Shown in pieces: positions 1 through 64,000 of a stretch of 64,000 nt of DNA. Source of the stretch: Vitrella brassicaformis CCMP3155 (taxonomy: Eukaryota > Protista > Chromerida); contig CDMY01000316.1 in assembly GCA_001179505.1 (NCBI GenBank), forward strand, positions 60,561 to 124,560. The letters run 5' to 3'. The notes beneath the pieces are model-generated. The model made no database searches. It was not told the DNA's origin and saw only the letters and a program-made list of their open reading frames with translations. The translations under genes were made by a program, and so were the position numbers. The number at the start of each line of letters is the position of its first letter. The first letter of the stretch is position 1.

Positions 1-572
1 CAATGAACGAAGCTCAGACGTGGGAGGCTGGGCGGGAGAGGAAGCGGGAGCTGCCCTCACCACCACGGATGACTGGCAACCTCCTTCTACTTTGCTCCTG
101 GTTTTTCGGTCGCGTCTGCGAGTCATGGGGGCCTGCGTGTGTGGGTGTGCGGGGTGGGTGGGTTGGCTGCCTGTCAGTGTGTGCGCACGTGTCTTGCGCG
201 AGTCGATTTGCTGCACGTCTGTCTTTCGTGTGTCGGCTGTACAAAAGCACTCATTGTTCGTCGTGTCAGTCAACGATGGGACTCGATGACAGACAGACAC
301 ATCGAATACTGACTGTACGTCACACGCACACAAAAACGACTGCAACTAAAGACTAAAGGGAGGGAGGGAGAGAGGGAGGGAGAAAGGAGAAAGGCACAAC
401 ACAGCACAGCAAACGTGCGCCGGCCCATATGGATGGATGGATGGATCAATACTGCTCCTTGATGACATGTACTCTGGCTGCCCCACTGATGCATGCTGGC
501 CGACACGCATCACATGCACACGAAAGTACGAAGGAAGGGGTGCAGGAGCACACGATTACACAACACACCCAC

Positions 573-628
573 ACAGCATGCCCGCCCGTATGCAAGCATG
601 ACAGCATGCCCGCCCGTATGCAAGCATG
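573..628. repeat. 28-bp perfect tandem duplication (x2)
   Basis: acagcatgcccgcccgtatgcaagcatg occurs at 573-600 and 601-628, downstream of the ORP stop. Confidence 0.9.
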
Positions 629-1146
629 CAATCATATCGGTGAATGCCACTGATTTCTCTCTCTGTGTGTTTGCGAGCCATCCAGGACGAATCTTCGCTG
701 ACGTAACAACACGTCAGCAAATACGCGTTCATGGTGTCTCTCCTACACACAGGAGAAACAATCATCCCACCGACGACCAATCGAAGCAATTAAGTGCTGC
801 CTGTCTGGTTGCCGTGTCTGTCTGTCTGTCTGTTCTACTCTACCTCTCGGTGTGGTCGTTCGCTGCACGTACGTACGTTCCGAGCTGCCTGCTGGTGGAC
901 TGGACTCCACCCCGATGGAAGCTCTCCTCCCAACGGCACACTGTGACTCCACTTGCAGTGTGTATGCAAGCAAGGTCGCACTACGCCGTCCAGAAGTCAG
1001 CATCCATCAGGGTGGGAGCAAAACCACCGAAAACGCAGAATGTCCCTCTCGACGGCAAATCAACCACACGCCACGCAAGGATGTCCACAAGACACGATGA
1101 GCGCATGTATGTAGCAAAATCATCCTTCAGTCAGTCAGTCAGTCAC

Positions 1147-4100
1147 TCAATTCTGCTCCTGTGCGGTGCGGTCTTCGCCCACCTCCCCACCACCGCCACC
1201 GCCCCCGCCCCCTTCATGCCCCTCATGCTCCTCGGCCACTCGCGGCGTCCCGCTAACAGACGTCTCCCTTGTTCTCGGCTGGTGCTCCTTGCCCACGCCG
1301 CCCGCTTCAATGCCAACACCACCAGTGGCACCGCCCTTGGTCGCCGCACTGGTAGAGTCCTGCGACAGCGCCGCTGCGCGCGATGACGACACGTTGGGCG
1401 CAGACGAGGAAGGGGGCGACACCGACGAGTCGGGGGACAGGGCCCTGCTGGGCGAGAGTGCTGGAGGGGTGGGAGGTGGCGTGGATGTGGGTCGGGGAGG
1501 GGGCGGTGCCTTCCTTCTCAGGGCGCGTTCGTATCGGTGTCGGTCTGAGATGCGGTCCTTGGCCTCTTGGGCGGCTCGCACGCGGCCCTCCGTGAGCAGT
1601 AGCAGGTCTTCGCGCAGGGTGGAGTCGGACTGCAGGAGGGCCTCGTCGGCCACCGGCAGCAGGGGGTAGTTGGGCGTCGTGCGGATGTCCCAATAACGCA
1701 CATTGTCGAAATCGAGGTAGCCCAGCCACGTACTGAGACCAAACACAGGCACAGGCAGACACGTGTGTTGGTGTTGCTGCGGGCGGGGGGCCAGGGGGCA
1801 GGTTTGGGTGTGTGTGTGGGTTTGTGCCCACCCGTTGACTCTGCTGAGTATGTCGCCGTAGCTGTCTTTGATGGTGCCCTCGAAGTAGTCGGTGGGCTTC
1901 CCCCGGACACTGCCAAACACATACTCACACGAGTTGCCTACACACATACACACACACACACGCAGACAGACAGACAGACAGACGAGATCGATGCACATGA
2001 AGCATGCAGGTCGATTTACCTACCCAGTGAGTCCTCCACACGCATCCTTCCGAGGATCTCGTGGCGACACACAGGGCCGTACAGAGTGCCTGAGTGCCAC
2101 ACCACATGCGTTGAAAAGCGAGCCGTTGCACACACCCACCAATACATGGATGGATGGCTACCCCTTGTGTGTATTTCACCTACCTGTCCAGACGTCCCTG
2201 GGCAGTTTGGTCATGGTGACGGTGTGCCCGTCGGTGAAGTCGACGAACCGCTTCCCCGAGTTGTACAGGTGCATCTGGTTCAGAATGGCGTAGGCGCTGA
2301 AGATCGAGTACCCCCAAAACAGAAAACGGTCCTCCGCACCCACAATCTGACAAAGGCACATGGACAGATGGATGGATGGATGGAAGCGTCAAATGTGCCT
2401 GTGGCTACTCACCTGCCAGTGGGTCGTTTGGGGCACGTGCGCTGTCTGCTCTGAGTAGATGCGGGTGCCGTCTGCAGGCGGCAGAGAGACACAGTGACAA
2501 GCACAGCCACGTGCATGACGCCGCCAACATACACAGCGGCACAACACACACATACCTGGGAGGAAGGCCTGGTAGGTCTCCCCGAGAGTGGGGTTGATCT
2601 GACCATTACCAACACAGACCACAGACCACACACAGACATGAGAGCGGTGTCTACGCGTGTGCGCCACGCCATCGATGATCACGCCGACTCACACACCGGT
2701 TTGAGGAAGTCTGAAGTGACGTGCAGTGAGGCAATGTACATGGCGACCACCAGCTTGAGCCGCTCAATGGGGTTGCGACTCGCGGCAGCTCGACGCAGAT
2801 ACAATGGCACGTACGCTGCACGGTGAGGGACAGCCAGACACACACACACACACATACATACACACACGAGTTAACCTAACGCCCACACAGCCCACCCACC
2901 GAGCACACAGCGTGGAGCTGTGTCGGTCGCTTACTGCATGCGAGGGTGGTGGTTTGGAGTGAGGATCCGGGCTTGCTGCAGCGAATGGGGAACGATATCC
3001 GAGTCAGGTTGAAGTTGCCTGCAGAGGGAGGGAAGCAATGGGGGGACAGACAAAAGGCAGCAAGATGTCATCCGTGAGCCGCTTGATGAAAGGTCGAATG
3101 GAAAGCAATGCATACCCGAGAGAATCTGCCGCCCAATCCACTTGAGCACTTCCTGCATCGACACACACACACACACGAGCACACTTCCCATCTCCTCTCA
3201 ACTCATCTGCACCGAGCTGACCTTGGCCACAGACCGCACCAGCACAAAGGTGTCTCGATCGGCCAGCAGCAGACCCCCCTTGGCGTCGGTGGTGACGTCA
3301 CAGCAGGCGGGGCATTTGCGCGACCTGAGCCGCACGGTGCGGCCCGATGCGGGCCCCACCGATGTGGCTGTTGCGATGCGGAAGTCGTCACGGGAGAAGG
3401 GATGCACCCACTCGTCCACCTCCTGATCACAGTGACAGAGAGTGACAGCCTGAGTGTGCGTGTGTGTCTGTGTGTGTTGGTAGGTTGGTAGGTTGCCTTG
3501 AGTATTCCTTCGGGGTGCGCCTCGTCCCTCGAGAAGCACAGACTCTCACGCGCACGACGCACCACCTGGTTGTCAACACACAGCACAGTACTGCTTGACA
3601 GGTGTCATCACATCAATCCCCTCATATATTTCAGTGCGTAGGCCGACCGATTTGGCGTCGCATTCGAATTCCGAGTCGTTGATCATGGCGTCCATCAGGC
3701 CCTCGCTCATGGGATCTGCCGCATAGACACACACCACACACGGCAGACGTCAATATGTGCACTGGTGCATGTGTTGTGTCGGTGTCGGTGAGCGGCTCAC
3801 CTCCCCTCTCGAGGTAAGTGGCGGTGATTGATGTGTCGGAATCGTCCTGTGTGGGCAAGGCACGACAAACAAGAATCGCACACAGGCACACATCAGACAG
3901 ACGCTGGATGAGCCTCTGCGTGTGTGGCGGGGGATGGGCGGTGGGCGATTTACCCCGTCCGAGTCGATGTCGAAGAAATCGGGGTTTGCGGACAGCTGTG
4001 TGTCTAGTATGCGGTTGATGGACGCCTGCACCTCCGGCAGTCCCTTGGTCTGGTCAAGCAGCGCCCTCAAACTCACCGTCAACCTAAAGACATGTAGACA

Positions 4101-6280
4101 GACACCAGACACACCAGGTGTGTGGGATCGCTGCCACCCGTTCCGTTCCCCGCGCCGCGCCCTTTCCCTCATTATATCTGCGTACGTACGCCTTTTGTAG
4201 CCTCGTTTGCGCACTCACCGCGCCAACGCCCCCGCCATCCGCTATATGAGGTCACACACAGGCAAGGCAACCACTGAGCATCTTTTGACCCTCAACACAC
4301 CCCGCCCACCGACCCACCTGGTGCATTTGACACGTTCCTCCGGTGCCTCCTCTCGCTCCGCCGCTCCCTCGCTTCACCACCCACACGCAGTCCTCCACCC
4401 CCTGCCGCCGTTGTTGTCGGCTCGGGTGAGGGTGACTCGTCCATTGACGCCTCGACAGGCTGATGACCCGCATCAGTCACCACCGAGATCACTCCACCTG
4501 GAGAGAGGGAGCGTCCGCACATCCATCCATCCATCCATCCATTCGTGTGGATGGATGTGTTTGGCTTGCGTGCTGCGGGCGGCTGGCTCACCTCTATCGG
4601 CGATTTGTGTTGGGAGTGTTGCCGATGGGGGATGGGAGGTGTGTTGGTGCGGTGGGGGAGGAGGGGGTGGGTAGAGGACGGCCATGATGGTCCGGGGGGT
4701 CTCTATCAGCCCACGGGAGGTCTCGGTCACCAAGTCAAGCACACCTGACCAACACACACAGACACACATGGCAGATGGGATGTGTGTGTGCGTGCATCTG
4801 TTTGCGGCTGACATACCTACCAGCAATAGGTTTGCAGACGAGGTATGCGATGCCTTTTACGATGGCCAGCGGCAGCCTCTCCAGCCCGCCGCCCTTCTGC
4901 AGCTCCTGCAGCGGACACGTCAATGGGCCCAACACACCACCTGGCACAGCACACACCACACACAAGTGTGCAAGTCGATCAGCCAGCCAGGGAGGGTGGA
5001 TGTTTGTGTGGATGAACGAACGTACCGAGCACTTCAGCAGTGAACAGTATGAGTCCCCGGACCAGCCCCTGTGTGACGTCAGACGGGCGGCTGGAGCGGT
5101 CGCGATACGACTCATACGGCGGGTCATCAGGCCTCCTAAACACACACACACACACGCACACACGCACACACAGACAAAACACAACACAAGGGAACAATTC
5201 TCATACATCACTTTTCCTGCCTGCCTGTGTGGCGGGCGTCTCTGCCTGTACTTGCCTGAAGACGACGACTGGGCCGTCTCTGAGCATGTCGCTGAGGTTC
5301 TCCAAGCCCCAAAGAACCCTCTCCACAAGGGAGGCCACCAAACCCACCACCCACACCAACACTGACCCATCCACATCTGACAGACACAATCACACAACCA
5401 CACAACCACCCACAGTCCAGCCACCACACCACACGGTGCTCAAGGCCACACACCACAACTAGCGGCTGGTGGGTGGATCTTTCTCACCCTGTCTGATGGA
5501 AGGAGAACGATTGCTCCTGGGCGGTGCGATGATGGCCGGCCGTGTCCGTGTGCGGCTTGAGGAGGTTGTGGGCGGGGCAGCGGCAGCGGAGGGCATGGCG
5601 TGTGTGAACGCCTGGTAAAGGTCGTGGTACTCCCTCTTGGTGCCCGCCGTCACCTGGTAGACCTCACCACGCTCCCCGTGGACGCGGAACGAGAACGCAT
5701 CCTGACACGCTGACACACACACAGACACACACACACATGACATGCATATGCAGCCTGCACTGAGGAAGGGAGACCGACGGACGCGTGGGCGCGTGGGTGT
5801 GCTTACATGTCCACTCCGCGGGTGCCAGAGGCGCGACCTTCTGGATCCTGATCTCACGAAGGACCCGGGAAGACGGCCGCTGCATTGAGATAGACAGACA
5901 GGCAGACAGACAGGCGAGCAGATCTGTCAACAAACCGGCATGCACCTCCAGTGCACTCACCGCAGCCCACCTGGTGAGTGGTCATCTTCCCACGTTGCAC
6001 ATCGAGAGTGAAGAAGAGCTGTTTCAGGACGGGCCCCTCGTCCGTCGGCCCCTCCACCACTCGCCAGATCCGCCCCTCCCTGCTGCCGCCGCTGACACTG
6101 CTACTGTGGCCATTGCTGTTGGTGTTGCCTCGGATCTGTGCCGGCACTCCGACGCCGTTGTCCTCTCGCGGCGACACCGAGGGGTCTTCGAACTGCTGGT
6201 ACTCCCGCATGCCGCCTGCCACGCCGCCCTTGGTCATCATCATTGCCGGCCCCTCCTCGCAAGAGATGCATTCACCCATA
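1147..6280 (-). CDS. Multi-exon OSBP-related lipid transfer protein: N-terminal PH-like domain, VPS13/ATG2-type ATG_C-like helices, C-terminal ORD
   Basis: Spliced exons give ORD hallmarks: EVLKWIGRQILSG-NFNLTRISFPI, RNPIERLKLVVAMYIASLH, KP-INPTLGETYQ, SEQTAHVPQ, TWLGYLDFDNVRYWD, QSDSTLREDL and AQEAKDRISDRHRYER, stop at 1147. PH-like exons lie at 5500-6050 (VLKQLFFTLDVQRGK...AFSFRVHGERGEVYQVTAGTKREYHDLYQAFTH). The ATG_C-like segment is at 4680-5135. Intron phases are consistent throughout. The 5' end is uncertain (ATG near 6280). Confidence 0.85.
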
Positions 6281-6379
6281 TACAATGATGATACCCTGGC
6301 GACGTCAAGGCTGGTGCCTGGTGTGGCCCTGGCAACGGCGGAAGGAGAGATCTGCCGCCTCCTTTTCAAGCTCGCAATG

Positions 6380-8010
6380 AGGACTCAAGAGGAGTCGCGA
6401 TTGGACTGTGTGCAATAGCCTGTCGGCATTCGTGTTCGACGCAGGTGAAGCAGCTGACTCGACAGGTCTGGCGTATCATCCAGGGCGTCAGCCACCATCA
6501 GCCCGGTGACTTCCATCTCTCTCATGGGGTCGTGTTTCCTCCCAAGACCTGCAGAAAGGAAAGGCCTGGCTGGCGGCAAGAAGGCCCCGTGCGAGAACAA
6601 GAGCACCGAAGATATAGGGAGGCGGTGACTTAGCGGCAGACTACCTGCGAGGGAACGGCAATGGGTCAGCTGTGACCAAGAAGGGCTGCTGTACACCAAG
6701 AAGGAGAGGTCAGGCACCGCACCCACGGCACACGGCCACGAAGACTGTCGTGTGTTGGTCTGTGTGTCACGCCGCATGTGTGTATGTGCGCAGACAGACT
6801 GGAGGCTCAGGACGTGAAGGACTAATCAGACGACTGACTCGAGTACGTCACTGCCGAGTGATTGAGCGATCCACGCATGGCACCATCGTGTGTGCTGCTG
6901 GTGCAGTCTCAGCCACGATTATGTGTTGGCGTCGCTGGCCACTCCTGCTGAAGTGCATGAGTTGGAGTGAAACCGGTGGCTCGTCGAGCTAGCTCATGGA
7001 GACGGCCGTCGAGCTCAGCATGCAATGCCGCTGCAGAGCGGCGCATCCAAACCCACTAAGGCACCCGCAGCCGAGCAGCCGAGCAGCCGAGCGCCGCAGA
7101 AGCTGCTGCGTGTGCCTCCACGCCGACATCCGCTGCTGAAGGGTGGGATGAGAAGGGAGGAACACGCGACGCACCATCTTCATTGCATCTCTGTATGTAT
7201 CGCTTCCTCGTGTGCACCAATCAGGTGTGGCGTGCCAGTGTGTGGTGGGATGCCAGTGAGTGCTGTTGGACGAGTCGTCGACGGAGGAGCAGCTGCTCCT
7301 CTGAGGCAATACAAGACTTCGTCAGCGAGAGCGGTCCGTATGGTGACCATTAGGCATCCCGCTGGATGTACGTGTCTGTCTCTGTCGCTGTGTGTGTGTG
7401 CCAGGTTGGAGTGAGTGTGACATCTCTCGTGTGTGTCAGATGACGGACGGACGAGTCCGTGGAGTCCGAGGCCTCACAAGAGCACCACGCCCTGCAGCAC
7501 GAGTCATACATATCCATCTCTCCGTTTGCCTGTCTGCCCATCGCTGACTGCTACTCCTCTGGAGTCGCTCAGCAGCATCGCAGCGGTGGATGCCAAACGG
7601 GCGCCGGCCGGCCATCCACGCCGCTCTCCGTCACGCCGCACTCGAGAAGGAGGAGACGGCTGGTGCTGCTGCTGCCTATGGTGATGGCGGGGAGGGCACG
7701 TGCGCCACGTGCCTCACTTTCTGCAGTCGTATTCTTGCCATTTCTGCAGCAGGTCAGTCACGACGCACACGACGGTGACGATGGATCACGCACGCTGCAC
7801 ACCCATTCTTACCTTGCTGTTGTGTGTTGTATGTGTGCAGGAGTGTCTGTGTGAGGGTTGCTGCCGTGACATGACGGCAAAACACGAGGCGGCTGTAGCT
7901 CTCATGCGCCTCTGGCGCGCACTCGAATCAGTGGCTGTGTACGTGTGTCTGTGCGTCTGTATTTGTGACAGACTTCTTCATTCGGCTGCGTGCCTCATTG
8001 CTATGTTGTG
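6380..8010 (+). other. Unresolved plus-strand spliced locus (hypothetical gene or decayed gene)
   Basis: Several plus-strand intron-like units (gt...tgtgtg...cag at about 6710-6793, 7369-7405, 7753-7840, 7938-7970) flank exon-like pieces such as ECLCEGCCRDMTAKHEAAVALMRLWRALESVA. I could not build a stop-free model. Confidence 0.3.
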
Positions 8011-8439
8011 CATGAGACGATGGACCCGACCGTGTCCGTCCATTTGTGCCCTTCTGTCATAGTATATGTGAATATCACTCGGCCACCGTCGCGCACACAT
8101 GGTTCATGTAAGGTTCACATCGTAAGTGACGCGCACACACACACGCAATCACGTACACTTCGATGGGTCCGTCTGCTCGAGAGCAGCACGGGCGAGCAGC
8201 TGGCACATGCAAGTGGTCAAAGCATGCACTCAATGAGTGCACGGCTGTGTTATTCCATGTAGCTACGCCGGCCAGAGGGCGGGCACACATCCCTTCTGCC
8301 CTCTTAATTCATCTACAGCAGACGCCTGCATGCACCTCCCATCTAATTCAGACATGCATCTCACTCAAATAGCCACTCGTCCTCGTCGGGCGAATTCGGC
8401 ACGTGGTGCGTCGCACGGTAGGAGGTCTTCCGCCGCTTG

Positions 8440-10441
8440 GGACTACTGGGCAGCTGCAGGCATATAGCAAATAATCACAGAGTGAGACGTTTTTGTATGC
8501 ATGTCAGTCACGTGTACCTGAGTGGCTTTCCCCGCAGGCCGCTTGATGCCGGCGGCGTACCATGTGGCGTACCGGCGGCGGGTGATGTCGTCACAAACTA
8601 ACCCCGCTGGTTGACTGAGCCGACAGGGAGACGGGAGGCAGCCACACATGCACTTCTGTGGCATGTCTGTCCCTCTTCTCTCTGTCTCTATGTGCATGTG
8701 TGTACGCAAGCTCGAGCAGCTTCCGGCAATTCTGGACACACACGCATGGACGAATGAATGAAGGAGTGAGTCAATCACCTCAGTGAGTGTGTGCCTATTC
8801 GTCTCTACCTTGACGCCAGCGCCCTCATGACCAACATGGCCATGCCCGCCCTTGGAGGAGGGCGAGCCACGGGGGGCCTTCTTGGCGTGGTGGTCAGGGG
8901 CTGCTGCCGCGGCAGCCCCTGACGAGTGTCGCATTCGACGCTCAGCTAACTTGAGCTCCAACTGATGGACAGAGACATACACAGAGAGAGGTGAGAGACA
9001 TGGGCAAATGTGTGTGTGTTTGAATGGGCTGTGTGTACCTTCGTCGGTTTGGTCTGGCACTTCTCCAACGCCTTGCGAAGGCGCTCCTCCAACTGCACCA
9101 GAGAGCGTGGCAGACAAAAACACCCACACGTGTTTCTCTCGCACAAGCGCACCTTCGCTACTTTCTGGGCAGCCTCTTGTTCGGCCCCCTGTGGCCGCTC
9201 GAGAGCCTGATTGACGTGACACAAGAGGAGCAGCTTTTGCTTTGGCGTCACACACACACCTCGCGCAGCTCGTCTTCTAACAACTGAATCTGCACACGTG
9301 GAATGGTCAGATGATGACACACATGCTCACACCTGGTGGGTGTGGTGTCGGAGTGTGTGCGCGCGTCTCACCTTCTGCGTCAGCTCCTGGCATTTCTCGA
9401 AGTGTTTTGTGGCCCAATACTGAGGGCCATAGTCTGACAGAATCTCCTGTCATACACACGCACGCACCAAAACGACGACAACACTCACACACACAAACAC
9501 ACACGTGGCGTGCGGAGCGACCTACCTCGCCCTTGTTAATTTTCCTGACGGCGACGAGTACGACGGAGGGCACCGACCAGAGGAGGCACTCCTCTGCCCT
9601 GGCGTTCGGCGTCTTCTCCTGCTCAGGGGGAAAGTTCCGGTAGTCGTTTACCATCCCTGAGCAACAGAGCCATTCATGGAACATGACAGCATCGCGAGTG
9701 GGTGCATGTCGAACCAACCCATCTCTGAGCGCAGGTTGAAGCCGTCGAGACAGAACAGGCCCCCGCCGCCCTTTCCAGCCTCACGGTACAGCGACAGGTC
9801 GTACAGGTATCTGTCACTGTCTTTGCTCTCCTCCTTCCTCATTGCCGCTTCTTCGGCGCGAAGCACCACCCCGCCATACACACCTGTGTGACATGCAAAC
9901 AGCGTCCAGCCGCCACCGCACACAGTGTTTTCGGGTATCCACTCACCAAGAGTCGTGAAGGCCGGGATGTCAGGTGCCGCAAAACAGCCGTACGCAGTCC
10001 CGCCCTGCGAAATGCGCACCACCAAAGACAACATGGCATTGCGCATCCGCCCAGCAGCCCCTCATTACAACGTACCGTTTTGTCGAACGCGGGATGGTCT
10101 TCCTCCTCAATGCGGCTGATCACGACCATGGGCTCGTCGCGAGTGAGGGCCTCCCTGACGCTCTGCGTGAGGTTCTTCTTAGTCGTGGCGCTGGCGGCAA
10201 GCCCGTTGTTGCCGATGGCTATGCCCTTCTCGATCTCGTTGCAAGGCAGCGCCGTGATGGGCAGCTTAATGCCCGTGAATGATTGGCCCTCGAGCGTCAG
10301 ATGCTGCAGCATGTCGGCGCGGGGGAAGGGCTTCCTCTTGTTGAGCATTTTCTTGTAGCCGGCGAGCAGGGATGCCTCCAGATCAGCCCGCCAGTATGAT
10401 CCGGCCGCGTACATTACGCCCGGTGGCCACTCCCCCATCAT
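8440..10441 (-). CDS. SET-domain lysine methyltransferase-like protein with coiled-coil/basic C-terminus
   Basis: Spliced exons read HPAFDKT-GGTAYGCFAAPDIPAFTTLG-VYGGVVL ... MVNDYR ... VVLVAVRKINKGE-EILSDYGPQYW, which covers SET motif I, the motif III equivalent and GEEI..xY. ATG at 10441; the 3' end is approximate. Confidence 0.8.
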
Positions 10442-10657
10442 GCTGCGAATCCTTGCGGATGTTCCAGTTCAGCCCATCCCCGTTCGAAGTTTACGAATGT
10501 TTACTTTGGGTCTGGCGACAATAGACACGCGCACAAATAGCCGGACGTGGAACACCTTAGCTCGCATTGGTAGCCCGGGAGTCTGGGAATAGGAATTGGG
10601 CGTTGTCGGCATCCTAGCATCGTACCGCAGTAGTTCCGACGTTTCGAGCGGCCAGCG

Positions 10658-12517
10658 ATGGCGAGAAATCGCCGGAATCGCAACCAGCAGCGGAGATATG
10701 GCGGGCCTCAGCCGCGACCTCAGCCGAGGCGTGGCGGCCGCACCGACTACGATGACGACGGCTACCATTACGAGTACTATTATGGGCCTCCTGGGGGCGT
10801 GCACTTCTTCACCGAGCCTCCCAAGATAGGCGTGTGGCGGATGGTGGAGCTGTGGGCGGTTGGGATGTACGTGTGGGTGATGCTGCTGCGGGAGTACTTG
10901 ATCGACCTCCTATACCCCACCAAGGCGCAGCAGGACGCCAGACGGACGTGGCAAGACTATCAGCGCAGGAAACAACAGGTGCGCTGGCCGATCCACACAA
11001 ACGACACCTCACACAGAGGACCACACAGAGGAGAAGCGAGCGTGTTTATGTGGGTGTGTGTCATGTGCATTGACTGACGCAGGAGGAAGAATGGCGGCGC
11101 GGCGGGTGGGACAACGAGGAGGGTGCCGATGGCGGCCGCTGGGGCGATAGTGGTGTGCAGGAGGAAGAGGAGGACAAGGGCCCGCCGCCACACGAGGTCC
11201 TGGGGGTCAGCGAAGACGCGTCAGAGAAGGAAATACGCAGCGCATACAAAAAGAAGGTATCAACGCCAAGCCATACTCGACCACTTTCCCACCCACCTTG
11301 TCTGTTGTGTTGTGTGAGATGTGGTGCAGGCGCTCATCCTGCATCCGGACAAGAACCCTGGCAAGGAGGAGTGGGCCAAGAAGCAGTTCCACGCCCTCGG
11401 CCGGGCGCACGAGGAGATGATGAAGCGCATCAACGCCAAGAGGGCTGCCGAGACCACCAACGACAGCACTGACAATGACAATGAAAACAACGAGACCGGC
11501 GAGCAGGACACCCCCAACAACGAGACGGACCAAGGTAGGCAGCCGTGGCAATGGATCGGTGTTGTCGGTCGCTGTGTCAGCCAGCCTCTGTGGTCTGCAT
11601 ACATAGGTCGGTATCTGCTTGCTGTGTTGATTTGATGTGTATCAGATGGGCCCTCCGGGGCCGCCAGCCCTCGCGAGCGGGCCAGGGAGGAAAAGAAGAA
11701 ACGAAAAGAGGCGGAGAGAGAGTTCGAGCGGTGAGGGAGAGAGTGAGTGAGTGCGTCCACCCAGCCACCGAGCCACCCGTGGGCACCCAACACACACACA
11801 CACACACACACACATGTTTTGTGTGTTCCATGTGTGTGCAGTCAGTGCAAGGCTGAGGATCAGCGGCTCAAGCAGGCCAAGGCGCAGCGGGCCAGAGAGG
11901 AGGCGGAAGGGTACAACATGCACAAAGACCACGCACAGGATGGTCGCTCTCCATTTCATATTTATTGTGTGTGTGTGGTGCAGGAGTTCTTCGGCAGCAG
12001 GTTTGGCGGACGGCTGGGACGGCTCGAGCCACGGGTTGTACAGCGAGTACAACAGCCCAGGCCACCTGCAGGCCATCATTCGCGAGGACTGCCTGTAAGA
12101 CATAAGACCCTCGCGCACAACACACACACACACACCATGCTGTGGTCGATTCCCCGTGTGCCTGTATCAGTCACCTGTTCGTCAAGATGCTGGTCGACCA
12201 GGTGCTGGTCGATCAGGAGGGCGTGGAGTCCCTGGCGTCCTTCCTGACCCAGGACTTGGGCCGCGGTTCCACCCCGCTGCACTTCTGCGCCTTCTTCGGA
12301 CGGATCTTTATCGCAGGCAGATTGGTCCAGGTAAATAAATAAAGAGACGAACCAGCATCGACGAGAAACAGCGGCATGTTACGGAGTGTTTCATGTGTGT
12401 GTCCTTGTCTGTCTGCATGAATGCAGCTTGCCCAGCAGCTCACTGATATGCGCGTCGAGCCGCTGCTGTTCAAAACTCTCATCATGCAGAAAAACCAGGT
12501 GGGTGAACCTCCGCCTG

Positions 12518-12555
<38 letters not shown>

Positions 12556-15500
12556 CATTGACCAGGATGGCTATACTCCCTTCGAGGTGGCCAAGGAGAG
12601 GTTTGGCGACGCGCCGCACGGCAGTGACGGCCACTGCCTGATGGTCCGCCTGCAGACGTTGCAGGAGCACATCGAAAAGGTGGCTGGGCGGGCGCACGCA
12701 GACACACACACACAGATAGCAGTGCGCTGTGCATCTGTGGCTGTGTGCATGTGTGGCTGTGTGGCTGTGTGGCTGTGTCGATGCAGGTTGAGGAGGGCAA
12801 GAAACGTCGTATTGACTGGCGAGGCATCATGCTGGTAGTATGCACGTAAGCAGACACCGAACAGACAGACAGACAGAGGACAGACTCGAAGAGCTTCCAC
12901 CCTGCTTGCAGGATCCTTGTGGCGCTTGCGTTGCACCTGCACCTGCCCTACTGGGTGGGATGGAGACCCACCGTCACCGTCGCAATAGCCGTGAGGACAC
13001 ACGAAGCCTTCCTGGCCACCTGGCTGTCTGTTCTAACCGCACTCTTCCTCTCTCTGTGTGTGTATACTCAGCTGTGTGCATGGGGTGGCTCGGCGGTCGT
13101 CCTCGGCGGCTGCGCGTTGTGGGTCGTATTCTACTGCATGGCTTTCATCGGCAAACTTGCCATCGGCCTGGTCTGTGAATACTGGTGCGTTGCCATCGGC
13201 CTATGCTGCGAATACTGGTGCGGATCTCATGACCCGGAAAGGATCAGAATCCCTCCATTCACTCATCCATGTGTGTGTGGGTGTGGGTGTGTGGGTGGAT
13301 GGGTGGGTGGGTGGGGGCTGTTGGTGCAGGTGGCAGGCGATTCTGGGTGCGGTGGTAGTTGTGGGAGTAATCGCAAACCTCGAGATAAACGTCATGAACA
13401 TGAGCGGGCAGGTCGTCTGGGTGGTGGAGGTCGGCCTCCACGCGGTGACGGCCGTCCTCTCTGTCTTCAAGAGAGCTGACACGCTGTGCATCAAGGTATG
13501 TGTGTGTCAGTTGTGTGTGTGAGAGAGATATGACGCCCCAGTGTGTGTTCTGTGTGTATGTGCCCCTTTTGCAGTTCATCGAGCTGATGTGCGTCTGGGA
13601 TTGGCTCGTGTGGCTCGTCAGGACAGCAAAGTCATCACTGACGCGGCTCAGCGGCAAATGCTATCCCACGACCAGCACCAGCACCAGCAGCACCGTCAGC
13701 TCGCTGCCGTTGTCTCCCTCCCAGCTGGCCATCGCCGACGACACACGCCCACCCACACCACACAGCAGCAGCGCACAGCAGCTGCCGATAAAGACTCGCG
13801 TCAGCAAGTGGCTACTGTCACGCCTGATCGACGCCCTGTCATGTGTGTCGTCGTGCCTCTCTATGGTGTCTGCGCTCTTTTTCCGGCTGGACCCGCGCAT
13901 GCCCTTCCGGTGCAAGCACCTCTTGACGCTGGCCATCGTCACGGTCACCTTGTGGAAGTTTGGCGTTGTGCCGGGTGGCAACCTCGCCGTGTCCATGCCC
14001 TCGATGTCCTCGCTCAGCCAGCTGTGGTCCCCTCTCCCGTCGCATTTCAGCCCGCCAAGCCCCTCCGCATACCGCAGCGCCCACAGCCGCGCTGCATCTG
14101 AGTCCATCCACCAAGATGACGATGACGAAGAGGAGGAGGAGGAAGACGACTTCTTCGACGAGGACGTCGGTGCCGCCCCTACCTCTGCCCCTGCCCCTGC
14201 CAAGAACAAGACGTCAAGCATGCAGCAAGAGGGGGCAGGGGATGAGGGCAGCGAGGGCGAGGAGTCTGCCCAACCGGCGCTGGCGGACGACGACGCCAGC
14301 GAGCAACACGACCATCACCATGAAGAAGATGCAACGACTGACGACGAACCATCGACACCCCATCGCCCGTCCGAGCCGTCGCCGGCCAGTCATGTCGTCC
14401 CTGATCCAGCGGATGACACACGGTCTGCCTCTGAGTCCGAGGCACCTGACGTCGACGAATCGGGCGAGAGCTCAGCAGAGGACATATGGGTGGCTGAAAT
14501 GGATGAAGGGGATGAGTTTGAGGATGATGGTGCCGATGCAGCTGCAGCCATCCCAGAGAAGCCACAGCATGTCTGGCAGTCGGTGCGGCTGCCGACAGAT
14601 GACGATGATAGCGATGGTGACAGTCTCGAGGCCAAGCCACCCATCACGCCACAGCCCCATGAGCCCTCGCCTGAGCCACCAGCAGAATCCGCAGCAGATG
14701 CTGCTGCTGCTGCTGCTGATCCTGGGGCCGATCCTGAGGCTGACATAGAGTCCGACGACATGGACACCGAGACAGAGGAGGCAGCCATCGACGAGAGCCC
14801 CGACCTTCCAATGGATGCTGTCACCCTCACTCTACTGGGGATCGTCATCTGGGTAGCACTGGGAGTGGGCTGGTGGCTCTTCTCCGTCAAAGCCAGGCCA
14901 GACGACGTCGATGCACCCGACCAGCAGCAGCAGCAGAGCCGGAACGAGACGGCAACAGCGGCGGACGGGCAAGACACCGCCGGGCGGCCCACCGCACATC
15001 AGACACCGAGTAGCACCGATGAGAGAGGGCAGGCCGAGCCACGGCCCAGCAGCAGCGGCCGCAGCAGCATCAGCGCGACGCCGAGCCCCCCCAAGCCGTC
15101 CGTGTTGCCCTCGGCCAGCCCAGGGGATGATTCGGTGCACAGCGAGACGCCTACATCCACCGTCGCAAGCGAGTCCGCCCAGCCGGTCAGGACAGCAGCA
15201 GCAGCGGCCGCCAAGCCTGCTACTGCCCCGTTGTCCCGCAACGCCAAGAGAAAGGCCAGGAAAGAACGGAAAAAGGCCGCAGCCACCGGCCGGGAGGGGG
15301 AGAGGGAGGGGCCTGCGGGGACGACACTCGAGGCCGAGGCGCCATCTGCCGGTGACATGGATGAGCACGAGGAGGGCACGCAGCACGAGGAGGAGCCTGC
15401 AGGGTCCACCACGCACCCTGAGTCGATCCCAGTGACGGCCCACGACACAGCACCGGCCAGCCCTACCATTCCCACTCGCAGCGTCTATGTGAGAGCCACC

Positions 15501-15863
15501 AGCAGCCCCGCACAGGTGCTCCCTCCGTCAACGGTGGAGCTGCCAGCCGGGGCACCCCCACGGCCAAATGTGGCCCCCCCGCTCCCTTCGCCAGCCACAC
15601 CCGAGAGCAAGACCAAGACACCCACCATGACCCCATCACGGCCGAGCGGCAGAGTGTGGGTGCCGACTGCACACCGGGGGCACCAGCAGCAGCAGCAGCA
15701 GCAGCCGTCGGACACTCAGTCACGGTCGCCTGAGCCGACGACGATGTCACCATCCCGGGGGTCTCGTGGGCTGGGGAGGGGACTGGGTGTGGGGGTGACG
15801 ATACGACCGCCGCCGGCCAGCATCACATCGGTGCTCCAGCAGAACGCCTCGCACTGGGGGTGA
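10658..15863 (+). CDS. Large DnaJ (J-domain) protein with ankyrin-like repeats, several TM segments and a long acidic/Pro-rich low-complexity C-terminal exon
   Basis: J domain: [34 protein letters not shown] (HPD intact). Ankyrin-like: GSTPLHFCAFFGR and DGYTPFEVA. Hydrophobic exons at 12900-13500. Final exon 13575-15863 includes one TM (LTLLGIVIWVALGVGWWLFSV). Phases are consistent where checked. Confidence 0.75.
13157..13222 (+). repeat. 33-bp imperfect tandem duplication spanning a splice donor
   Basis: ttgccatcggcctggtctgtgaatactggtgcg followed by ttgccatcggcctatgctgcgaatactggtgcg. Confidence 0.85.
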
Positions 15864-16434
15864 GCGACGGGCATATTGTTGCATCGGGGTATCAGTCGGG
15901 AGGGATATGCTTTGTGTAGATATAGGGAGGGATAGCTGGGGGGGGGAATGCTTCAGAAGCAGAGGAGCGGAGGAAGCGTCTGTCGCAGCGACAGAGGAAG
16001 GGTGTGGTTGATAGGCCAGACAGAAGTAGTACGGTTGATAGAGGAATGCAAATCGCACGGGAGCCCTGTCTGTGTCTCTGTGGACCAGGTTTGTGTGTGT
16101 CGAATATGTGTGTCTGTACAGCTAGCCAATGAAGTGCCGGCCGGCTCTAGCTTCGCCCACCCACAATTATAACTTTCACTGGGCAGGCAGCTGGGAAGCC
16201 AGGCGGGCGGGCGGGTGTGCCAGTGAGTAGCTTCCTCCTTCATGTTGCATGCCATGGATGGGTTGCATGTAGTTCATGTGCTTGTCAAATTGATGAGCCG
16301 ACCGGCATTTTATGACTCGATTCCCCTCTCTGTCCCACACTCAATACGCACCACAATCAGTCAGAAAAATCAACGGTTCAGCAGAGAATCAATCCTGAGG
16401 CTCTCAGTCTTCTAGCTCGCCTTTACGTCCCTGA

Positions 16435-18316
16435 ATGGAGAGCAAAGCAGAAGTAGCCACCGCCTCCAGCAGGCCATACACATCGCAGCAGCCTGCAAAC
16501 GATAACCGTATCCCCCGCCCGCCCGTCAGTGCGTCCGCCTCCCACCCAATGACGGCGTCACTACCCCCATTCTCCCTCGGAGCAGCCTTCAGCCCCCCTA
16601 CCATTGCAAGAGGGCCTCTACAGAGCCGAACACACCCTGCAGACGACATCACAGCCCAGAACACAGCCGCAAGCAGCGGATGCAAGAGTGGTGCTGCGCT
16701 GTTGGGAGAGGGCCGCCGTGGTTTCTACGCACCAGCCCCTCCACCGCAGAGGGGCCTGCCGAATCTGGCAGCTGTGCAGAGCGAGACAGCACGCCGTGGC
16801 GTCAGCAGCAATGTGTGTGACGAGAGCCTGGACGGAGAGTGGGATAGTCTGTTTGGGGATGGCTTGGATGGCTTGGGGCTCAAGAGAAAGCGTGAGGAGT
16901 CCCGGGATGGCGACCAAGACGGCGTCAGTCTGTCCTGGGACCATAGCTCTCAGGTGCTGTGCAGTGCAGAGCAGTGCAGTGGCTTCGTCGCATCAATGAG
17001 CAGAGAATCAATCAATTGTCTGGTGGGTGGGTGCAGGAGTGGCGCTGCCATTACGTCGAGCGGGGCATCGCGAGAATGAAGATTTTCCCTCAGAGAGTGA
17101 GTGAGAAGTCTCCACGCAGTCGAGCATCCTCTCCCATTGATTGTCATCAATTGTCTGTCCGGTCAGCTGCACGGCAACGATGCAAAGCGTCTGGCGGATT
17201 CGTTCATGCAGGACGTGGTGGACTCGCGTCTGCTTCGTCAGAGGCAGGCCGAGGCGGCCCGGGAGTGGGACTGCAGGTGGACCAGACAGAATGTGCAGCG
17301 GCTGGAGGAGCTGGAACAGGCGCACCAGTACATGATGTCAATGGACATTGCCGCGCCGGTCACCTCAACGCTGATCGTACGTAGGGCACTCAGTGAGTGC
17401 CATAGGGATGGAGGCATTGATTGATGTCTCTCTCTCTCTCTCTCTTGTGTGTGTGTGTCTCACTCCCATGCAGGCCTATGCCCGTCAGCGGAAGAGAGTG
17501 CCGAAGCCCCGCCGAAGCGAGCCCAAGTCGTTCGGAGAGCTCACCCTCCTCACACACAGTGCCGAAGACGTGTTCCTGGAGGACATCAGAGCCATCCAGG
17601 CATATGACGGGTGTGTCGACCCGCAACTACACACCAACAACGGCAGGCGGCAGCAGGACAAGAGGCCTCAGAGGAGGCGAGACATGGCTGCTGCTGCTGC
17701 TGCTGCTGGCAGTGAGGGCAGTCGACGATCGCAGGCGGCCAACAGACGGAAGAGTACGGGTGCGGGAAGCCCTGTGGTCTTCAAACACACGGTATGCTGC
17801 ATGTGGATGCATGGGCGCACACAATCACACTTGTGTCTCCAATGGTTTGTCTCTTCTCATCGGCATCAGCACGAGTCGCCACTGCCCCTGGCTCCAAGCA
17901 TCGATGAGGACTTCCCCTTCCCCGCTGCCGAGCCCCTCCTGCTGGACCGCCTCAAGCAGGCCTGCCACCAGTGGATACAACAAATCGCCCGCAGCAAGCA
18001 CGCCAACACGTGGGAGGGCGCTATGGTGCCGGCACAGACGAGCAGTAGGAGGAAATCCAGCAACCAGAAGAAGAGAAAGTCGCAGCCGATGAGCATACTG
18101 GACGCCGTTCGTGAGCGAGTCAAGCGTGCGCGTGACGTCAACGACATGCACGCCATTCTGCCGGCTTTGTGGGCAGGCGAGGAGCCGCTGGCGATGGTGC
18201 GTGCAATAGCGAAGCTGCGGGAGGGCGGGGAGGTTGAGTTGATGGAGATGGGGTGTGAGGACGGGTTTCACTTCAAGATGAGGGGGCTGCGGGCGCTGGC
18301 TGTGTGTGGGGGCTAG
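16435..18316 (+). CDS. Hypothetical protein (multi-exon)
   Basis: Long first exon from MESKAEV, then in-phase exons EWRCHYVERGIARMKIFPQR / LHGNDAKRLADSFMQDVVDSRLL... / AYARQRKRVPKPRR..., ending LAVCGG* at 18316. No family recognised. Confidence 0.6.
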
Positions 18317-18436
18317 ATGAAGATTGGTTCCTTCTGAAGATGCACGGTTCATTCAGTGACACGCACGGGCATGAAGTCACGTCTCTGCATTGCTACGGTC
18401 TGCACACTGACTGCACAAGCTGACGTTGAGATTGGC

Positions 18437-19049
18437 CTATATCAGTGTGGCCTCGAGCAGCTCCTTGAGTGCATCACCAGACAATACACCCTCAGCATCT
18501 GTCGTCTCGACCTGCACACACAATCAACAACAATGAATGCCACACAGACAGACAGACAGACAGACAGGGATGAGCATTACGTGTCATTCATTAGTGCGTA
18601 CGTTAGTGCGTCCGTCTTTGACGAATGGCGATGGGTCGAGGGTGTAGGTGCGGATCTGACGACCGAACGACACCTCAGCTGAACCCACTCACACACACAC
18701 ACCGACAGGCATACACACATACACCTATGCATTGAATGTTACAGCCCCACCCATTTACCGGGCTGCACTTCCCCTACGTACCGATTTGTGATGCGATGGC
18801 GGTCCTCTCCTTCTTCTTGTCCTCCTGCTGCTGGGCCAGCAATTTTGCCTTGATCATCTGCAGGGCCGCGCTGATCAGCGAAAGGAGGGGACATAGACAC
18901 ATGCACTTGTATTGTGATGGTCCCGTAGGAAAAGTGACTGACACTCACTGACTTGTAGTTTGCAATCTGCCCCGAGAACTGAACAAACACAACACACGGA
19001 GACCGACCAACAGACATCCATCCATCCCCCAGCTGCAGTGATGCCCTAA

Positions 19050-19080
<31 letters not shown>

Positions 19081-20507
19081 CTTGTTGTCTGTCCTTACCG
19101 CCCTGCAGTGCACGGCGATCCCGCTGGGAATATGTGTCAGCCGCACGGCCGTCTGATTGATACAGGCATGACACCACACACATACACAGGCATGCCTCAT
19201 TCATTCGCCCCAAAGTATTACCTACCGCCCTACAGTTGACGCTCTGCCCGCCTGATGTGTGGGTGTATCCAACCACAGATGCGATGCAAACAGCCGATTA
19301 GGCCATACCATGCAGGTGTTCAGCTATGAATGCCATCCATCCATCCCTCGCAGGCAGTACCTGCCCCCGACGCGCGCATGGTTTCCGCTTTGAGCTCATC
19401 CTTCCTGATGACAATCGCCTCGGCCTCAGGCGTCTCAGGGAAGACCGTCACCCCAGCAAACGACGTGTGCCTGGCGGGCCCTTGACCACACACGACATCC
19501 ATCCATCCATCCACCGTGTGTGTGTGTGTGTGTGTGTGGTGTGCCGCATCGTGTGCACCTCTTTTCACCGCTGTCAAACGGTGATATCCTGATGAGCCGA
19601 TGGACGCCCGTCTCGCCCTTGAGATAAGGCAGTGGCAAGCCGGACGCGTGCCGCATGTGTAAGACTAGCTTGTGATAACCCGCCATGTCGCCGGGCACCT
19701 GGTGGACAGTGTCGACGCTCCAGCCCTGGGAGGCTCCGAAGCCCTCGTACATGTCGCCGAGCATCTCCACCCAATCCATCGACTCGGTGCCGCCCGCACC
19801 ACCTGCATATATCAGACAGACAGACAGACAGACAGACAGGCCGGTCCATTCACATATGCCATTCGATCATTCATGTGAACGAGGGCGTCGATCTCTCACT
19901 GACTCTGTATCTCGATGAAGCAGTTGCCGAGGTCTTCGGCCCTCAGGGCCGTCTCCAGCTTCATCTCCTCCACACGCAGGTGGAGGACGCGCAGGTCACC
20001 CTCGCACACACGGATGAGCTCGGAATTGTCTTGCGCCTCAGGCTCGTTCTCACTCCCACTCCCCCTCTCACTTTCAGCCCAGCACAGCTCTAGCAGGTCC
20101 TTGGTGGCCTCCATCTTGCTCACGAGGCTGCCGAGCTCATCGATGGTGTCCTTGAGCGCCAGCTGGGCCTTCTGCTCGGCTGTCAGGCGAGTCACCCGGC
20201 CCTCCTGCAGGTCGCTGTCTATCTGCGCAACAGATCTGACAGACAGACAGACAAGCAAACGCACAGAATACACAGAGATGGTGAATGAATGAGACGATTG
20301 GTGGTAGACGTGTCCACACCTCTTGATATGATCATATTGCGTCATGGCCAGCAGATCTTTCAGCGCCGCATCGCTCCTGTCCAGCACCTCACTCGGACGG
20401 ACAGAAGATGAAGCACAGCGACGGTGGATGGGTGACGGGAGGTGCGATGCTGCTTGACGCAAGACAAGTGCAAGGCGAAGATGGCCACTGATGCGCCTGC
20501 TTTGCAT
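18437..20507 (-). CDS. prfB: Bacterial-type peptide chain release factor 2, organelle-targeted (mitochondrial-like presequence)
   Basis: GAGGTESMDWVEML, GETGVHRLIRISPFDS (SPF = RF2 stop-recognition tripeptide), RHTSFAGV, RASGAG-GQSVN (GGQ split by an intron), AVRLTHIPSGI, FGRQIRTYTLDP and DALKELLEATLI*. The N-terminus is Arg-rich and acid-free. Confidence 0.92.
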
Positions 20508-20534
20508 CTGACTCTCTCCGTCGTCTGCTCGTTC

Positions 20535-22181
20535 GTTCTTGAAACCCTGCAGTGAAACCCTGCCAAAGCCGCATTTGTGGGAGTGTCAATGTGCTGTGAA
20601 AAAGGGAACAGAAATGATGAGTCTGTCGTCTCTGTCTCACACACTCATTCGATGGAGCGCACTGCCCTATCTATCTACACACTGTCACATAGCAGAGACA
20701 CGTACGAACGTGTACACACCGGAAAGCTTGTTTGTCACACAAAAGATCAACCAAAAGCTCCTCGTCTACCCCACACACCCCACGCGACACCACACAACGC
20801 ACCGGACCTTACCACTCAAGTCAGTCAACACCCCTCACCCTCCACCCAGCCCCGCCCGCTCGAACACAAACAAATAAAGGAATGAAACTCACTGCTTTCT
20901 CCTCTTAAAAAGACACTCATCTACACCATCTCGCGGACAACCAACGGGCAGGCATGCACCATTACATCCACATCCACGTCCACATCGACATCCACATTTG
21001 TCCGTCGGTCCGTCCGTCCGTCCGCCATGCACGCACCGGTCTGTACATGCACGCACGCGCGCACGCGTCACGTCGTGAAGAGCAGGCAGGAGAGGAAGGA
21101 AGGAGACCACCTGCAGTGCATGGCCAGTGCGGTGCGGCACATGAAAAACACGCGCACCTCTGGGTCGGTAGGTAGGTAGGTAGGTAGACAAGCCTTGCTG
21201 TCTGTCTGTCTCTCTTGCTCTCTCCCTCCTCTCAACCAAACCAGTGAGTGAGTGGCGCAGGTAGCTATGGTGTAGATGACGACAGACACTATGTGCGAAA
21301 AACTGAGTACGCAGCCCCCTTGCAAGCTGCACATTCACGTAGAGCGTAGCTAGGTGTCTTGTCGGCAGGAAGTGGCGGTGAAAACTGGAGCACAGTGCGC
21401 AGTGAACTCCTGTACACCCAGCAGACATATGCACATTTACATACACACACATGCGCTCGCACACACGCCTCTCTCCCTCCCTCCCTCCCTCTCTCCCCTT
21501 GTCCCCATATACGATACCTACCGCTACAAATCCACAGACACATGTACACCACAGACAGACGTGATGTGTGTTTGTTATGGTGATTGATGTATGGGTTACA
21601 GATAAACGATTGGTTGGTGCGAATGAATGCGTCATGCGTATATATGTATGTAGGTGTGTATGTAAGCCATTCATTATTGCGATATTTGCGATATGATGGG
21701 ATAAATTAGAAAGAAGAATAGTGAGTGGGTGAGACTGTCAGGGCAGGGTGGGGATGTGAGCGGGATACATGACACGACACGACACGTGGACGGAAGCCAA
21801 GGAAGGATGAGGAAGTGGTCATTCACCCACGTCGAGCACGTACACGTACACGTACACGTACGCATCCTTATGTGCGATCGTATACACGTGCTGCCGCCAC
21901 ACGTGCACACACAGCTAGCTCTCTGACACTCTCTCCCCCACCCATCCCACCCACAACACACCACACCACACACACGCAATTCCACTCACATACACGACAC
22001 GACAGCAACAAAACGCTCAACCCATCTTGATCCATCGACGCATCGTGCCACGGCACAGGTCAGCCTCTCTGTCCTCCCCATCCCTCCCACTCCCCAGTGA
22101 GCAGCAGACTCTACTTCTCTGCCGCGGATCCTTACTCCCCTTCTCTCCAGCGCATCCATAAACATCCACGAATGCGTGTCA

Positions 22182-22216
<35 letters not shown>

Positions 22217-22523
22217 TCCCTCCCAGTGTCTCTCTCCTTCCCGTCAGCTATCTCCTCAGCCCATCTTCAGAGCCGGCGAGGGGCCCACGTCCTCAGAGCT
22301 CTCCACATACATGAACGACGGCGACACCACAGGCGTGCTCGATGGCGACACCGACGACAGACCGTGGGGCGGCGAGAGGCACCCCACACACGCCTTCAGC
22401 GCCGCCATGTCGGCCGCAGTGGGTGCGGACATCTCCTCATGCTCGCTGCTGTCTGTCGTTTGGTCCTCACTGTGCGCCCTCGCCAGCGACAGGTCAGCAG
22501 GGGCCGACAGGCGCAGATGGGGG
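20535..22523. repeat. Segmental direct duplication, copy A (about 2.0 kb)
   Basis: Co-linear and highly similar (SNPs and small indels) to 23150-25160, from gttcttgaaaccctgcagtgaaaccctgccaaag to gcgcagatgggga. Confidence 0.95.
22256..22523 (-). pseudogene. Duplicated 3' fragment (about 88 codons) of the Frag1/DRAM-like gene, fused to unrelated upstream sequence
   Basis: PHLRLSAPADLSLARAHSEDQ...GPSPALKMG* is identical to the end of ORF 24893..25525, but is preceded by PHHSEGKMKICLPRI from the spacer. Confidence 0.75.
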
Positions 22524-23149
22524 ATGCGCGGCAGGCAAATCTTCATCTTGCCCTCGCTGTGGTGCGGCTGACACACACCCACACACACACCCACACACAC
22601 ACACAGAGGGAGAGAGAGAGAGGGGGCGGCAGTTGGTGTGGCTGTGCAGGAAAGGTGCAGGCCAGAAGCTGAGCGTGTGTGTGTGCGCTGACTTGACTTT
22701 CGCGCACCAGTGATCAGCAAGGATTTGGAGGGAGGACGTGTGTGCCGGTCGTGGTGGTTGTGGTTCTGTTGGAAACCAAGTTGGGGTAGGCCTGGGAAAG
22801 TGCTTTGTAGAACACATGGGGGTCTCTCCAAAAAGCAATCATATCTCCCTTAGGATGGCACAAAAAGTGTGCTAGAATGCACCACAGCGTGTCCTGGTTG
22901 TTGAGAATGGGCAGCATCTTCCTGAAGACACGCAGATACAGACAGAGATGTCAGCTGGGGAGCCTTCTGGCTGATTCTCGCTTCGTGTGAGGACTTTCTG
23001 TGTGAGTGCCCCTCCGGTGCTGTTGTGTTTATGGAGAGGGCATGTGCCGTTAGCGACCCCTAGCACCACTCAAGCTCGCAACTGTAAACACTCTCTGATT
23101 TTGAGGGCTTTTTCCCATTGCAGGGGGGCCGGGAGGCGTCTGTACGTCT

Positions 23150-24823
23150 GTTCTTGAAACCCTGCAGTGAAACCCTGCCAAAGCTGCATTTGTGGAGTGT
23201 CAATCAGTGCTGTTAAAAAGGGAACAGAAATGCTGTCGTCTCTGTCTCACTCACCTCACACAGTCATGCATTCGATGGAGCGCACTGCCCTATCTATCTA
23301 CACACTTTCACATACACAGCAGGCAGAGGTGACGGACGTAGGTACGGGTACACACCGGAAAGTTTGTTTGTCGCACAAACAAAAGATCAACCAAAAGCTC
23401 CTCGTATACCACACCCCACACACCACACCACACCACACCGGGCCGCACCGGACCGGACCACTCAACTCAGTCAACACCCCTCACCCTCCACCCCACCCAG
23501 CCCCGCCCGCTCGAACACAAATAAAGGAATCAAACTCACTGCTTTCTCCTCTTAAAAAGACACTCATCTACACTATCTCGCGGACAGCCAACGGGCAGGC
23601 ATGCAACATCACATCCACATCCACATCCACATTTGTCCGTCAGTCCGTCCGTCCGTCCGCCATGCACGCACCGGTCTGCACATGCACGCACGCGCGCACG
23701 CGTCACGTCGTGAAGAGCAGGCAGGAGAGGAAGGAAGGAGACCACCTGCAGTGCATGGCCAGTGCGGTGCGGCACATGAAAAACACGCGCACCTCTGGGT
23801 CGGTAGGTAGGTAGGTAGGTAGGTAGACAAGCCTTGCTGTCTGTCTCTCTTGCTCTCTCCCTCCTCTCAACCAGACCAGTGAAGGAGTGGCGCAGGTAGG
23901 TACATATGGTGCAGATGACGACAGACACTATGTGCGAAAAACTGAGTAGGCAGCCCCCTTGCAAGGCAAGCTGCACATTCACGTAGAGCGTAGCTAGGTG
24001 TCCTGTCGGCAGGAAGTGGCGGTGAAAACTGGAGCACAGTGCGCAGTGAACTTCTGTACACCCAGCAGACATATGCACACACATACACACACATGCGCTC
24101 GCGCACACGCCTCCCTCCCTCCCTCCCTCCCTCCCCCTTTTCCCCATATACGACACCGCTACAAATCCACACACACATGTACACCACAGACGTGATGTGT
24201 GTTACATAGTTATGGTGATTGATGTATGTATGGGTTACAGATAAACGATTGGTTGGTGCGAATGAATGCGTCATGCGTATATATGTATGTAGGTGTGTAT
24301 GTAAGCCATTCATTATTGCGATATTTGCGATATGATGCGGTCAATTAGAAAGAAGAATAGTGAGTGGGTGAGACTGTCAGGGCAGGGTGGGGATGTGAGC
24401 GGGATACATGACACGACACGACACGTGGACGGAAGCCAAGGAAGGATGAGGCCCCGAAAAAGTGGTCATTCACCCACGTCGAGCACGTACACGTACGCAT
24501 CCTTATGTGCGATCGTATACACGTGCTGCCGCCACACGTGCACACACAGCTAGCTCTCTGACACTCTCTCCCCCACCCATCCCACCCACAACACACCACA
24601 CCACACACACGCAATTCCACTCACATACACGACACGACAGCAACAAAACGCTCAACCCATCTCGATCCATCGACGCATCGTGCCACGGCACAGGTCAGCC
24701 TCTCTGTCCTCCCCGTCCCTCCCACTCCCCAGTGAGCAGCAGACTCTACTTCTCTGCCGCGGATCCTTACTCCCCTTCTCTCAAGCGCATCCATAAACAT
24801 CCACGAATGCGTGTCACTCCCTC

Positions 24824-24854
<31 letters not shown>

Positions 24855-25160
24855 CCCTCCCGGTGCCTCTCTCCTTCCCGTCAGCTATCTCCTCAGCCCA
24901 TCTTCAGAGCCGGCGAGGGGCCCACGTCCTCAGAGCTCTCCACATACATGAACGACGGCGACACCACAGGCGTGCTCGATGGCGACACCGACGACAGGCC
25001 GTGGGGCGGCGAGAGGCACCCCACACACGCCTTCAGCGCCGCCATGTCGGCCGCAGTGGGTGCGGACATCTCCTCATGCTCGCTGCTGTCTGTCGTTTGG
25101 TCCTCACTGTGCGCCCTCGCCAGCGACAGGTCAGCAGGGGCCGACAGGCGCAGATGGGGG
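23150..25160. repeat. Segmental direct duplication, copy B (about 2.0 kb)
   Basis: Matches 20535-22523. Contains a copy of the prfB upstream region and the native 3' end of the Frag1/DRAM-like gene. Confidence 0.95.
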
Positions 25161-26430
25161 ACAGTCTTGGCGTGACTGCGGGGCATTGGGGGTGTGTGTC
25201 GAGTGGCGGGCGGGGCGTTTGGACACAGCAGGGCCTCCAGAGATGGTAGCAGGGGTTGTGTGGTGTCTGCGCGATACATGATGGGGAAGACGGGCAGGAT
25301 GAAGAGGGGGAACGAGATGGAAGCGCAGATCTCCGATACGGCGCTGGCGAAATACCAAGTCGTGCACAGGTCGGCGAAGGCGGTAAACTGGAAGCATATC
25401 GCTGCGGTCCAAAAGCATCCCTTCCGCAGCCAGATCGCCCAGTTCATGTCTCGAAGCATGACCTCGTCGAACACCATCACGTTGGCCAACATATAGATGA
25501 CTGTCGGCTCTGAACGGCAAGGCACATGAAGGAAGGGGAAAGCAAGTGATGCCGGCCGGCCACCAGTGTGTCTGTCTCAGGTGTGTGCAGAAATGTCTCG
25601 CCTCACCGAAGAAGATGAAAGCGAAGAAGTTGTGCCAGAAGATGCTCACACGCAACGGGACGGCGAGAGTTCCCATCGCTCCCATGAAGGTCAGCCAGGA
25701 CAGGATGCGCGTCACATCGACGTAGATGCCCGAACGCGCGTGTGTGGACGGGAGCGTCTGCTGGATGATGTCGGCGTAGAGCTGGACGAACCGCACCCAG
25801 CTGGTGGCGGAGAGGGAAAGCAAGAAGACGCCCACAAGCTGCTCCGCTGCACACACACAGAGACAGACCGACCGACATGCACGCGTGCACTGACAGATCT
25901 TCTCTGGTGTCCTCCCGTGGGTACGTTCGTGATTGATGCTGTGCGAGAGGTACAACTTGGGATACCTCAGCCTCCCTGCACATACACACACAGACGCAGT
26001 CAGAGAGTCGTCCTCCCTGGTGTGTGGACAGGTATCACACCACTGGCTCACCGTTCCAGAAAGATGTGATGTACGTGAGAACGAATGTGATGGGGAGAAG
26101 CACGGCGACGCCAGAGGATATGCAGACCCGCACAGGTAAGCGAGGCCGCCGGGAAGGCGTTCCCGGCCCCTGGTCCCTGTCCAAACGCCCCGCCCGTGGG
26201 TGACTGATGCGCCGTGTGAAAGACGCGTTCCTGTCCCCATGGAAGCCGCCGTGCGTGGACCAAGACTCGGGGGAGCTGTTGGTGGGAGGGAGGGACGCAC
26301 CGGCGCGAGGGGATGAAGCAGGGGAGGCAGTCGTTGTACTTGGACCAGAAGAGACCTCCTCTCTCTCGGCGACACGCCTCCTCGCTCCCCAACAGGGAGA
26401 TCTCCGGTGGGAGAGGTCATCAAAGATCAT
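24893..26430 (-). CDS. Frag1/DRAM/Sfk1 (TMEM150-like) multi-pass membrane protein
   Basis: Spliced model: TM1 VCISSGVAVLLPITFVLTYITSFW, then YPKLYLSHSINHEPEQLVGVFLLSLSA (resembles DRAM PYISDTG..PE), ILSWLTFMGAMGTLAV, WHNFFAFIFFG (resembles H..GA..FF) and further TMs. Confidence 0.7.
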
Positions 26431-26610
26431 TGTAGACGCTGAAATTCTGTTGCGATGTTATCGTGGTCGTCAGACTTTGGTGAAGCACCGCGTCATCTCT
26501 TCTCGGAGTTCTCCTCGAGCTCGCAACCCTGACCCCGCGGTCTTTTAGCGCCGCCCTAACTCTGTAACCCTTCTCCCCCCTTCTTTTATACCGTACTGCA
26601 TGCCCGCACG

Positions 26611-29600
26611 ATGCCGTATCGCGAGTACAGGCAGCGGTACAGACAGCAGCATAGCGAGCCATCGGGCTTCTCGAAGCTGAGGAAGAGAAGATCATCGGTT
26701 GCCCCGTCTGAGGCGGAGCTGGAGCGATGGGAGGTGAGTGGGCAGGGAGGGCATTGTCGATGGGGCCAGCTGTGTGCATTCATGTTCATTACTGTCGGTG
26801 CAGGCTGCCTACCTGACTTCGAGAGCCGCCCTCTCCCTTCAGCGGTTCCGCCATATCGTTGGTTTTTTTTTGCGTCGCATCTGTCGTCCACGCCTTGGCT
26901 TCTATGGTTTCGTTCTTCGGGTTTTTTGCTACGCCCATCCCAGTCATGTACTGTTCCCCCCCAGGCGCAGGCGCTGTCGGAGACAATTTCCACACCAGAC
27001 CCTCGGTATCCGCGCAGGCGCTGTCGGGATTGTTCCTCGACATACGAAACCCATCGCGGCTGGCCAACGGGGGCTTCTTCGCGGCCATGTATGTCCTGAT
27101 TGTGGCCTTGGAGAAGCACTTCGTCGTCCGAAGCCGGGCCGCTCCTATGCTTTTGGCGGCGTTCAGCGAACTCTGGGTCATCCTCGTAAGCCATCTGATT
27201 GTACTAATTTGTGACCCTCCCCTGGCTGTGGTGTTGGTGCAGCTCTGCCTGGTGGACTCGCTTGAGGATGGGCATGCTTGACTGTCGCCTTTCCAGCTGT
27301 CAAGACTAGTATTGCTTTGTCCCGTATTGACGGCGTCGATTGGGCCTGGGCCATTCTACATGGTCTGCTTTTTGCTGTGGAACGTCTGTCTCATCGCGGG
27401 CCTTTCTTTCGGGGGGCTTATCACGTGTATCCTGCCGCAGAGGGAGGCGCCAGGGCCGCCCATAATCATAAGCATACTGGGAGGGGCCGTGTCCGTATGG
27501 ATCGCTTATTTGGACGAGTCGGCCAGCAGAGGCAGCTTCATGTACATGCCCGTTCCTGACGTGCCGTCCAACCACTCCAGCGAGGACGCTGCCAACGTTA
27601 AGACGGCCATCGAGCGGATGTCTGAGAGCCTCACCAGCCTCATGCGGCGATACCCTCGTAATCCTGAAGTCATCTCCGTGACGAGATATGCCCTGTCATG
27701 CCTCGATGAGAACCTCTACCAGCTGGACCTGACCGGCATCGAGTCGAGCTCTGATCCATTCACCGGAGACAAGAGCCCTAAAAGGCCTGATGGCGAGAGC
27801 GGCATGTTCGATTACCTTGTGAGCTTCAACCAGCCTCGTGCGCCCATGATGTCGAAACCCTCAACGTGAGCTCAGAGACAGATACCTGGATGACATGGCG
27901 ACCTGCGTCTTTCTTCGTGTCTCAGGGGTGGGGATCGAAGTCTACTGGGTGTTGGGATGCAGACAAGTGTGCAGATCGAGAAACTAATGGCCTCAGACGC
28001 CGTGATTGGCGTGTGGGGTCTGGATCTGTTCGGCCTCGACAAGGCGTCCAAGCACCACCCGCTGTCTACCATCGTCATGGGAATCAACCAAAGGTGAAGC
28101 ATGTATACATACATACATACATATACACGTCGATTTAATCTGAATACCGATGCTGCATGCAGGTGCGACATGACGGGCGTGCTTGGCCTCGATCGCCGCA
28201 AGTTCTATCGGTTTGTCACTCGCATTGAGTCACTCTACCGCGCAGACCCGCCATATCACAATGCCATTCACGCGGCCGACGTCACCAACTCACTATTTTT
28301 CTTCATGCAGGCAGCAAGTAAGCCGGAGACATATGTACAGCGACACGGACAGTGATTGAGATGGTCTCGAGTTGTGTATATCAGATTGGCTCGAGCTCAT
28401 CCAGCCAGTGGAATTGTTCTGGCTGCAATCATCGCTGCCATGTGCCACGATGTGGGCCATCCTGGCACGAACAATGCGTACATGGTAACGACCTGACGAC
28501 ACAATCAAAGGAAACCCCTGTGACGCCTTTCAAGGGTCTGTGACTCCTCTTTAGGTGAGCAGCGTTAGTAGGCTGGCGCTCCGTTATAACGACCAATCGG
28601 TTCTGGAGCACTTCCACTCAGCACTCACGTTTGAGGTGCTCCAGTCTGCCGACACGAACCCACTCGACAAACTCACCAAGGACGAGTTCAGAACGGCAAG
28701 GTAGCCATGCATACTTCATCTGACCAAGCAGTTCGACGTCCCCTGTGTGTCTCCGTCTTCCCTTTTTTTCCAAACTGATCATATGCGAGATTATTCTGGC
28801 GACTGACATGAAGAAACACTTCGAGTTTGTTGCCAAGTACAGAGCGCATTTCGCCAAGTACCTCACCAAGGATCCCCCGGCGATAGAGAGCGACAGCGAC
28901 TCTGCATCAAGGTTGGGGCTGAAGTGGGGATCGACAAATGACCTGGCCTACGACTGGCCGTCGAGGCTGCTCATGTTCAAAATGCTCACGAAATGCGCCG
29001 ACCTCGGACACGCCGGTAAACCTGCTGTCTCACTGATTTCTCCGGTCCTTGTGGTTGACAGGTGGGGCCAATTGTGTCTCAGGAAAGCCGCGAGAGCTGC
29101 ATGAACAGTGGAGCGTGGCGATTGCCGAGGAGTTTTTCCGTCAGGGAGATCTGGAGAAAGTGGAGGGGCTTCCGGTCAGCCCCCTGTGCGATCGGGACGA
29201 GGTGGTGTTCGAGAAGAGTCAGAGCGAATTCATTCGCGTGATCTGCATCCCGTTGTTCTCTGCGCTGGCGGACGTTGTCAAGTGAGCCAGTGTTGACAGA
29301 GCGACGCAGGTACTTCATCGTGGTTGATCTTTCCTTGCAGGTGTCCTAGCATTGACAAGGCCTTGATGCAGCAGGCCAGACAGGTGAGACACGACTTGAG
29401 GACTCGAAAGAGACTCCAGCGCCATCACATGCGCTTTGCCTTGCGCTTTGGATGGGCAGAATCGATCTCACTGGCAGTGGCAGATCCTATGCCTGTCTGC
29501 TTCTGTTGACAAAGGACGATCCTCGATCTGCGGGGACAAAGAGAGAGACACCAGCACCAGGCGTTCGAAGAAAGGCATGCCCCAGTCCCTTCCGGCCACC

Positions 29601-30190
29601 ACATCAGGCAACAACAGCAACAATAACAGCCGGGAGAGCGTCATTTTGGAGCACATCCGCAAAAAAGCCCTCTTCCATCAGGAGGCCAAGAGCGACGCGA
29701 ATCGGTGGAGCTCCTCAGCCTTGAAACTGCCGGGATTTGAAGAAACGGACCTCTTGGCGAGCCAGGCCAATCCGCAAGGCAGATACTCATTGCGACGGAG
29801 TAGCTCATCTGACGGGTCGTCTCGTTCGTCATATGCTGAGGCGGGCGACCTGAGCCTGCTCCAGCAGTTCTTCAGGTCACTTCAGAACACACAGTCTCTC
29901 TGTTTCTCCACGCGTTCGTCTGTGCGTGCAGACGTCAATCCATCTCGCAAGAGGTGCCGTTTGGCATGGCAAAGACAACCACAGCAGCGATGAGCTACAG
30001 GCACGACGGCGACCCTGAAGTGGCGGGCAAGGCAGAACAACAAAGGGACGCCGAGATAGAGATGATGAAGGATGCCCTGACGGCTTACACAAAATCCAGC
30101 ACTCAGGAATCAGCTGACCAGGAGGCCAATCGAGCATCATCTGACCTTCGATCGAGGCGGCGAGCCGGCGACGTTCGCAAGGGGCAGTGA
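26611..30190 (+). CDS. Class I 3',5'-cyclic nucleotide phosphodiesterase with N-terminal transmembrane region
   Basis: YHNAIHAADV, AAMCHDVGHPGTNN, LALRYNDQSVLEHFH, ILATDMKKHF, KCADLGH, EEFFRQGDLEK and KSQSEFI. Hydrophobic exons at 26960-27520. Confidence 0.95.
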
Positions 30191-30633
30191 TTGAGTGTAT
30201 CAGTAGGCAGGCAAGGCACCTATAGCCTTTGTCCCTGGGCTTGGTTTGGTCATTCAAAGGGCATACTGGTTTTTGGGAGTGTCGTGTCTATTGTTCATGG
30301 ACCGTCTTCTCTCGCCAGCCGTCTCTTGATAGAGAAAGGCAAGGCAATAGTCGAGAATGCCATGTTGCTCTTGACGTAAAGGGCATTGAACAGCATCTCT
30401 CGAGCGGGATCTCTGTTTGTTGGCTTCATTTTTATTTCTTAAGTTTCACACAAGTGCTTTCAATGGTATTGTGTCAGGACCCGACTCACTGTCCCACATA
30501 ATGTGTGCATACCGTGTTCACATGAAGAAATCTATACAGTGTGCGGAGGAGACGAGAAAAAATCCACAAGACGCGAAACACACAACAAATAAACACACGT
30601 ACTGAGTGCAGATGATTCCCTCTCTCGCCCTAC

Positions 30634-33600
30634 TCAGACAGCTGGCTTTCGAGTTCCGATCGTCGTGGCCCGCCTGACTGTCGGTCTTTCTACAGACAGC
30701 GCTCTTGTCTTCTCTTTCTGGGTGTCCACCTCCCCATTCCCTGCCGCCGAATCTGTCTCTTTAGGCGGCGAACCAAAGGTGACGCCACCACCTTTCGGCT
30801 TCTTCTGCCTGGGCGTCACAGCTCGTGGGGTGGGCGAATGGGAGCTATCGGGTGTGCTCTTCTGTGATCCAACTCGTTCCTGCTGCTTCGCGGAGGGCGA
30901 CGAGAGAGCCTTGACCTTCGCCTTGTGCGCGTGGACGACGGTGTTTTTCCTTGTCGCTCCACCTCCTCTCTTGCCTAGAATGCCTCCGAAAGAAAGGGAA
31001 AGGAGAGCTTTCAGCGGAGGCTTGGCCTTGCCCATGACGATGGTTCCTCGTGGAGTTGTGGCGCCAGGGGTCCCTCCTGTCGCGGACAGCCGGGCTTCCT
31101 TCTGCGTCGGCTTGATGTATGCGCATCTCTTCAGAATCGCAGCGAGGCGGGATTTTGTCCGATGAGCAGCCTGACAGCAGAGACACAACAGAACCATCCA
31201 AGGGACTGGACTCTGTTGTCGATCAAGCCCTGGCGTACCAGTGGGAGCTTTCTTAGCACAAATTGCGTCCATTCATATGACGTTTGGGGCGGGGCGGCAG
31301 CTTGCATGTGCAGCTGCTGGCTTACAATGCTTCCCACTCTGGCCCCTCGGCGCCGGGATGAGTCGGGCTTCTGAATATCGATGGGCATGGGCAGAATCGC
31401 CTTGCGGGGCTCTTCCAGCGGAAAGCTCCAGATGTTGGTGCCCTCCAGCCTTGAGATGCCGTGGTGGCGACAGGCCAGCTCCTCGCGGCTAAGGTCGAAG
31501 AGGTTCTCCCACAAGTGACGCACCGCTGTGTCTGCAATGGCACATGTTGACGGTGATTATACAATCTTGGAATACGTGTGTCGTAAGTCTGCCTACTCTC
31601 TTGCTGCAAGGGTGCGATGGCTCTCTGAAGGTCCCGCTGTACCATCACGAAGACCTGCTGCTCCGTTTGGGTGGCCTGGCGCTCTAGCTTGAAGCTCGCC
31701 TGCCCTGCGCGAGACGGGGTGGCGGCAGTGGGGCTCATCCCGATCACCTGACGGCAAAGAGAACATCCAGTGGGTGAGTTGCCTCTGCCGGCCGTGTGGT
31801 GTGCGTTAAGTGGCCTACCGAGGCCCTGCGCGCCCTCGACCTGGCCGATTTGGCCTTGGCGGCCTTTGGGCTCGCTGTGAAAATGTCGCCGACTTTCTTG
31901 GCCGCGACGACCGATGGAGCCTCGCTCTTCTTTGATCTTGCAACGGTGGACGCGTCAGCCTCGGATGAGCCCTCTGAGCTTTCCTCCTCAACACGCATCG
32001 ACACCTCTTTTATCATGTACTGGGAAAAAGGAAAAAAATCGCGTTGTCTCGCAAGTTGGCGTGTCCATCTCATATGGTGTGCTTTTACGTTTTGGAGTCG
32101 TTCCCATCTCTCTTGCGGGAAGTTGAGTGTATCGCTGCGTATCTTGCCGAGGAGGGACGAAAAGTACTCAGTCTCGGGTAGGAACAGCTGGCGGTACAAG
32201 CTGCGTGCATATCACACACACATCAGTTATATATGGTCGTCGCACATGGGGCGGAGGGGCAAGGCTGGGCCACCTTTCTTCCTGGTTGAGGTCTTGCAAG
32301 AGGATCAGCATGGGCAGCAGAGAGTACAGCACCTGGTCGTGTGGATCGCTGGAAGAGATTCGACACACACACGGCGTCTGAAACCAAGCTCCCGTGTGTA
32401 TACGGGAGAAGACGTACTCTCTCTCCACGAGTATACGCAGGCTCGGTGGCATGGTGGTTTCGAAGTAGTGGATGAGGATGTTGACGAACTGCAGGCTGGT
32501 CTCGTCAAATGCACACTCCGCAACGCCCCATGTCTGCCACACCACACACACATGGCATGCACATGTGTCGCCCAGCCCCCAGCCTTGGGTTGGTCCGCGT
32601 ACCTACCTCTTCCAAGTGCACCAGTGCAACTTGTATATTCTGGTTCTCGTCCAGCTGAGGCCGCAAGGACGCCTAAGAGGGAGGGACAGATGGAGAGAGA
32701 CACATGTGGGGATATCCTTTGTTAAGCTCAGGTCACTCTCGGCCAATCGATGGCCGACTTACGGGGTTGTTGTGATAGTCAATGAGCACGTCGATGAACG
32801 TGTGCAGGTCGGAAAGCAGGATGAAAGACAGGGGCTTCAGAGCTGACAGCCAGCCGGGCAACCAACGCACGGGGGTCGGCAGGGGCAGATGCGAGACATC
32901 GTGTCCCACCTACCTGGGAATGTCTCGATTGTGTTGTCTTTGCCCTCGCCATGAGGGTCCAAACGACGGGCTGTCGAAAGCTGCAGGCAGAATCAAGAAG
33001 CATAAGAAAACGATGGAAGAGACGCCATTCCAATCTCTTCTATGTCCCTGACAAGTCGCGGGTCGAATTGCGGCTGGTGGCCGCTCCCGAACTTGCCGAT
33101 CCGACGCACTTGGGCCAGTCTATGCAGGAAGGATGCTTCCTGAAGAGGCCTGAAAAGGTCCACGTCGGCGACAGTGCTCTGCGCCTGAGCGGTCATCTCC
33201 AGCGCAGATGCTATCAACAGCCTCACTGGCTCCAGCGCACAGTCGAGGATCCGCCGCCTCTCCTCTGTTAAATATTTTTAGGAAAGGGTGTTTCTTATAA
33301 TTTAGGAATTGATTGCAACGGTCTACCTGTGTAGACCTTGTCAAACCGTGAATAGCTCCGCATGAAGACACCTGTGTGGGAGACGAGTGTCTCCAGGAAG
33401 CGGCGCCAGACGGCCCGGGGCGGCGTGGTGGGAATGCTGTACATCTCTGCCAGCCACCTGCACACAGTGCCACGAATGTGAGAATGAGAATACTATGCTA
33501 TGCTATGCTATACTCATGCCCACCCGGGGATCTGCCGCAAAACTCTTCCGAAGTCATGTCTCACGCGCTGAGCGGCGTGCAGCACCTCCTCGTCGACGTC

Positions 33601-34503
33601 ATATCGCTGCCCGTTGTACTCAAAGTAGTGTTCGGGATGAAGGCTTTTGCGCACCACCTCAGGCCGGATGAGCGAGGTCATTGTCGCCTCCTCTTGCTTC
33701 CTCCTCCCCGCCTGTGCTGCAGGCTCCATAAGAGAACCGAATATCGTGTGTCGTGGCTCTGGGGGAGGGACGAGCTCAGGCTTGCGATGTGTCCGTGGGC
33801 CCCCATCTTTTGACGTGAGCAGCTGAACGAAACCGGAAAGCTGCCGCAGGAAAGCTTCCAGGAATCTACAAGAACAAAAGTAAGTGAAGGCGTCCCTCCA
33901 ACGGACAGCAGCACATGCCTCCCTGCCTTCTGTTGCTCACTTGGGGTTGTGTGCGAAAGTGGCAACGGTCTGCCCCTGTACCAGATCATGCAGACTGGCA
34001 ACGGCATCCTTCACCGCATGATACAACGACGTATCCAGCAGGGGCGTCTGCAGCGTGCGCCGCGCCGTCCTCAGCCTCTCCCTGCCTTCGTCCATCTTCT
34101 CCTGCGCCGGCGAAGGCACCCTCGACCGCGCTTGCTTCGACTCACTGATCGGCTTTGGCACAGCCGTTCGCTGCCGCCTCTCGGTCCTAAGCTGGACGAG
34201 ACGCGTCTCTGTCAGCACTTGTGACCTGTCGTCCCGGTATGCAGACCTGTCGGTGAGCACTCGTGGTGACGGCCGTAGGCGGGATGGAGGGGGGGATGGG
34301 AATGGAGAGTGCGAGTCGACGGTCTGTGAGGGCACGTCTGTGGTCAGGCTGGTCAGGCCCCTTCCCTCAGCTGTTCCGAGCCTCGTGCCCTTGACAGGCA
34401 GAGGTGGCAGTGGGGGTACGGCGCGGGTGTGGCGGAGCCGGAGTGTCCTCTCCAGAGTCTCACGAATGACCAGACGTCTCCTTGCGTGCTTGTTGCCTGC
34501 CAA
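30634..34503 (-). CDS. Large hypothetical protein (many short introns, helical core, basic low-complexity C-terminus)
   Basis: In-phase exons include WLAEMYSIP...GVFMRSYSRFDKVYT / EERRRILDCALEPVRLLIA / LKPLSFILLSDLHTFIDVLIDYHNNP / FDETSLQFVNILIHYFE / LYRQLFLPETEYFSSLLGKI. The start is not defined. Confidence 0.6.
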
Positions 34504-35499
34504 CGGAAAAGTGATCGTTTCATCATGAAATGGACTGTGTCAATCGATCAACTCTCAATCACGCGACAAACATCATGAGAAGGCGTACCAAGTCGGTGGA
34601 GTGATTCCGACGACGAGGGCCGAGATGGCTGCTCGATGGGCGGCAGATGTGGTGGGGAGGGCAACGCATGAGGGGCGAATGGCTTGAAGTGATACACTTC
34701 CCGTTCTGCCTCCTTCTGCCCGACCGTGACGCCCTGCAATGCACGCGTTGCATCTGAACGAAGGCTGAGGGGCGGGAAGGAGAGCTTCGCGGACGCCCGG
34801 AGCGCATAACGACCTGATTGCCATCCATCATCAGGGCAAAATAAGCATGTGGACTGCTCGGCAGTTGCATCACGTGCTGTTGCTGCTAACGCGGTGAGCT
34901 TGGGAGGGGATTCGCTTCCGAAATGACCGATGGCGGCCGTGAAGAAGAGGCGTGGCTCCAGCTACTTGTAACCCGTTGCATGACTGTGCACAGCGCTCCG
35001 AAAGCCACGTCCAAAGCAAACGAAACGTGCAGGAAGGCATTCGCCAACGGGGGCGAAGTGAGAGGTCAGCCCCCGAGCTCATTGGGGCCGGCGTCTCTCG
35101 ACAGGAGCTCCCCGCCGTTCGCGGCTGCCACGCCGTCTTCTGTGTGCTCGTTTCGGCTTTGTGCCGGTCCGCTGTTTCGGAGTGCCCGTCCTGCGCAATA
35201 GTCCGTATCTGTTTGTGTGTTGTCAGTGAACTATCGAGGCTTGGCGCCTGCCTGTCCGACGCCTCGCTAGGCGTCACGAGATGCCAAGCCTCACCGACAG
35301 CGTGTCGGTTTATCGTGTCGAAAAGTGAGGCCGGATGCTTGCACCAACGAAGCACAAGGAAGCACGTTAACGATGAGTAGAGCTTTGGTTCTGCTATGTC
35401 TCGATACATTCAGGCTACAAGTGATGCTGTCAAAGGTGTGGATACAGCCATATGCACACATATGCGTGGTGACTTGATGCCCCAATGAAGTCACTCGAT

Positions 35500-36750
35500 T
35501 CTTGTCATCGGACGAAGAGGCGGGACGGCGTTGAATGGCTGAACAGGCAGCGACAAGTAGATGTGGATGTGTGTCGCGCCGCATCAATCGGTGGCAGGCT
35601 ATTCAGGCTTGGCTCGGCGCTTCGCGCCTCACCTTCGCCCCACCTGTGGCAGGATCTGGCCGTCCGTGAGCATGTCTGTCTTGGTTGCAGCCGGCAAGGG
35701 CAGAGAAGGACGCGGCGCTCGCAAGTGGGCGATTGTTTCGGTATGAGTGGCTCGCACAGGATAAGACACGTGCCGATACTCAAGATGAGATACACTTTTC
35801 GAACTGCCGTCCGCACTGCCAGGGTCACACAGGACGACGGCATTCAGTCGTCTCTCCTCGCCGATGTGATTGGACAGACGGGAATGAACAGCCGGACCAG
35901 TAGGAGGCAATGCGAGGTGTCTTTCCTGGAGCAACACCCTCGCTCGACGATTGGAAGCAGCGAATCTGCTCCCATAGATATTCCGGGCTTCCTTGCCTGC
36001 ACGCGTGACACACACACACACACACACACACACAAAGAGAGAGAGAGAGAGAGAGACAGAGAGTGAGACATGGCTGCAGCTGGAATCAACGATTGAAGCG
36101 TGCCGTTGGCACCTCGGATGAAGCCCGTGTAGCCGATAATGGCCCTCTCGGCGAGCGGCGCCGTCTCTTCGCTGCGGGCTTTTCCTGCTGGAGCCGTTTG
36201 TGTTCGTTCATACGTCACGTGTCGCGCCCCTTTGCCGACTGCTGCTGGGGGCTTTCCATGATGCACCCTGAGCTTACACTCCACTCTGAAGACCCAACAA
36301 AGGGACGACTGAGTCTCGCCTCGCTCCTTTCTCGTCGCCAGCCTTGCCTGCGCATGTCATGATAGAGCCCTGGCTCCTGTGGGCAATGGAAGTGGAAGAT
36401 GTCCCTGCCACGACAGCACACACACACTCAGGCTCATGTGTCGCAGAACGCTGCCTTTTGCAATGGGGCAGTCCCTGACCTTCCATGATTGCCGTCTCGT
36501 GGTTTCCGAAATACAGTGAAGAACTTGAGGTCACCGAACTTCATCTCGCAAGATGGGCCTCCGCCCCGCTTGCTGGAGGGAGAGAGCGAGGCATTCTGCC
36601 ACGCTGGCATAATCGCGCCTCGACGGCGGCCCCAGATTGCAATCTAAGAAATGCGTGTGGCGCACTCATCGCAATCGCACTTGTGTCATTACGTACATTT
36701 CGTGAGTTCCTGCCGGCTTCCTGGTAGTACCTCCACTTGAGGCACGGCAA
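35500..36750 (-). CDS. Hypothetical protein carrying a GYTGFIxG motif (FAM166/CIMIP-like axonemal motif)
   Basis: Splicing across the intron at about 35995-36110 gives AIIGYTGFIRG-KEARNIYGSRFAASNRRA. Gene boundaries are poorly defined. Confidence 0.4.
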
Positions 36751-37073
36751 AAAACAAACATCAATCTGCCTGTCACATAAAAAGAGTCAGTTCCCACGTC
36801 ACTGCCATGACGCACTCATACCAACTGATACGCACCCACGCACAAATACACACACACACACACACACACACATACGCACACACACACACACAGACAGAGA
36901 GAGAGAGAGAGAGGGAGAGACGCATAACGTATACATGTACATCCAGGTCACCAGACAGATCTAGATGAGAATTCGTATGCGGCTCCACGCCAATGCCTCA
37001 TAGATGGATAAAAGGAACACGCCGCACCACATCTATCGGTCGCCGAGAGACATACAGCGACATCGACATCCAT

Positions 37074-38479
37074 TCATGTCTGCACGTCATATTGAATTTC
37101 CTCTTCTGTCCTGTACTCATAGGCCCTCCATAGATTCCACCACGACTTGAAGATTGGGGACCGAATAGATGGCCGCACGTACTGGCATCCGTCATCAAAC
37201 GTCCCAATAGGCGGCCCCGTGCGCCAGCAACCAACCCACAGCCACGCAAATGAGTGTCGTTCTGTGTGGCTCTTGAGAAACTTAGCCCAACTATCATGAC
37301 CCATCCATGGCTTCACGCCCCCGTTATAGTGCAGAACCACAGGCTGCCACGACGAATTGGCAGCGTTAGTGTCCATCGCACGAAGACCTGCACAAAAGCA
37401 GAGAGAGTGTTAGGATGCAGGAAAGGCAGCAGGAGTGTGTGAGCCGTTACCTCCGTCGACAAAGACGTTGTACTCCGCTGGCAGCTCACGGAAGCTGCCA
37501 TTGAAGAAGAGATTCAAACTCAGCTGGTCATCGAGTCCCCACTGGCTGTTCCATCCCCTAATGGTGGATGAGGCATTGGAGCACCGAATAGCTGGCAGAT
37601 TCATCAGCAAAACACCTGAAAGACGGACCCAACCGAGAGATGTTCGTGTCACACTTCGTATGGCCGTTGCTCTATTCATTCTGCCTTACCCGAATTAAAT
37701 GCTCTTCTGCCTCCATTCCACCAAACTTTGTCGTGCGCTCCGACACTGAGCAGTAGCGGGTAAGGGTTGGTCAGCGGCCTGCCCGCCACAGCTTCATCAG
37801 GTCGGAGAGGCACCGCAAACAAACCCTCCAGCGATCCGTTGACGATTACATCGTAATCAAGGTAAAGAACTTGTGCGATAGACAGAGGTAGTATGTCAGG
37901 CAGTAGGATGCGTAGATTGGCCGCACGCGTAATACGGGCTTCGTTGCTGTTATAACTGTTGCGTCGCACTGCTGAGCCGACGCGATAGCTTCTCAGTGCC
38001 GGAAATGTGTCCGCAAACTGGGTAAAGTTGATCAGGTGCAGCTGCAAAGAGGGCCACCTTCTCCTCGACGCTGCTTCGTCCTCAAGAGCAACGATTGTTG
38101 GGTGGTGAGCTGACACATCCATCGTCACAAGATGTATATCAAGGCAGCCCGCCAGCGTCGTGTTGCGATGGTTGACGTGTATTGAGTTGAGGAGCGTCGG
38201 AATGGGCTGAAGGCCGGCACCATCCACACCAAGGGCTATGTGGGCCTTGCGATCACCACACGGCCGGTCCGAAGTGGCGCTGCCCTGTGCTCGCGTCATG
38301 CAGTCGCGGAAGGCGTCTGTATCTGGAAAGCCAGTGGCCCATAGAGACTGGGATGAGAGCTCCAGCGGCTGACGGCCTCTCGTCGGGAGGCGGAAAGGGG
38401 GCATGAGCTGCGCGAGGAGGAAGAAAGCCACCAGCACCACCATCCACATCTTGCACCGCACACATCTTGCGTATGCCAT
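37074..38479 (-). CDS. Glycosyltransferase family 8, type II membrane protein
   Basis: N-terminal TM (WMVVLVAFFLLAQLM), RILLPDIL, QVLYLDYDVIV (DxD), FNSG-VLLMNL, DDQLSLNLFF, ELPAEYNV and VVLHYNGGVKPW. Confidence 0.92.
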
Positions 38480-39389
38480 GCGTCGCCACCGGACAGCTTC
38501 AACGCTGCAGAGAGAAAGAAGATGCGGAATGACCCTGTTTCTTTCTTCTGTTCGCATGTGCGTTGGCCCTGCTGACCTTCCATTCGAGAGGGATGGTCAG
38601 CAACGGAATGGTCATCGAGGGCCGGGACCTCCGCGATGAGCTGATTCCAATTGGCTGATTCGTTTGCGAGATCTGGTCACGTGAATAACGAAGCAACACA
38701 AGACAGCAACAACAAAGTCCCCAACACACACACGGGAGGAGCGCTTTCCCAACACACAGGTTTGGTTTTTTTCTCTCCGGAATCTGAGCTCGCAGACGGA
38801 GGGAGGGGAAAAGGGAAGAAAGAGGAATGAGAGCAGTGACGTCGAGACGACCGGTCAGCGACGAGCCTCAGGGCCAGCCCGGTAAGAGCATCACGCAACA
38901 CATGAGAGTGACTGCTTCGTCTGTACATCTGCAGATCTGCATGTGCACGTGCACGGGTGTGTGGCATTGCATGTTTGTAGGCTATTGCCCTGATAGCTCG
39001 ACTGGGCCCGGCTGGAAACCAACATCCTCATAGAGTGGTGCAGGCATTTTGGCCTTCGAGTACGCGTCTGTCCATGCATGCCCTGAATGATGAGTGACTC
39101 TTTGCGTGCGTGTCCTGTGTGCACGCAGGAAGAAGATATGGTTCAGGGGCTGGAATCTGTCCGCCGCTTCGTTCTGTACAACGACACACTTTCGGGCAGG
39201 AGCTGACGAGGAAAGGGGTACCTTCAAATTGCGAAAGCGATGACCTCAGCGGTGCATGCATGGCTCAAGGCGCTCAGACGTCGCTTGGGCTGCGAGCGCC
39301 GTGACGGCATCCGCAGAGGTAGATGCACCGCCACAAGACTACTGGCTGACGTAATGAATGTGACGGGCCGCTGTGTGTTCGCTCTTGGT

Positions 39390-42275
39390 CAATCAAGGTG
39401 GAGCGGTGGTACGTGGGGAGCAGGAGCATAGCCCTCCGAGGGCGGACCTTCAGGAAGCACTCGATAGCATCGAATCGGTGAGTGATGCCATCGACCGAAA
39501 TGCAAATATCCGCCTTTGCATGACTCACGTGTGTGTGTGAGTGTGTGTGTGTGTGTGGCTTGTGTGTCAGGGTGTCGCTAGAGCAGGGCAGGCGAAGCAG
39601 ATCATTGCAGACGCCATCCGTGCAGAGGTCAGCAGCGAGATGACAGTCCAGAAAAGCTCAGCTAGGCATGCGAGTGTTTCTGTCTGTGTCACCTGCAGGA
39701 CGTATTGTTGCCGGCTGACCGCCTGTCGGTGCTGCAGGGCCATGTCAGGGACGCCCAGACATCACTCAATACCGCTGTAGATCAGCTGGCCACACTGCCA
39801 CACACAGACACTCGTCTCACACAGGTAGGGTGGGGATGCGATGCATGGGATCTATAGCTGGCCAGTCAATCGACCTACCAACAGAGCATCTCTGGTTGTG
39901 TTGTGTGTCTGTCTGTGTCAGCCTTCTGATGGTGACGGCAAGACATTCCGGTGCATCCATTACGCGAGTAGCGTTACAGTGAGCTCAGATGGGATCTCCA
40001 CACCGGCACACCAGACGACAGGAGCCGCCCGCGCGTTGACCAGTTCACGGTGGCTGGCCTGCCTGCCCTTTTGTCGCAAGCGGGCACGTGTGGCGAAGAG
40101 CCCGTCCGCTGCTGCCAATGGAATTGGTACGCAGAACAGACGCACGAGACGATCGTGATGGTGGTGTTCTGTGTATGGTGTGGTGCAGGTCTTTTCGTGG
40201 GTGCAGCTGGCGTTGTTGAGGAGAGTGATAGTGCCCAGTCAAACGTGCGTGACGCGACGCACACGAGAAGTGACCATACCGATTGCGTACTTCTGCCATT
40301 CCCTCGTCGTTGGGTGTCAGGATTACGGCCGTCCCTGTCTGGCTGGGCTTCCCCCGGGCGTCATGGTCACATGGGGTCTTTCCTGGCCACCAGACGCGCC
40401 GCCCGTCTGACCCGTGTCAACCAGGAGACCCGCCAGAAGGCCACCGACAGGACATTCGGCGTCTTCAGGCACTTTGCGATGACGGACGACGAGTGCGGGA
40501 CCTACGGCAAGATCCAGAAACTGCATCAAGTCAAGCACCTGGTGAGTGGCGGGGAGACGGTGGGGATGCTGTATGTATTAGTCTGCTGTGTGTGTGGCTG
40601 CAGGGCATGATCCAGACGGCCTATGTGCAGTTCTCCAGTGTGGTGCCGTCTGTGGCCGAGTGGCTCGAGGCGTCAAGGGCGACACTCACGCGCCTGCATG
40701 TTGCCTCAGGGCACTACGACAATTGCTACACCACCGGCGACGACCGGGGGCCAGGTCTGCCTCTGGTCTTCCCGAGGCTGACATTCATGAGGATCGAACC
40801 AATCGAGGGAAAGTGGCTGCACCACATGAGGTGGGTAAGGTGAGACGGGTCACCAGATGTCACCATTTCAGCTGTGTTGTGTGTGTCCCACAGCGCACGT
40901 CGGTGGAGGTTTTCCGCCCTGAGGACTCTTCAAGTCAGTGGCGACTCCTGCGGCTCAATTGGAGACGATGAGCATAATGCAAAGAAACAGGAAGCCCTTG
41001 TGAGAGTGCTTGAGGCGTCACCCAGCATCGAGGAGCTGCAGTGCGACAGAGGCAGCCGCCCATACATCTGTGATGAAGGCACGGCGTTTGGCGACGCCCA
41101 GTGGGCCGACTTCATTGCCGCCCTCGGCCGCTGCCCGCACATCAGGACCATCGACGGCCTGGTGATCAGCATGGACGGCCAGCTGGGCCGCCTGGCTGAT
41201 CTCAAGAACGGCCTCAGCCAACACTGGGGCAAACCAGAGACCAGAGGTAAAGGCGCCACACACACACACACACACACGCACAAGGGGTCCCGCAATTGTC
41301 CAACCGGTTGATTGCTGTGCAGGTGCGCGCAAGCAGCTGAGATTCCTGGTACGTCGTCCATCGATCGGTCCCGAATTCGGGCGGCAGGGGGTGGATATCG
41401 GCCAGTGGGCGGCGGAGGTCAATTGTGAGGTCACGTGGGCGCCAGCCGGCGTCTTGGGGAGGGAGCTGACCATCGACTGTGGCAGTGATGCTGGGAGGGC
41501 CCACCCCGCCCCCGTCCCTGGCAGCATGTACGGCCAGATGGCGACACAGCTGGCGGCCAAGGCCACTACCGTCCGTTTGAAGCTCGGTGGGACAGCGCTG
41601 CATTCCTCTTGGCGTGGCAAGCTCATCTTGCCCAAAGCCACCGACCTCACCATTGAGATCACCGAGGGTGCTAGCGCCTCAGACGTGATGAATAGCATTC
41701 CCGACTGGCTGATCGACACAGAGGGGGACGATCCAGCGGAGGGATGGGCGAGCCCATTCTCGTCTGTCGATGACGTAGACTTGCATTTTGGCACCACTCT
41801 GTCTGTAGCTGACCTGCCTGCTGCCCCCAGCAAGCTCAGCCTTCTCATGGGGGGCCTGACCGACTTAGAGCTGGTGACTTTCATTTCTGTGTCCAGCCTG
41901 GCCACTGCCTGTGAGCTGCTGTCTTACCTGTCTGTGCGGGAGCTGACGGAATGTCGCATCGCGGCGGATGATGTGTCAAGTGAGTGGACTGACGTCGTGC
42001 CGGCTGCGTGGGGCCTCCGGTGCCCACACATAGAGGAAATAAGGGGTTACACGCTGCCTAGCAAAAATCACGCGCTGTCGTTTGTGGAGGCTGTCGACAC
42101 ACTCCGACCAGCCAAAGTGTCCTTTGTGCTGGGGTGGGGTGGGGTCATGCATGACCTCCGTGACTTTGCGTGTGAGTGCTATGAGCAGTTGAGCGAAGAC
42201 TACACCATCACAAAGGTGGACTCAGATTGGGACGAAAATCTGCCGTCTCTCGATGTAGAGCTGGAGGCGAAATGA
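39390..42275 (+). CDS. F-box-like/LRR-like lineage-expanded family protein with an apparent 1-nt frameshift (possible pseudogene)
   Basis: Exons ADLQEALDSIES-GVARAGQAKQIIADAIRAE..., then CLAGLPPGVM/HMGSFLATRRAARL (F-box-like, broken by a frame change at about 40366), FRHFAMTD, VLEASPSIEELQCD, ALGRCPHIRTIDGL, and a long terminal exon ending DVELEAK*. The 5' end is uncertain. Confidence 0.65.
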
Positions 42276-43176
42276 ATAATGAGACAAGCAGGCAGAGAGA
42301 GGCAGGGGAGTCTGTCTGTCTGTGGAGTGAGTGACGGATGTTAGTTATGCGTAGAGTAGCGGGCGGAATGTGGGATGATGGGGAGTAGACAGCGTTTATT
42401 CGATGATAATCAATCGGTGTGGACGGACTGACTGCAGCTGACCAGGTGAAAGGAATTGAAGTGTGTGTGTGTATCGGCTCAAACGCCAGATGAGAAAGGC
42501 ACGCAATCGTGATGATTCAGAAACTTAGGAAACACAAGACATACAAAGCAAGTGTCACTCAACCATTCACTGATCGATGTCCATGAAGATGCACACACAC
42601 ACACAGCAAGCCAGTGTCACGAGCAAACACAAGAGAGAGTGTGTCGAGTAGCGCATTACCTAGGGAGGCCATCAGCACACAAGACACGCCACTCACGGCA
42701 CCCCTTCCCTCACTGTCTCATTCTTCGTGGAGCAGAGGAAAGGGGCGCACACACACACACACCCAAACACACACAGAGAGGAAGAGACATACGCACACAC
42801 ACCCACACCCACCCACCCACCCACACACGCACGAGACATATCATCATCGTCGCAGAGAGAGAGAGAGTGTGTGTGCATCGCCGAGCCAGATGGAGGCGTG
42901 GACGGATGCCTGCATCGGTGCCAACAAAAGGTGTCGAGCATGTGGCACGGATCCATCCATCCGTCCGTCCGTCCGTCCATCCGTCCATATGGAGGTGAGT
43001 GAGGGTATTGATCGATTGGTCGCCTTCTACGCAGCAGCAAGTGAGTGAGTAGATAGGAAGCAGACAGCGACAAAATGTGGCTGGGTCGATGTGGTGATGC
43101 ATGTGGTGGCTCTGCAGCGTCTCTCTACCTTCCTCGACGTAGTAGGGTAGACGGCACGCCCCTCTCCCTCTCCCCC

Positions 43177-43476
43177 NNNNNNNNNNNNNNNNNNNNNNNN
43201 NNNNNNNNNNNNNNNNNNNNNNNNNNNNNNNNNNNNNNNNNNNNNNNNNNNNNNNNNNNNNNNNNNNNNNNNNNNNNNNNNNNNNNNNNNNNNNNNNNNN
43301 NNNNNNNNNNNNNNNNNNNNNNNNNNNNNNNNNNNNNNNNNNNNNNNNNNNNNNNNNNNNNNNNNNNNNNNNNNNNNNNNNNNNNNNNNNNNNNNNNNNN
43401 NNNNNNNNNNNNNNNNNNNNNNNNNNNNNNNNNNNNNNNNNNNNNNNNNNNNNNNNNNNNNNNNNNNNNNNNNNNN
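43177..43476. other. Assembly gap (300 N)
   Basis: Run of N flanked by C-rich sequence. Confidence 1.
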
Positions 43477-45168
43477 CCCCCATCCCTCCCTCCCTCCCTC
43501 CCTCAAGGCAGTGTTATCCCTCACAAATATCGTACTCGTCTGTAGATGTGTGGGAGCATGGTCACAGACAGACACGCAGCCAGCCAGCCAGCCAGCCAGA
43601 CAGGCAGGCTGTGACGAGAAGGATGAAACATCAAAGTGTAAAGTCACCGACGGACACAGACACGTGCACACCCATACAGAGTTTTGAAAAGGGGCAGCCA
43701 GGATGCATGCATCGATGGCTGTGCCGTGGACGAATCGCCTAGTGAGGACGTCGGTGTGTGCGCGTGGGAAGAGTAGGTATGTACCGCCCCACTGCAGACA
43801 CACACATTACATTCACTGGTTTAGTTCCGTATGGACCTACCTCTCCCCCCCCCACACACACAAGGCCATTACATAGCACTGTCAACGAATGCGACTTGTT
43901 CCATCGCCTGCCAGCAAGCAGCAGTGCCTTCTAGAAAATCGGCGCATCGTCGTGCTGGCTGCTGGGTGATGCGCTCGAGGGAAGCGGCATCAATCGTTGC
44001 CTCGGCGGCCGGTGTGGTGTGGCGCACCACCTGAGTTATCAACCACACCAGCGACCCACCCATGCGACCAAGAGAGGAGCCCAGCCCCCTCAGAATTGTC
44101 CACACTAGCTCCGGTCCACTCGCTCACTCTCATACACAGCAGCGTAGTCACGTGTGTTGCAATGATATGTGGCATCCCATATCCCATATACCGCTCATAC
44201 TCACGCACGCACTGACATTGACATTGACATAGACACTCATTGCAGCCAACGGGCGGACTATCCCGCCGGCCGGCCCACACCCCATCAGACAGACAGACAG
44301 ACAGCGAGACAGCGAGACAGACAGACAGACAGACAGGCAGACAGACAAGTGTGTGCACATGGAGCACATGACCGACGACAAACGACGGCTCGACATAGAC
44401 AGAGAGACAGACAGTGATGAAGTGAGTGAGTGTGTGGACGGATGAGGTGAGTGAGTGGTGGATGAGTGAGTGAGTGAGTGACTGAGTGCATGGGGCAAAA
44501 ATGGCGTGTCAGTCAGTATGCATGCACCGACGTACGTATGTACTCACACGTGTCATACACACACACACACATGTTGGCAGAAAGAGGAGATGGATGGATG
44601 GATGCATGGATGGATGGATGGATGCTTCAGGCTTCCCCCACAAACCCGACGACCCCATCAAGGACATAGACTGGTGGCAGGCAGGCAGGCAGACATAGAA
44701 GACAGACTGTCTCTCTCCCGCGACCGACTGAACGAGGCAAAACGACAAAATGACGTTCCACGACGCACACGGGCAACACGCGACGACAAGTTCTTCCGTT
44801 CGACTGACCGACCGAGCGACAAATGATCTCTCCTTAAAATCATAATACAGGGAGACAGAGACGAGAGAAGGGAGAAGAGAGAGAGGATGATGGCGTCAAT
44901 AGTGCCATCCTCTGCTCCATGCATTAGTATGCATTCAGCCAATTTGCAGCCACAAAAGGACGGGACCCGATGCCTCGTTTGGCAGACGCCAACACACCCA
45001 CACCCACACGCACACACACGTACAGACGGGAAAAGATGGAAAAAGAAATACGACGCGGCAACACCCACATACCCAGACACATATAGGCATCCACCCAACC
45101 ATCCATCCGTCGGCCCATGAATGCACACACGCGACAAAATCCACGCCATCCGACCGTCCCTCCCTCTC

Positions 45169-48158
45169 TCAGAAGTCGTTCTGAGTGTTCCAATTGTCCC
45201 CGATGTTGGGCGGGTCCCACAGGTTGGGCGGACCCGCACCCTCCCCCAGCTGCATCGGCAAGGGAGACAGCGACATCTCGTCACCCCACCTGACACAACC
45301 GCACACAGACAAACAAACACATATCCATCCATCCATCCGTCCTCCGTGCATTTGTGGTGTGGTGTGTCATGTCACTCACCCGGCCCCTCTGGGCCCCTGC
45401 GGGTCTTCCCCCTCGTGGAGCGGGTCAGCCAGGAAGTCGCCATACTGGTTGCTGGGGAAGTGAGGCCCAAACACAGGGGGCGGCCCGCCGCCGTTGTCCC
45501 CATCCCCATCCCCGTCCCCGTCTGCCCACTCGTTGGCCCCCCCACCGGGATGGATGGAGTAGTCCATCGGCTCAGAAGAAGACTGATGCGCCGAGCCCCT
45601 CTGACCAATCGGGTCGAATGGCGGGTCCGTCGCCTGCTGCTGGGAGGGTGCATGTGGCGCATCGGACGGTGTTGGACCGTCGCCCCCCTGCCCCTGTCCG
45701 TGCATGGCCATGGCCGTCTCGAGCAGCTGCTTCATGTGGGGGCTGCTGAGCAAAGCCTGCAGGCCCCCCATCTCGCCCTCCCCACCCCCACCGCCCGGAA
45801 AAAGCTGCTGGCGGAATGTGCCCGGGGGAGCGCTGTTGATCATGTCGACGACCGACCGCATCATGGATGTGGCGTCGTGCTCGCCTCCTGGTGGTGATGG
45901 TGGGCCGGAGAGATTTGATAGCGACGGGGGAACGTCCATTGGGTGGGAGGAGGAAGGGTCGCTCGAGGCGTCCTGACAAGACAGAGGGCTCAATAAGGGC
46001 GGTGGTCTGGATGGTGTGGGGTCATTGTGTGCACCTTTCGTTTGATGTTTTGTAGTTCGTTGTAGAGTATGCAGACCATTCTTTGGAGGCTCTTGATCTT
46101 GTCCTCGGGCGCCTCACGACCGACACTGCCCTCAACCACACCCACACCAACACCCACACCAGCAGCCGGCTGCTGTCACACACACAGACACACACAGAGG
46201 GAGAGAGCACTCACCTTTGGAGTGAAGCGAGACATTTCTCTTTATCCACACACTCACGCACTCACCGGCGGTACGCCGAATGGCTGCCCTCCTCCCTCGG
46301 CTGGTCTTCCCCCGACCCCACCGACACCGCCGCCCACACCAGCAGTCCACCATCCGCCGCCCCTCCCGCCCCCACTAGGCGTCACCGGTGCACTCATGCA
46401 CTCAGCCGGGCCCACACTGCTCAGCGGCGGCAGACTCTGGGGCAGCATCGGGTTCATCAGCGGCACGCCGCTCGATGATGCCGACGATGAGTGAGCCGGG
46501 GTCGCCTTGCGTGCCGCTGCCGTTGGCTGGCGAGAGGTGGAGGGGGACGGTGGGGGGTGCTTGGGGCTGTCGGTGAGGTTGAGGGTCACTGGGGGCGATG
46601 GCGAGGAAGCGACGAAGGCAGGTCTACCATAGAAGCCGTCTCGGCCACAGGGGGGGGTCTCGGGCGGCGTGAGGATCGGCGTGGTGCTGGGGGGCGTGGC
46701 GGTGCTGAGACTGAGGGAGTCTGCGTGTGTGGGGGGCGTGTGCAGGTGCGACGGCTGGGAGAACGACCCCTTCTGGTTGACGTTGATGGCGTAGCCGGGC
46801 ATGTTGACGATGGGCGCGGGAATGATGTGGTGGGCGGAGAGGGCCGATGAAGGCTCCGATGAGTTTGTTCCATGAGGGTCCAGCAGCCACTTGAGCTGAC
46901 ATCACCAACACACACGCATCCACGTTCATGGAAAACAGTGCTCCCTCCCTCCCTCCCTCCCTCGCTCTGCTGGTTACCGATTCGGCGATTCGGTCGAATA
47001 GTCCGAATGCCTGCAGCAGGCCCGGCAGCCACCTCGTCGCACACGCGCGGAACTCCTCGGGGCTCTTGAAACTGTCCAAATCCTGATACACACACACACA
47101 ACACGCACACAGAGAATGCATACACCCTTCCGAGGCTTGCTCTCCTTCCCTCCCTCCCTCCCGTTGGCAGACCCTTTGTGAGAGGAGCGCCTTGAGGTGG
47201 TCTGTCGTGGATGGGTCGGGGGATATCTTCAGAGCCTGACAAGGGATGGATTGACCAATGGATTGACCGATGGATGGATGGATGACAGACAGATGCGCAT
47301 CGTGGGATGTGTGAGTGTTTATGAGCGGACGGACCCTTAGTCTGTGAAATATGAGGTTGAGTCGGCTGAGCAGCTGGAACTTCTGCAGGCCGTCCTTCTT
47401 GGTGCCGCCGTAGAAATGAAAGCACAACTGCATCATCATGATGACGACCATAGACAGACAGACACACACACACACACAGTGTTCAATGAGTACGGCCAGA
47501 CACGCGCCCTCCTGTGCTGTGCTGTGTCTGGCTGACCTCTGCTCGTTCGCTCGACAGATTGTCTGACTGGAGGAGCAGCTTGAGCTTCCGCAGGAACGAG
47601 CTGGACGTCAGCCGATACTCATTCTCACAAAAGACGTCGTAAAACATCTACAACCAACAACACGCACACACAGAAATGCTCTCATGCTGTCTATGTCTGT
47701 CTGTCTGTCTGTCGTCCGTCGTACGTTTGCCGTCATGGTCGAGAATAGCGGATGCGCCGCTCCCCGTCTGGATGGCGTAAAGGGGTTGTTGTTGCCGTGT
47801 GCGGCCTCGGTCTCGAGCACCGAGTTGATCTGCACCCACTCCTCCCTGTTGCATGATATCACCCCCCGGCCGCCCAGCAGCGGCGGCCGGTACTGACTCG
47901 GCTCCCGCTCATACTGCGCTATCTCGCGCGGAGTCAGATCTAAACAGACAGACAGACAGACAGACGTGGGAGCGTTGTGTGTGCGTGTTCCAGGGTGTGC
48001 TATGCGCTTACTCTTGTGCGCGAACTTGACAAAAAATTGCTGATGAGTTCACACAACACACCAGGCAGCACCGATTATGGATCAGCTGAATGATACCGGT
48101 ATCTCTCTCTGCCTGGTCTGCTTACCGTCAGCTGCTCGTTGGACGACTTGAATGCCAT
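45169..48158 (-). CDS. Hypothetical protein with a degenerate EF-hand (calcineurin B/NCS-like) region, coiled coil and Pro/Gly-rich tail
   Basis: Model starts MAFKSSNEQLT-QFFVKFAHK. Core exons: MFYDVFCENEYRLTSSSFLRKLKLLL, LCFHFYGGTKKDGLQKFQLLSRLNLIF, DLDSFKSPEEFRACA. Coiled coil KIKSLQRMVCILYNELQNIKRK; ends WNTQNDF*. Confidence 0.6.
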
Positions 48159-48497
48159 CCCGGAAGGTCAGTCAGCTCGCGTCTGAGTGTACTGGGCAGC
48201 GGTGGCTGCCTGCGGTGGCTGCCACAGCGCCGCTTCCTGCGGCGGCGGGATGCTCTCGCGCCCTCTCCCTGTCAGCGGTGATCTCCCAGATCTTGCTGAT
48301 TCGCGGATGACGAAAAAGAAAAGGCCAAATCTTGACAGCCAGCTGCGCGCACAGAGATCCTTGATGCCGCTTTGCCTCCTGCCTCAGCCTGGACGTCCTG
48401 ACCCCTTCCCCCTTTTGCGAGCTTAGCTCGCGACCCCCGACCTTCATTCTCCATTTTGTATCACTCGGTCGGTTTCTCCTTCCCTCCTCGTCACGCA

Positions 48498-49954
48498 ATG
48501 ATGGCGCCGGACGCAGAGGCTCCCCCTGAGGGTGCTGCCGCGGCGGCTGCGGGAGGAGGCAGCAGGGAGCCCCTGCAGGCCTCCTACGACACCACATACG
48601 GAACAGGTGATTGATCATGATTGGACTGCCTGCACACGTTAGTGCCGTCACTATGCAGTGTGCCATTGCAGTGTATTGCCATTTGCACTGTCGGTGTGTT
48701 GGTGCACTGACTGCAGTGGCTCAGCCTCCTTTGATGCCGGTGGTTATCAACATCCGGGAGTGGAGCGGGCAGTGGTCCGATGGCCTGTTCAGGTAAGTCG
48801 ACACGCACGGATAAATCAGGTCGACGTCTCGTCTGGTGTGTCTGCGCCTCTGTCTCTCCTGCTGCTGCAGCTGTCTTCGCCACCCCATGAGCTGTCTGCT
48901 CGGGACCTTCTGCTGCTTTTGGTTTCTCAAAGCCGTCACTCTCGAGAAGACGCGACATCTCAAGCTCATCCTTGGTACTAAGAAGAAAGCCATGATGACG
49001 ATGAATGCTGCTGGCGGTCCGCATTTCTGTTGTCGTGTCGTGTCAGGCGTGGCCTTCTTCGGGCTGCTGTTCTTCCTCCCCTTCTGCTTCGACGTCATCA
49101 TGTGAGCAGAGGAAAAGGTCGAGCCGACCCCATGCTATGCTGCTCATGCCATGCCATGCCATCCATCTGCATGGGCTGCATGTGTTGCAGGGTCGGTCTG
49201 ATCCTAGACCTCGGCCCCTTTGTGCGAGTAGTCCAAACGAGCCAGCCAAACCCCTACGTCCCCCCTGTGGTCAAGTCCACCGTCCCAGCCACTACAAACG
49301 GTACCCTCCCAGCAACCCCCCCCCCCTCCCCCCATCCCCGGCAGTCCCTCAAGGTGCCCATCATCGAGAGCAATCCTGACACACAGGGACAGGAGCCAGG
49401 CCCGCTCAAGCCGGAGACGCCGTCCAAAATGGGGGCGATATCGCCTTCGTTCATCGGAGTGGCCTGGGGGACGAGCGGTGGCCCCGATGTATCTCGCGAG
49501 GAGACGTATGTGGAGGTGAATTGGCGGTGGGGGGTGGGGTGGCTGTGGGTGGTGCTGGTGATCTGCATGAACGCCCTGGGGGTTATCTCGCTCTTGGCCT
49601 ACTGGTGGTACCGGAAGGAGATCCGGGCGCTGTTCCACATCGCCTCCACCGACTCGTGTGACGACATCTGCGTCGTGGCCATGTGCCTCCCATGCTCAGT
49701 GTGCCAGGAGTACAGACACGTCCTGCGAGCATGCGGTGAGTACAGGCACACGCGCGGCGCTGTCTGCATTCCCTGTCTGTCTGGTTGGTGCAGGTGACCT
49801 GAAGGACATGTCGCCCATCAACCCAGATCTGCTTCCCGCCCGGCCGGTTGTGGTGCCGCCGGACTACTCACCGGCTCGGCAGGGGCGGCCGTCCGCATCG
49901 CGGAGGCAGCAGCAAGAGGGAGGGGGAGGCGACGCACGTGCAGCCATGCATTGA
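48498..49954 (+). CDS. PLAC8 (Cys-rich) family membrane protein with an internal insertion
   Basis: QWSDGLF-CCCSCLRHPMSCLLGTFCC, and later YRKEIRALFHIASTDSCDDICVVAMCLPCSVCQEYRH. Confidence 0.85.
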
Positions 49955-50397
49955 TGATCGGACGGATGAATGGATGGTTGGATGGATGGATGGATCGATG
50001 AGGAGAGAGGTGTTGTGTGATGATGACAGACAGACAGACACGCACAAGAGGCGGTTGGTTAGTGGCTGGCTGGGCGTGAGAATGTAAAGACAGGGCGGAT
50101 GGATGGATGGATGGATAAGCTGATGGACTGACTGATGGATGCGTGAGGACTCCACTCACTCACTCCGTGGATGCATATTACCCACCCATACGATCAACAT
50201 TCATCATCATCAACACACGTTTGTGTGTCTCAATCACTCTCCCTAAGAAGCCATGCCATGCACCTTCGTCCATCCATTCGTCCATCCATCCATCCACCTA
50301 CTAGCCGGTGCGGTGCGGGGCGGTGCGGTCCAGCCAATACAACACACACACGCACCCCTCACCCCTTGTCATGTCATGCATCCACCCTTTTGGCTCA

Positions 50398-50491
50398 TCA
50401 ACGAAATGTCGACAGCCCCGACCACGTCGGGCGATACTGCTGCGGGCCGGGGCTGTACTCACGCGTCACCGGATCCTATGTTATCAGACCA

Positions 50492-50526
<35 letters not shown>

Positions 50527-52111
50527 GGACGTGGCCTTCACTCGACAACTAGGCGTCTCACCTTCTTTCGATATCTGCCCGACTTGGGCATCGCACCCCC
50601 CACAACCGACTCTGCATGCATGGGAAAGGGAAATGGGAGATGGAGGGAGAGGGACTCTCACCAACTCGTTCGACCCTACTCGTTTTGGACGAGATGCTGG
50701 ACCGCCCCTCGTATTTGCCAACGCCTTAAAATACCCACAAACACACACACACACACACACACAGATGCATGGTGCGGTGCGTATGGGATGAAAAGACGAA
50801 TGCGAGACGTCCGTCACTGGCTGACCAGGTCCGCCCGATGGGTCGATTTCCTCCAGAAAGAAGGCCATCGTGTTGCGCTTCTCGTAAGGAATGAACACCG
50901 TTTGAGGTTTGTAGTCCCACGGCTGCATTATCGACACAACAGTCGCACATAGTTTCGTTTCTGTCCCCGTGCGCGCGCCCATGTCTCCCCTGTCTGTCCA
51001 CTCACTCGTTTGCCCGGCCTGGCGTATGTGGCCGGCCCTGGTGTGGGGACAAGAGGATGGACGGGGGGGTCCAGCCGCCCCCGTGACGTCGCAAACGATC
51101 CCCGCAACGAGTCAGATGTCTTGGGCAGTCCGAACTCACTCGCCTGCACTCCATACACACACAGAATGAGAGCCATGTGGGTATTCTTGATCCTCTCTCG
51201 TGTGCTGTGCCACCGACCGACCGCGTCATTCTGCATGGAAACGAGCCTCGACAGCCGCGCAGTGGTCGGAGTGACCATCAAGCTGTGCTGACCATACGGG
51301 GGAAAGCCCCCTGCCGTCACCGGCAGGCTCACCGACATATGCCCATGCCCATGCCCACCCACTCCCACCCCTACTCCAGTGCGAGACACGCGCCTGTTGA
51401 TGCGAGGCGAGTCGGGACACGCGAAAGAAGAGCCCTCGACGCTGGCATTGGCCGATGTGAGCTGAGAGTGTGCGGCTGCGGCGTCCCTGAGAAGTTTGGG
51501 GCCGGCCGACGAGGAGCGGCGCGTCTTGTGGAGGGGGGCAGGCAGCGCTATGGACGGAACAAAGGGGGGCGGCCCCGGGTGGTGGTGGGAGGTGAGGTGG
51601 TTGTGCAGCCTGTCGAACTTCAACGACGGCACTGCTTTCAGTGCGCGACTCCCCCCTGCAATCAAATCATGTAATGAGACAGAATGCGAGGTGTCTCAGT
51701 GCAGCTGAGTGCAGACAGACGACCTGTTTGTTGTCTTGGGGTGAGGACGGCAGGTCTGGGGCTGTTGGTGCGCTCGTTGCGCAAGAAGCGGCGGATGTGC
51801 TCACGGATGACCGTGAGATGCTCCTCGTGCGTGATGCCAAGGATGTTTGCCAGAGCTTCCCTGTCCATCGTGACAAGCGTCTGCCCGTCCAGGCCAGCTG
51901 CCTGCAATCAATACACAAGAGACGATCCATTCACAGAGTGGGACAGCCCGCCCTAGCTGTCGCCGCTCTCCCTGACCCTGATTCTGTCGGCATATCCGCT
52001 CGGAAGATGCAGGTCGTTGAGCCATGCGGCCAGATCCTCCGCACACCAATGGCGCATCCCTCTGTCGTCCTTTGCCAAGGCGCTGCAGGCACTCCTTGCA
52101 AGAGAGCCCAT
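50398..52111 (-). CDS. SAM-domain protein with C-terminal PGP(x)xY (STPG/SHIPPO-like) repeats
   Basis: HWCAEDLAAWLNDLHLPSGYADRIR-AAGLDGQTLVTMDREALANILGI (SAM). Repeats TPGPATY, GVGKYE and SPGPQQYRPT. Confidence 0.8.
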
Positions 52112-52639
52112 ATTGCTTGCTGATTGCCAGAAGAATCTCTGCGCTGGGGGCCGCCCACATGCACTGCATGCACTCCCGTCTCGCTTTCTGTCACATTTGA
52201 ATCATTGGATTGGAAAGATCTTTATCAGATCCTCACGGGGGGTTTGTCACACGAACGCACTGCACTAATCACACCAACCCTTCCCCAGTCCCCCCCACTC
52301 ACTCACTCACTGCACAATGCTCACTGGCAGACAACCGACCTATCCCTCGCCCGCCCTCCCGCCCGGCCAACCCTCCCCTCTCCCCTCTCATTTGTCAGAC
52401 TTGCAAAACCACCAATGCGTTGATGTGGTCCATGTTAACATACACGTGTGTATGTCCGTCTCTATCGCATCGAAAGGACTACACTCTGTACTAAAAGAGA
52501 CCATCCATCTGTCACACGCAGCCAGCGAGACCAGTCAGTCGCCCATCCACTCACCCACTCATCCACTCACCCATGCAGCCATCCAGCCGAGTCGAAACAG
52601 ACACGCACGCAAAATGACAACTAACGTAGGAACGAGGAG

Positions 52640-52939
52640 NNNNNNNNNNNNNNNNNNNNNNNNNNNNNNNNNNNNNNNNNNNNNNNNNNNNNNNNNNNNN
52701 NNNNNNNNNNNNNNNNNNNNNNNNNNNNNNNNNNNNNNNNNNNNNNNNNNNNNNNNNNNNNNNNNNNNNNNNNNNNNNNNNNNNNNNNNNNNNNNNNNNN
52801 NNNNNNNNNNNNNNNNNNNNNNNNNNNNNNNNNNNNNNNNNNNNNNNNNNNNNNNNNNNNNNNNNNNNNNNNNNNNNNNNNNNNNNNNNNNNNNNNNNNN
52901 NNNNNNNNNNNNNNNNNNNNNNNNNNNNNNNNNNNNNNN
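52640..52939. other. Assembly gap (300 N)
   Basis: Run of N flanked by G-rich sequence. Confidence 1.
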
Positions 52940-53108
52940 GGAGGGGGAGGGGGAAATAGGGGAGGCGGGCGTACTGGCCTACCTATACATCTACTGGCTA
53001 GATCGGTCACCATTCACCCAGCCACCCTCCCATGACATATCTCTCTGTCGCTGTCTAGCCAGCCAGATCTTGTAAGTCGGATCATCGTATACGATACGCA
53101 TCACGTCG

Positions 53109-53315
53109 TCACATGATAGGGTTGCCCTCTTCGTCACAGGCGATCTCGACGAGGAACATGCTGTCGTTGGGGTTGATGGGGTCCTTGATGGGCTCCTGGT
53201 CCACGCGCAGCATCGGAATCTCCCACGTGTCCCTCCCGTCATTGCAGCTGTACGTGCTGTCGCTGCTGCTCGATGCCGGCCGCCACTCGACAGACTTGTT
53301 GTTGTCTGCACCATC

Positions 53316-53353
<38 letters not shown>

Positions 53354-56192
53354 ATTATGGACACTCATGCCATCTCTCGCCGCCCCCCCGCCACCACACG
53401 TACTTCTGACGTAGTAGAAGAAGTAGTCCTCGAAGGTGACGACGGGCCTCTCGCTGTCGCCTTGGCCGCTCATGACCTGGGAGATCTCCCCCGGTGTGGC
53501 GCTGCTGAGATCGAACCAGCACATGGTCACCCACGCCCCGCCCTCCTCCTTGTTCGTGGGGTTGAAGGGCGCCTCGAACCGCAGAGCCAGAAACTTCGGC
53601 GACACCTGCGGGCAGTCGTCTCGCAAAGACAGCTGCCGCGGCCGGGCTGGGCGAGGGGAGGACAGCAGAGGAAGGTGGTTAGGAGTGTGGGAGCCGGATC
53701 TCTCTCTCTCTCTCTGTGCGCGTGTGTGTGTGTCGGTTTACGTGCGCATGTCTTGAGGTTACAGTTCCGCTCCTCGGACAGGTGGGCGCAGTCCGCACCA
53801 TCACGCTGGTGACAAGAAATCGGCAGGAGAAGCACCCCACCACACATATGTATGCCACGATAGCTTTGCACGCCATTGCTGGCTGATCTGTTGAGCTCAC
53901 CTCTATGGTTCTGGAGCGTTTCTGCTTGCCTGGTCCACAGTCGTCGCCCCATGGCGACAGGCACTCACTCCAGTCGCCCCAATCAGACAACTCACAGGCT
54001 GGTGACGGTATGGGGGGGCAAACAACACACACAGGGACACAATGAATGGGAGCGATCTCTGTCAGCGCCTCTGTCTGTGTGTCTCACGGCAATTCGGGAG
54101 GTCAGGGCATGTCCGTGGCTGTGTGGTGTCGAGGCACTCAGACGCCGGCAGGGGCTCGCCATCTGTGTCTTCAGCATACACCTGCACAGACACACACGTA
54201 GAGACAACAGCCATGGAAGGCACCACATAAATGTCGCCGAGTGTCTGTTAGGGGGTGTACCTCTATAGAGCGAGATCTGCGTTGAGTGCCCATGTCAGCG
54301 TCGCTGCGGCAGGTGGCCGAGCACTCGCTCCACTGACCCCACGCACCGTACTCGCACTCTACACACACACACACACACACATGCATGGAGCGATCCCGTC
54401 ACCTGACATCACGTCACACATCTCTCTCTCTCTCTCCATCTCTCCATCCCGCCCACCTGTTCTGCATTTCCGGACGCCCAAGCACTCCCTGACCTCCAGT
54501 GTGTTGGAGCAGCCATCCTCGTCAGGCGAACCCTGCTCACAATCGCAGAGAGACGGACGACACACAGACAGCTGTCTGTTCTGTTGGCACAAACGTTGCC
54601 GCTGGCTGCCTGCGCAGCATTGCCGCCCACCTCCACAGTCCTGGTTCGTGTCTGGTTGCCGAGCCGCGAGCCCCGCACGCACTCGAGCGAACAGCCGCTC
54701 CACTCACTCCATTCGCCATACTCGCACTCTACACACATGAGTTCACATGAATGCACAGAATGCACAGAGTTCACATGAATGCACAGAATGCACAGGATGA
54801 ATGAATGCCGCATAAATAAACGCGTCGTCCCCCATTGCTCACCTGCGAACTTGCAAGTGGGCGGCGAGGGCTGATTGAGCACCCACCGTCCCCTCAGCAG
54901 ACACAGCCCCTGTGTGGCCCCGACCAGCTCGGCGTTGGCGCTTTTGCAGGTGAAGGCCACCTCTCGTGGCGGTTTGTAGAGCACCGAGGTGTAGATCTGG
55001 TCGATCAGCCGGCCGGACTCCTCGGGCGGCGGACCCCGCAGCTTGATGGACGGATCAAGGCTGCTCCTCTCACACGATGCTGACAAACACAGACAGACAG
55101 ACAGACACATGACACACAGTTGGTGCAGTGTGATGGGTGTCCTATGGTATGGTCTCACCACTAGGCTTGCAGACCAGCTCAAAGTCCCGGCTGTCCTGCA
55201 ACCGGAACCATGGCTGCCTCCGGTCCCGATGGCCCGACACCACCGCCCTGCCGCCCCTCCCGCCCTCCATCGACGCCAGCGCGCCGTTCCCCCACCCATA
55301 GCCCCCCAGCACCTTGCCCCTCAGCGGCGAGCAGTCGATCGCATTCGGGACGTACAGCGTCTCCCCCGCTCCGTCACCGTACTCCCCCCTCTTGGAGTCG
55401 CCTTCACCGACGAGGGCCAGCACCCACTTGCCCTCCCTCGCACACCATGCGAGGGTCCGGGGTGCGTTGGGCTGGGGGGTCATCATCGGGTACCTGGACT
55501 GCGGGATGCGGTAGACGGTGCCGCCGATCCTCATCCACAGAGGCCGGCCGCCAACAGCCAGGGCGGACAGGCCAGCCTCGGACAACAGTGCCTCAAAGTC
55601 GGAAAGGTTTGAGGGCGCCTTGATCTGGTTGTAGGTGCCGTAGACGTCGATCCGCCCGATGCCCCGCTGCGCCTCGGCGTCTTCGGGAAAATCGATGCTG
55701 AAGTAGGGGCAGTCGGAGGCCATGCCGTCGTCGGGGGGTGACGCGCCTAATGATAGGGGTGGGATGGCAGGGGGCGGGTTGGAGAAGTTGGCGCTGATGG
55801 TCTGGTTGCTCGTCTGCAGGCGACGGCTGGCCCGCAAAGCTGACACACGAGACGACCGGCGGGACGAAAACTGACCTGCGCACACACACACATACAGCAA
55901 CACACAAAGCAGCGTGGGCAGGGAGCAACTCCCTCTCTCTGCATGTGCCAGGCTCGCTCTTACCGTGGTCACGGCAATCGTTGCGATCGAACTGGCAGTC
56001 CTCTTGCCGACAGCTCTCATCGCACACACCGTCGCCCACCCAGCCCCAGAGACACCCATCCGCACACTCAGACAGGCAGTCGTGGACACCACAATCACCA
56101 CCACCGCCACCACTATCCAAGCGACCCTCGTAGGACCGTGCCGGCAGGTGCGCTGCCGCCAATAGGATGGGGAGGGCTGTGACGACGGTCAT
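53109..56192 (-). CDS. Secreted adhesin-like protein: signal peptide, LNR/Notch repeat, unknown domain, Sushi/CCP, 3 x TSP1, unknown C-terminal domain
   Basis: Signal-like MTVVTALPILLAAAHL. LNR: CADGCLWGWVGDGVCDESCRQEDCQFDRNDC. Sushi: VAFTCKSANAELVGATQGLCLLRGRWVLNQPSPPTC. TSP1 starts: CEYGEWSEWSGCS, CEYGAWGQWSECS, CELSDWGDWSEC, each followed by an RxRxI/V motif. Confidence 0.85.
54739..54794. repeat. 28-bp perfect tandem duplication (x2), intronic
   Basis: gagttcacatgaatgcacagaatgcaca occurs twice. Confidence 0.9.
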
Positions 56193-56986
56193 GAGGCGGC
56201 GGGAGGCGTTGCCGATGCGATACTGTGGACTGTGTCTTCTGGATGGCGATGGTGATGGTGGTAGTGATAACGATCTTCCCCGGTGCGATGACGTGGGTGA
56301 GTCCGGTGAATCCTCATAGACCAAGAAAGGCTTGAAAAACACCCTGACAGACCTGTGCACGTCACACACAGACCAACACAGAAAAACCGAGAGCAATCGG
56401 TGGCTGAAACCCAATCAATCCCTCCGTGTGCTGTGCCGCATTCGTGCCCACACCCACCGACCAAACGAACGGCATCAGCACGCCTTTGACGAGTCCAGCA
56501 AAAAGAGGCCGCCGCCTCGCCTCCCCTCCCATGCACCCATCTCCGTGGCCACCCTCCACAGCACCGAATGATCTCCTATGCCTCCATAGGGCGCCACAAA
56601 AAAGACCATCGGTCTGACCCATCTTCCATCGCGCTCTCCTCGACAGATCCACAGCAGCCGGCACGACGGGCGGCCCTTCCGCCTCGCCACAGTGAGAAGC
56701 GGACCGCCGGACATCTCTCACACCGGCTCTTGCTGGAATCCAATGATCTTCGGCCTGGTTTGGCATCTGTTCACATCAGCAGTGTCTGAGCACGTGTCTG
56801 GGGTCCTCCAGAGGGAATGTCAAGCACCACCACAGCGGATCGGTTCTCAGCTTGAGCTCGCAAATTTCGTCGCGCGAAGGGGAAGTGTCTTCCGCTCTCT
56901 TTTGCACCAGAGCCACCCATAGCAGCACTGACGACCGTCGTCTGAGCGCTCTGGCTGCATCGACTCGCAAACTCCGCGCTGTCCTC

Positions 56987-57954
56987 ATGCGGGCCCTCAT
57001 CACCATCCTCGCTCTCCTCTCCGTTGCGGCCTTTGCAGCAGTGTCCGGCCAGCCGGCAGGACTGAACGCTGCCCGAATGGCAAAGGCCGAGAGTCTCGCG
57101 AAAGAAGTCAGCCTCAACGGCGACTTCTCTGAGGTTCGGAGGCAGCTTGTGAGTGCGTGTGGGCTGAAGAACAGCTACCAGACGGGCCACTGCTTCGGGG
57201 ACTACAACCACGTGGACTGCTGCACCATGCAGATGGAGTACTCCACCGAACTCAATAACAGTGAGCGTTGGAGGAGATGGAAAGACAACAAAGGGCAGGG
57301 CAGTCTGGGCTGTATGTCTGTCTGCCGTTTTGCATTGGGTTGATGTGTCAGACCGAGTGGCTGGCATGCACGCGACCAACCCTTTGGCCCATGTCATCAA
57401 CCCCAACAGGTCGGTTGTTGGGCTGGGGTGGTTGGTGCGCCGCCTTTGATGCTTCTCCTCCTAAGTACCTGTTGTGTGCGTGTGCTGATGTTGCGTCTGT
57501 GTGCAGCATTCAGGACAGTTCCTTTGCGGACGCCCAGGGCGGCTCCTGGTGCACATGCCACATCGGCGCGGGCAACAACAAACAGGACGTCTGCCACATC
57601 CAGTTCCAGTCTAAGGTGCGTGGGTGAGAGAGATTTGCTTGCCTGTTCAGGTGTGTGAATACTGACTGTATCTGCTCGGACGCCCCACAGATCGGTTTTA
57701 AGTTGGTGTGGTGTGGGGCCGACTACGACCTTGCCATCCTGGTCGACGACGACGGCGTCCTTATCAACTCTGGCAAGTGAGTGACTGCGACCTGCCTCTA
57801 CTGAGCAGCAAGGGCACTCACCTGTCTGTCTGTCTGTCTGTCTGTCTGTCCCATCAGGCCCACTGGCTCGCTGCCTCCGCTGAGTCAGCGACAGGCCAAC
57901 TACCGTGTGGTGCAGGGCAGCCTCTTCGACAAGTGCTCGGAAGCCGCTGGGTAA
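56987..57954 (+). CDS. Small secreted Cys/His-rich protein (about 200 aa, 5 exons)
   Basis: Signal peptide MRALITILALLSVAAFAAVSG; in-phase exons carry GHCFGDYNHVDCC, GSWCTCHIG, DVCHIQF and KLVWCGADYD. Confidence 0.75.
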
Positions 57955-58753
57955 TCACACACCTCAGACACACACAGCCAGTCAGCACCGATGTGTGCTC
58001 ACTTAATATGTGGATTGTGTTTCTCCTCTGTTCATGGTAAGCTCTTCGTGAATTGCCCTTAATTGCCTCAGAGCGGCTCACCCGACTGAGTACCCCGCCG
58101 ACTACACAGACGTCAATCAACACAGAGCTATGAATAGGTCGCCGGTTCTTCTTGCTGTTAGTTGTTGATAAGGGGAGGGAGGGAGGGCTACGTGTGAGTG
58201 CGGGCATCCATCAAGGGGTGGGTGCGCGCCAGTTTTTGTGTATGTGTGTGGGTGAGGACCGTTGCGAAGCAAGAGGTCCGTTCGGTGAGGTGGTGGCTGC
58301 ATAGCTGCATGGCTGGCAGGGAGGACAGTCTTGTGTGTGTGAGTGTGTGCATAGCCTGGGTGTGGGTGGTTTCACGCGTTGTCTGAGATGGACCTGGGTC
58401 CACACAGAAGCGGGCTGCAGGGTGAATGAAGTGTGTCGTACATCCGGAGAAGCATTGAACGACCCATTGTTTAGCGACAGTCCATCCATGTCTGTCCAGC
58501 CAGCTAATCTCGGCTGTCCGTCCTGACCTCTGCGTGGCGGACCAGACGTACCCAACTTCTGCACCACGGACACGTGCGTATATGTCAATACGCCCTCGTC
58601 AGTGCCGCAGGAGCAGCACACGCCAGTACCGGCCGACAGCCACAACGAACACACAGACACATCCCGAAAACATCAATCAGGGCCCTCGTACTCGTATCGA
58701 CACAGCACAGCACAGCACGTCACGTGAGGCGATGGTGGAGCCGTCTGTCTGAC

Positions 58754-59523
58754 TCAGCCCATCTTCATCTTGTCCCTCGACGGCTTCCCGCCCCTCTCTG
58801 AAACCACCACACACAGAGATGGAGAGCATGGCAACCAACCAGCCTGCACCCACGCCCCCTTCATCACCCTCTCACCCTCTCACACACTCACCCAGTCGCT
58901 TCTTCTTTCGTTTGAGGATCTTCTTGTCGCGCCGCTTGACAATGTCCTGCATCATGGAACACAACACACACGAGGAGAGAATGATTTTAATGCTATTCTC
59001 TCCTGTCAGTCATCGCTGCGTGGTGTCCATCCGTGTGCTCTCTCACCTTCTTGACCGGCAGCCGCAGTTTCTTCTTCTTGCTGGTCCGGCTCTTGCTCTT
59101 GCTGGGTGAGGACACATCAGCCTGACACACACAGCACCGACAACCATTTCAGCGAGAGGTCTAGCCCCTGTGTGTGTGAGTGTGTGTACCATTTCGACGT
59201 CTTGCCACTCATCGGGAGCCGCGGCTGCTTCTGCTTCTGCCGCATAATGAGCCAGAGCCACGGCCACATCGTTTGTCGGCGGCGTGTCCTCCTGCACACA
59301 AAACGCACAGCGCACCACAGACACTGAGTCTCGTCGGACTGTCCGGTGGCTCTTTTGTGCATGTGAGTGCACAGGGCGCTGGGCAGACCTTCATGCTTTT
59401 GTCCTTCTGCTGCCGCCTGCGCCGCTTGTCGAGCTGTTTGTGCCGCAGCGTGGCTTCCTCCTCTATGGTGATCTGGTGCCGCTGTTTCTTCTTCTGACGA
59501 TCTGTCATCTTCTTCTTCGCCAT
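58754..59523 (-). CDS. Small Lys/Arg-rich basic protein (possibly nucleolar)
   Basis: 5 exons: MAKKKMTDRQKKKQRHQ.../EDTPPTND.../ADVSSPSKSKSRTSKKKKLRLPVKK/DIVKRRDKKILKRKKKR/RGGKPSRDKMKMG*. Confidence 0.7.
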
Positions 59524-59891
59524 CCTGCCGCCAGACAGCAAAGATGGGCGGCTTTCTCACGATAAGTGCTAAGCAGATACCGTGTAGGAGCCTTTTCCCT
59601 TTAAGCTCGCAAACGATCGCCTTTTCAAACCGCTCTCTCACTCATCGCCCTTGCTTGGGCCAGAAGGCAATGAAGGAGACGATTGGCAGACTTCAAGTCG
59701 AAGCAGGCGACTCATGGCAGACGGAATGGCAGGAAGGTTGCCAATTTCTGCGGTCTAATTGGAAAGATGATGCTGACCGAGGACGCTAACGGCAGCGGTG
59801 TCGCTAACGGAAGCAGTGCCCGAAGGAGAGGGACCCCGAGGCCTTCACACACGCTGTCCACGCGGCCGTCAGCCTTTCCAGCCTTCTCTCA

Positions 59892-60661
59892 GCATGGCCC
59901 GCTCTTTCGCTGCGATTGCCCTGGCTCTGCTCAGCGCGTCGATTGCTCTGCCCGGGACCTCAGCCCACAGAATTCACTTGTGCAACCGCTGCCCCGGTAT
60001 TGAAGCACCCGTGCTTTTCCTCAGAGTCTCTCCGGAGAATTCCGCCTCTCCCACATGTATCGTCACACAGGCTCCGACAATCCAAACTGTTTTTGGCAGC
60101 TGCAGAAGATTCGAGTGAGATACCGAATGCTCAGAATCCCACCTGCACGGTACAGTCGTGCTATGTGTGTCTCGCAGGGTCGACCACATTGGCGGCTTCC
60201 ATACCTGGATGGGTTTCAGCCGAGGGGGGCGCCCACCCTTCGGACCACCAACCATCTGGAGGGGTAACGCCCTCTTCGATTGTTTCCAGGGTGTAAGTGT
60301 AGAGGCGCATCTCGAGATCTCGTTGCGCTTATGGGAGTGTGTCCGTTTGTTTCAGAGATTCCGCGGTTTGAGACATCGAAGTGGTGCCGACGTTACTGTA
60401 ATCACCCTTTTCTGCACCGCCGACGGGAGACCCCTTGGCTTCTCGCAGGGTTTTTCTTTGAACCGTCGCGGCAATGAAACTACCGTCGACGATGAGACCA
60501 ACTTCATCGTCGACGAGGGCTTCGACCTCGGCGAAGACGCACCCGTGGCCCAGTACGATGTGCTGAACAGCACCGAGCTGCGTCAGGTGTTAGGGGCCGC
60601 CTTCGAGGAGCTTGCGGACGAGGTTGAGAATGGCTCAGGACGCAACCTTCTCAGACCCTAG
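59892..60661 (+). CDS. Small secreted protein of unknown function
   Basis: Signal peptide MARSFAAIALALLSASIALPGTSA. Introns 59997-60070, 60150-60177 and about 60293-60355 join HRIHLCNRCPGSDNPNCFW, VDHIGGFHTWMGF and TLFCTADG. N-glycosylation sequons NET and NST. Confidence 0.6.
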
Positions 60662-62767
60662 GCGGGCGGTGAGCAGACGACTCGCTGGCCGATCGTCCTT
60701 CCTTGTGTTGTCATGTCATTATTCGCTGTCTGTCTGCGTGGATGCATGCAGATGATGGCTGGGGCGTCTGTCTGTCTGTCTGTGTCGGGCGGGCCCATGG
60801 TTGCGCTGCATGCGTGAAGTTGGCTGGCTGCATGAGCCTATTTCTTTGATTTCTGGTTCCTTCCGCGGGGGCGGGCGAGAGAGTCTGATAACCTAAAACA
60901 CACACGTCACGTCATGCGGTCAGTCATTCTTTATCCCTTGGCTGACCGTACGCACCACGGCATCCGGCCGCCAATGATATCAAACGAACGAGACGGGCAC
61001 TCGACTGACTCGTCCACACACACACTTGTGCTCACTCTCTCGTGTGCGTCGGCCTGTACCATAGACACATTCGCGCACACACACATGCCTGCGTGTTCAT
61101 CCCTCGTTGTCGCCAGTTTTTCTGTCTCGGTCGGTCCACAGGTGTCTACCGTCTCATTCACCCACCACCCACAAGCCAGCCAGTTCAGTAAGTGAAACAA
61201 TCCTTGTTGGTGCGTGTTGCGTCTGCAGTGTATGTGTGTATGTGTGTCTGCTGTCGGGGATGGGAGGGAAGGAAACATCGCTTGCAGCAGCTGGCATCGC
61301 ACCGCCGGCAGTTTGTTTCTTCGTTCTGTCTGTGTGTCTTTGTAATCGACAACTGCATCTGTGGCCATATGTGTGTCACACTGTCACGCTGTGTGGCTGT
61401 CTGCCAGGCAGTCCTGCGTACTCGAATCGGGAGTGCGTGCGGGCCGGACGACCGGCTGCTTTATGTGGGTGTGGGTGGGGGGAAGGGTGTGTGTGTGTGT
61501 GTTGTGGGGGGGAGCCATCATGAAGATGGGAGCGAGGGAGGGAGGGAGGGAGGGAGGGTGAGGAACGAAGCGAGACGTCATGACACTAATGCGACCAGGG
61601 AGGGGAGGAGATGGGGATGAGAACACTTAGATGACCTTGGTATATATCAGCGCCACACGACATAAATTGAGTCTGGCGAATTGACCCACTTACTGATAAA
61701 TCGATATAGACGAAGCTGAAGTTGGCACTCCGTCTCTTTGTGTCCGATGGCCTCTCTCTCGCTGTGCTCAACAAAAGAGAATGTGAGATGGCGGATTGTT
61801 GTGTATCGGTGAGTGCTTTCACAAATGTGCGTTCACTGACACATTGAATGTATCATGCAGAGAGTGAGCGCTGCACACCCAGCCATCCGTCATGGATATG
61901 CACACAGCCCTCCCTCCCTCCCTCCCTCCCACACAAATCGGTGCGTTCGTTGGGCCGCGAACAAATAGACCTATGTCTGTTTTCATCTCCGCCGATATCT
62001 ACACCCAGCCAACCCACCCATCTGAGTCTCCCATGGCCCTATCAGCCGCTCAACCCATGCCCCAAACCCAATGCGATGGGACTCAAACCCGTCAGCTGCT
62101 TGATTCGCTACACCTGTACATCGACTACACACATACCCACATCCGCCCGCATCGATCCTACTGCCCCCCGGCGATGCAGTCACAGAGTGGATGCCGCCCC
62201 TGGACACAGGCAGGGGTGGCTATGGAGCGGCAGCCAATGACACAGAGAGAGGGAGAGGGGGGAGGGCTCTATGGCTGCTGCTCGTGCTGGTGCTGCTGCG
62301 TTGCGTCGCTGCTCGTCTCATCGAAGATAAGGGTGGCTGCCGGCTTCTCCTGGTAGCCATCGGGCGAACCTACATGGATCATATGCCATTTGCATTCGAC
62401 AATGGGACACAGAATGTCTCCACGCTGCTCTGTGTGTGTGTGATTGACTCACCTGTGTGCGTGTGGGCGAGGTTGGCCAGGTCGCGGAGCCGACACATGC
62501 TCGGAGTGGCGTCGTCATCACACAAACCCGCCAACCCTTCGCCATCCTCTCCCCCACTACCGCCTTGTAGCTTGGCGAATGGCGTGGAATCGCCCGCAGA
62601 CAGCACTGCTGCATCGGGCGATAGGGAATGCAGTCGGAGAGGGCGGGGAGGGCTGACCTGGTCATTTACAAACAACGAAATGCAAGCAGAGGAAGTGCAA
62701 AGCAAATTGGTGCAAAGTCTGGCTCCGCAATCGTGGTTCCGTTCGTCTGTGTCTGTCTGTCTGTCTG

Positions 62768-64000
62768 TCAGGTTTCGCTGCCTACAGATGGGGAGCGTTG
62801 GCGTGAGGTCGCGTAGACCCCTGGTACAGGTATCGACAGGGGCCGACAGCTGTAGCTATCATGGGACGGCACCGGCATCTCGCCGTGTGCTGTGTGGACC
62901 GGGAGCGTCGGAAGATCGCCACCTAATGCGCCCGCTTCATAACCTGGACAGCGCACAACAAATGTGTGTTTAGGCGATGCCGTGTTTGTGTCTGTCTGCT
63001 TCCATGTGTACCGAGTTGCACTGTTGAGGTGTTGTCGCATGAATTGCTTCTTGTGGCTGTTGGTGGGGCAGTCGGTGGCGGGGTGGCTGTAGTGTTGTGG
63101 ATGTTGCTACCGTGGGCGGCAGGAGGTGTGTTGGTGTGTCGGGGCGGCATCGTGTTGGGACCGCACTGCTCGCGCAGCTTCGGCTGGACGGGTATGTGCA
63201 TCTGGTGCATGAGGGACAGCAGCGTGGGGCCGTACTTGCCCTCCTGGCCCTTGCGCAACACAGCCCCAAGCAGGTTGTTCGCCACCTCGGCCAGCACCTA
63301 CGTGTCCCAAACACACAGACACAAAGATGCTCACGTGTGTGGGGGTGGGTGCTGGTGGCGGCTTCAACGTACCTTGATGCCCTGGTTGGCAGCCTGTTGC
63401 ATGATGTCGATGGCCGCGTCGAAGTGCAGGGCGCACGCACACCCGTTGATGAGTGTGCCGAAGGCGAAGCCGTCGCCGCGTTCGCCCTTGCGGTTCATCG
63501 TGTCAAACACCTCAAGCGCACGCTTGACCTGTCAGACACAGGCAGACACACGGTGGACTGACGGATGGGACATGGTTGCCGGGTCATGTTTGTGTGTGCA
63601 GGGCACCCCACCTGTCTGTTGCGGATGCACGCTTGTATGAGCGATGTGTAGACGAGCACCGACGGGCGCAGGTGGAACTTCATCTCCATGTCGTCGATCA
63701 TCTGCACACACACATAGATAGACACGCACATGCACATGCACACAGGCAGACTCCCATGGATCTGTGTGGGTATGAGTCGGTATATGTGTGGACCTGGAAT
63801 GCCTTGTCCAGCATGCGGGCCTTGCCGTACAACTTGACCAGAATGGAGAAGGTCACGGCCGTCGGCTTGACGCCCACACTCAACATCTCACCGAAGAGTC
63901 GCTCACCCAACTCCAGATTCGACTGCACATTCCCACCGAACACAGCACACTCAATGCACCTTTTGTGTGTGTGTGTCTGTGTGTGTGGGAGGGGGGAGGG
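62768..64000 (-). CDS. Pentatricopeptide-repeat (P-class PPR) protein, 5'-truncated by the window edge
   Basis: Tandem PPR motifs: LFGEMLSVGVKPTAVTFSILVKLYGKARMLDKAFQ-MIDDMEMKFHLRPSVLVYTSLIQACIRNRQ-VKRALEVFDTM...FAFGTLINGCVRA. A spliced extension to about 62318 is possible. Confidence 0.92.

What the first reader, a model, noticed from the sequence alone, without database searches (positions are those of the whole stretch)
1147..6280. PH + VPS13/ATG2-type ATG_C module + OSBP lipid-transfer domain in one gene
Seen: splicing 5135-4680 gives RSSRPSDVTQGLVRGLILFTAEVLGGVLGPLTCPLQELQKGGGLERLPLAIVKGIAYLVCKPIAGVLDLVTETSRGLIETP. From memory this aligns almost gap-free with the VPS13 ATG_C helices (QP...EG..RG...G..G..T.P..G.QKGG...KG.......P.GG..D....T..GI). 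Intron phases stay consistent from the PH-like exons through this segment to the ORD. Known: ATG_C belongs to bridge-like lipid transfer proteins and targets lipid droplets or packing-defect membranes, while ORDs are shuttle-type carriers. I know of no described ORP carrying ATG_C. Inference: a hybrid contact-site lipid exchanger that docks on lipid droplets or organelles through a borrowed VPS13 module.
Basis: partly seen in the sequence, partly recalled or inferred. Interest (0 to 1): 0.85.

Follow-up and report, generated by a model that had tools for sequence, protein, structure and literature searches.

The report
Oxysterol-binding protein carrying a VPS13 membrane hairpin
This alga (Vitrella brassicaformis) gene makes one 1038-residue lipid-carrier protein of the oxysterol-binding family that also carries a short membrane-gripping helical hairpin otherwise known mainly from the giant lipid-bridge protein VPS13, and the same unreported combination is conserved in ciliates.

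Summary
The minus-strand gene 6279-1147 has 23 exons. One spliced public transcript contig covers all of them. The 1038-aa product is identical to Vitrella brassicaformis CEM02035.1 (UniProt A0A0G4EVE0, named only "PH domain-containing protein").

- **PH domain (aa ~66-168):** it folds as PH. All 50 best structure matches are PH domains.
- **OSBP-related domain (aa 634-919):** Pfam Oxysterol_BP, E=5.5e-27.
- **VPS13-like segment (aa 254-337):** it matches only human VPS13A and VPS13C among 177,635 PDB sequences (E=2.4e-5). With a 4-member family profile the E-value is about 1e-13 to 1e-14. It scores 71.8 bits against an environmental VPS13, versus at most 11 bits for 5000 shuffles. The match is to the second helical hairpin of the VPS13 ATG2_C motif, next to the VPS13 PH domain.

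Pfam gives no ATG_C hit. It also misses the ATG2_C region of a genuine VPS13, so that negative says little.

The architecture is not unique to Vitrella. Stylonychia, a Logan transcript and 13 mostly ciliate metagenome loci show the module followed by an ORD. Paramecium keeps a degenerate version.

Membrane or lipid-droplet docking is inferred, not shown.

I rate it a new variant of a known kind, of moderate to good interest.

The parts
1147..6279 (-). Whole coding region: 23 exons, 3117 nt, 1038 aa plus stop. Exons (minus strand): 6279-5971, 5879-5807, 5709-5488, 5376-5256, 5135-5026, 4940-4821, 4744-4592, 4497-4318, 4241-4190, 4083-3954, 3846-3801, 3715-3648, 3565-3497, 3422-3222, 3152-3116, 3018-2935, 2815-2697, 2598-2556, 2471-2413, 2346-2184, 2089-2024, 1937-1832, 1732-1147.
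   Evidence: Splice joints and contig pieces of runs X6 and X1. Model built. Identical to public protein P0001.
6259..6279 (-). N-terminal MGECISC: Gly2 with Ser6 (N-myristoylation consensus) and Cys4/Cys7 (candidate palmitoylation sites).
   Evidence: Read from the sequence. The acylation is inferred from the general MGxxxS/T rule and was not tested. The ciliate relatives lack it.
5588..6084 (-). PH domain, aa ~66-168 (exons 1-3).
   Evidence: The AlphaFold model has five strands and a C-terminal helix at pLDDT 60-73. All 50 best VIA-align matches are PH domains, Z 8.6-10.7, including ORP11, ORP8 and Osh3 PH. Pfam PH gives no hit. UniProt names the protein 'PH domain-containing protein'.
4674..5374 (-). 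ATG2_C-like helical module, aa 203-342 (exons 4-7): three predicted helices at 203-240, 262-293 and 298-342.
   Evidence: AlphaFold on the 4-sequence alignment A2 gives mean pLDDT 77. Hydrophobic moment is 0.45-0.52, in the top 0.5-5% of 18-mers of the protein.
4689..5101 (-). Core of the module, aa 254-337: the hairpin homologous to the second helical pair of the VPS13 ATG2_C motif.
   Evidence: phmmer against PDB sequences finds only VPS13A (E=2.4e-5) and VPS13C (E=1.3e-4). The 2-member profile gives 2.5e-10. The 4-member profile gives 3.6e-14 and 3.7e-13, with the next hit at 0.9. BLASTP against an environmental VPS13 gives E=5e-10. Shuffle control: 71.8 bits against at most 11.
3960..3980 (-). 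FFAT-like candidate, D482-FFDIDS-488, within an acidic stretch of the disordered linker.
   Evidence: Pattern scan. It is present only in Vitrella and not in the relatives. VAP binding is inferred and untested.
1507..3152 (-). OSBP-related ligand-binding domain. The Pfam match is aa 634-919; the conserved lid region starts at about aa 619 in exon 15.
   Evidence: Pfam Oxysterol_BP E=5.5e-27, 95 bits against a cut-off of 28.9. phmmer finds ORP1, ORP2, Osh6 and ORP3 ORD structures at E=1e-12 to 1e-10. Family alignment.
2428..2451 (-). Degenerate OSBP fingerprint EQTAHVPQ (aa 720-727), in place of EQVSHHPP.
   Evidence: Alignment to human ORP1 and to the relatives, which keep EQISHHPP or EQVSHHPQ.

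Best explanation
The locus is a single expressed gene of Vitrella brassicaformis for a multi-domain OSBP-related protein (ORP).

**Layout (shown):** an acylation-type N-terminus, a PH domain, a three-helix amphipathic module, a long acidic disordered linker with one FFAT-like motif, an ORD, and a low-complexity tail. The last two helices of the module are homologous to the second hairpin of the VPS13 ATG2_C motif.

**Distribution (shown):** it belongs to an alveolate ORP subfamily, found in Vitrella and many ciliates, in which this VPS13-type hairpin sits between the PH domain and the ORD.

**Most likely mechanism (inferred):** the ORD shuttles a lipid between two closely apposed membranes. 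The PH domain, the ATG2_C-like amphipathic helices and, in Vitrella, the N-terminal acyl groups hold the protein on one membrane. By analogy with the ATG2_C of VPS13A and VPS13C, the helices would insert into lipid monolayers or bilayers with packing defects, such as lipid droplets or curved or stressed membranes. The FFAT-like motif may hold the other end at the ER through VAP.

The Vitrella ORD has lost the second histidine of the EQVSHHPP signature, so its PI4P counter-exchange may be altered. The ciliate members keep the canonical signature.

The confidence given is for the whole statement. The architecture, the single transcript and the homology alone I put at about 0.9, and the membrane-docking mechanism at about 0.5.
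For: - **One transcript:** the spliced contig of run X6 spans all 23 exons and its arithmetic fits the model exactly. The product equals the public protein.
- **ORD:**
- **PH fold:**
- **Homology to VPS13:** VPS13A and VPS13C are the only significant PDB-sequence hits. The E-value improves stepwise as family members are added, from 2.4e-5 to about 1e-9-1e-10 to about 1e-13-1e-14. P0007 alone gives 1.5e-9. A genuine environmental VPS13 (L020) aligns at E=5e-10. Composition-preserving shuffles reach at most 11 bits against 71.8.
- **Position of the match:** VPS13A chain residues 1379-1479 of 1625 lie directly before the last 144 residues. This fits the published ATG2_C at 2866-3029 and PH at 3031-3174 (bioRxiv 10.64898/2026.01.07.698282).
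- **Conservation of the architecture:** P0007, P0008 and P0009 (Stylonychia). In 13 metagenome loci the module is followed by an ORD on the same strand, and 6 of them also have the PH-like part upstream. Paramecium keeps a colinear remnant.
- **Amphipathic helices:**
- **Known function of ATG2_C:** binding of lipid droplets and damaged membranes (PMC12081312) and support of VPS13A's membrane association in flotation assays.
Against: - Pfam gives no ATG_C, VPS13 or PH hit on P0001, P0007 or the isolated module, even at E<=10. A true VPS13 ATG2_C region also gets none, so this weighs little.
- Only about 80 residues, one hairpin, align with confidence. The full four-helix ATG2_C is not demonstrated.
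- The order PH then hairpin is the reverse of VPS13 (ATG2_C then PH).
- There is no structural confirmation. ATG2_C is not modelled in the solved VPS13 structures, and Foldseek finds nothing for the module.
- Exon 6 alone finds no relative other than itself among 1.84 billion representatives.
- The FFAT-like motif and the acylation motif are seen in Vitrella only, and their roles are inferred.
- The Vitrella ORD fingerprint is degenerate, so transport activity is not assured.
- There are no localisation or binding data.
Confidence: 0.6

Rival explanations
1. The hairpin is homologous to VPS13 ATG2_C, but here it works mainly as an intramolecular regulator or a protein-binding element rather than as a membrane anchor. 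For example, it could mask the PH domain or the ORD, or bind a partner.
For: In VPS13C the ATG2C-PH region acts as a brake on the VAB domain and releases it when the membrane is perturbed (PMC12081312). The module lies directly after the PH domain. Its hydrophobic moments are only moderate at 0.45-0.52. In the AlphaFold model the three helices pack on one another.
Against: In the cited work the same ATG2_C helices bind lipid droplets, damaged lysosomes and liposomes directly. Regulation there is coupled to membrane binding and is not an alternative to it. No partner or interface is known here.
Confidence: 0.2
2. In Vitrella the protein is a lipid sensor or tether rather than a PI4P-driven exchanger, because its ORD has lost signature residues.
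For: The fingerprint is EQTAHVPQ instead of EQVSHHPP, and LEEKQR is replaced by ISDRHR in the alignment to ORP1. The ciliate relatives keep EQISHHPP.
Against: The lid, the KPxNPxLGETY motif, the first histidine and the conserved Lys and Arg of the C-terminal helix are retained. The Pfam score is well above threshold. Residue roles are taken from knowledge of Osh4 and ORP structures and were not tested here.
Confidence: 0.15
3. The resemblance to VPS13 is convergent or compositional: glycine-rich amphipathic helices that merely look alike.
For: The segment is rich in Leu, Gly and Val. Pfam profiles do not score it. No fold match is available.
Against: 5000 composition-preserving shuffles of a real VPS13 ATG2_C reach at most 11 bits, against 71.8 for the profile and 36.3 for Vitrella alone, and the reversed sequence scores below 0. 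E-values improve with each added family member. VPS13A and VPS13C are the only PDB hits and the next best is 0.9. The alignment is nearly gap-free over about 85 residues.
Confidence: 0.03
4. The architecture is an artefact: two neighbouring genes joined by a chimeric gene model or a chimeric assembly contig.
For: A contig across two genes does not by itself prove one transcript (caveat). The run's type is not on record as RNA.
Against: The reading frame is continuous over 23 exons with no stop. All introns are removed in the contig. The same order of module, linker and ORD occurs in Stylonychia, in a Logan contig and in 13 metagenome loci with few or no introns.
Confidence: 0.02

Closest known systems
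ATG2_C (ATG_C) amphipathic motif of VPS13A/VPS13C (human VPS13A residues 2866-3029)
   Same: There is significant sequence homology over about 85 residues to the last helical hairpin of the motif. The shared pattern is G..G...G..G....P..G..K.G....G..KG..G...KP..G..D....T..G. The helices are amphipathic.
   Different: Only the second of the two hairpin repeats aligns with confidence. It is not attached to a repeating-beta-groove bridge. It follows a PH domain instead of preceding one. Membrane binding is untested here.
Canonical long ORPs (OSBP, ORP1L, yeast Osh3): PH - FFAT - ORD
   Same: A PH fold at the N-terminus, a disordered acidic linker with an FFAT-like motif (Vitrella only), and a C-terminal ORD with the lid, KPxNPxLGETY and the C-terminal Lys/Arg helix.
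   Different: An extra VPS13-type helical module lies between PH and ORD. Vitrella has an N-terminal acylation-type motif and a degenerate EQVSHHPP fingerprint. By ORD sequence the closest relatives are ciliate ORPs, at 36-37% identity.
Fungal sterol glucosyltransferases with an ATG_C-like region (stated in Levine 2022, bioRxiv 10.1101/2022.07.06.498983, citing Grille et al. 2010)
   Same: They are a precedent for an ATG_C-type helical region outside bridge-like lipid transfer proteins.
   Different: They carry a different catalytic or transport domain (a glycosyltransferase, not an ORD) and belong to a different lineage. I did not compare sequences with them.
ATG2 C-terminal region
   Same: It is the namesake of the motif. 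The literature describes the amphipathic helices as shared with VPS13.
   Different: No ATG2 chain appeared among the PDB-sequence hits at E<=10. The module is therefore of the VPS13 type as far as tested. I could not confirm that ATG2 sequences are present in that library.

Membership tests
OSBP-related proteins (ORP/Osh), Pfam PF01237 | Match to the Oxysterol_BP profile above the gathering score | tested here: met
   E=5.5e-27, 95 bits against a cut-off of 28.9, aa 634-919. ORP1, ORP2, Osh6 and ORP3 structures are hit at 1e-12 to 1e-10.
OSBP-related proteins (ORP/Osh) | Signature EQVSHHPP, with the two histidines used for PI4P binding (from knowledge of Osh4/ORP structures) | tested here: not met
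   Vitrella has EQTAHVPQ: the second His is Val and the last Pro is Gln. The relatives P0008 and Paramecium have EQISHHPP.
PH domain | Seven-stranded beta sandwich capped by a C-terminal helix | tested here: met
   AlphaFold model of aa 60-345 at pLDDT 60-73 in this part. The top 50 VIA-align hits are all PH domains, Z 8.6-10.7 over about 100 residues. The model confidence is only moderate.
PH domain | Match to the Pfam PH profile | tested here: not met
   No Pfam hit at E<=10 for P0001 or for aa 60-180. UniProt nevertheless names it a PH domain-containing protein.
ATG_C, Pfam PF09333 | Match to the Pfam ATG_C profile | tested here: inconclusive
   There is no hit for P0001, its module, or P0007. 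The positive control also fails: the complete ATG2_C of a genuine VPS13 (L020 1637-2458, which matches VPS13A at E=1e-23) also gets no Pfam family at E<=1.
ATG2_C motif as defined on VPS13A/C | Sequence homology to the motif (VPS13A 2866-3029) | tested here: met
   The match covers the C-terminal 80-100 residues of the motif. Mapping to native numbering assumes that PDB chain 9yg5_B ends at residue 3174. This fits the full-motif alignment of L020 to chain residues 1322-1477 and the published boundaries.
ATG2_C motif as defined on VPS13A/C | Bundle of four amphipathic helices (two repeats of an antiparallel pair) | tested here: inconclusive
   Three helices are predicted. Only the last pair aligns strongly, at 65.7 bits. 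The first repeat gives weak repeat-type matches only. BLASTP extends weakly into helix 1.
ATG2_C motif as defined on VPS13A/C | Binds lipid droplets or packing-defect membranes | not testable with these tools
   Only hydrophobic moments could be computed: 0.45-0.52, with 2.6-5.5% of shuffles reaching them.
VPS13 / bridge-like lipid transfer proteins | Chorein_N cap and repeating beta-groove bridge, VAB domain | tested here: not met
   Pfam finds nothing but Oxysterol_BP in 1038 aa. The rest of the protein is a PH fold, helices and disordered linkers. It is not a VPS13 family member.
FFAT-motif proteins (VAP clients) | EFFDAxE-like core in an acidic tract | tested here: inconclusive
   DFFDIDS at aa 482-488 is followed by DGDDSD. 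It was not scored with a dedicated FFAT matrix and is absent from the relatives.

The most novel reading that the evidence does not exclude
The second hairpin of the VPS13 ATG2_C motif is an autonomous, portable membrane-defect and lipid-droplet targeting unit. An alveolate ancestor grafted it onto a shuttle-type ORP. This created a conserved ORP subfamily, from ciliates to chromerids, that combines the membrane-docking device of bulk lipid bridges with a one-lipid-at-a-time carrier. It may serve alveolate-specific membranes such as the alveolar sacs or inner membrane complex.
Probability: 0.4. Interest if true: 0.7.

Novelty: new variant of a known kind. Interest (0 to 1): 0.6.

Why it matters
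ATG2_C is currently discussed as part of the delivery end of bridge-like lipid transporters. There it inserts into the acceptor membrane and senses damage or lipid droplets.

Finding half of it, conserved, inside box-type carriers of a whole eukaryotic lineage has three consequences:
1. It suggests that the hairpin is a self-sufficient targeting unit.
2. It provides a small, natural minimal version to test what the motif recognises.
3. It defines an unannotated ORP subfamily in alveolates, a group that includes ciliate models in which localisation and knock-outs are easy.

It also shows that current Pfam models miss this motif even in a genuine VPS13, so its distribution is probably underestimated.

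Tried and rejected
- **Pfam on single exon translations** had no power. Only the last exon gave a weak Oxysterol_BP hit.
- **First hand-made gene model** had two wrong junctions. The transcript joints corrected them.
- **Exon 6 alone against PDB sequences** found nothing.
- **Exon 6 alone against 1.84 billion representatives** found only the protein itself and one spurious bacterial LRR protein (P0002).
- **Word-based homologue search with the Vitrella module** found only itself. The family was reached through the ORD search and then through P0007.
- **Foldseek of the module model against the PDB** gave only non-specific helical hits. This is expected, because ATG2_C is disordered and unmodelled in the VPS13A cryo-EM structure.
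- **The ESM Atlas feature search** gave only leads: an ATG2-related cluster at 0.88 and a VPS13_C cluster at 0.83, both below the level to trust.
- **Four literature searches** found no description of an ORP with ATG_C.
- **Earlier scan notes** hold nothing on this gene.
- **Two readings rejected:** compositional resemblance and a two-gene artefact.


Full report
**What is in the sequence**

The minus strand between 6279 and 1147 reads as a GC-rich, intron-dense eukaryotic gene. I first spliced it by hand. I then laid public runs on 1100-6400.

- Run X6 holds one 4802-nt contig (record 12) in which the introns are removed. It begins at 6357, 78 nt before the ATG, and continues past 1100.
- Run X1 holds a second, partial spliced contig.
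- The joints confirmed most of my junctions and corrected two. Exon 8 ends at 4318. There are two more exons, 4241-4190 (52 nt) and 3565-3497 (69 nt).
- The 3565-3497 exon and the exon 4 donor use GC-AG introns. I inferred this from the length arithmetic of the contig pieces.
- With these corrections, every piece of record 12 falls on the predicted transcript position: 5971 at record position 387, 4744 at 1034, 4318 at 1366, 3422 at 1732, 2346 at 2275 and 1732 at 2610.
- The contig therefore carries all 23 exons in one continuous 3117-nt reading frame.

They keep the frame open.

**Identity**

A search of 1.84 billion representative proteins with exon 6 alone returned one true hit, P0001, 1038 aa and 100% identical.

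- P0001 is letter-for-letter my transcript-guided model.
- It is CEM02035.1 / UniProt A0A0G4EVE0 of Vitrella brassicaformis CCMP3155, named only "PH domain-containing protein".
- Its precomputed Pfam annotation is PF01237 alone.

**The three claimed domains**

*ORD.* Pfam Oxysterol_BP scores E=5.5e-27 over aa 634-919. ORP1, ORP2, Osh6 and ORP3 structures are hit at 1e-12 to 1e-10.

*PH.* Pfam gives no hit. An AlphaFold model of aa 60-345, built on a 6-sequence family alignment, shows five strands and a capping helix at aa ~89-165 with pLDDT 60-73. The exhaustive VIA-align search returns PH domains in all 50 top rows, at Z 8.6-10.7. These include the PH domains of ORP11, ORP8 and Osh3.

*VPS13-like segment.*
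- phmmer of aa 195-345 against all PDB sequences finds two proteins and nothing else. They are human VPS13A (E=2.4e-5) and VPS13C (E=1.3e-4). They align to aa 254-337 with one gap.
- Adding relatives makes the match stronger. The 2-sequence profile gives 2.5e-10. The 4-sequence profile gives 3.6e-14 and 3.7e-13, with the next hit at 0.9.
- The metagenome scan also picked up a genuine VPS13 fragment, L020. Its two ORFs match VPS13C 3184-3414 and the whole VPS13A region at chain residues 1322-1477, the latter at E=1e-23.
- The Vitrella module aligns to that VPS13 at E=5e-10.
- The family profile scores 71.8 bits on it and Vitrella alone scores 36.3. The maximum over 5000 composition-preserving shuffles is 11.0 bits, and the reversed sequence scores below zero.

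**Which part of VPS13**

The VPS13A-XKR1 cryo-EM preprint defines the ATG2_C motif as residues 2866-3029 and the PH domain as 3031-3174. It reports that the motif is disordered in the map and supports membrane association.

- The VPS13A chain in the PDB has 1625 residues.
- The match ends at 1477-1481, exactly 144-148 residues before the chain end.
- If the chain ends at the native C-terminus, which is my assumption, the match is about 2928-3028.
- This is consistent with the full-motif alignment of L020 to 1322-1477, which would be about 2871-3026.

The strong alignment (65.7 bits) covers only the second helical pair. The first pair of VPS13 gives weak, repeat-type matches. Levine's analysis describes ATG_C as two repeats of an antiparallel helix pair of about 75 aa.

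AlphaFold predicts three helices in the Vitrella module, at 203-240, 262-293 and 298-342, with mean pLDDT 77. Their hydrophobic moments are 0.45-0.52. These are in the top 0.5-5% of the protein and are reached by 2.6-5.5% of shuffles.

**The Pfam negative**

Pfam indeed gives nothing for P0001, for the excised module, or for P0007. The same scan also gives nothing for the complete ATG2_C region of the genuine VPS13 in L020. The test therefore has no power here, and I do not count it against homology.

**The architecture is a family, not a one-off**

- By ORD sequence the nearest proteins are Paramecium ORPs at 36-37% identity, and an environmental protein, P0007.
- P0007 carries the module ahead of its ORD.
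- Searching with P0007's module found P0008 (a Logan contig, 1008 aa) and P0009 (Stylonychia lemnae, 1063 aa). Both have Oxysterol_BP.
- P0007's gene call is truncated. A PH-like part lies just upstream in another frame of the same contig.
- A pattern scan of JGI and ENA metagenome contigs found 20 loci encoding the module.
- In all 13 loci with enough downstream sequence an ORD follows on the same strand. Six of them also show the PH-like part upstream.
- The remaining loci are too short to tell, or, in the case of L020, are VPS13.
- Most loci are AT-rich, and many have in-frame TAA/TAG codons inside the conserved regions, as in ciliates with reassigned stop codons.
- Paramecium ORPs keep a colinear but shortened remnant. 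It lacks the Gly/Lys loop and is not significant on its own.

**Other features of the Vitrella protein**

- It starts MGECISC. This is a myristoylation-type Gly2/Ser6 with two cysteines. The acylation is an inference, and the relatives do not share the motif.
- The linker holds DFFDIDS followed by an acidic run. This is an FFAT-like candidate seen only in Vitrella.
- The OSBP fingerprint is EQTAHVPQ, and the LEEKQR helix reads ISDRHR. The ciliate members keep EQISHHPP.

**How it most likely works**

*Shown:* the architecture, its expression as one spliced transcript, its conservation, and the homology of the hairpin.

*Inferred:*
- The ORD carries a lipid between apposed membranes.
- The PH domain and the amphipathic hairpin fix the protein to one of them.
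- The hairpin inserts where lipid packing is loose. Published work shows this for the ATG2_C of VPS13C (lipid droplets and damaged lysosomes) and of VPS13A (liposome flotation and simulations).
- A regulatory role, as in the VPS13C autoinhibition described, is the main rival and may coexist with membrane docking.

**Comparison with what is known**

This is an ORP by membership, with the ORD profile met. It is not a VPS13 or bridge-like protein: there is no Chorein_N, no beta-groove and no VAB. It carries a piece homologous to part of the VPS13 ATG2_C motif.

ATG_C outside bridge proteins has one cited precedent, fungal sterol glucosyltransferases. Four full-text searches found no description of the motif in an ORP. 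A Toxoplasma contact-site review lists ORPs with PH and FFAT only.

**Verdict**

I rate it a new variant of a known kind, with interest 0.6.

Noticed in passing
window 5136-5255 and 3423-3496 (minus strand): Two of the 22 introns appear to be GC-AG, with donors GCAAGT and GCAACC. This is inferred from the length arithmetic of the spliced contig and from identity with the public protein. These two joints were not among the rows printed.
   Followed up: partly
window 4745-4810 (intron between exons 6 and 7): Contigs of runs X2, X6 and X8 match about 20-30 bases here and then run on into unrelated sequence (loose ends at 4750, 4773 and 4807). This suggests a short dispersed repeat inside the intron.
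   Followed up: no
window ~4520-4550, ~2365-2395, ~2150-2165, ~430-450: GGAT/CCAT tetranucleotide microsatellites recur in introns and downstream of the gene. Long (TG)n/(GT)n tracts precede many acceptor sites.
   Followed up: no
window 1-1146 (minus strand, downstream of the stop): The X6 transcript contig is 4802 nt long but reaches window position 1100 at its position 3242. About 1.56 kb more lies downstream. This is either a very long 3' UTR or read-through into a neighbour beyond the window start. Other contigs break at 1127-1149, within a GACT repeat.
   Followed up: no
L020 1637-2458 and 13-1479: This is a GC-rich environmental VPS13 C-terminal fragment, confirmed against VPS13A and VPS13C. 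It gets no Pfam family at all at E<=1. The Pfam models used here miss the ATG2_C region and the adjoining bridge end of a genuine, divergent VPS13.
   Followed up: partly
L001/L003 105-620: The public gene call for P0007 starts at an internal Met. The PH-like N-terminal part of the same ORP lies upstream, split over two frames, probably by a short intron.
   Followed up: partly
P0003-P0006 (Paramecium ORPs), aa ~190-255: These closest ORD relatives keep a shortened, degenerate version of the hairpin. The Gly/Lys-rich loop is deleted and KPxAG is changed to NPF(N/T)Q. This suggests relaxation or loss of the module in that lineage.
   Followed up: partly
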